Assembly: GCA_002269645.1 (NCBI GenBank) | Contig: NIVC01003396.1 | Coordinates: forward strand, 2,419 to 66,418 | DNA length: 64,000 bases | Origin: Macrostomum lignano | Taxonomy: Eukaryota | Direction: 5' to 3' | Translations under genes and position numbers: made by a program | Notes under the pieces: generated by a model | The model's input: only the letters and a program-made list of their open reading frames with translations | What the model was told of the DNA's origin: nothing | Databases searched by the model: none | Shown: piece by piece, positions 1 to 64,000 of the stretch | How positions within the stretch are numbered: position 1 is the first letter of the stretch | Layout of the letters: every line of letters starts with the position of its first letter

Positions 1-304
1 TCTAGCAGTTTAATTTAAATTCAGATATGCTTTGTTTTACTTATTGAATTTGACTTTCCATTTAAATTTCAAATTATACAAAGTAAAAACAAATTTTTCA
101 ATTAAGTTTTTCAATTTTCAGTTAATAAACAATTAAAATGAGAACTTTCTGGTATAGGCCGGCTTCTCTGAACTGTAGAGATAACAGAAAGTTTTATTGA
201 GGGCGATAAGGGGGGTTCTGAGATTGAGGGTTGGGTTGCAAGACCTGCTAGCTATTGTAAAACTTGATAGAAAAAGGCAGTGGCTGCCGTCCCGTCCAAC
301 AAGC

Positions 305-375
305 CGCCCACCACCCCAGCCCACCACCCCAGCCCCACCACCCCAGCCCCACCACCCCAGCCCCACCACCCCATC
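305..375. repeat. 14-15-bp C-rich tandem repeat (CCACCACCCCAGC)n
   Basis: About 5 units. Confidence 0.85.
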
Positions 376-778
376 AGAGTGCCTGTGCAGCCAATAGGAG
401 CGGACCCTCCTTTCTTATAACTCAAAGGGTGGACAGCTATATAGAACCACCAGCACGAAGCCCTCTCCCTAGCTTATAACAAACGGCCTTCGCTTCAGCC
501 CCCCCATTTTCGGCCGTAAGAAAATAAAAAGACGCCAAACAAGCTAACACAGGCCATGCAGCACAGTTATCCAAAATCGAGAATTAGAAGGGACCGGAGT
601 GGTTAGTTTAGTGAAATCCTGTTACTTTAGTATTAAGCAACAATAATAACTCGAGAGTATCTATGCTTCATATTATATCCATTGCCTTTAAAGTCAATCA
701 ATCACATGACGGCATTAGCTAATCGGATTCGACATTGTAGCTAATTGACGCAATCAACAACAAATCGAGCGACTAACA

Positions 779-3700
779 ATGTTCGAGCCAGTTTTCTGCC
801 TAATATTTCTGGTAAGCAATTCTTTTTTAATTTGACTTTGGCAGCATGTGGAGTCGTATGTATTAATCGTAAAGTTTATGCTTATCTTCTAGTTTAAAAA
901 AGGTATTTTAAAAGTTGTTATAAAGTGTTAAAGATTCTTTAACAATGAATTTTTTCGGCGCAAATTTGTTTTCGAAGAAAGCTAGCCAATTATCAGTAGC
1001 ACTGACCCACTGAGATGTTTTTATCCTGCTAAACTGATAAACTCTGCTAATTTTAGCGCCATTTTAGCGTCGAATGGGAGATTTTAGCGCCGAATGGGAG
1101 ATTTTAGCACCGAATGGGAGATTTATAGCGCCGAATGGGAGATTTTAGCGCCGAATGTAAGGTTTTAGCGCCGAATGTAAGATTTTAGCGCCGAATGTAA
1201 GGTTTTAGCGCCGAATGTAAGAATTTAGCGCCGAATGGAGGATCTTAGCGCTGAATGAATGCAAGATTTTAGCGCCATTTTTAGCCCTAAAAGTTTAGCG
1301 TCGAATGGGAGATTTCAGCATCGAATGTAAAATTTTAGCGCCGAATGAATGGGAGATTTTAGCGCCGAATGAATGGGAGATTTTATTCCATGCCCGCAAT
1401 GTTTGCCATCAAGACTCAGTACGAAAGAAAGGAAAGGTGATTCAGTGCAGACGCGCGAACCCCTCCTAGGCCCATGCCCCTAGGGTCCGGTTTTGCACGC
1501 CTAATTCCTTCCAATTATGATGCCAAAAGGGTTATCGGAAAGGACTTTGTTTCTTCAGTTTGTGCTCAAACCCTCGTCTCAAGGCTCTCAACATCCCACA
1601 ACACCAAATTCTCTTCCGCTGATTGAATACTCAACGAGTTCTCAATAAGCTCCCCGGCCCTTCATCACTCCCCAATCAATTACCTCTCAGATGGATGTGC
1701 TCACGATCGACAGCGGTTGCCACTAACACTATTACTGGCATATAGTATATCAAGCGAGATATCCTACTACCCTCTAGACGTAAATTAGCTCGCATTGTCA
1801 CATGCTATATGCGAGTTCTATAGAAATTCATGTCTCATTTCTTTACAAAAAAAGTTTTTGTGTGTCGTTGTAATTGTAATTATAGTATTTTACAACGAGT
1901 ATCTATGTAATTATAGTTTTTGTTCAGTAATAATATTTATCAGTCTATAATACCAGCCACGTGTATTAGCCTTAGAAACCAAAGGTAGATTGTCAATACA
2001 ATCATTATATACCACACGATTCTCAATTCCATGATTCTCAATGCCATGATTCTCATTGCCATGATTCTCAATTCCATGATTCTCAATTCTATGATTATCA
2101 ATGCCATGATTTTCAATGCCATGATTCTCAATGCCATGATTCTCAATGCCATGATTCTCAATGCCATGATTCTCAGTTCCATGATTTTCAATAATGCCAT
2201 GATTCTCAATAATGCCATGGTTCTCAATAATGTCATGATTATCAATGCCATGATTTTCAATGCCATGATTCTCAATGCCATGATTCTCAATGCCATGATT
2301 CTCAATGCCATGATTCTCAATGCCATGATTCTCAATGCCATGATTCTCAGTTCCATGATTTTCAATAATGTCACGATTCTCAATAATGCCATGGTTCTCA
2401 ATGATGCCATGATTCTCAATGCCATGATTATCAATGCCATGATTTTCAATGCCATGATTCTCAATGCCATGATTATCAATGCCATGATTTTCAATGCCAT
2501 GATTCTCAATGCCATGATTCTCAATGCCATAATTCTCAATGCCATGATTCTGATTCTCTGATTCTGAATTCCATGATTCTCAATGCCATGATTCTCAATG
2601 CCATGATTCTCAATGCCATGATTCTCATTGCCATGATTCTGAATTCCATGATTCTCAATGCCATAATTCTCAATGCCATGATTCTCATTGCCATGATTCT
2701 GAATTCCATGATTCTCAATGCCATAATTCTCAATGCCATGATTCTCAATGCCATGATTCTCAATGCCATAATTCTAAACGCCATAATTCTCAATGCCATG
2801 ATTCTCAATAATGCCATGATTCTCAATAACCATTCTTTAGCTCATGTTGAAAAACTGTATGAATGCATAAAATTGACCCTGCCAAATCCATCCTGAATTG
2901 AAATTAAGTTGGAATTTGTTTATCTCAGCGAAAAAAATGGTGTGGTGGAATCGCTCACTGCACAATTGCCTCAATTCCCATGGGGGATATTGGCTGTTGT
3001 GATCAGTGGTGGGATACTTGGGTTCGATTGGCTTAATTTTATGCATTATTCGCCTCTACCATGACTCGTATGTATAGTTGATGATAAAATGATACAATCT
3101 ATACAATTGTGCGCCATCACTAGCGTTTGAGTTGATGAAATTAGCCCATTCAATGTAGCTTTTTTGGAGCCTAGCTTAATACCCATCCATCACTGTCTGT
3201 AGGCCATTTTGCTGATACTATTTTCTATATGCTGCAGTTTTTCTACAAAATTTTTCGGTGCATATTGTATCGACTGCTAGGGCGTGTCTGTGCGCGTAAC
3301 TATTAAGTTGTTCGATGTTGCGGTTCCTGCATACTTTTGTCGCTCCTCCAACATTATCTCTGACCTTTTGTCGCTCTTCCAGCACCATCTCTGACCTCTT
3401 GTCGCTCTTCAAACACCATCTCTGACCTCTTGTCGCTCTTCAAACACCATCTCTGACCTCTTGTCGCTCTTCCAGCACCATCTCTGACCTCTTGTCACTC
3501 TTCAACCACCATCTTTGACCTCTTGTCACTCTTCAACCACCATCTTTGACCTCTTGTCACTCTTCAACCACCATCTTTGACCTCTTGTCCCTCTTCAACC
3601 ACCATCTTTGACCTCTTGTCCCTCTTCAACCACCATCTCTGACCTCTTGTCCCTCTTCAACCACCATCTTTGACCTCTTGTCCCTCTTCCAACACCATCT

Positions 3701-6700
3701 TTGACCTCTTGTCCCTCTTCAAACACCATCTTTGACCTCTTGTCCCTCTTCAACCACCATCTTTGACCTCTTGTCCCTCTTCAACCACCATCTTTGACCT
3801 CTTGTCCCTCTTCAACCACCATCTTTGACCTCTTGTCCCTCTTCCAACACCATCTTTGACCTCTTGTCCCTCTTCAACCACCATCTTTGACCTCTTGTCC
3901 CTCTTCAACCACCATCTTTGACCTCTTGTCCCTCTTCAACCACCATCTTTGACCTCTTGTCCCTCTTCCAACACCATCTTTGACCTCTTGTCCCTCTTCA
4001 AACACCATCTTTGACCTCTTGTCCCTCTTCAAACACCATCTTTGACCTCTTGTCCCTCTTCAACCACCATCTTTGACCTCTTGTCCCTCTTCAACCACCA
4101 TCTTTGACCTCTTGTCCCTCTTCAACCACCATCTTTGACCTCTTGTCCCTCTTCAACCACCATCTTTGACCTCTTGTCCCTCTTCAACCACCATCTTTGA
4201 CCTCTTGTCCCTCTTCAACCACCATCTTTGACCTCTTGTCCCTCTTCAACCACCATCTCTGACCTCTTGTCCCTCTTCAACCACCATCTTTGACCTCTTG
4301 TCCCTCTTCCAACACCATCTTTGACCTCTTGTCCCTCTTCAAACACCATCTTTGACCTCTTGTCCCTCTTCAACCACCATCTTTGACCTCTTGTCCCTCT
4401 TCAACCACCATCTTTGACCTCTTGTCCCTCTTCAACCACCATCTTTGACCTCTTGTCCCTCTTCCAACACCATCTTTGACCTCTTGTCCCTCTTCAAACA
4501 CCATCTTTGACCTCTTGTCCCTCTTCAAACACCATCTTTGACCTCTTGTCCCTCTTCAACCACCATCTTTGACCTCTTGTCCCTCTTCAACCACCATCTT
4601 TGACCTCTTGTCCCTCTTCAACCACCATCTTTGACCTCTTGTCCCTCTTCAACCACCATCTTTGACCTCTTGTCCCTCTTCAACCACCATCTTTGACCTC
4701 TTGTCCCTCTTCAACCACCATCTTTGACCTCTTGTCCCTCTTCAACCACCATCTTTGACCTCTTGTCCCTCTTCAACCACCATCTTTGACCTCTTGTCCC
4801 TCTTCAACCACCATCTTTGACCTCTTGTCCCTCTTCAACCACCATCTTTGACCTCTTGTCCCTCTTCAACCACCATCTCTGACCTCTTGTCCCTCTTCAA
4901 CCACCATCTTTGACCTCTTGTCCCTCTTCAACCACCATCTTTGACCTCTTGTCCCTCTTCCAACACCATCTCTGACCTCTTGTCCCTCTTCCAACACCAT
5001 CTCTGACCTCTTGTCCCTCTTCAAACACCATCTCTGACCTCTTGTCCCTCTTCAACCACCATCTTTGACCTCTTGTCCCTCTTCAACCACCATCTTTGAC
5101 CTCTTGTCCCTCTTCCAACACCATCTTTGACCTCTTGTCCCTCTTCAACCACCATCTTTGACCTCTTGTCCCTCTTCAACCACCATCTTTGACCTCTTGT
5201 CCCTCTTCCAACACCATCTTTGACCTCTTGTCCCTCTTCAACCACCATCTTTGACCTCTTGTCCCTCTTCCAACACCATCTTTGACCTCTTGTCCCTCTT
5301 CCAACACCATCTTTGACCTCTTGTCCCTCTTCAACCACCATCTCTGACCTCTTGTCACTCTTCCAGCACCATCTCTGACCTCTTGTCGCTCTTCCAGCAC
5401 CATCTCTGACCTCTTGTCGCTCTTCCAGCACCGTCTCTGACCTCTTGTCGCTCTTCAAACACCATCTCTGACCTCTTGTCCCTCTTCCAACACCATCTCT
5501 GACCTTTTTATAACTTTTGTATGCTCTCTGAATGATTGATATTTGCTTCTTATTTTTATAATAAATTTCAGGATCAATAAAGTGATTACGTGTTTCGATA
5601 TTTTTGTTATAAATTTATGTTGGCCTGTTTAGAAATTGTTTCGCAAAAATGTAGCAAGCCTAGCAAGGTGCTATTTCTATTGTTTAGCCCCTTAAGCCTC
5701 TCGCAGTTAATTCTACTTTTCTTATTTAAGCATAAAATTGAAAGCACCTGTTTATCTAATAATTAGCATAATTGATGAGAATGCCAGGAAACTATTCAAG
5801 ATCAATGCACAACGTGCCATCAATTTTTACATTTTCCAGTTGAAAGTTGAACCCAAACCTTAGGGGGTTTGTTTACTTCCATTGCCCTTTGCCATATACA
5901 GGTATGTATAAGCACTGGCCCCAGGTGCAATATGCCCTGTAGGAAATTATTTTCCAATTTTCATCACCTATGCCTGCCATGGAGATTTAACAGCGGCTGC
6001 ATGTAGCTGTTTCCTTCCAACAACAGCAACAACAACAACACGACCCGTCATCGAGGCCTGTTGCAGGCTATTTGGGTACCTATTTTATGCCTACAGGTTG
6101 CTAGTCATTTGCCTACCTGCACAGTGCACAACATTGCAGCAGTTCAGACCCTGTGTTTGTTATACGCTCAAGTTCCGCGAATCTTTATAAGAATCTATCT
6201 ACCTATCTACCTAGCTATCCGGCTTCGCTGTTGCTTTCACTTTTCTCTTTCGGCAGCATCAGCAACTTTCTTTCGCGGGGCTGAAGTTTTGGCAGAATTG
6301 CCTTCCCGTTCGGGTATCAGCAATTAGTTGGTAGGCGGGAAGGTTGGGCGTCGGCTATAGGATATTAGGGGTAGCGGTTCCTGAAAGTAGTCCAGCCAAG
6401 CCTCCCATTAGATCTGCTTCATCATCCTGATTGCTCCGAAGGCCTGTTTCTTCTATTTCTAAAAAGCCGCTCTGTCTGGATGGCAGACGCTATTACCGCG
6501 GCTTTGTGGTTCAGTACTGAATTCCTTCGACTGATTTTTGCCCCCGTCTTCTCTTCCACATCCGGTTTACGGTGCATCTAAAGAGGCTCTGTGCTGTCTA
6601 GCGCTGAGATTCTTTGCGCGTAATGCTTGCACTTTTTGTTACCTGGGTGCGGTTGTATGTTTTTAAGAAAAGAAGAAAATCTACTAGAAAAGTTCAAATT

Positions 6701-9700
6701 AGATTTTATTTTGTGACAGCTAATTGTGAGGGATCCATGGATGCTTTTGGTTTAAGGGTGTGACAGAGTAGTGGCGCAAGGAGGACGTTACCAAATGTTG
6801 GGCAAAAATGATGTCATACAAGGAACGCTAGGTTGACGTCACTAAGGACAAGGATAATGCCAGTGAGGAGCCTCAGAATGACGTTTGAATGAAGGAGTGC
6901 TAGAGGGACGTCAGTAAGAAGTGCTGGAGTGACATCAGTAAGGAGTGCTATAGTAACGTCACTAAGGAGTGCTGGAGTGACGTCAGTAAGGAGTGCTAGT
7001 GTGACGTCAGTAAGGAGTGCTAGTGTGACGTCAGTAAGGAGTGCTAGTGTGACGTCAGTAAGGAGTGCTAGTGTGACGTCAGTGAGGAGTGCTAGTGTGA
7101 CGTCAGTAAGGAGTGCTAGTGTGACGTCAGTAAGGAGTGCTAGTGTGACGTCAGTAAGGAGTGCTAGAGTGACGTCACTAAGGAGTGCTAGAGGGACGTC
7201 AGTGAGAAGTGCTAGAGTGACGTCACTAAGGAGTGCTAGAGTGACGTCACTAAGGAGTGCTAGAGGGACGTCAGTGAGAAGTGCTAGAGTGACGTCACTA
7301 AGGAGTGCTAGAGTGACGTCAGTGAGAAGTGATAGAGTGACGTTAGTAAGAAGTGCTAGAGTAACGTCATTAAGGGGTGCTAGAGTAAGAAGTGACGCTA
7401 GTAAGTGACATTAGTAAGGAAGTAAGGAGGGCTAGAGTGACGTCAAGAAGCGCGAGAATGGTGTCAGTAAGGACAAGGAGCGCCAGGATGACTTCAGTAA
7501 AAAATTGGCTTCAGCAGCAACAGTGACAGTGGTGGGCTATTGGGCGGCAACTTCAGAGTAAACATTTTTCTTTCTCACTATTGATGCTTTTTAGAAAAGC
7601 GACTAATGGTTTTAACATGCACTTTCTTACTGAACTGCCACACAGCTTCCAGTAAAATCAAATTGGTACAAATCGCTCTCATCAATCACTTGAGAATAGT
7701 AGAGTTAGAGTTAAAGCAAGCTTGACATGGCAGCTGATTGGTTTTAGGGATAAGCTTTACGTTCTTTATATGTACGATATAAAGTGAGATGGTAGATAGG
7801 AGCAGCTTTTTTGAGACTTCGAGGTCCCCATGGGATCGAGCGGAGCTCAAACGAAATCCTAGTTAGTCAAAGATTTCCACACTTTTTACAATTGTTATTT
7901 ATGTACTCTAAAACTTTCAGGCTGGTTCGAAACAGTCAAAATCAAATAAAACATCAACATATCTTCCCTACCATTTACACTGAGTCTCTCTGACCTTAGC
8001 TTGTACAGAAGTTGCAGAAAGTCTGCAGACTTCATGTTTACAGCTTACTCAAATTTGGCACTCGATAAAGGTCGTGAAATTCCAAAAATCAAGAATCAAG
8101 TATCACATAACAAAACCAACCGTCTATAGTACCATATCTTAAATAGGCTTGCAGCAATCCTGTTTTGATGCCTTGACATAATGCTACAAGTTCACTTGTA
8201 CAGAATGCTCAGTAAATTCCCTACCAAATTTTTTTGAACTTCGCAGCTCATCACTGCAGCCAGTTTTGTCACGGGCAGCCTCACCGCATGCGGCTACTGC
8301 ATGTGCGAGCGCTCGTCAGTGTCCTGCGATTTCGGCTCAGTCCACGATCGAATCAAGCCAGGCTTCGATCTGTCGGATTTCATACCGAATGCGGACAGTC
8401 TCAAACGGGTCGGCGTTGACCCGTCCAACTTTGAGGATCTGTACGTGAATTGCAAGAACAGCCGAGCTCTGGTGAACCAGACTCTCTCTAGGGACATGCT
8501 GAGCCAGTTTTCCCGGCTCAAGTTGATCACCATCGTTCGGTGCGACCTAACCAGAATCGAGCCGGACGCATTCGAGGGACTCTACATTCTGGAAAAGTTC
8601 GACGCCAGCGACAACAACTTGGAGCTGCTGCCGCCAGCGCTGTTCGGCCAACGCACTCTGAGCATCCTGAAGCTCAGCGAGAACCCTCGGCTCCGCTTGG
8701 ATCCGCGGGTGTTTCGGGGTCTCACCCTCGAGCGTCTGGTGCTGTCGCGTTGTCAACTGACAGAGTTTCCTCTTGGCGCTCTGTTCCCTATTAGGGGACT
8801 TCGCGAGCTCACTTTGTCCGAGAATGAAATCCAATTGGTGCCCAGAGATGCTCAGGTGCTCATCGCCAATTTGACAATATTGTACTTGGACGGCAATCCG
8901 ATTGAGTGCACCTGCGCAAACAGGTGGCTTAGAGAATCAGTGGATTGGGCGAAGCTGTCACCGTCTGTTAGCAGGGTAAGTGAGGCTGACTTCGGAGCTA
9001 AGAAGCTGTCGGAAAATCAGTCATGTTGATCCACTGCTCAAGTCAAAGTGCTCCTGTGCTCAATTATAAAGCTCATCTTGCCCAATGTTATTCTCTGCTC
9101 TATCATCGTTCTCCTGTACTCAATCATCGTTCTCCTGTACTCAATAATCGTTCTCCTGTACTCAATCATCGTTCTCCTGTACTCAATAATCGTTCTCCTG
9201 TACTCAATCATCCAATGCTCCTGTACTCAATCATCGTTCTCCTGTACTCAATCATCGTGCTCCAGTACTCAATCATCGTGCTCCTGTACTCAACCATGGT
9301 GTATAGTATACTACTAGCAATCTTGCAAAACACCCGCAGATATCCAAGCTGCCCACCTGCAAGTCGCCATTCAGCCTGATGGACATCGAGCTCACCAAAG
9401 TTGAGCCGTCGAAATTTCTCTGCCCGCCGCCTCGGATCTCCGGCGTTGACCTTCGCATGTCCTCAGACTCCGCTCTGTTGGAGTGCTCAGCAGACGGCGA
9501 GGCCAGCCAGTCTTTAACAGCTCAGAGAATCGCCTGGTCCTACCGGAACTTGGCAATCTCCGAAGTCACTTTACCAGCTCCAAACGGTCCCCGATTCGTC
9601 AAGACGCTGCGCCGTCGTCCGGGCAGCTTGAAGGATCAGCTGATAGTGTACGCATCAGCAACTGACGGTCACTCCGCATCTATCAATGTCAGCCTGCGCT

Positions 9701-10290
9701 GGCCAACGAACCCAGCCGCGACAACAACAAGAATGACCCCGGCTCGGCTGCCAGCTGACGATGATGACAAAAATCCGTCCGTAGCGCTCATCCCCGAGCC
9801 AGTTGACGACAAGACCCGACCAGTCGATCGGCATGGCCTAAACCAATCCGATTACTACGCCGCTAAACAGTTCACTCTGCTAGAAATGATTGTCGCCGTG
9901 ATTGGCACCTTCCTGACTACTAGTCTGGCCTTCCTGCTGTGCTGCCAGTTCGCCAGGTGGTATCGGAGACGCGACCGGAAGCGTTGGCTGCCTGCCAGCG
10001 CCGCTGGCTACGCTGGCGCGACCACCTACGGCTACAGCCTGCACCATCCGCATCAGACGGGCTCGCTGTCGCAGCACGAATACGACGTGCCCCGTCTGGA
10101 CCATCAGCATCCGTTGCATCTGCCGCCGCCGCCGCATCAGCAGCAGCAGCAGCCGCCAACTCTGCCGCTGAAGCTGCCATCATCGGCTAGCGTTGTCAAC
10201 GGAGGCGGAGGCGGCATTGTGGTCGCCACGGCCGCTAATAGCAACGAATTCTTGGACTTTAGCAATCCAAGATTGAAGTACAATGTGTGA
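779..10290 (+). CDS. LRR + Ig-like single-pass transmembrane receptor (LIG-type), ~570 aa; exons 779-811, 8247-8975, 9340-10290
   Basis: Exon 1 encodes MFEPVFCLIFL and ends at CTG|GTAAGC. It joins in phase 0 to TTCGCAG|CTC at 8247, giving a signal peptide (MFEPVFCLIFLLITAASFVTG) then LRRNT (CGYCMC..VSC) and ~6 LRRs (LEKFDASDNNL, LSILKLSENP, LERLVLSRCQL, LRELTLSENEI, LTILYLDGNP). LRRCT is split by a phase-0 intron (NPIECTC..SVSR|ISKLPTCKSP..FLCPPP; donor AGG|GTAAG at 8976, acceptor CCCGCAG| ending 9339). Then an Ig-like segment, a TM helix (MIVAVIGTFLTTSLAFLLCC) and a cytoplasmic tail, stop TGA at 10290. Exon 1 is the least certain part. Confidence 0.85.
1050..1380. repeat. ~20-bp minisatellite (TTTTAGCGCCGAATGGGAGA)n
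   Basis: Direct tandem units in LRR gene intron 1. Confidence 0.9.
2020..2830. repeat. 15-bp minisatellite (ATGCCATGATTCTCA)n
   Basis: Direct tandem units; source of the MILNA/MALRI pseudo-ORFs. Confidence 0.95.
3355..5505. repeat. 31-bp minisatellite (TCTTCAACCACCATCTTTGACCTCTTGTCCC)n
   Basis: About 69 units, with diverged units at both edges. Confidence 0.97.
6830..7445. repeat. 24-bp minisatellite (GTGACGTCAGTAAGGAGTGCTAGT)n containing TGACGTCA
   Basis: Direct tandem units. Confidence 0.95.
9100..9295. repeat. 21-bp intronic repeat (CTCCTGTACTCAATCATCGTT)n
   Basis: Inside intron 8976-9339. Confidence 0.9.
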
Positions 10291-10429
10291 TAAACATTTT
10301 GCTCACGTATGTGTTCTGTAGGGTTTTGTATCATAGACTCGGCTTAGTGGTTTTATGTTATACAGAAGCGCTTGTGGAGTTATCCACGAATCTCATGCTC
10401 ATTACAGAATTAGTGTGTACGAATCTCAG

Positions 10430-11430
10430 CATATGAATCTCATCCCTGACAAGATAGAGACGAATCTCAGCCCTGACAAGATAGAGACGAATCTCAGCCC
10501 TGACAAGATAGAGACGAATCTCGGCCCTGACAAGATAGAGACGAATCTCAGCCCTGACAAGATAGAGACGAATCTCAGCCCTGACACGATAGAGACGAAT
10601 CTCAGCCCTGACAAGATAGACACGAATCTCAGCCCTGACAAGATAGAGACGAATCTCAGCCCTGACAAGATAGAGACGAATCTCAGCCCTGACAAGATAG
10701 AGACGAATCTCAGCCCTGACAAGATAGAGACGAATCTCAGCCCTGACAAGATAGAGACGAATCTCAGCCCTGACAAGATAGACACGAATCTCAGCCCTGA
10801 CACGTTAGACACGAATCTCATCCCTGACAAGATAGAGACGAATCTCAGCCCTGACAAGATAGAGACGAATCTCAGCCCTGACAAGATAGAGACGAATCTC
10901 AGCCCTGACACATTAGACACGAATCTCAGCCCTGAAACGTTAGAGACGAATCTCACCCTGACAAGTTGGAGACGAATCTCAGCCCTGACAAGATAGAGAC
11001 GAATCTCAGCCCTGACAAGATAGAGACGAATCTCAGCCCTGACAAGATAGAGACGAATCTCAGCCCTGACACATTAGACACGAATCTCAGCCCTGAAACG
11101 TTAGAGACGAATCTCACCCTGACAAGTTGGAGACGAATCTCAGCCCTGACAAGATAGAGACGAATCTCAGCCCTGACAAGATAGAGACGAATCTCAGCCC
11201 TGACAAGATAGAGACGAATCTCAGCCCTGACAAGATAGAGACGAATCTCAGCCCTGACAAGATAGAGACGAATCTCAGCCCTGACAAGATAGAGACGAAT
11301 CTCAGCCCTGACAAGATAGAGACGAATCTCAGCCCTGACAAGATAGAGACGAATCTCAGCCCTGACACATTAGACACGAATCTCACCCCTGAAACGTTAG
11401 AGACGAAACTCACCCTGACAAGTTGGAGAA
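10430..11430. repeat. 27-bp minisatellite (GACGAATCTCAGCCCTGACAAGATAGA)n
   Basis: Direct units starting ~140 bp after the LRR gene stop. Confidence 0.95.
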
Positions 11431-11769
11431 GAATTTCACCCCTAACAGAGATTAGTTAATGTTTTTTCTATCAATGCCCCCCCCCCCCTGCCGTTAAGTT
11501 AAACTGAATTTTTGTACATTTCAAATGTACTTTTTGTTGTGGCTGCAGCTACCCACCAAAGCGGCTTTCAATTCAACTGTCAATCACTCTGAGTTAACAA
11601 TTTGTAGGCTTCAAGTAGATTATGTAATCTGTACATCCACACTTGCTGTACTGTACAGCAATTGCTTTCAGCTAGTGCGCTGTTGATCTGCCTTGCCGAA
11701 TAGAAACTCTGAGCTGCATTGTTTCTCTTTTTTGCCACTAATTTTGCCAAGCTTTTCTGCTTTCCGCTG

Positions 11770-12030
11770 GAATCCCGTCTGTTATTCGCCCCCTGTCTGT
11801 TATCCGCCCCCTGACTGTTATCCACCCCCTGTCTGTTATCCGCCCCCTGACTGTTATCCGCCCCCTGACTGTTATCCGCCCCCTGACTGTTATCCACCCC
11901 CTGTCTGCTATCCTCCCCCTGTCTGTTATCCGACCCCTGTCTGTTATCCGCCCCCTGACTGTTATCCGCCCCCTGACTGTTATCCTCCCCCTGTCTGTTA
12001 TCCGCCCGCCCCTGTCTCATCCGCCCCCTG
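11770..12030. repeat. 18-bp minisatellite (CTGTTATCCGCCCCCTGA)n
   Basis: Direct tandem units. Confidence 0.9.
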
Positions 12031-12384
12031 TCTGTTTTCCACCCTTTAAAGTAATTTGAAATGAACCTGCGCAGTTTAAAAATATTTTTTGTTTTAACTT
12101 TAAACTCGAGTATTTCGCTTAATTTTTTAAAAACCCAAAAATTCGTATTAGAATATTTTCTTGCATTATTCAATTTCTGTTTGAGTTCGACATTCGCGAT
12201 CAAAATAGCAGAAAATTTATTAAATTGAATTTGATTGATAAATATACTCATAAAGCAACTTCGATTTCATTCATAAATGGATTATTAAATTATTAGCAAA
12301 TCGATGTGACGCTAATTATACGCGAATATGCATGCATTTTTTCTATCATTATTTAACCATAGATAACGACCCCACGTTCGGTCC

Positions 12385-12520
12385 CTGACATGTCTATATG
12401 CCTGACAACTAGAAAGTCAGGACCGCTGTTCACTCTGTGCGAGCTGTGTATGAGTGCCTGCGTACAGTATTGGCGCGCTTGTGTGTGCTCAGGAGTGAGC
12501 GGAATGAGCAGAATGGGCCA
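12385..12520 (+). mobile_element. SINE family body fragment
   Basis: GACCGCTGTTCACTCTGTGCGAG..GCCTGCGTACAGTATTGGCGCGCTTGTGTGTGCTCAGGAGTGAGCGGAATGAGCAGAAT matches the 37535-37893 copy. Confidence 0.65.
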
Positions 12521-12749
12521 TAAGAGTTATTTTCAGCAATGAATTGTTTTCCATACAGGACTTTCGGCTTTCGAACAACTCTGAACCAATCGCATACTGT
12601 GTGCTGTGCATTTGCGAGCGAGGTTTCAAATGACCTTCAGATGGTCAGAAAGTGAAAGAGTAATAAAATCGTCCATTTTGATTGGCCCAAATCCTGGAAA
12701 TGCATTTTGAGGGGCATTTTTAATCCTCCAAATTCAAGCCAAAGGAGAC

Positions 12750-13640
12750 AGGGGCGCCCACCAAGAGACAGGGATCCCTGTCACCAAGAGCCAATGGCTC
12801 CAGCCAGGAGACAGGGGCGCTCACTAAGAGTCAGGGGCGACCACCAAGAGTCAGGGGCGCCCACCAAGAGTCAGGGGCGCCCACCAAGAGACAGGGGTGC
12901 CCACCAAGAGACAGGGGCGCCCACCAAGAGACAGGGGCGCTCACTAAGAGACAGGGGCGCCCACCAAGAGACAGGGACGCCCACCAAGAGACAGGGGCGC
13001 CCACCAAGAGACAGGGGCGCCCACCAAGAGACAGGGATCCCTGTCACCAAGAGCCAATGGCTCCAACCAGGAGACAGGGGCGCTCACTAAGAGTCAGGGG
13101 CGCCCACCAAGAGTCAGGGGCGCCCACCAAGAGACAGGGGTGCCCACCAAGAGACAGGGGCGCCCACCAAGAGACAGGGGCGCCCACAAAGAGACAGGGG
13201 CGCCCACCAAGAGACAGGGGCGCCCACCAAGAGACAGGGGCGCCAACCAAGAGACAGGGGCGCCCACCAAGAGACAGGGGCGCCAACCAAGAGACAGGGG
13301 CGCCCACCAAGAGACAGGGGCGCTCACTAAGAGACAGGGGCGCCAACCAAGAGACAGGGGCGCTCACTAAGAGACAGGGGCGCCAACCAAGAGACAGGGG
13401 CGCCCACCAAGAGTCAGGGGCGCCCACCAAGAGTCAGGGGTGCCCACCAAGAGTCAGGGGCGCCCACCAAGAGACAGGGGCCCCACCAAGAGACAGGGGC
13501 GCTCACCAAGAGACAGGGGCGCCAACCAAGAGTCAGGGGCGCCCACCAAGAGTCAGGGGCGCCCACCAAGAGACAGGGGCGCTCACCAAGAGACAGGGGC
13601 GCCAACCAAGAGACAGGGACGCCCACCAAGAGACAGGCAC
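12750..13640. repeat. 20-bp minisatellite (CCAAGAGACAGGGGCGCCCA)n, reverse complement of the 25460 array family
   Basis: Tandem units visible; same consensus as 25460-26320 on the opposite strand. Confidence 0.95.
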
Positions 13641-13869
13641 AAACTTTCTTTGTTTAACTACGTCTGCATTCCAGAAAATTCCACATTAAATGTTGTATAA
13701 CTGCGAAATACAGTAGGGACCAATTGCCATAAATTTATCATAATTATATGCAATTGTTATGAGATTTCGTCGTTTCATCAACTATAAATTTGCGTATTTG
13801 CTGCGAAGCGAAAATGTTCAATTAAGTGTTTTATTAATATTTTTACTTACCAATTGCGTGTCACTGGAG

Positions 13870-15260
13870 ACTGACTCAGCGAGTGGGAATTCTCTGAGTG
13901 GAATTTCTCCGAGTGGGATTGCAGAGAGTGGGATTTCAGTAATTGGGATTTCAGTGAGTGGGATATCAGTGAGTGGGATATCAGTGAGTGGGATTTCACT
14001 GAGTCGGATATCAGTGAGTGGGATATCAGTGAGTGGGATATCAGTGAGTGGGATATCAGTGAGTGGGATATCAGTGAGTGGGATATCAGTGAGTGGGATT
14101 TCAGTGAGTGGGATATCAGTGAGTGGGATATCAGTGAGTGGGATTTCAGTGAGTGGGATATCAGTGAGTGGGATATCATTGAGTGGGATATCAATGAGTG
14201 GGATTTCAGTGAGTGGGATATCAGTGAGTGGGATTTCAGTGAGTGGGATATCAGTGAGTGGGATATCAGTGAGTGGGATATCAGTGAGTGGGATATCAGT
14301 GAGTGGGATATCTATATCTCTGAGTGGGATATCAGTGGGATTTCAGTGAGTGGGATATCAGTGAGTGGGATTTCAGTGAGTGGGATATCAGTGAGTGGGA
14401 TTTCAGTGAGTGGGATATCAGTGAGTGGGATATCAGTGAGTGGGATATCAGTGGGATTTCAGTGAGTGGGATATCAGTGAGTGGGATTTCAGTGAGTGGG
14501 ATATCAGTGAGTGGGATTTCAGTGAGTGGGATATCAGTGAGTGGGATATCAGTGAGTGGGATATCAGTGAGTGGGATATCAGTGAGTGGGATATCAGTGA
14601 GTGGGATATCAGTGAGTGGGATTTCAGTGAGTGGGATATCAGTGAGTGGGATTTCAGTGAGTGGGTTTTCAGTGAGTGGGATTTCAGTGAGTGGGATATC
14701 AGTGAGTGGGATTTCAGTGAGTGGGATATCAGTGAGTGGGATATCAGTGAGTGGGATTTCAGTGAGTGGGATTTCAGTGAGTGGGATATCAGTGAGTGGG
14801 ATATCAGTGAGTGGGATTTCACTGAGTCGGATATCAGTGAGTGGGATATCAGTGAGTGGGATATCAGTGAGTGGGATATCAGTGAGTGGGATATCAGTGA
14901 GTGGGATTTCAGTGAGTGGGATATCAGTGAGTGGGATTTCAGTGAGTGGGATTTCAGTGAGTGGGATTTCAGTGAGTGGGATATCAGTGAGTGGGATTTC
15001 AGTGAGTGGGATATCAGTGAGTGGGATATCAGTGAGTGGGATATCAGTGAGTGGGATTTCAGTGAGTGGGATATCTATATCTCTGAGTGGGATATCAGTG
15101 GGATTTCAGTGAGTGGGATTTCAGTGAGTGGGATATCAGTGAGTGGGATATCAGTGAGTGGGATATCAGTGAGTGGGATATCTATATCTCTGAGTGGGAT
15201 ATCAGTGGGATTTCAGTGAGTGGGGTTTCAATGATTGAGATTTCAGTGAGTGAGATCCTC
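13870..15260. repeat. 15-bp minisatellite (TCAGTGAGTGGGATA)n
   Basis: Direct tandem units. Confidence 0.97.
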
Positions 15261-15990
15261 TCTGGTCATTCTAGTTCCTCTCTGGTCATGCTAGTTCCTC
15301 TCTGGTCATTCTAGTTCCTCTATGGTCATTCTAGTTCCTCTCTGGTCATGCTAGTTCCTCTCTGGTCATTCTAGTTCCTCTCTGGTCATGCTAGTTCCTC
15401 TCTGGTCATGTTAGTTCCTTTCTGGTCATTCTAGTTCCTCTCTGGTCATTCTAGTTCCTCTCTGGTCATGCTAGTTCCTCTGTGGTCATTCTAGTTCCTC
15501 TCTGGTCATTCTAGTTCCTCTTTGGTCATGCTAGTTCCTCTCTGGTCATTCTAGTTCCTCTCTGGTCATGCTAGTTCCTCTGTGGTCATTCTAGTTCCTC
15601 TCTGGTCATTCTAGTTCCTCTTTGGTCATGCTAGTTCCTCTCTGGTCATGCTAGTTCCTCTCTGGTCATTCTAGTTCCTCTCTGGTCATTCTAGTTCCTC
15701 TCTGGTCATTCTAGTTCCTCTCTGGTCATGCTAGTTCCTCTCTGGTCATTCTAGTTCCTCTCTGGTCATTCTAGTTCCTCTCTGGTCATTATAGTTCCTC
15801 TCTGGTCATTCTAGTTCCTCTCTGGTCATGCTAGTTCCTCTCTGGTCATTCTAGTTCCTCTCTGGTCATGCTAGTTCCTCTCTGGTCATGCTAGTTTCTC
15901 TCTGGTCATGCTAGTTCCTCTCTGGTCATGTTAGTTCCCCTCTGGTCATGCTAGTTCCTCTCTGGTCATGCTATTACCTCTCCTGGTCAT
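15260..15990. repeat. 20-bp minisatellite (TCTCTGGTCATTCTAGTTCC)n
   Basis: Directly abuts the previous array. Confidence 0.97.
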
Positions 15991-16424
15991 GCAGAGATAG
16001 CAGAGATGAAGTCATCAACGAACATGTAGTAATATGTAATCCAAAGCAGAAAGCAAGATGCAGCACAGCCCATAAATCAAAAAACTGCATAAAGTACAAC
16101 AACTGCATTTATGCAGAACGAAATAATGGCCCTCTTGTTTGTTTTGTGTAGTTTTTTCTGCGGCCGCGGCAAAAGCAGTGCAGGAAATTAACGAGTTGTT
16201 TTTCTGCCAGAAAGCGATCAAGGGAGCCGGCACTCATGCATGGCCTTTCCTGCCCGAGTCCAATCAGATCGGCTTATTGCTATCCGGGCGGGTCGTTGCT
16301 GCGAGGTGCTTCAGAAACTGGAGAACTGCTTTTAGAACTTAGAGAATGCGAGCAAACAGGGATGGAAAAAGACGTCAAATCGATCGCTTGTTGCTTTGCT
16401 ATTGCCTGCTTTGCGAAAGAAGAT

Positions 16425-17360
<936 letters not shown>

Positions 17361-17599
17361 GTCAGTCAGGGGTGCAAATGGTTACCCTCTGATTGTGCAA
17401 ATGGCGCAATTGAGAGGCCATGAGAGTGAAATAACTTTCTCAAGAAAAGTTTGCACTAACTCAATGCTTTTATTCTGCATTGTCGGAACATTTTCTTGCG
17501 AATAAAGTGTCATAAATCAATGGTTGCCTTTCTTAGAAAAGCAAAGTAGCGAAAGATTTCTACTAAGCACAATAAATTTTTGTATCAAAAAATTACTAA

Positions 17600-17695
17600 C
17601 CGGGACAGAGGGTGAGACGCGGACAGAGGGTGAAACACGGACAGAGGGTGAGACGCGGACACAGGGTGAGACTGGGACACAGGGTGAGACAGTGT
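17600..17695. repeat. 18-bp repeat (GGACAGAGGGTGAGACGC)n
   Basis: About 5 units. Confidence 0.8.
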
Positions 17696-18309
17696 CAGTG
17701 GAGCATAGCCGACTGAGATGAGAGGTTACAATTGAGTGAAATGCTGGGGTTTACTATCAGATACAAATAAGCCAGAGTCAGAAGCCAATATAACTAACAG
17801 TGTTATCCATCAGCCATCGATCAAGTTTAGGGTGAGTCACCATGCTCACGATGAGAGATAATGAACCGGTGCCTACTTTTGACCGTTTGGCTTTTTATCA
17901 ATTCCGAGCACGGATAGAAAATCTTAGCTAGTTGTATTCCTCAAAATCAAGGATCCAGAGACCCAATCAGAGTGCCGGGCGAACTCTCTCTCCCCCCGCT
18001 CTCTCATTCCTAAACCGTATGACGCAATCGCTGTAGAGCTTTTGGGATGCAAATTACTCAATTAAATTAACCAAGATTCTCCCATATATACATTTATATA
18101 CTTACTGCTTATTACTGGGTTATTCATCTATTCATACTTGAGCAGTGGAGTTCTGCTCTTGAGGAGTTCCGATGGTCGCATGACTGACAGATTAAGGGGA
18201 TTAGGCTAATCTGTGGCTAATCTGTGGGAGTGGATTGCAGTGTCGAGACTTGAATCGGTGATGCTTAAACTTGTAAATTCCGTGCAGCTGTTGAAGTCTG
18301 CTGTATGGG

Positions 18310-18780
18310 GAGAGAGGGAGATTGAGAGAAGGAGAGTGAGAGAGGGAGAGTGAGAGAAGGAGAGTGAGAGAGGGAGAGTGAGAGAGGGAGAGTGAGAGAG
18401 GGAGAGTGAGAGAGGGAGAGTGAGAGAGGGAGAGTGAGAGAAGGAGAGTGAGAGAGGGAGAGTGAGAGAAGGAGAGTGAGAGAAGGAGAGTGAGAGAAGG
18501 AGAGTGAGAGAAGGAGAAGGAGAGAAGGAGAGTGAGAAGGAGAGTGAGAGAAGGAGAGTGAGAGAAGGAGAGGGAGAGAAGAAGAGTGAGAGAAGGAGAG
18601 TGAGAGAAGGAGAGTGAGAGAAGGAGAAGGAGAGAAGGAGAGTGTGAGAAGGAGAGTGAGAGAAGGAGAGTGAGAGAAGGAGAGTGAGAGAAGGAGAGTC
18701 AGAGAAGGAGAGTGAGAAGGAGAGTGAGAGAAGGAGAGAGAGAAGAAGAGTGAGACAAGTAGAGTGAGAGGAGAGTGAGA
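18310..18780. repeat. Purine-rich 14-bp repeat (GAGAGAAGGAGAGT)n
   Basis: Nearly all-purine strand. Confidence 0.95.
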
Positions 18781-19204
18781 GAAATGAAGAAAGAGACAAC
18801 TGACAAAAAGTGATATATTGCCCAACCAATTTCAATAGAAATAACACACGAGTATAGTTACTCGTACTATCACAGAAAGTGAGAATGAAGTGATAGTCAG
18901 ATTTTAAGCGTGAATCATGATTCAGAGTAGAGCAAAAATGGAATTTTCCATGACAGCAACAGCAGCAGCGGGAGAGCAGCAGGATTGCAGGCCTTGATCC
19001 AGTCTAGTCCAGCACAGCATTCAGTTTCTGCTTCAACGCTTTTCTGGAATCCCTTCACACCCAGGCTGTTGGGATTTTTAGTGCCTCACCCATTGATTTG
19101 ATTGGCAGTCTCTATTCTATCTTCATCTAACTCGATGCAAGAATTACATCGCAGCTGTGCTACTTGAGGCTTTAATGTGGATTTTGAAGAAAATCATAAA
19201 AAAT

Positions 19205-19500
19205 TATTGAGTAGGGATAGGGAGAGAGGTAGAGTAGGGATAAGGAGAGAGGTAGAGTAGGGATAAGGAGAGAGGTAGAGTAGGGATAAGTAGAGAGGTA
19301 GAGTAGGGATAAGGAGAGAGGTAGAGTATGGATAGGGAGAGATGTAGAGTAGGGATAGGGAGAGAGGTAGAGTAGGGATAGGGAAAGAGGTAGAGTAGGG
19401 ATAAGGAGAGAGGTAGAGTAGGGATAAGGACAGAGGTAGAGTAGGGATAGGGAGAGAGGTAGAGTAGGGATAGGGAGAGGTAGAGTATGGAGAGGGAGAG
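19205..19500. repeat. ~24-bp purine-rich repeat (GAGAGGTAGAGTAGGGATAGGG)n
   Basis: Direct tandem units. Confidence 0.92.
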
Positions 19501-19829
19501 AGGGAGAACCATGGTTGGAGGACCAAGTGCAGAGGGTTCCAACAAAGGATTGACCTAACTGGAGTTTAGATGCCATTCAGTAGAAACCCTAAAGCAGCTG
19601 TCGCAACTTATTGACTATCTGACAGTTCATTTTTATCAAAGACACGCGCGCTTCAATAAAGTTGGCGCTAAAACTAATCTGCCATTTTCACGCCACAGCT
19701 TCTACATCAACGCTTGCGTGCAAATATTCGAAAACTGCATGATTTTAATGTTTTAATGCAACTGTTCTCATGAATTTATTAAAGCTGTCTTTTATTGTCT
19801 CGTTTCACTGTTGCTTTCCAGATAGCTGC

Positions 19830-20935
19830 TATCCGGATAGCTAGATGCTTTTTCCGGTCCTGTAAGCTACTGTTTCCGGTCCAGTTAGCTACTGTTTCCG
19901 GTCCTGTAAGCTACTGTTTCCGGTCCTGTTAGCTAATGTTTCCGGTCCTGTTAGCTACTGTTTCCGATCCAGTTAGCTACTGTATCCGGTCCAGTTAGCT
20001 ACTGTATCCGGTCCAGTTAGCTACTGTTTCCGGTCCTGTTAGCTACTGTTTCCGGTCCTGTTAGCTGCTGTTTCCGGTCCAGTTAGCTGCTGTTTCCGGT
20101 CCAGTTAGCTACTGTTTCCGGTCCAGTTAGCTGCTGTTTCCGGTCCAGTTAGCTACTGTTTCCGGTCCAGTTAGCTGCTGTTTCCGGTCTAGTTATGAGT
20201 TAGCTACTGTTTCCGGTCCTGTTAGCTACTGTTTCCGGTCCAGTTAGCTACTGTTTCCGGTCCAGTTAGCTACTGTTTCCGGTCCAGTTAGCTGCTGTTT
20301 CCGGTCCAGTTAGCTACTGTTTCCGGTCCAGTTAGCTGCTGTTTCCGGTCTAGTTATGAGTTAGCTACTGTTTCCGGTCCTGTTAGCTACTGTTTCCGGT
20401 CCAGTTAGCAACTGTTTCCGGTCCAGTTAGCTACTGTTTCCGGTCAAGTTAGCTACTGTTTCCGGTCTAGTTAGCTACTGTTTCCGGTCCAGTTAGCTAC
20501 TGTTTCCGGTCCAGTTAGCTACTGTTTCCGATCCAGTTAGCTACTGTTTCCGGTCCTGTTAGCTACTGTTTCCGGTCCAGTTAGCTACTGTTTCCGGTCC
20601 AGTTAGCTACTGTTTCCGGTCCAGTTAGCTACTGTTTCCGGTCCAGTTAGCTACTGTTTCCGGTCTAGTTAGCTACTGTTTCCGGTCCAGTTAGCTAATG
20701 TTTCCGGTCTAGTTAGCTACTGTTTCCGGTCCAGTTAGCTACTGTTTCCGGTCCAGTTAGCTACTGTTTCCGGTCTAGTTAGCTACTGTTTCCGGTCTAG
20801 TTAGCTACTGTTTCCGGTCCAGTTAGCTACTGTTTCCGGTCCAGTTAGCTACTGTTTCCGGTCCAGTTAGCTACTGTTTCCGGTCATGTTAGCTACTGTT
20901 TCCGATCCAGTTGGCTACTGTTTCCGGTCCTGTAA
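19830..20935. repeat. 22-bp minisatellite (TGTTTCCGGTCCAGTTAGCTAC)n
   Basis: About 50 units. Confidence 0.97.
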
Positions 20936-21484
20936 GCTACATTCAGAAGTCTATTATTAGTTCAGTTATCTGCACCCAGGCTAAAGGTTTTATTGCATCG
21001 AATTCCTTGAAGTTTGCAATTCAAAGCAGTCTGCTGCACGCATTCGTATCTGCATCAAGCTTAACAAGTCAATCCTAAGTCATGTATTTTTTTTACAAAG
21101 CCTCTTGTCCGCAGTCAACGTTTCAAGCTCCGCAAGTTTTTGTAACCATAAAACGTACTGCCGCGTTCGTTTCGTGCAGTGCTGAACCGTTTTCAAAGAT
21201 CCGTGATTGCTGGAGAATATTCTGGCAAGAATATACTGGGGATCCGAACTCCACGGTTTGCCTGTCAGCTGTGCTAGCGGCGTTACTACCCAGACTGGTC
21301 GGGACTTAGACAAAAGCAGCTGTTGCCGGGTTGAATGTCTAGCATTTCTGTTGCCTGACCATCCAAGTCTTTCCTCGCTACGTGCGTGTTTCAGTCCCTG
21401 CAGTTCTGTTGTCTTCACAGACGGCCGACTGCCATGGAAGAGATTTATGGAAACGGGGAACCAGCAAAGAGAGAACTTTGGGTT

Positions 21485-24400
21485 TCGAGATGTCAGTAGC
21501 TGGGGCGTCATAGATGCCAGTAGCTGGGGTGTCAGAGATGTCAGTAGCTGCTGTGTCAGAAAAGTCAGTAGCTGGGGTGTCAGAGAGATGTCAGTAGCTG
21601 GGGTGTCAGAGATGCCAGTAGCTGCTGTGTCAGAAAAGTCAGTAGCTGGGGTGTCAGAGATGTCAGTAGCTGGGGTGTCAGAGATGTCAGTAGCTGCTGT
21701 GTCAGAAAAGTCAGTAGCTGGGGTGTCAGAGATGTCAGTAGCTGGGGTGTCAGAGATGCCAGTAGCTGCTGTGTCAGAAAAGTCAGTAGCTGGGGTGTCA
21801 GAGATGTCAGTAGCTGGGGTGTCAGAGATGTCAGTAGCTGGGGTGTCAGAGATGTCAGTAGCTGGGGTGTCAGAGATGTCAGTAGCTGGGGTGTCATAGA
21901 TGCCAGTAGCTGGGGTGTCAGAGATGTCAGTAGCTGGGGTGTCAGAGATGTCAGTAGCTGGGGTGTCAGAGATGTCAGTAGCTGGGGTGTCAGAGAGATG
22001 TCAGTAGCTGGGGTGTCAGAGATGTCAGTAGCTGGGGTGTCAGAGATGTCAGTAGCTGGGGTTTTCGGAGATGTCAGTAGCTGGGGTGTCAGAGATGAAA
22101 GTAGCTGGGGTGTCATAGATGCCAGTAGCTGGGGTGTCAGAGATGTCAGTAGCTGGGGTGTCAGAGATGTCAGTAGCTCGGGTGTCAGAGATGTCAGTAG
22201 CTGGGGTGTCAGAGATGTCAGTAGCTGGGGTGTCAGAGATGTCAGTAGCTGGGGTGTCAGAGATGCCAGTAGCTGGGGTGTCAGAGATGCCAGTAGCTGC
22301 TGTGTCAAAAAAGTCAGTAGCTGGGGTGTCAGAGAGATGTCAGTAGCTGGGGTGTCAGAGATGTCAGTAAGCTGGGGTGTCAGAGATGCCAGTAGCTGAG
22401 GTGTCAGAGATGTCAGTAAGCTGGGGTGTCAGAGATGTCAGTATCTGGGGTGTCAGAGATGTCAGTAGCTGGGGTGTCAGAGATGTCAGTAGCTGGGATG
22501 CCAGAGATGTCAGTAGCTGGGGTGTCAGAGATGTCTGACACTCAGTAGCTGGGGTGTCAGAGATGCCAGTAGCTGGGTGTCAGAGATGTCAGTAGCTGGG
22601 GTGTCAGAGATGTCAGTAGCTGGGATGCCAGAGATGTCAGTAGCTGGGGTGTCAGAGATGTCAGTAGCTGGTTTGTCAGAGATGCCAGTAGCTGCTGTGT
22701 CAGAGATGTCAGTAGCTGGGGTGTCAGAGATGTCAGTAGCTGGGGTGTCAGAGATGCCAGTAGCTGGTGTGTCAGAGATGTCAGTAGCTGGGGTGTCAGA
22801 GATGTCAGTAGCTGGGGCGTCAGAGAGATGTCAGTAGCTGGGGTGTCAGAGATGTCAGTAGCTGCTGTGTCAGAAAAGTCAGTATCTGGGGTGTCAGAGA
22901 TGTCAGTAGCTGGGGTGTCAGAGATGCCAGTAGCTGGGGTGTCAGAGATGCCAGTAGCTGGGGTGTCAGAGATGTCAGTAGCTGAGGTAGCAGAGATGTC
23001 AGCAGCTGGGGTGTCAGAGATGCCAGTAGCTGGGGTGTCAGAGATGTCAGTAGCTGCTGTGTCAAAAAAGTCAGTAGCTGGGGTGTCAGAGAGATGTCAG
23101 TAGCTGGGGTGTCAGAGATGTCAGTAGCTGGGGTGTCAGAGATGTCAGTAGCTGCTGTGTCAGAGATGCCAGTAGCTGGGGTGTCAGAGATGTCAGTAGC
23201 TGGGGTGTCAGAGATGTCAGTAGCTAGGGTGTCATAGATGCCAGTAGCTGGGGTGTCAGAGATGTCAGTAGCTCGGGTGTCAGAGATGTCAGTAGCTGGG
23301 GTGTCATAGATGCCAGTAGCTGAGGTGTCAGAGATGTCAGTAGCTGCTGTGTCAGAGATGTCAGTAGCTGGGGTGTCAGAGATGTCAGTAGCTGCTGTGT
23401 CAGAGATGTCAGTAGCTGGGGTGTCAGAGATGCCAGTAGCTGGGGTGTCATAGATGCCAGTAGCTGGGGTGTCAGAGATGTCAGTAGCTGGGGTGTCAGA
23501 GATGCCAGTAGCTGGGTGTCAGAGATGTCAGTAGCTGGGGTGTCAGAGATGTCAGTAGCTGAGGTGTCAGAGATGTCAGTAGCTGCTGTGTCAGAGATGT
23601 CAGTAGCTGGGGTGTCAGAGATGCCAGTAGCTGGGGTGTCAGAGATGTCAGTAGCTGCTGTGTCAGAGATGTCAGTAGCTGGGGTGTCAGAGATGTCAGT
23701 AGCTGGGGTGTCAGAGATGCCAGTAGCTGCTGTGTCAGAAAAGTCAGTAGCTGGGGTGTCAGAGATGTCAGTAGCTGGGGTGTCAGAGATGTCAGTAGCT
23801 GGGGTGTCAGAGATGTCAGTAGCTGGGGTGTCAGAGATGTCAGTAGCTGGGATGCCAGAGATGTCAGTAGCTGGGGTGTCAGAGATGTCAGTAGCTGGTT
23901 TGTCAGAGATGCCAGTAGCTGCTGTGTCAGAGATGTCAGTAGCTGGGGTGTCAGAGATGTCAGTAGCTGGGGTGTCAGAGATGTCAGTAGCTGGTGTGTC
24001 AGAGATGTCAGTAGCTGGGGTGTCAGAGATGTCAGTAGCTGGGGTGTCAGAGAGATGTCAGTAGCTGGGGTGTCAGAGATGTCAGTAAGCTGGGGTGTCA
24101 GAGATGCCAGTAGCTGAGGTGTCAGAGATGTCAGTAGCTGGGGTGTCAGAGATGTCAGTAGCTGGGGTGTCAGAGATGCCTGTAGCTGCTGTGTCAGAGA
24201 TGCCAGTAGCTGGGGTGTCAGAGATGTCAGTAGCTGGGGTCAGTCAGAGATGTCAGTAGCTGGGGTGTCAGAGATGTCAGTAGCTGGGGTGTCAGAGAGA
24301 TGTCAGTAGCTGGGGTGTCAGAGATGTCAGTAGCTGGGGTGTCAGAGATGTCAGTAGCTGCTGTGTCAGAGATGCCAGTAGCTGGGGTGTCAGAGATGTC

Positions 24401-24735
24401 AGTAGCTGGGGTGTCAGAGATGTCAGTAGCTAAGGTGTCATAGATGCCAGTAGCTGGGGTGTCAGAGATGTCAGTAGCTGTGTTAGAGATGTCAGTAGCT
24501 GGGGTGTCAGAGATGCCAGTAGCTGGGGTGTCAGAAAATTCAGTAGCTGGGGTGTCAGAGATGTCAGTAGCTGGGGTGTCAGAGATGTCAGTAGCTGGGG
24601 TGTCAGAGATGTCAGTAGCTGGGGTGTCAGAGATGTCAGTAGCTGGGGTGTCAGAGATGTCAGTAGCTGGGGTGTCAGAGATGTCAGTAGCTGGGGTGTC
24701 AGATGTCAGTAGCTGGGGTGTCAGAGATGTCAGGG
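21485..24735. repeat. 24-bp satellite (GTCAGTAGCTGGGGTGTCAGAGAT)n, ~3.2 kb
   Basis: About 135 units with recurring variant blocks. Confidence 0.98.
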
Positions 24736-25396
24736 TGGCTAAAATTATTGTCTGCAATACTCCATAGTGTATACGTAATTCCGAGTCGTACGGCATGCGC
24801 ATACGATAGGAATTCACATTTTCCAAATGCACTTTTTTATCAGGCATTCCAAAATATCTGCTTGCAAGAAGCTCGATAAGATGGAATCATCGAGTTTCTG
24901 CGGTAATGATTTCTCTTCCAACAGGAAAAAATCCCAGGGCAGTCGAGCGGTCACATGCAGCTGGCTTGACGGGAGTTCGAATCCCTGAGGATTTTGGCGC
25001 CAGCAGAGTTGCCATGCAACTCAGACACAAAACAACTCTGTAAGGGAAAATATATATCTCTGTGGGATTCGATTCGGGAAGCTGGAGTTTGGCTCCCTCT
25101 CTCCCGGGAAAATTGGCCTCATCAACCATCGGCCGAGTCGGCAAAATAAAAGTAAAATATATTTCTTGAGGCTGCTCGAGCCTCTCAGAACTTGGACCGA
25201 CTGTTGCACTTTGACCTCAGCTTCTCGGTGCCGAGAGTGGGTGAGTGGAAGGGAGGTATTCGATCTGGAAACTGACTTCTCCTGGTGCTCTTATCTCTGC
25301 TTCATCCCAGCCCGCTTCTGGAGTCTGTGTGTTTGTGTGCCTGTCTGTCTGCCTGTCTGTCTGCCTCTCTGTCTGTCTGTCTCTTAGGGAGAGGTG

Positions 25397-26480
25397 CAGT
25401 GGCGTACGCACGCACTAATTTTAATTGGAGGGCGCTGCAGATAAGGAATATCAATTTTTAGTGTCTTGGTTGGCGCCCCTGTCTCTTGGTTGGCGCCCCT
25501 GTCTCTAGGTTGGTGCCCCTGTTTCTTGGTTGGCGCCCCTGTCTCTTGGTTGGCGCCCCTGTCTCTTGGTTGGCGCCCCTGTCTCTTGGTTGGCGCCCCT
25601 GTCTCTTGGTTGGCGCCCCTGTCTCTTGGTTGGCGCCCCTGTCTCTGGGTTGGCGCCCCTGTCTCTTGGTTGGCGCCCCTGTCTCTTGGTTGGCGCCCCT
25701 GTCTCTGGGTTGGTGCCCCTGTCTCTTGGTTGGCGCCCCTGTCTCTTGGTTGGCGCCCCTGTCTCTTGGTGGGTGCCCCTGTCTCTGGGTTGGCGCCCCT
25801 GTCTCTTGGTTGGCGCCCCTGTCTCTAGGTTGGTGCCCCTGTTTCTTGGTTGGCGCCCCTGTCTCTGGGTTGGTGCCCCTGTCTCTGGGTTGGCGCCCCT
25901 GTCTCTTGGTTGGTGCCCCTGTCTCTGGGTTGGCGCCCCTGTCTCTTGGTTGGCGCCCCTATCTCTTGGTTGGCGCCCCTGTCTCTGGGTTGGTGCCCCT
26001 GTCTCTGGGTTGGCGCCCCTGTCTCTTGGTTGGCGCCCCTGTCTCTGGGTTGGCGCCCCTGTCTCTTGGTTGGCGCCCCTGTCTCTTGGTTGGCGCCCCT
26101 GTCTCTGGGTTGGCGCCCCTGTCTCTTGGTTGGCGCCCCTGTCTCTTGGTTGGCGCCCCTGTCTCTTGGTTGGCGCCCCTGTTTTTGGGTTGGTGCCCCT
26201 GTCTTTTGGTGGGCGCCCCTGTCTCTTGATGGGCGCCCCTGTCTCTTGGTTGGTGCCCCTGTCTCTTAGTGGGCGCCCCTGTCTCTTGGTTGGCGCCCCT
26301 GTCTCTTGGTTGGCGCCCGGCTCTAGGCTCCCAGGCCGTAGATGCCACGTACAAATAGAGGTGGCAAAAGTTGAGCTTCTGTCATTCGTCAAGCTTGGCT
26401 GCCTCTTCATTTGGAGGAGCGCACTTTTTCTGGAGCCGATTGCGGGGGTCCGCCCCCCCCCCCTAAACTGCATGTATGAC
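25397..26480 (+). mobile_element. Putative non-autonomous DNA element (CAGTGGCGTACGCA terminus) carrying a 20-bp minisatellite (GGCGCCCCTGTCTCTTGGTT)n at ~25460-26320
   Basis: The left flank CAGTGGCGTACGCA..TTTTAATTGGAG..CTGCA..GAATAT is homologous to the flank at 57185-57246 (reverse strand) of a related array. A poly-C tract lies at the right end. No clear second TIR. Confidence 0.55.
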
Positions 26481-29400
26481 TCCTCAATCTAAAAATAGAT
26501 TTAATCCAATTATAAAACCTGACTATTAATATCTATTGAAAATGTAATAATTACTCAGACTATGACTGTCTATATTCATGTTATATATAGCCTACACGAT
26601 TCTGTGCGTGCATTCATATACTGTATATAGATTCGTCAACAAAGACCAATATATGTAGAATATATTTAGCTCTTTCAGTGAACACTGAATTGATCAATAG
26701 GCTTGACCTGCCCTATACATGTATACCCCCCCCCCTACCAAAATTATATACTGAGATAAATAATTAGTCATTTTGGCGCAGCTGTCAGTCAAAACCAGTC
26801 AGTCAAAAGCAGTTGCTGAAATTAATGAGCTGCATGCTACAAGTACATATACGTTTAATTTACGCTCGTAGAAAACTTTATGACAAATTATTCATATACT
26901 ATAGAATGCATGTATTGTATGTGTTCGATGTTAAATCTACAGTAAATATTTAAAAGCTACATATAATGTTTCATGTAAATTTTAGATGATTTATAGTTGT
27001 TTTTTCTGGTGTTATCTATTCTTCTTTTGTTAGAATTATGCACGTCGTGCTTCTAATTAGTTCTTAGTTTAATCAAAGCGCGGGAAATGCCACGCGTTTA
27101 ACTTTATGCCCTCCTAAATTCATTGTTCAATCCACATGCGAAAACACTACTGCATGCACATATATGTAGAATCATACAAACATAAATTGTTAATGCTATG
27201 AAACATCCTATCAAAAGTACGCTCACCTGTCTCGCAGTTCGCAGCCAATCAAATCATAGGAATTCGCTGACCCAAAAATGCTATTTTTCAAGGAATTAAT
27301 CAATCAGTACCATGGAGTGTGTCACCCAAACGCGCGAACTTTGTCAAACGCGAACCACATGAATAATTCATTTCACCATACATGGCAACCATTTCGCAAA
27401 AGGCACTAATCGCAGCAATAGTGTTACATATGTATTTTCGCTAGTAGCAACCTAAACTCTGCCCCTTCAACCTTGTCAAAAACCAAAAGCTGACCTTTTG
27501 ACATTATCATGCACTTTTGAGCTTGTAGCTTTGCACTCAATGAATTACTTACACGTTATTTCCCTGCAAAATATACTATAATACAAGTGTGGTTTCACAG
27601 AAGCCAAATATTTCAGAAAGCATTTTAATTTCACACAGGGCCCTAAGAAGAGGAGACGTCTTGATCAAACTGACCGCGACACCGCAGCTTTAACGAACAA
27701 TAAGAAACGAATACATACATATAAAGACGAAAGCAGCACTCGAACCCCATAGCTATAGGAAGCTAAATATATTCTTTCTAATCTTAAACTGGATGCCCAG
27801 ATTTATGTTCAGGAAGTGTTGAGTTTTCTTGAGTACAGTAGCTAGAGAGAATCCGGCCGATTGTTAAGTACACCTAAAAAAGTCTCCCCTCACGAATTCA
27901 ACATGTGGCCATGAAACTTTCACAGCTGAAGAACACATGTTCCATGTAAATCAAAAGATCATTGTAATCTTCACTGGCCCAGATCAAATGCAACAATTGA
28001 TGTCTGAGACTTCAGATAAAAATTTATTTCTCCTATGTACGTGTACACGTACATGTATATATAAATATATGTGGTGTATTTTTTCTAGGAAACCGGCCTC
28101 TAAAAATCATACAGTTAAATATATTTGATCTGATCGACCTGAGTTACGCGCTCGTACGAATTTTTCTGACTACAGGCGAACAGGCGAATCCTAGTAGGCG
28201 ATTGGACTGGATCCTCGTAAATATAGGTTCTTCCCTGGATGGTGCAACTAAATCGAAAAGTGACACATCGTACTAACTCAGCAATTGCATGACGACGATT
28301 TACTATAAAGAAATCATCAGCTATCACACTACAAGAACGTTGATGCCTCCTCACAGCTAGCCTCTTATAATGTTGCACAAAAAGGTGGCCAGAACGATAG
28401 TTGCGATATGAGAATTTCCTTTACTCTAGGCTAGCCAGCCTACACCACATAACCAGCAAAGCGGTTCTTATAGCTCTTTATTTCTTTTATTAGGCCACCA
28501 AAGAAAACCATATAAACTGATAGGATCCTCTAGTATCTAGGCTGAATTTGAATCATGAATAGGCCTTATTTGCTTTGTGTAACTTTTAAGGCAAATAATT
28601 GGTTTTAAGACTTAGATTTTAGCCAACTGGATAATCCAGAGACCAATACAAAATGAGCAAGTTGAGATCTGAAAACTGTGCAAGAAAGAAAAAGCACCAC
28701 TCTGGTTTGAGATGGGTGTCTATTTTATACAGATTGGCATTTTAACCCCCCCCCCTCACCACCAGTGGGGTGTCTTTGCACGGTTAGCAATGGCGGGGGT
28801 TTTAAGCAACAAAAATAAAAAACAAGTTCTATATAAATTTAGTTGGTTCTAGTAGGTGGCTAAGTGTGTGGGTTAGAGATTATTTGAGGTTTTGCAAATC
28901 TATGTGTTGAATTAGATAAAATTTAGGATAGAAAGATTAAATAGAAAAAGAGCTTTGTTTTCTGTCTCTTAACTCTGTCCATGGATGATTATACAGTCCT
29001 CTTTCTCTCTCTCTCTTGGTTGTCAAGCTATTTGGGGTTGATCTCGCCTTCTTAGATAGCTTTGGGTTGGATAGAAGTCTGTGGGTGGGCTGTGCAATTC
29101 TCTTCTGAAGTTTGCCAGGTTCTGATGCGTGCCACAGGCTGATTGCTCTTCTTGACATCATTGGTACATGCCATGGGCCAGTTGCTCTTTGATATAATTG
29201 CAGTTTAAATTGGGCCTCTCCTTGGTTTGCTTTTCCTAGCTGGTTTGAGCGCCATTGCCTGTGGCGGGATTTTGCTACTCACTGAAATGGAAAGAGGCTT
29301 TATTAGATTTGGCCATTTAAATTTGACTTGACAGTTGATTAATTATCTTAAAGCTGCTTCTGTTTGCCATTCTAATAGCTAACTAGGAGTTCCATTGTGC

Positions 29401-30554
29401 TATTCTATTTCACCCTTCACTGCGCCTAGGCATTTCATAATTTTGTGCATTCATATGCAACAGTCAGCCAAGTTGGCTGATCTGGCCAACTGATTTGGTG
29501 GCCAACCAAGATAAGTTGCAAAAATACCCACCCAAATAGATACCCAAGTAGTAATAAGTAGATGATGAGGCATTTTGCTTTAATAAGACAGTCAGTTACT
29601 CCTGCCATTTACCCAAAGTTGCATTAATTTTGCTTTAAAATGTCACATTTTTTGTTAAAACTAAATCACATGGCTAACTGAATTTTGGAGGTTGCACATA
29701 TGATTTTGTACCTATCTTCTAACTTAGGGTAAAAACTTTAGATTTCTTACTTTTATAGGTAAAATATCTATATATTTTAGCTAGTTGCTACATTTTTAAG
29801 ATCTATTTTTGTTGTCACATGGGCCTCTTGTTAATTTTCCTTATCAATGTTGAGTTCAATGCCAAAAGCAATGTTTTCAAAGTATACTAGCAGACACTGC
29901 ATATTTATTAGCCTAGGCCTATTATATTGCATTGAAAGTCCAAGACTCTATAGTTTTTCATGTAGTGCCTTTACAATATATGAGGCACATCTATCAGAGC
30001 TATACTGCCCAAGTAAACTTGAGTTAGTATGACAGCAAAAAATTAACAATCCATGGCAAAATTGATATCAATGGGATACTATGGCTAGGTATTGCCTACC
30101 ACCTTAGATCAATATCATCCTACCACAGAGTATAAGCAAGTGGGAGGGCAAGAGAGTAGAAAAACTGCACCTAAATCGAATCTTAAACCTGTTTCTACAG
30201 GTGTTTGTACCCATGCAAACCAAGTCAACTTAAATATAATTATTTTAGTTCTAAGTAGTCTAACCAATTATAAAAGAATTATACTCTTGAAATATTTTAT
30301 ACTTCAAAGCTAACAATTAAGATAATATTTTGATTGTTTTTTGAATTTTTTTTATAACTAAAAAGTGAGTTTATTTGAGTCTAGAACTAAATTTAAATTT
30401 GCATTTTTTAGGTTGAGTATGTATATAATTTTGAATTGACACAAAAAGTATAATCCATTTTATTGGCACTGATTATTTAATTTCTGTATGACAAATATTT
30501 AGATTATTGTATTCTCATTCATGAAAAGCAAAATCTTTATATAGATGTTGAAAA

Positions 30555-33276
30555 ATGATCTGCCAGCTTGTGTGTCTTTTGTTTATTTCGACTGCTTCTC
30601 CAGTATTGTCTGCAGTTCCTCAGACAGTCTATGGAGATCTCTTAGCTAATGTTCTTAACCCAAATACCTATCTTAAGACTGCAATGCCAATATGCAATCA
30701 TGGTGAAAAACTTCACGTTGGCCAGGATATGATTCTGTACCAGCTCTATGACCTGGAAGAGCCAACTCAGATGCTTACTGTAAGTGCATTTCAATTTTTA
30801 AATACCAATATTGATAAAATATTTTTGTCTATATCTCATCTGTCCATCTGAACCCCAACATGTATCCGAATCTTTAAACCTTTTCATTTCCCATCTTATC
30901 GATCCAATGTGCGCAGCCCAGTCTTCAACTCCTTCCTCCCACCACCCCATCTTATTGCTCAAATAAGCGCTGCCCACTGCCCAGCCTTCAACCCCTTCCC
31001 CCCCCCCATTTCCCCCATCCCCCACCACCCCATCTTATCGCTCCAATTTGCGCAGCCCAGCCTTCAACCCCTTCCCCCCACCACCCCATCTTACCGCTCC
31101 AATGTACGCAGCCCAGTCTTCAACCCCTTCCCCCACCACCCCCATCTTATCGCTCCAGTGTACGCAGCCCAGCCTTCAACCCCTTCCCCCACCACCCCGT
31201 CTTATCGCTCCAGTGTACGCAGCCCAGCCTTCAACCCCTTCCCCCCACCACCCCCATCTTATCGCTCTAATGTACGCAGCCCAGCCTTCAACCCAGATGT
31301 GCTTCAACCCCTTCCCTCACCACACCATCTTATCGCTCCAACGCGCTGTTACCCGTCTAACTTTGCCATCTCTTAATGGCACAAAGATTTTTAATTAGTC
31401 CAATCCCCAATCTAGGTAGACGTATGGGTTGAGTCAACCTGGCGAGACTGTCGCCTCACCTGGGACCCGGCTGCCTATCACAACGTGACGAGTTTCGCTG
31501 TGAAAGCCACTGAGATCTGGCATCCGGATTTGGTGTTCTTCGAATCTTTGCACGGCAATTTCGCCGAAGCTCTTGGCGTCCTTGGCCAGTCGACTGCTAG
31601 GGTTAGATATGACGGCATGGTGGAGCTCGGCTCCCAGATGCTCATTAACACTTTCTGCAGGGTAGACCTCCGCCTTTATCCGTTCGATAAGCAGCGCTGC
31701 AACATCACGTTCGCCTCGTGGAGCAAAGATAATCGAACTTTTGTCCTGAGGAAGAAAGTGGACTCAGGAACCGGGGCCGATCACGCTTTCAAGGCGGCTA
31801 GCAACGGAGCCTGGCTGGTTGAAGGCTTCCCGGCGTTTAATAAAATTGTCCAGCGCAAGGTTGGGTTGAATGAGAGCGCCGAGCCGGCCTGGTTTACCGA
31901 GGTCACCTTCCAGCTGCGGCTGCGCAGGAAGCCGCTCTATCATCAGGTGGGTCAGGGGGCTGCTGCCAGGTTGTGAATAACTAGATAAGCATCCAGGGTC
32001 CGAAAAATAATAATTAGATCAGCATCCAGATTCGGTGAATAATAATAATTACCAGGGTCGTAAATAATAGTAAATCGATCAACAATTCAGAGTCGGTAAC
32101 TAATAATAATTTGATAAGCATCCAGGGTCCGAAAAAAATTATATAAGCATCTAGGGTCCGAAAAATAATAATCAGATAAGCATCCAGGGTCCGAAAAGTA
32201 ATAATCAGATAGGCATCCAGGGTCTGAAAAGTAATAATCTGACAAACATCCAGGGTCCGAAAAGTAATAATTATATAAGCATATAGGGTTGTGAATAATA
32301 ATAATTAGATAAGCATCCAGGGTCGGTGAATAATAATAATTAGATAAGCATCCAGGGTCGGTGAATAATAATAATTAGATAAGCATCCAGGGTCGTTAAT
32401 AAAAATAATTTGATAAGCATCCAGGGTTGTGAATAATAATAATTTGATAAGGATCCAGGGTCCGAAAAGTAATAATTAGATAAGCATCCAGGGTTGTGAA
32501 TAATAATCAATAGATAAGCATCCAGGGTCGGAATAATAAAATTTAATAAGCACTCAGGCCCGTTAAAAACGTTTCTATGTCAAGAATCGCTAAATAGTCA
32601 AGCAACTCACTAGTGACTCTGGGGAGGGGGGGGCGGCGACTCTGGTGACAAGAGTGACAAGAGTTGACTCTTGTGACATTTATTATCCTACACTATATAG
32701 TACTAATCAGTAGTACAAATCTCGCTAATCCCCAACCAGGCCTACATGGTGTTTCCATGCGCTCTGCTCACCTGGCTAGCCCTGCTAGTTTACCTGTTGC
32801 CAGCCGAGTCCGGAGAGAAAATCGGTTACGTAACCACACTGCTTCTGTCGCTGGTTGTATTCCTACTGATGCTGGCTGACAATATACCCAGGTCTGGCGA
32901 TTGCGTCCCCATACTTGGCCAATACTTTGTCATGTGTGTCCTGTTAGTAGCACTGGCTAATGTTAGCACCGTACTCAGCTACAGTCTCAGTCTGCGTAGC
33001 GACGAGTTCTCGCCGCCGAAATTGTTGCTGGCCTGCCTGTCTCTGGCTGGCCTGTGCGGACTGCAGTTCCGCTGCGATGGCGGCTGGAGGCTGTTCACTT
33101 TCTCTAGGCGGCAGCTCATGCCCAGCCGCAACGGTGGCGCCAAACAGCTGAGCAACAGCGACAAATGGCGCCTGTTGGGCATTGTGTGCGACCGGTTCTG
33201 CCTGCTGGTGTACGGCGTGCTGTGCACCGCACTAACCATCTGGATTGCCGGCTTTTCTAACGAGACTGAGGACTGA
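30555..33276 (+). CDS. Cys-loop ligand-gated ion channel subunit, nicotinic acetylcholine receptor-like, non-alpha (no vicinal Cys), ~430 aa; exons 30555-30779, 31416-31946, 32740-33276
   Basis: Signal peptide MICQLVCLLFISTASPVLSA. Motifs: QMLT|VDVWVESTWRDCRLTWDP, IWHPDL, Cys-loop CRVDLRLYPFDKQRC (C-x13-C), FASWS, RRKP, M1 YMVFPCALL..LP, AESGEK-M2 (IGYVTTLLLSLVVFLLML), VPILGQYF-M3, M4 preceded by W..LGIVCDR. Both introns are phase 0 GT-AG. Confidence 0.93.
30905..31330. repeat. ~55-bp C-rich intronic minisatellite (CTTATCGCTCCA.TGTACGCAGCCCAGCCTTCAACCCCTTCCCCCACCACCCC)n
   Basis: In nAChR-like intron 1. Confidence 0.9.
31980..32540. repeat. ~37-bp intronic minisatellite (GATAAGCATCCAGGGTCCGAAAA(A/G)TAATAATTA)n
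   Basis: In nAChR-like intron 2. Confidence 0.9.
32559..32670. mobile_element. Terminal fragment of the same TIR element, opposite orientation, in nAChR-like intron 2
   Basis: CCCGTTAAAAACGTTTCT..CAAGAATCGCTAAA.AGTCAA.CAACTCACTAGTGAC is the reverse complement of the 3' end at 51340-51396. Confidence 0.6.
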
Positions 33277-33429
33277 TTGATTTGGAAAAATGAGGAGTAA
33301 TGATTGACGTTGAAATTTTATAGATTTCAGTTATTGATTACACGCATGCTATGCTAATTATATCAAATTTACTTTCATTTTTATGAGACTTTGATTGGAT
33401 TTTCTGTTGAAGCCTTCAAAAAACGTAAG

Positions 33430-34045
33430 CCTCCCAGATCCTCAGTTGCTGGGCCACCAGCCTCCCAGATCGTTAGTTGCTGGGCCAGCCTCCAGATCTT
33501 CAGTTGCTGGGCCAGCCTCCCAGATCTTCAGTTGTTGGGCCAGGCTTCCAGATCTTCAGTTGCTGGGCCAGCCTCCCAGATCTTTAGTTGCTGGGCCACC
33601 AGCCTCCCACATCTTCAGTTGCTGGGCCAGCCTCCCAGATCATCAGTTGTTGGGCCAGCCTCCCAGATCATCAGTTGCTGGGCCAGCCTCCCAGAGTGTC
33701 AGTTGCTGGGCCAGCCTCCCAGATCTTTAGTTGCTGGGCCAGCCTCCCACATCTTCAGTTGTTGGGCCAGCCTCCCAGATCGTTAGTTGCTGGGCCAGCC
33801 TCCAGATCTTCAGTTGCTGGGCCAGCCTCCCAGATCTTTAGTTGCTGGGCCACCAGCCTCCCACATCTTCAGTTGCTGGGCCAGCCTCCCAGATCATCAG
33901 TTGTTGGGCCAGCCTCCCAGATCATCAGTTGCTGGGCCAGCCTCCCAGAGTGTCAGTTGCTGGGCCAGCCTCCCAGATCCTCAGTTGCTGGGCCAGCCTC
34001 CCAGATCCTCAGTTGCTGGGCCAGCCTCCCAGATCGTCAGTTGCT
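33430..34045. repeat. 28-bp minisatellite (GTTGCTGGGCCAGCCTCCCAGATCTTCA)n, array 1
   Basis: Downstream of the nAChR-like stop. Confidence 0.95.
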
Positions 34046-34844
34046 AAAAGTGTGGTTGGCAACAAATTATCAATTTAATCGCTTAATCTCAGTTTTTATA
34101 TCTATTTTCATCATCGGCTTCCTGTTATCACAATTATAAGAAGAATCACATCTTCTCAAACAACTAATCTTTAGTTAAATGGATTTCTGATTTTGACTCT
34201 ATATTGCATGATATTTTACAAGATCATTAATACTGACATTAAGAAGTGATTTCGCCTTTATTGTATGTCGTTATCAGAAACAAAAACATTTTTTTCTTCA
34301 ATCATTCTTAGAAAAGGAATTTTGCGAAACAAAAATTTGTAGAAGAAAATTAGATTTTTTTAAAATAATTCTAAATATTCTCGTATTATTTTTCAAATAA
34401 GCATCTATGCTACTTGATATTCTCTCTCTGTGTAAGTAGAATAAGCGTGCACTATCTCTATATTTTTATTCTTGTTTTAAATGTGTTTCTGCCGACAAAA
34501 TTTTTTTCAAGTGTCGCAGCTTTTGTTTTCCCAGTAGCCTGCAGCTTAAAGATATCAGACAGGGTCCTGATCCATATTCATGCTTTACTTCTTCAAATTT
34601 CTTTTTTTCTTCTGTTTGCCTATCTATCGGCTTTTGAAACACTTTTTCCCCGACGACAAACTCAATACCCCCAAATCCGACAAGTTCAATAAAATCAACG
34701 CATCAGGATACAGCTTTGAAGTTTTCGAATAAGAACTTTGTGCTATGAAATCTGTGAAACAAATCAATGTGTTAGAATATTTATTTTTGTGTTCACGCAA
34801 GTAAATTTGAAAAAAAATTATGCTGGAATTTCAGACTTGACCAC

Positions 34845-35275
34845 CGCCAGCCTCCCAGAGTGTCAGTTGCTGGGCCAGCCTCTCAGATCCTCAGTTGCTG
34901 GGCAACCAGCCTCCCAGATCTTCAGTTGCTGGGCCAGCCTCCCAGATCCTCAGTTGCTGGGCCAACCTCCCAGAGTGTCAGTTGCTGGGCCAGCCTCCCA
35001 GATCCTCAGTTGCTGGGCAACCAGCCTCCCAGATCTTCAGTTGCTGGGCCAGCCTCCCAGATCCTCAGTTGCTGGGCCGGCCTCCCAGAGTGTCAGTTGC
35101 TGGGCCGGCCTCCCAGAGTGTCAGTTGCTGGGCCGGCCTCCCAGAGTGTCAGTTGCTGGGCCGGCCTCCCAGAGTGTCAGTTGCTGGGCCAGCCTCCCAG
35201 ATCCTCAGTTGCTGGGCCGGCCTCTCAGATCCTCAGTTGCTGGGCCAGCCTCTCAGATCCTCAGTTGCTCTGCCA
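34845..35275. repeat. 28-bp minisatellite, array 2 (same motif and orientation as array 1)
   Basis: Separated from array 1 by ~800 bp of AT-rich unique DNA. Confidence 0.95.
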
Positions 35276-35543
35276 ACCTCCCAAGATCGGGTTATTGCGC
35301 GCCTTTCCATTAACATGGATTACACTTTAGGGTTTAGTCAATTTCTGTTAGAGTCAAGTAATAAAATGGTAACGACAGCAAAACACGAAGCACGAGTTAA
35401 CCGAAGTAATAAAAGGTTGCATTTATTTTATCGATAATTGCAGTTATTGTTAATTACAATATTATAAGCGGGAAATAAGCATTGGAATTGAAGTTAAATA
35501 TTGCACACTCTAGCAGATAGGTTAAGCATTGCTGTACACACGG

Positions 35544-38500
35544 CTAGGCAACAAAGGCCGCTCTCTTGTGTCGCCTGCCTATCATCTCGCGGTCCATCAG
35601 TGCCTTTTTAGCCAAGTATTTTTGTCGTTTTATTTTGCGTTTCAAGTCTTCGGGAATGTTTGGTATAAACCAGTTCATCACACTGGTCAATAGGGTCACG
35701 ACTTGCTGCATGTGAAGATTTTTTGTGAGGTTTATATATTAGCTTCATTGGTTATACTCATTAATCTTGATACACATCTCTCTAGAATGTTTGGTCAGCC
35801 ACCACCACCTCACTCTGGATTGATTGGTCAGCCACCACCACCTCACTCTGGATTGATTGGTCAGCCACCACCACCTCACTCTGGATTGATTGGTCAGCCA
35901 CCACCACCTCACTCTGGATTGATTGGTCAGCCGCCACCACCTCACTCTGGATTGATTGGTCAGCCACCACCACCTCACTCTGGATTGATTGGTCAGCCAC
36001 CACCACCTCACTCTGGATTGATTGGTCAGCCACCACCACCTCACTCTGGATTGATTGGTCAGCCACCACCACCTCACTCTGGATTGATTGGTCAGCCACC
36101 ACCACCTCACTCTGGATTGATTGGTCAGCCACCACCAACCTCACTCTGGATTGATTGGTCAGCCACCACCACCTCACTCTGGATTGATTGGTCAGCCACC
36201 ACCACCTCACTCTGGATTGATTGGTCAGCCACCACCACCTCACTCTGGATTGATTGGTCAGCCGCCACCACCTCACTCTGGATTGATTGGTCAGCCACCA
36301 CCACCTCACTCTGGATTGATTGGTCAGCCACCACCACCTCACTCTGGATTGATTGGTCAGCCACCACCACCTCACTCTGGATTGATTGGTCAGCCGCCAC
36401 CACCTCACTCTGGATTGATTGGTCAGCCACCACCACCTCACTCTGGATTGATTGGTCAGCCGCCACCACCTCACTCTGGATTGATTGGTCAGCCGCCACC
36501 ACCTCACTCTGGATTTATTGGTCAGCCACCACCACCTCACTCTGGATTGATTGGTCAGCCACCACCACCTCACTCTGGATTGATTGGTCAGCCGCCACCA
36601 CCTCACTCTGGATTAATTGGTCAGCCACCACCACCTCACTCTGGATTGATTGGTCAGCCACCACCACCTCACTCTGGATTGATTGGTCAGCCGCTACCAC
36701 CTCAATCTGGATTGATTGGTCAGCCACCACCACCTCACTCTGGATTGATTGGTCAGCCGCCACCACCTCACTCTGGATTGATTGGTCAGCCACCACCACC
36801 TCACTCTGGATTAATTGGTCAGCCACCACCACCTCACTCTGGATTGATTGGTCAGCCACCACCACCTCACTCTGGATTGATTGGTCAGCCGCCACCACCT
36901 CACTCTGGATTGATTGGTCAGCCACCACCACCTCACTCTGGATTGATTGGTCAGCCACCACCACCTCACTCTGGATTCGTAAATAAAGCCTGCATAATCT
37001 CTCACCTGAAAGAACAGCATATAAACAATTCTGATAGCCTGCAGTTTCCAGTAGTACTCGGTGTTATTCGGTATCATGTTAAACCGACACGGCTCAGACG
37101 TTGTGTTTGCTTGAGCCCAGCTCAGGGTGTAATTCTTGAAGCCCAAGTCACCCCCGTAAACAGGTCTGAAGACGCTGATAGCTAACGACTCTGATGTGAA
37201 TGCCATCAGAGAACCCTGAAACGGGGACGAGTGAATGAAGGCATAGCAAACTGCACGCATGTCTTTTGCAGTTGTCCAATGTGGATTCACGAGTGTTATT
37301 CAAGCTGACGATATTATAAAATGCTTCCAGAACCCGGCAATAAAGCAAAGTTTCCGGCGGAATTCCGTTATGACAAGGCAACTGTATTAATAGTCTTCCT
37401 TTCCCAGGTTAATTGGAAAACCTCAACCTACTTGCAAAATGTGAACCCTCAAACTTTACGTTTAAATTGCCGTCTCGCAGTTTAGTGTGAAAACATCGAT
37501 AACCAGTCTCTTTCTAACGCATGAAAAGTTTTCTCAAGGGCGTTGCAGGCACCCCAGTGAAACGTCTTCAACGACATCGTCCCGCAACCAGCTCTGACGG
37601 TGATTCTGCCCATTCCGCTGACTCCTGAGCACATGCAAGCGCGCCAATACTGTACGCAGGCTGGCACTCATACACACGCTCACACAGGGTGTACAGCAGC
37701 GGCCCTTTGACTTTCTAAGTGCACTTTGCATGTGCACTCTCTGTGCCCTGGTGGTTGGCCTCCATGGCTGTAAATCGCACGACAACTTTCCTCAGGTCAA
37801 ACTCTGGTGCACGCAAGAAGCCCCAAATGAATGTAGGAATCTAACCAGGGAACGTAGCGCGAGAGTCGGACGCGCTCACTACTGAGCCTGCCCTATATTG
37901 TGCCTTGAGCCTTGAGCCTTGAGTCTGACTGCATTGCCCGACATTGATTACTCTTCAAAACTCACATTAGAAATAACCGCCACGTGAGCCACAAATTTCA
38001 TCATTGAGAACCAAATCCCGATGCTCTGAGCTCGCTCTGGCAGAGGCCGTCGAGTGCCGATTACCAGCTTCCTGGCGTCAAGGCGGATCTCAACCAAATT
38101 GTTGATGAGCGCGAACAGTGGCGCCAACGGGAAGGCCGGCACAAACAAGGTGACAAAGCCGAACTGCATGATGAGCTCTAAGTAGTCCATGAACAGACCA
38201 GTGTCGTACGGAATCAGCATGTAGTCAGCGTCCCACGACTGGCTGGCGTTTGGCAGCTGGTTTGCTTGCAGGCCGGTAGAGCCGATGTGGAGGAATGTAA
38301 GCAGCTTTCTAGAAAGAAAATATTATAAAGTAATTGGGTCAGAACCACACAGTGTGAGCTTTGAAGATTCAAGATTTCAAGCTTAACAACTGCAACCTGT
38401 GTCTTAAGATACTTCCCAATGCTAAACTAAACAATTGTTTCAGTTTCAGTAGTTAGCGGTAGGGGGCTGTTGTGCACCCTGGCGCACTTTAAGCGACATT

Positions 38501-41500
38501 GTCGCACAACCGGCGAGAGGCATTACTGCCCATTCCACCGACTCCCCTGAGCAGGCACACAAGCGCGCGGATACGTACGCAGGCACACACTCACACAGGA
38601 GTGTACAGCGGCCCTAACTTTATTTTATCGTTAGGCATGTACACTTCACTGCGCCTTGGGGGGTTGGCTCTCAATGCCGTTAATCGCACGAGCAGAGCCA
38701 AGCCGAGATTCCAATTCAGCCCCAAATTAATGTGACTGCATTTGGAATCGAGTCTGGGCCGCTGGCATACCAGAGCGCCGCTCCAGACCACTGGGCTATG
38801 GTAAAAACTTACGGGATCAACATTTCAATAATCTGCACGGCAACCTGCTTGCCAATCAGAATGATGGCCATCAGTTGGGTCAGCTCGAACATGCAGCTGC
38901 CGTTGATGCAGTCGGCCAAGCGACTTCCGAACAGCTCATTGTATTTTCCTGGCTCTCCCACCACGCTGCAATTTATGAATTTTATGCTCACTCGCGAGTA
39001 AATTAGTGATTGAAAATCCAGTACAAGATCCAATTATAAGTGCAGTCACTCACTTTCCTTTGATGAAAGCAATGTACGAAATTGACAAGTAGTGGTTGAA
39101 TATTTCAAAGACGAACACCTTGAATATTACTTGGTTCTCGAATTGAGTCTGCGTTCGATGCATCTCTGCAAAAGCGGTAAAAGTGAATTTGCACTGCATG
39201 AGTTTCGAGGAGGCAGGCAGGCAGGCGGACCCACTCCGCTGACACTCAATCTACAGAGGGTGCACAGCGGACCCTGACCTTCAGCATCGTCAGTTAGTGT
39301 ACACACCCTGTGCCTTTGGCCTGCATCGCACAATCTCTAAAGTCCAATCTTTGTTAGAATCAGGAGCGTCAACCACCCTGCCCTCCAAAACAAACATAAA
39401 TCAGTAGCCTTTACCCCATTCAGTGATATTAAAAGCAATCTTTTCATAAATCAGCTCCAACGCCAGAACGATGATCAAATTGACGCAAGCTGATGACGCG
39501 TTTGCCAGCGTGACGGCGCGAGAACGGACGAGTTTGTTATTAAACAGCGCATGCAGAATCGATGACCGCGTCATCAGCATTGCGATTAGACTGGCTGTTG
39601 ATAGTATCATCTGGAATATTTGTTGTTGACAGATAATTGCAGATATGATAGCAAATTTCAGACACCTTTGATCTACCGCCACTCTGTCTAGACTCTTTGA
39701 TCTACCTCGTCCGCCATTCTGTACTCTTTGATGCACCGCTGCACTCTGCACTGACTCTTTGATCTACCGCCACTCTGTATACAGACTCTTTGATCTACCG
39801 CCACTCTGTATACAGACTCTTTGATCTACCGCCACTCTGTATACAGACTCTTTGATCTACCGCCACTCTGTATACAGACTCTTTGATCTACCGCCACTCT
39901 GTATACAGACTCTTTGATCTACCGCCACTCTGTATACAGACTCTTTGATCTACCGCCACTCTGTATACAGACTCTTTGATCTACCGCCACTCTGTATACA
40001 GACTCTTTGATCTACCGCCACTCTGTATACAGACTCTTTGATCTACCGCCACTCTGTATACAGACTCTTTGATCTACCGCCACTCTGTATACAGACTCTT
40101 TGATCTACCGCCACTCTGTATACAGACTCTTTGATCTACCGCCACTCTGTATACAGACTATTTGATCTACCGCCACTCTGTATACAGACTATTTGATCTA
40201 CCGCCACTCTGTATACAGACTCTTTGATCTACCGCCACTCTGTATACAGACTCTTTGATCTGGCCCCACTCTGCACTGTATTGACTCATCAAAACTTCCA
40301 AATAAAGCCAGCTTACTCACCATTACCATCAGACTCAACACTCCAATCAGTATTCGGAGTCGCCTTTTAGAAGATGGAAAATGCGGCTCCATATTTCCCG
40401 TTATCGGATCCTCCTCGTACTCGGTGCATCTGGACGCGTACTCGGGCCTCGGCCGCTCCTCCATCTCAACGTAATCCAACACATCCCATTGGTAAGCCAG
40501 TCTGGCCGTTTTGCGTTTCCAGAATTTCAGGAATCCGTACGCTTTACGGGTGAGGTTTGGATAATGTAAAATTTAGTCTTCATTATCACAGAAAAATCAA
40601 AAAGTTCTCTTTTTTGACTAAAAATTCCATTTGAAAAACAGCGGCAGCATAGTGAAAAATTAACATAATAATTTCACCTTAACTCAGTCGGGACCAGTCA
40701 AAAAAGATCTCTATGTCTAATTAGAAAACTAATCCCCGATCAACAAATCCCCAATCAACCACTCCCCAATCAACCACTCCCCAATCAACCACTCCCCAAT
40801 CAACCACTCCCCAATCAACCACTCCCCAATCAACCACTCCCCAATCAACCACTCCCCAATCAACCACTCCCCAATCAACCACTCCCCAATCAACCACTCC
40901 CCAATCAACCACTCCCCAATCAACCACTCCCCAATCAACCACTCCCCAATCAACCACTCCCCAATCAACCACTCCCCAATCAACCCCTCCCCAAACAACC
41001 CCTCCCCAATCAACCACTCCCCAATCAACCACTCCCCAATCAACCACTCCCCAAACAAACCATCTCAAATCAACCCATCCCAAAACTCACCCCAGACGGA
41101 CACGAAAATGGCGTAGAAATGCGTTGCAACATTGTCGAATACGTAAGAAGCTCGAATGTACGTGCAAATGTCACTCAAGTACCAGTAGTTGCAGGCCTGT
41201 ATATTCTCGCATAGAGGGCACATTTTGAAGTATTTTTTACTGCCGCAAATTTCGTGTCTGAAAATCGAGTGGTCGGAGATAATTGATAAAGCTAGTAATT
41301 CACCATTCAATTAATCAGGTCACTAATCTACCGGCCACGTCACTCAATCTGCAATCTAATCAGGTCACTAATCTACCGGCCACGTAGATTACAAACAGAA
41401 TTGGAGAATTCTATAGACTCTACATTCGTGTGCGTACTCATAACTAAAAAAACTATTAAACTTCTGCTTACGCAACCGTGCTTTTGTTGATAGTGCCAAT

Positions 41501-44007
41501 TCCATACAGAAATGTAACCATTCCGACCAGAGTTGCAGGTACGAGCCACATTGTGTAGTAACCTATAATGCATATAAATATTTCAAATTAAATTTCCCAT
41601 GAAAATCATCACCGCTAATCTTATGAAAGCTTTAAAGTGAGTAGAAACGATTTAAGAGAGAATTTAAATTACCGATAAAGGCAAAATAAAATGCAATTTT
41701 CTCGCCAAAATAGTCGCGAATGTGATCGAGCGGTTGAAACTTGTACCAGAGCTTCCAGCGGGCCCAGTAATTGTGCAGTAGCTGACGCGCGTTCATCTGC
41801 TCGGGTCTCAGGCCTGCCGGGGTGCTTGACGAGCCCTGAATTATTGTCCACAGTTTTAAACGGTCATTGCTCAATTACGTTGACCCCTGAGCACACACAA
41901 GGAAAAACAAGCAGACACGCTCTCGCACAGGGTGTACCGCGGCTCTGACCTCCTCATCGTCGTCAGGCCTGTACATGTACACACAGCGGTGTCTAGGGAT
42001 TTGGGCCCTCATAGGCGCATTGAACCCGTGCTGGGTTCAACTCGCTAGAATAAGACGCTTTATAACCACTGAGCTCAAAGTAAGGACAGTTAAAGTATTT
42101 TATAATTTTTTACATGATTAAAGTATGTTTTACTGCCTATAGCTGCACTTACCTCATGCGGTGGATAGGCGCAGGAGTAGATACCTCTCCTGATCATGCT
42201 GTCCAGACCGACCTCGGACTGGTCTTTCTTACCGTAGATTTGTGTGCCCAGCAGCTCGAAAGCCACTTCGAAGCGTTGCGTCGGCCTAAAGTAGGTATCC
42301 TTGTTACTGATGCCGATGTACCTTAAGGTTAAATTTGGAGTCGTTGGAGAGCGTACGGGGTGAAAATTTGCTATGCGCAAACAGTATAATAATAGTCTCG
42401 AGGCGCTAATTTATTGTTAATAAAAACGACGACTGCGACTCACTTTGTAGCTTTATCAGCCGAGAACGCGCAAGTGTAGAATTGCTTCTGTTTGCTCATA
42501 CTCTTTGCTTCCAACGGACTGCTGAACAATTCGCTGGATCTCGAACGACTGAAAAATGACGAAGATCTTTCCGAGCCGTCGTCGCGGTTTTCCACTTCCT
42601 AAACAGATCCAAAATGAAAAGTTAACGATAGTAGTAAATAGAATGATGAATAAAAAGCGTTCGAATAGGAAGATTCTCACCTCCAGAGGCGCCCGAAAGC
42701 CAAGATATTCAGCGTAGTAGCACATTGTTGTCCAAGAGACAAACAGTTTTACAAAATGGATCTTTTTCTTCGAACTAATACAGGTCTCCTACAGATCAGA
42801 TATTGTTGTTTTATTTGGTATTATTACATTGAAATGTTTAAATAAAAACGAATGTTCTAACAAACCCGTTCAATCTCGACGCCAACTTCGATAAGATTGT
42901 CCTCGAATTTCTTTCTATGCATCGCCGCTTTCTTTGAAAAATAATCTTCTGTGTCTCTCAAGTCTTCCTCCCAGACAAGGACGTAGTCTAAAGCAAAGTG
43001 GGCTAATATTTTATTCTTTGCGATTTGTTCATAATTTGATTCAGAATCGTTTAAAGTGCAACCAAAAATATGCTCGTGAGTCGTGCGTACATAGGTACCG
43101 GTAAATGTTATGCTGAAACACAGTTTTACACGTGAACTTACCGACTCTACGAATTCCGTCCCTGAAAAAGCAAGTCTTTATTGATTCTCTAGGCGGCGGT
43201 TCACTGTCATTTGTTGCTTCACTGGGAGGCTTTGGCTTGGATGCAGCATTTGTTGGTTGCTTAGTAGGTACAGAGATAGTTGGTTGCTGAGTGGGTGCAG
43301 CATTGGTTGGTTGCGGAACTAGCTTAGCTTGAGGTAACTGTCGAGTCGAAGAAAAGATCGCTTGTTGCTGCGGCGATACGGCTTGAGGTGATTTCTTGGT
43401 TGGCGTGAACTGACTTGTTTGCTGAGGTGAAGTAGTTTGTGGCGACTGTGGGGTCGAAGGAAACTTTTTCGGTAGCTGCGCTGATGTGACTTGTGGTTGT
43501 GGCGATGACTGAGTTGAAGTTGCAGTAGCCGAAGGCGGCTGCCGAGTCGAAGGGAATGTCGCGGGTTGCTTTGCGAATGTTGCTGGTGGTGCAGATTGCC
43601 GAGTGGGGGAGAGTTTACTCTGTTGCCAAGACAATTTCGCTGGCTGATATGGTGATACGGCTTGCGGCGATTTCTGAGTCGCAGGGTATTTTCTTGGTTG
43701 CTGTGGTGTCTTAGAAAACTGAGATAACTGCTGCTGTTGACCGATCGGGGCTTGCTGCTTAGGCGAGGCGTTCTTTGAAGGCTGCTTGGCTGAGCCGAAC
43801 TTTCCTGGCTGCAAAGTTTGGGTCAATGAGACTTTTGCATATTTCAATGTAGAATGGAAAGCCTATTGAGTATTGTCATGATCGACTTGCGATTTCAATT
43901 TAAATCGAATTTGAATCGATTCTAATTAGTAGAAAACATCACTCGGGTGGGAGCACTACAAAACAACTTACCGACGCATTTCTGTCAGCGTTCGTCCCCT
44001 TTCGCAT
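35544..44007 (-). CDS. ANO: Anoctamin/TMEM16 family protein, copy A, 1024 aa, 16 exons, intact
   Basis: Exons (+ coordinates): 43972-44007, 43142-43808, 42866-42987, 42681-42788, 42444-42598, 42153-42321, 41673-41835, 41472-41562, 41091-41257, 40321-40541, 39415-39610, 39054-39165, 38813-38965, 37966-38308, 37006-37215, 35544-35705. Sum 3075 nt, all GT-AG, phases compatible. Motifs: [92 protein letters not shown], PNIP. The symbol is family-level only. Confidence 0.95.
35790..36975. repeat. 33-bp minisatellite (GGATTGATTGGTCAGCCACCACCACCTCACTCT)n
   Basis: About 36 units filling the last intron of anoctamin A. Confidence 0.97.
37535..37893 (-). mobile_element. tRNA-derived SINE-like element, near full length
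   Basis: The - strand begins with A-box-like GGCTCAGTAGT and B-box-like GGTTAGATTCC. The body GCCGCTG..TACACCCTGTGTGAG..CCTGCGTACAGTATTGGCGCGCTTG..GTGCTCAGGAGT.AGCGGAATGGGCAGAAT is shared with other copies. Confidence 0.7.
38460..38802 (-). mobile_element. tRNA-derived SINE-like element, same family
   Basis: A-box TAGCCCAGTGG, B-box-like GACTCGATTCC, shared body and 3' tail (GGGTGCACAACAGCCC versus GGGTGCCTGCAACGCCC in the 37535 copy). Confidence 0.7.
39200..39345 (-). mobile_element. Degenerate SINE family fragment
   Basis: CCCACTCCGCTGAC..GGGTGCACAGCGGACCCTGACC..CATCGTC..TGTACACACCCTGTGCC resembles the other copies. Confidence 0.45.
39660..40260. repeat. 31-bp minisatellite (CTTTGATCTACCGCCACTCTGTATACAGACT)n
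   Basis: Anoctamin A intron. Confidence 0.97.
40735..41065. repeat. 15-bp minisatellite (CCCCAATCAACCACT)n
   Basis: Anoctamin A intron. Confidence 0.97.
41875..42075 (-). mobile_element. tRNA-derived SINE-like element, 3'-truncated
   Basis: GAGCTCAGTGG A-box, GGGTTCAATGC B-box, body GCCGCGGTACACCCTGTGCGAG..GTGTGTGCTCAGGGG. Confidence 0.62.
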
Positions 44008-44879
44008 TTAGATTTGAAACAGTTTAGAAATAATATATTATGAAAATGGTCTGCAAATCTTGCATACCACTAGCGACGCTGAGTTCATAACTCAATGCAT
44101 TCGGTTTGTTTTCTCAGTTGACAAAATTAATAATTTTTAATTCGTGTTTCCTTCATGTCGATATTTTTGAGTAGCTGATATTTTGTCTATGGTGATATTT
44201 TGTATATTAGTGATCCGCAAGAAGTCACTTACCAATCTGCCTTAAAAGTTGGCTTAAAATACACTTAATAATACCTTAAAGTTTTCCTCCAAAACGGGGA
44301 AACAAGTGGAAGCTTTAGTCCAGCTCTAACCATAACTCTCCACTCTCTCCTCACCAGCCTAAGCTGCTGGGGCCTTGTGAAACGAATTTTATCACCCAGA
44401 GTTGAGATGAGAACCGTGGGCGTGGTGTGAACTGCGTTACTTATAGTGTTGAGATCTGAGCTAAGTTGACTACCGGTTTCGCCACGGTTCTCCCTTTTCA
44501 GACGCGGTGCAGTAGCCGTAGCCAGAGGCGGACATTGATTTGGGATCTGTCACTCAAGCAGTGGATTTTATGGGGTTGCCAGTTGTCCCTTGCTGCGTAT
44601 CGCTGTGGAATGCTGGTTCTGAATTTAAGCGAAATGCAGAGCGTGAACGGGATTCCGTCTGAGAGGGTCAGCAGATCTCTCGCTGCTTCCAGGGTTCCAG
44701 GTCTCGCAGGCTGAGGTCGCTGTTTGGCTGGAGGTTCCGCTTTTTGAAAGCGAACTGTTTTGGATGAGGACGCTCGGGTCGAGCAGACCGCAGTTGGTTT
44801 TCTTCATTTCTTAATTCCCCTCTGACAAAGAGATCAAGGGGTAAGGTCCAGGAAGGAGCATATGCCAGCAAAGGGCGAA

Positions 44880-45850
44880 TACGCTCTTAGAAAGGAGTGG
44901 TGGTGGTGGTGGTTCCCGGCCAGAACTAGTCCGGGGGCGCGTCTGCGTCCCTATTTTCTGGAGATATTCAAGCGCGCGAGGGCCGTCGTCAGCGACGACG
45001 GACAGCGACGGGTTTAGTCCGAGGACCTCCGCCCGGATGTCTGCATGTGCCGGACACTGGATCATGAGGTTTCGAGGTCCTTCTCGGCTTTACCGCATGC
45101 TGGGCAGGTCGCGGATGTCTCCAGACCGATGCGGTGGCGGTATTTGCGGAGGCGAGGGCTGTGGCTGGTGCGAAGCTGGGCCAGGGTCACTTGGGCTTTG
45201 CGCCCGAAGCCCAGCGGTAGGCGTTTCGGTGGCCTCCCTTGTGTGGCAGAGCGATGCGTCGTGCAATGCTGGTCGTTGACGTAGGCCTGGTTGAGGTTCG
45301 AAACTGTCAGCATAGCGATGGCCGAGCGGGTGCTGCGGAGGTCCAGAGGGGCGTCTGCTTGGGGGAGCCGAGCCACGTCGCGCGCTGTGCTGTCCGCCAG
45401 GTCATTGAGACGCAGGTCGCAGTGTCCGGGGACCCACTGGATGGTGATGTGGTGGTCTGGCGGGACTCTCCTGAGCAGAGCCCAGATGTCCCTGCAGCAT
45501 GGCGAGAGGCGCAGTGAAGGGCCAGCAAGGAGGCTCCGGAGAGGGACTGCGAGTCCGTGGCGCAGCGGAGCTCGCCGCTGCCCGGCCATGGCAGGATGTC
45601 GAGGGCCGCTTGAAAACCCAGCCGGAGGGCGCACTCCTCGGCTCTGAAGGACGAAGTGCAACTGCCTGCCGGGGCCAGTAGCCGTTGTGGTGGGTGGCCG
45701 GGGATGATCAAGACCGCGTCCGCACCCCCGGTAACACCGAAAGCTCTGTGGATCTGCGCGATATTTGCGGAGAGCTTTGCAGGCTTTGGTTTGGATTTGG
45801 AGGTGTGGATGATAGCCACGGTTTTTGACTCAGAGAACTTGAGACCGGTG
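44880..45850 (-). mobile_element. Non-LTR retrotransposon 3' fragment: RNase H domain plus C-terminal CCHC zinc knuckle (I/R1/Tad1/Ingi-type architecture), frameshifted
   Basis: Three consecutive - frames give SSFRAEECAL..CATDSQSL, then IWALL..ITIQWVPGH..LNDLAD..AR, then LAQLRTSHS..YRHRIG..CPACG..E(H)LMIQCP..R..LEYLQKIG. There are -1 shifts near 45541 and 45070. No RT domain is present. Confidence 0.85.
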
Positions 45851-45876
45851 ACTGTGAGTGAGGCTTACCAGGTATT

Positions 45877-46345
45877 TATCGATTTTCTTGGCGGCCCGCC
45901 GCGGCTCATTAACCCGCAATTAACCCCCGCTCCTATTCAACCCCTCCACTCTAATATGGCTTAATTATCTTAGCCCGCGAGAGCCTCAACCCCCCCCCCG
46001 CTATCCTGGCTTATCGATTTTCTTAGCGGCCCGCCGCAACCCATTTAACACACCGTTCCCCTTTGCTCCTTCCTATTCAACACTTCCACTCTAATATGGC
46101 TTAATTATCTTAGCCCGCGAAAGCCTCAACCCCCCCCCCGCTATCCTGGCTTATCGATTTTCTTAGCGGCCCGCCGCAACCCATTTAACACACCGTTCCC
46201 CTTTGCTCCTTCCTATTCAACCCTTCCACTCTAATATGGCTTAATTATCTTAGCCCGCGAGAGCGTTAACCCCCGCTATCTCCTCTGCTTATCGATTTTC
46301 TTAGCGAGCCGCCGCAACCCATTTAACACACCCATCCCCCTTGCT
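45877..46345. repeat. ~140-bp tandem monomers x3.4 abutting the 5' side of the LINE fragment
   Basis: TTATCGATTTTCTT(A/G)GCGGCCCGCCGC..CACTCTAATATGGCTTAATTATCTTAGCCCGCG recurs at 45877, 46011, 46151 and 46289. Confidence 0.9.
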
Positions 46346-46600
46346 CCTCTTTAACTTTAATATGATACGGCAATATGTTGAGCTTCCTCGGCTTCGTATT
46401 TAAGAAGACGGGTGTTAATACTCGTTTTTAGTAAGTGAGGATAGGACACTGCGCATGTTGCTTGTATTATTGTGTATAACAAAAAACTTCGGGCATTTAA
46501 TGCCCTTTAGTGCAAGCATAGCCACAGTACATGCTAGTAATATACAGATAGACAAAAAACAAAGTACACATGTTTAAGGTTTTTGTCGTGTTGTTTAAAG

Positions 46601-57464
<10,864 letters not shown>

Positions 57465-59317
57465 TTAATTATTTTTGTTATTAACTAGCAGTGACATGCG
57501 ACGTTGGAAATCGCTTCTTTTTTCTTTGTGTACTGGCTTTAAAGCATGCTTCAATTTTTGTCGATTTTCAATTTTTTCTTGTGAGCAAAACGTGCTCTAG
57601 CAGACGATCTCATCTATTTTTTAGGCGGCTAATCACTCATAGGCACAATGATGCAGCGTTATCAAGGACATAGTTTTTGTCTATGGTGTGAAATGCTTTT
57701 AAGAGAATGGTGAAGGACAAAGATATGCTGGAACTTTTTATTTATATTAAAAAAGTGGCAATGTTTCAGCACTCATGCACTTGCAGATGCCGAGGGTCAC
57801 GGACGATTAATTGCTGAGATGGATGCTGTTATCTTATGCTGATATCTTAGGCTAAAAACCTGAGGCGCTTAGGCCTGACGCTGTTTTGCATTAAACACAA
57901 TTTTCTTTAGGAAACTAACGGTATTGTGCACAAGGCTTTCTGCACGTATCGTTTGTTAGGAAATTTCTGTTTCTTTTGTTGCCTCCCCAACGGGGGGCAT
58001 AGCTAGTCCACTATACTAAAAATGATTGGTTTCATTAAGTGCAAACAAGTCGACAATTTACTATCTAGCGATTGCATGCTTCTTTAATAATGGCTTTTTC
58101 TGATAGTAAATGCAAAAAGAATATCCAAAAAACTTAAAAATTCCTGAATTTATCTCCAAATGCATTAAATTCAATTTTTTTAAGCAAAATAAAAACAAAA
58201 ACCGTTCACTTGAAAAAAACAGCAGATTTAAATGATATATTGCTTGCTGACAGTGACAATGCTGATACTGTAGGCATGTAAGTCAGAAAAAATTCTATTA
58301 AATTCTAAATTATATGAGAAAAGTCCGATTTCAATTATGGTAAAGATTTTTATAAAGCTGCCGAATCTTCGCATACAATGTCTGAACTGTCTGACGCTCT
58401 TCTTTGACGCACTACGTTCGAATTAACTCGATTATGCGAACGCAAAAGCCTCTGCATGCTGCGCTGTTGCGGTCGTTCTTGTTGCTGATTTTCTTCTGTC
58501 TGCTGCTGCTGTTGTTGCTGTTGATTTTGAATTAGTAATTGACTCCGCCGATTATAACGCTGCTGCATCACTTGCTGGCGCAACTCAGCGTCCACGAGAG
58601 CTTGCCGGCCAAGATAGTTCTGACGCTCGATTCGTTCGACCAGTTTCTTGGGCACTCTTGGGATGAAAATCAGTACGAGCCTTCGCAGTGAGAATACCAA
58701 GTGCTGTAAAGGGTGTGTGCAGGTGCTTTTGTAAGCGCGTAAATTAAATAGAATCGGTGAATATTGATATCACAACATGCCGAAGTTGTAGCTCAACTCA
58801 CGCAGCTTGTTGGTAAGTACGAATACCGCATATTTCAAATCATTGTGCAACCAAACTGATACTTTCAAGGCGAGTGAACGTCCTACCCGATTGCTACCAA
58901 TAACTGACATGGAATGTAAAATTACATGGCACGACGAAAGCTCGTAAGATGATCCACTTTCCATGAGTTAGCTCGTAGATGGAAAGTCATGGTGCAAAGG
59001 TAAAGCACGCACGCATAGCCTACCAAACAAAAAGTAAATAAAAAAATGAATTAAACTTGCCTCGAATACAATTACAAAAGATAGCCGAACTACCAGCAGT
59101 TTCCAGTAGAATGGAGTCAAATTTCCCGAACTGTCTCGATAGTTTCTGTACCGACACGGCTGCGATGTGGTGTTCGGCGGCGACCAAGCCAGCGAGAAGT
59201 TGGTGAAGCCGTGTGTATCTGAACTGTGATCAATTTTGTGCAGCATCCTGGCCAAGAAGTCCGACGTGAAGGCTATCAGAAAGCCCTGCATTGCAGTTGC
59301 GCTTCAAGTGTTAGCCA

Positions 59318-59932
59318 ATAGTTGAAAACGGTTCCCAGGCCAAGAAGCGTCCTGGAGTTGCTTGCGTCGACCCAGATTCGTTTCAGAGTCGTTGCAGGTA
59401 ACATTGGTAGAACAGGAAAGAAGTGACTCTAGACGATTCTAAAACGACTAGATGTCACACTACGAGCGTAAAAGTCGCCAAAAAATCGTCAAAGAGTTTT
59501 TCAGTGTCAATTTGAAGCGTTATATTTTTCTGCGACTCTGAAACGACTTTGGGGCAACGCAAATGACTCTGGGACCGTAGAGTCGTATCTGAGACGTGCG
59601 AGAGTCGCTGTAGAATCATTATGTTGCGTCGAAAGTGCATCTACGCTCGTACGTCACTTTATGAATTCGAATCACTCTTTGAATTATAACAACTCTATTT
59701 AGTCTACTTGAATTGTTAGAGTTGAATGATGGCACGACTCTAGACAACTTTTCGCGACTCTTTACGATTCTGCAGTTCTTGAGATGACTCAAAAGTCGCT
59801 TCATCATTGTATTACAGTCGTTTAAGTTGTTAAAAAGTCACAAGAGTCGCTAGTAGAGTCACCAAAGTTGCTAGAATAAGTTGTTTACCATGGCTCTTCA
59901 GCGATTATTGTCACGGTAACATTTTCAAAGGG
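59318..59932. mobile_element. Second, longer copy of the same TIR element
   Basis: Shares AGAGTC.TTGCAG.TAA..GAAG(T)ACTCTAGAC.A.TCTAAAACGACT.GATGTCAC and TTAAAAAGTCACAAGAGTCGC..GCGATT.TTGTCACGGTAACATTTT.AA.GGG with 50956-51396. Confidence 0.7.
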
Positions 59933-61009
59933 TACCGTTCTATTCATTTGGCATTATATCTACCGTCCTATCCTACCCTTTCAAAAAGCACTCTATTCGA
60001 CTGTTGTAAAAGAAATCCTGCACTAATGATAGATTGTGTATTTTGGTTTTGGAGGTAGACAATGATTAATTTCAATGTCTTCCTAATGAAACAAAACTTT
60101 GAACAACCCGGGTAAAAATCATCATTTTAAGTTCAGCTGATCCGAAATAGCAATTTGAAGTATAGCTTCAAAACAAGCAAGTGAGCCTTAAAATAATTCT
60201 GCAATATTTCAGTGTGCTACGTCCAGAAACAAAGACACTTCTAGTGGTTCTTAGAAAATACATTTACTTACATTAGATATAACGGACACCACCGCTATAA
60301 CGTCAAGCAGGCTGGACCACATGCCAATGCCTTGGAACTGCAAAGACAGCGGTCGGCGAGTATCCTCAATCAGTCGTTTGGCAATGATTCGAAGGGCGAG
60401 GATATTGTTGAGAAGGGCGAACAGCGGAGCCAGTGGAAAAGCGGCTACAAAAATGGTTGCAAAACCAAATTACAGCACCAGCTGCAAAAAGTCGTTCCAC
60501 AAGCCTTCGAAACTTAACAGGCAGTAGTCCGCCTCCCACGGTTTCAACTTTTGTCCGTTCAATAGCGTCGTTGAAAAACCGGTACGAATGCCTTGTATAT
60601 AGATCTTAATTCTTCTGCAGATGAACAAGGTGATTATGTATACTCGTAGCATGGGGTTATAGATCATAGCAAAGATACTAAAATCGACAAAATGACCAAC
60701 TTACGGCAGGATTAGATCAATGCAATTGCTGAGCGCCTGTCTGCCTATCATAATAATAGCAAGGGTGAGCGTCAGATCTAATAAACAGCCACCTTCATCG
60801 CACTCCTCTGGCCGGTAGCCAAGCAGGGAGTTGTAGTGTCCTGGGTAGCCGGAAAATCTAAAATTGGTGGCATTCGAGGCAGCGTTGCGATGGTAACTTG
60901 AGAAATTTCGGTTTTTGACGATGAACTCGAGGTTCGATAGGAGTATCGTGTAGCATTAATTTTGAGTAGCTATTTACAAGCGTATGATCAAGTTAACATA
61001 AGGAGAGGA

Positions 61010-61195
61010 AAGATGAGGGAGAAGAGAGGAGAGATGAAAAGAGGGAGATGAGAGAGGAGAGAGGAGAGAGGAGAGAGGAGAGAGGAGAGAGGAGAGATGA
61101 GAAAGGAGAGAGGAGAGAGGAGAAAGGAGAGGGGAGAGAGGAGAGAGGAGAGATGAGAAAGGAGAGAGGAGAGAGGAGAGAGGAGATTCGACTAG
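61010..61195. repeat. Purine-rich (GAGAG)n low-complexity tract
   Basis: Anoctamin C intron. Confidence 0.9.
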
Positions 61196-62034
61196 AGAGC
61201 TGAGAAGAGACGCACACCTTAAGCGGGCCGGATTGCTATTGTGAAGTTTGAAAGGACCTCCGGGGGGGGGGGGCGGAGGTCGCCATCCCCTGCTGTAATA
61301 AATGGGGACAGCTGGGCAAACCAATGAGAAAGGATTCGAACTGATTAGAATTCGTTATCATCATCAGACTAACCTGCCTTTGAAGAACGCAATATAGAAT
61401 ATTGACGAATAATAGTTCCAAATCTCAAAGATAAATATCTTCATTGTAACCTGATCGTCAAATTCCCATTGCGTTTTGTGCGCCTCTGAAATCGGATTAA
61501 CAAATTCAATTCAAAAATTGAATTAGTATATCTTTTGAAAATTATACATCACGATTCGAGGCCGTTGCTTGCCCCATTCTGTCAGTCGGTAGGCCAGCTG
61601 CTTGTACAAAACTTCCAGGGCCAGCATCAGCAGCAGATGCAGCAGAGCGCCCAAGGCGTTAGCGACTGCCCGAGCTGTCGTGAGTAGCGCCGGCACGCGA
61701 ATCAGGTACACAATGACGCTCGATTGAAAAGTGATTACGAACAGGATGAAGACGATCACTATGGCGAGCTGAAGTTGAATTTCGATAGAATAATATTAGC
61801 CTTCCTTTTTCCTGTTGAGATTGGCCTTGTTTTAAATTCCCACATGCCTCTCGCTCGTTCTGATGCAAACCGCATAAATCTCAAGTTTTCATAGGTTTCC
61901 GTTAAAAATGTCTGTCTGCTTAAAGTAACTTAAACTATGGAACCTTTTTTGCCAGCGGATTTGGCGCCCCCCCCCCCTGCACAACAGCTGGGGCGCCCCT
62001 GCCTTGGCGCGGTCCCCTAACATGTAATTTGGCG

Positions 62035-62450
62035 TTGGTGCTGGCGCCCCTGGTGCTGGCGCCCTGGTGCTGGCGCCCCTGGTGCTGGCGCCCCTGGTGC
62101 TGGCGCCCCTGGTGCTGGCGCCCCTGGTGCTGGCGCCCCTGGTGCTGGCGCCCCTGGTGCTGGCGCCCCTGGTGCTGGCGCCCCTGGTGCTGGCGCCCCT
62201 GGTGCTGGCGCCCCTGGTGCTGGCGCCCCTGGTGCTGGCGCCCCTGGTGCTGGCGCCCCTGGTGCTGGCGCCCCTGGTGCTGGCGCCCCTGGTGCTGGCG
62301 CCCCTGGTGCTGGCGCCCCTGGTGCTGGCGCCCCTGGTGCTGGCGCCCCTGGTGCTGGCGCCCCTGGTGCTGGCGCCCCTGGTGCTGGCGCTCCTGGTGC
62401 TGGCGCTCCTGGTGCTGGCGCCCCTGGTGCTAAAGCTCCTGGTGCTGGAG
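62035..62450. repeat. 15-bp minisatellite (GGTGCTGGCGCCCCT)n
   Basis: Anoctamin C intron; shares the GGCGCCCCT core with the 20-bp arrays. Confidence 0.97.
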
Positions 62451-62774
62451 CCTCGGGTACTAAATAAGCAACCAGAAAAAGCCTACCATAAAAAGCAGAC
62501 AAATGTAGCTGCAAATAATTCTAGGCAGTCGTCGAGTGGAAGGAAAATGCGGCTCAATGATGCCAGTGATGGGGTTCCGTCTGTGCTGGTCGCATCGCGC
62601 GGCGAAGCCGGGCCGGGGCCGGCTGATCTCAACACGATAGTTGCTCACGCCCCAGCGATGGCGAGAGTGGCGGTGCGACGCTTCCAGAACTCCAGGAAGA
62701 TCAGAGCTGATTGAGTTTAAGTATAGAATTAATTTAATACCGGTTTAATTCTCATTTACTTCGCTGCAGTCTAA

Positions 62775-63180
62775 TGTCACTGACAGTCAAATGTCACTGA
62801 CAGTCAAATGTCACTGACAGTCAAATGTCACTGATAGTCAAATATCACTGATAGTCAAATGTCACTGACAGTCAAATGTCACTGATAGTCAAATGTCACT
62901 GACAGTCAAATATCACTGATAGTCAAATATCACTGATAGTCAAATGTCACTGACAGTCAAATGTCACTGATAGTCAAATGTCACTGACAGTCAAATATCA
63001 CTGATAGTCAAATATCACTGATAGTCAAATGTCACTGACAGTCAAATGTCACTGATAGTCAAATGTCACTGACAGTCAAATATCACTGATAGTCAAATAT
63101 CACTGATAGTCAAATGTCACTGACAGTCAAATGTCACTGATAGTCAAATGTCACTGACAGTCAAATGTCACTGACAGTCA
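62775..63180. repeat. 17-bp minisatellite (TCACTGACAGTCAAATG)n
   Basis: Anoctamin C intron. Confidence 0.96.
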
Positions 63181-64000
63181 AATTTCGTTGACCCTCACAC
63201 TTTAGTGCCAATAATCTGTTACTCGTAAGTCGTATTTACAATTGATCGCCCAGTATTTATATCAAACCACTAAGTCTTTGTTGAAGCGTTTGTTACATGT
63301 AAGTCCATCGATTTAAGGCTAATAAAATAACGTTTGAGCTCACACCAGATCGACATGAAGACAGCGTAAAACACGGTGCCATAATTGTCGAAAACGGCCG
63401 CCAACTTCAGTTTCCAGCAGATGTCGCTCAAATACCAAAACGGGCAGCCGTCGGCCTCGTCGCAGAATGGGCACATTTTGAATTCCTTTCCAGCCTTGCA
63501 GGTGTCCCGGCTGCAATTGGAAAAATCGTTAAACAAATGCGAACTACGCGAGCTATTATCGAGTTTTATGCAAACAGCAAATCACCTCACTTGGCAGCAT
63601 TGAATGGCAGCGATGCCAGACCGTAAACAAAAACGAAGACACCAACTAGGGTAGCCGGGGCAAGCCAAGTTGTGTAGAAACCTTGAAAATTAGATTAACA
63701 GTAGGAACACCAAGCCATTTTTCCGCCCGTCGAACTACCAAGGGGGGGGGAATTCCCCCCCTGACAATTTTTTTGCTGCGCCGGAACGGAGCAACGCAGG
63801 CACACGAAATTCAAGAACACGGGCTAACTTTTTGTTGCGCACCTTCTCAAACAAGAATCAAGTCGCCAGCCCTTCGGACCGTCGAGATATTCGACGATTC
63901 TGCCAGAAGTCGGATTTTTCCCATAAGCGCCAGTGTATTCAGTTCACCCCTGTGCGCCAATCAGCACTGCGCCTCAGTGCAGCCCTGCCAAGTCTCCAAA

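Follow-up and report, generated by a model that had tools for sequence, protein, structure and literature searches.

The stretch of DNA analyzed here (the window) comprises 64,000 nucleotides of Macrostomum lignano contig NIVC01003396.1 (assembly Mlig_3_7), which it matches at 100% over contig positions 2419 to 66418, and contains three anoctamin paralogs arranged in tandem on the minus strand, which were located by tblastn with the conceptual protein of the third copy and are designated A (∼35.5 to 43 kb), B (∼46.6 to 56 kb), and C (58.35 to 63.68 kb). The interval under study, 60272 to 60857, comprises two minus-strand exons of copy C, and the surrounding DNA is eukaryotic, with short GT-AG introns. 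Exon-by-exon alignment to an intact homeologous gene (C') delimited exons 7 to 15 of the 15 exons of copy C, from TM1 to the C terminus, at 58350 to 63681 (minus strand); window position 64000 is the end of the contig, so that exons 1 to 6 of C fall outside the window. Paralog B (46601 to 56111, minus strand) has an intact ORF over exons 2 to 15, shares its intron positions and phases with C, and is covered in part (46601 to 52104) by the GenBank model Mlig001965g3. The ORF of paralog A (35544 to 42987, minus strand) is likewise intact over exons 2 to 15. Minisatellite arrays occupy at least nine introns of A, B, and C (window 35000 to 63200), with units of 7 to 40 bp, up to 110 copies, and lengths that differ between the homeologous loci; examples lie at 62767 to 63183, 62036 to 62452, 61003 to 61186, 52839 to 54590, 47142 to 48848, 39666 to 40273, and 35773 to 36977. 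A leucine-rich-repeat ORF on the plus strand at 8301 to 9029 (Pfam LRR_8, E = 3e-23) is unrelated to the anoctamin genes.

Both its closest relatives and its tree position identify C as a member of ANO7/TMEM16G. The best database match is M. lignano PAA80633.1 (904 amino acids, 98% identity), which is the protein of C', and the remaining 119 top matches are ANO7-like throughout, at no more than 51% identity. The Pfam Anoctamin domain (PF04547) scores 422.9 bits in the conceptual translation of window copy C and 465.8 bits in C' (cutoff, 28), while the dimerization domain PF16178 (Anoct_dimer) is intact in C' at 170 bits. These are the only Pfam families found in C and C', which places both outside OSCA/TMEM63/TMC. 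A neighbor-joining tree puts A, B, and C inside the flatworm ANO7 proteins, a placement in which long-branch attraction is possible. Mutual identity within the tandem cluster is 43 to 58%, and the whole cluster is fast-evolving. A 2022 preprint (10.1101/2022.04.22.489151) lists PAA80631, PAA80632, and PAA80633 as tandem TMEM16G genes of M. lignano and does not comment on their ligands; the locus name Mlig004871 gave no match in the literature. The protein search with paralog B returned B and its homeolog B' only, with no A- or B-type protein from other species. UniProt entry A0A1I8I5H4 (2,505 amino acids) is a fused gene model, which presents C', B', a non-anoctamin stretch that looks retroelement-like by eye, and A' as one "anoctamin."

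M. lignano is a hidden tetraploid (PMC5704211, PMC10733133), and the homeologous locus is colinear with the window at 92 to 95% nucleotide identity, introns included. A Ks figure was not found in the MBE paper on the M. lignano subgenomes. The C' gene, on contig NIVC01000572.1, has 15 exons with canonical splice sites and an uninterrupted ORF of 904 codons that translates exactly to PAA80633.1. The GenBank annotation was made from RNA-seq and transcript assemblies, with only coding transcripts retained (PMC5730564), and C' has indirect transcript support because the annotation was built in this way. The protein collection yielded no C-type transcript or protein fragment beyond the two database models of C', so that the expression of C' rests on how the annotation was constructed. 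An AF2 model of C', used for fold confirmation only, reached a pLDDT of 82 and a pTM of 0.80, with TMEM16F and TMEM16A as the best PDB matches (TM-scores, 0.81 to 0.86). Structure modeling, which the earlier note had suggested as a check, thus gives a confident TMEM16 fold; its ten helices and N-terminal dimerization domain were judged on C', as the window lacks the N-terminal exons.

All nine exons of C in the window retain their splice sites. They encode, on the minus strand, TM1 (exon 7, 63591 to 63681, with AG acceptor and GT donor kept), the extracellular Cys-rich loop and the start of TM2 (exon 8, 63344 to 63510), TM2 (exon 9, 62487 to 62706), TM3-TM4 (exon 10, 61573 to 61768), TM5 (exon 11, 61374 to 61485), TM6 (exon 12, 60705 to 60857), TM7-TM8 (exon 13, 60272 to 60614), TM9 with an extracellular loop (exon 14, 59061 to 59285), and TM10 with a Gln-rich tail and the stop codon (exon 15, 58350 to 58703). 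The introns after exons 10 and 14 are of the GC-AG type, with GCAAG donors (61571 to 61572 and 59059 to 59060, minus strand) that are common to C and its homeolog; A and B have GT at these places.

The reading frame across these conserved exons is interrupted in the window copy by two lesions. Exon 9 measures 220 nt versus 221 nt in C', A, and B, with a 1-bp deletion at 62660 to 62661 (minus strand; CC versus CCC in the homeolog, CTCGCC-ATCGC), and a TGA follows five codons on in the shifted frame. Between TM7 and TM8, exon 13 carries an in-frame TAA at 60470 to 60472 (minus strand), where the homeolog has CAA and where Gln is invariant in 119/119 ANO7-like proteins. Bypass of this TAA by readthrough or splicing was considered and rejected, because no in-frame donor/acceptor pair surrounds it and because the frameshift in exon 9 already truncates the protein. 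In addition, the two loci cease to be similar at 63698, which lies 17 bp upstream of exon 7; the 302 bp from there to the contig end (63699 to 64000) show no similarity to homeolog intron 6 and may represent an insertion, a rearrangement, an assembly break, or a chimeric contig end. The GenBank annotation of the contig calls genes for A and B and none over C exons 10 to 15. The earlier note had only hinted at damage, by speaking of a "repaired ORF," and its treatment of the window copy as a working gene does not hold in view of the frameshift, the nonsense codon, the homology lost upstream of exon 7, and the exons that carry no gene model. As the assembly is PacBio-based and the exon 9 frameshift falls in a short run of C, this lesion could be an assembly error; for the exon 13 nonsense codon, a substitution, an error is less likely. 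The window copy thus appears to be the losing homeolog, either disabled recently or mis-assembled, and the candidate site-less protein is really PAA80633.1, encoded on another contig.

The residues in question map without ambiguity onto mouse TMEM16A (phmmer E = 5e-105 to 5e-107, with TM7-TM8 gap-free), and the peptides and codon coordinates quoted in the earlier note are all exact on the minus strand. TM6 of C reads GRQALSNCID (60745 to 60716), TM7 reads WNDFLQLVL (60499 to 60473) versus FMDYLELIM in A and FWEYLEAVM in B, and TM8 reads NNILALRIIAKRL (60409 to 60371), where A and B share one 13-residue string. With the orthosteric ligands in mTMEM16A ac numbering, exon 12 encodes Ser at the N650 position (60730 to 60728), Asn at N651 (60727 to 60725), and Asp at E654 (GAT, 60718 to 60716), and exon 13 encodes Asp at E702 (GAC, 60493 to 60491), Gln at E705 (CAG, 60484 to 60482), Asn at N730 (AAT, 60406 to 60404), Ala at E734 (GCC, 60397 to 60395), and Ile at D738 (ATT, 60385 to 60383). 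The reading of C as E654->D, E702->D, E705->Q, E734->A, and D738->I is therefore confirmed. The five acidic TM6-TM8 ligands are D/D/Q/A/I in C and D/D/H/A/I in C', versus E/E/E/E/D in 119/119 other ANO7-like proteins across Metazoa, and E734 and D738 are also invariant in 120 further fragments retrieved with a short TM6-TM8 query. Asn is retained at N651 and N730, and the Ser at N650 is a variant seen in 20/119 relatives as well. The one ligand position at which the homeologs differ, E705, accounts for one of only eight amino acid differences in the core; the window copy has CAG (Gln) there and C' has CAT (His, residue 642), with GAG>CAG>CAT as the likely path.

The losses extend beyond the orthosteric site. 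In the third Ca2+ site between TM2 and TM10 (E425, K428, D879, and D884 in a-isoform numbering), C and C' carry E, K, L, and R, while Asp is found at D879 in 114/119 relatives and at D884 in 118/119. Two of the three acidic residues of this site are lost in C, D879 to Leu (CTG, 58673 to 58671, exon 15) and D884 to Arg (AGA, 58658 to 58656, exon 15); the Glu and Lys in exon 9 are kept (FLEFWKRR). The pore Arg equivalent to R515 of mTMEM16A is Gln in C, as had been noted before (CAA, 61726 to 61724, in the motif TFQ of exon 10), versus 117 Arg and 2 Lys among the 119 relatives. C retains the hinge Gly and Q646, the two Asn ligands, and the majority of the groove-helix residues. Among the neighbors, B keeps all five acidic ligands, with the TM6 hinge Gly replaced by Phe and K645 by Asn, and A has the ligand set E/D/E/E/D, with E702->D and a third site altered to K/N/N (E425->K, D879->N, D884->N); N651 is Gln in both.

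Such changes could be one aspect of a general degeneration of the gene. Across the 93 columns that are invariant in the 119 relatives, C' has changes at 16 (C at 16 to 17), A at 18, and B at 20; C, A, and B are, respectively, 51%, 50%, and 49% identical to the canonical paralog. The earlier view that much of C is more canonical than A or B holds only marginally. All five acidic ligands are among the 16 changed invariant columns of C' (hypergeometric P = 8e-5), versus one in A, which is conservative, and none in B. The loss in C is specific to the Ca2+ sites, because C as a whole is no more degenerate than its neighbors and the ligands are concentrated among its changes. Protein-level selection had earlier been argued from codons, in part on the grounds that E->A and D->I need 2 to 3 base changes each; this count is too high, since the minimum is 1 for E->A and 2 for D->I. 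Taken at every known site, the residues suggest that the C type has lost Ca2+ regulation.

Selection was estimated between homeologs only, as A, B, C, and canonical ANO7 are 43 to 51% identical and their synonymous sites are saturated. Over 617 aligned codons, C and C' differ by 28 synonymous and 14 nonsynonymous changes, plus the nonsense codon and the frameshift. The Nei-Gojobori method gave a dS of 0.067, a dN of 0.010, and an omega of 0.15 for exons 7 to 15, and a dS of 0.072, a dN of 0.0065, and an omega of 0.09 for the membrane core, where omega is a pairwise average over C and C' and does not tell which copy carries the constraint. For B and B', the same exons gave a dS of 0.067, a dN of 0.0054, and an omega of 0.08. 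The departure from neutrality is pronounced (binomial P, about 4e-9 overall and about 5e-11 in the core): a window copy that had evolved neutrally from the split onward should have collected ∼48 nonsynonymous changes on its own branch, versus the 14 observed on both branches. The earlier note had named a dN/dS of ∼1 across C as the mark of neutral decay, and the values found, low overall and in the core, resemble that of intact B. Intron divergence between C and C' is 0.060, equal to dS. Gene conversion as the source of the low dN was rejected on this ground, as conversion would have lowered dS equally. Protein-level selection, which had been preferred to long random decay before any of these estimates, is thus borne out by omega and by the agreement of dS with intron divergence. 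The Gln-rich C-terminal tail (58350 to 58560) is unlike the constrained core, with 6 nonsynonymous changes and 1 synonymous change between the homeologs (dS, 0.023; dN, 0.035; omega, about 1.5; Nei-Gojobori). The core itself shows 8 to 9 amino acid differences between C and C', most of them at variable columns, which are not polarizable with two copies.

These data also bear on the order of events. The site losses are common to C and C', with the exception of the E705 position, which indicates that the substitutions, the E705 state excepted, predate the split of the homeologous loci. The low omega between C and C' implies that the lesions of the window copy are either very recent or assembly errors. 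For almost the entire period after the duplication, ordinary purifying selection acted on the C-type protein, whose ligands had already gone. As a gene type, C combines this selection with an intact copy whose annotation was built from transcripts.

We propose the following account. Within a tandem cluster of three fast-evolving ANO7-like (TMEM16G) paralogs in the neopolyploid M. lignano, the C type would have shed its orthosteric ligands, three of them giving way to Gln/His, Ala, and Ile and two Glu being shortened to Asp, along with the outer-pore Arg (to Gln) and, in the TM2-TM10 site, two of three acidic residues (to Leu and Arg), while keeping the TMEM16 fold and the bulk of the remaining invariant residues. 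Since the losses would predate the homeolog split and strong purifying selection followed it, the C type would encode a working protein, presumably a TMEM16 scramblase or channel without Ca2+ dependence that is constitutive, as IST2 of Saccharomyces cerevisiae is, or gated otherwise. The window copy would then have gained its frameshift and nonsense codon, and perhaps a 5' break, while C' remained intact. This account as a whole, with a constrained Ca2+-independent C type, a recently lost window copy, and an intact C', is the one we favor, with moderate confidence. By analogy with TMEM16A, C' is not expected to respond to Ca2+ through any known site, because TMEM16A ligand mutants lose Ca2+ binding or sensing: E701K/D734R (a-isoform numbering, equivalent to E705/D738) abolishes orthosteric Ca2+ binding, and D879A/D884A abolishes third-site sensing (PMC7786149).

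A different function would suit the same constraint. The C type may be selected for the TMEM16 fold without transport, as a structural or tethering protein or as a regulatory heterodimer partner of A, B, or canonical ANO7, in which case the missing Ca2+ sites and pore Arg would mirror the complete disappearance of gating and permeation. The three Ca2+ sites have gone together with the conserved outer-pore Arg, the PF16178 dimerization domain is intact in C', and purifying selection tells that the protein matters and not what it does. However, the retained hinge Gly, Q646, Asn ligands, and groove-helix residues fit poorly with a protein that no longer transports, IST2 is a site-less TMEM16 and yet an active scramblase, and nothing here points to heterodimers. 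We regard a role of this kind as credible but unlikely.

Alternatively, the window copy may be intact in the animal, with the frameshift and the stop codon both being assembly or consensus errors and both homeologs functional. An omega as low as that of the intact neighbor B, the retention of every splice site, and the position of the deletion in a homopolymer of a long-read assembly would agree with this. It would, however, require two independent errors, one of them a C-to-T-type substitution, in an assembly that was evaluated with Illumina libraries, and it leaves aside the homology break 17 bp upstream of exon 7 and the transcript-based annotation, which has A and B on the contig and nothing over C exons 10 to 15. 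We therefore hold the integrity of the window copy to be doubtful.

It is also conceivable that the C type is still regulated by a cation through a remodeled site, in which the Asp of TM6, the Asp of TM7, the two Asn, and the His or Gln form a low-affinity Ca2+ site, a site for another metal, or a proton sensor. Two carboxylates survive together with two Asn, and the intact copy acquired a His at E705; these residues (Asp at the E654 and E702 positions, the two Asn, and His/Gln) might bind a cation weakly. Against this, Ala and Ile are incapable of acting as ligands, and a passage of PMC7786149 that cites Yu 2012 and Tien 2014 gives E705, E734, and D738 as each required for Ca2+ activation of TMEM16A. 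Moreover, the two homeologs carry different residues at E705, a hint of relaxed constraint rather than of a new one, and we consider such regulation improbable. Decay of the whole C lineage as a pseudogene, with the Ca2+-site changes as neutral decay, could call on the two lesions of the window copy, the C-type relatives not found elsewhere, and the tail omega of about 1.5, but is strongly disfavored by the core omega and its departure from neutrality, the uninterrupted 15-exon ORF and canonical splice sites of C', the confident TMEM16 model, and the clustering of changes on ligands rather than their even spread.

Returning to the constrained, Ca2+-independent C type, a more specific proposal can be put forward, tentatively and as a possibility short of a probable one: PAA80633.1 may be the first animal TMEM16 that works without any of the three Ca2+ sites, as a constitutive scramblase or channel or as one gated by another signal, e.g., protons or a transition metal via the His at E705, and it may derive from tandem ANO7 duplication in the Macrostomum lineage. 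Searches with the full core and with the TM6-TM8 exons alone detected the C type in no species other than M. lignano, whose homeolog cluster was the only C-type match; the TM6-TM8 query returned nothing but short fragments, and E734 and D738 were intact in every one of them. Our literature search found no paper describing an animal anoctamin without the Ca2+ site. PAA80633.1 is, however, already in the databases and listed as TMEM16G, and the IST2 precedent lowers the novelty of the finding.

TMEM16 proteins are functionally defined by Ca2+ activation. If the favored account is true, Metazoa, too, can dispense with Ca2+ control, as happened in the IST2 of Saccharomycetaceae, but by a different route that involves no Ca2+-mimicking Lys, and the C type would offer, alongside yeast IST2, a natural experiment in how the TMEM16 gate is uncoupled from Ca2+. 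The practical value is limited, as the C type is known from M. lignano alone, the window copy is probably dead, and the function of ANO7 is poorly defined.

Among known systems, the nearest relatives of C are the ANO7/TMEM16G proteins of molluscs, annelids, arthropods, and vertebrates and the three canonical paralogs of M. lignano, which share its Anoctamin and Anoct_dimer domains. C is 43 to 51% identical to these canonical proteins, which are 60 to 86% identical among themselves, and it differs from them at all five acidic ligands, the pore Arg, and two third-site Asp residues. Mouse TMEM16A (5OYB, 6BGI) and TMEM16F (6QP6) match the sequence of C over TM1 to TM10 (E = 1e-100 to 1e-107), and the predicted structure of C' superposes on them at TM-scores of 0.81 to 0.86; unlike TMEM16A and TMEM16F, C lacks most of the residues that hold the pair of orthosteric Ca2+ ions and the ion at the third site. 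At the level of the locus, the pattern is that of homeolog loss after the M. lignano whole-genome duplication, with two colinear loci at ∼6% divergence, one disabled and one intact, an outcome that is usual for redundant duplicates.

For the mechanism, OSCA, TMEM63, and TMC belong to the same superfamily as TMEM16 and function without the TM6-8 Ca2+ site, and they had been named at the outset as the comparator. C is unambiguously an anoctamin by its Pfam content (PF04547 and PF16178 only) and shows no signs of mechanosensitivity, and IST2 is the better comparator. This TMEM16 homolog of S. cerevisiae is a constitutively active, Ca2+-independent scramblase of the ER. Three of its five acidic ligand positions are substituted, each of them in alpha7/alpha8, and a Lys at the E506/E705 position forms a salt bridge to the alpha6 Glu and the alpha8 Asp, both of which are retained, and thereby mimics Ca2+ (PMC12618243). 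Like IST2, C has three alpha7/alpha8 acidic ligands substituted (E705, E734, and D738), although the set of positions is not identical, as IST2 keeps the alpha8 Asp. Unlike IST2, C and C' have Gln and His rather than Lys at E705, and the alpha8 Asp is replaced by Ile, so that the Ca2+-mimicking Lys has no counterpart. The lineages and tails differ as well: IST2 is a member of the fungal, TMEM16H/K-like branch and has a long tail that serves as a tether, whereas C derives from animal ANO7 and has a Gln-rich tail of ∼90 residues. Within these differences, IST2 provides, by analogy, the best working model for what C' may do.
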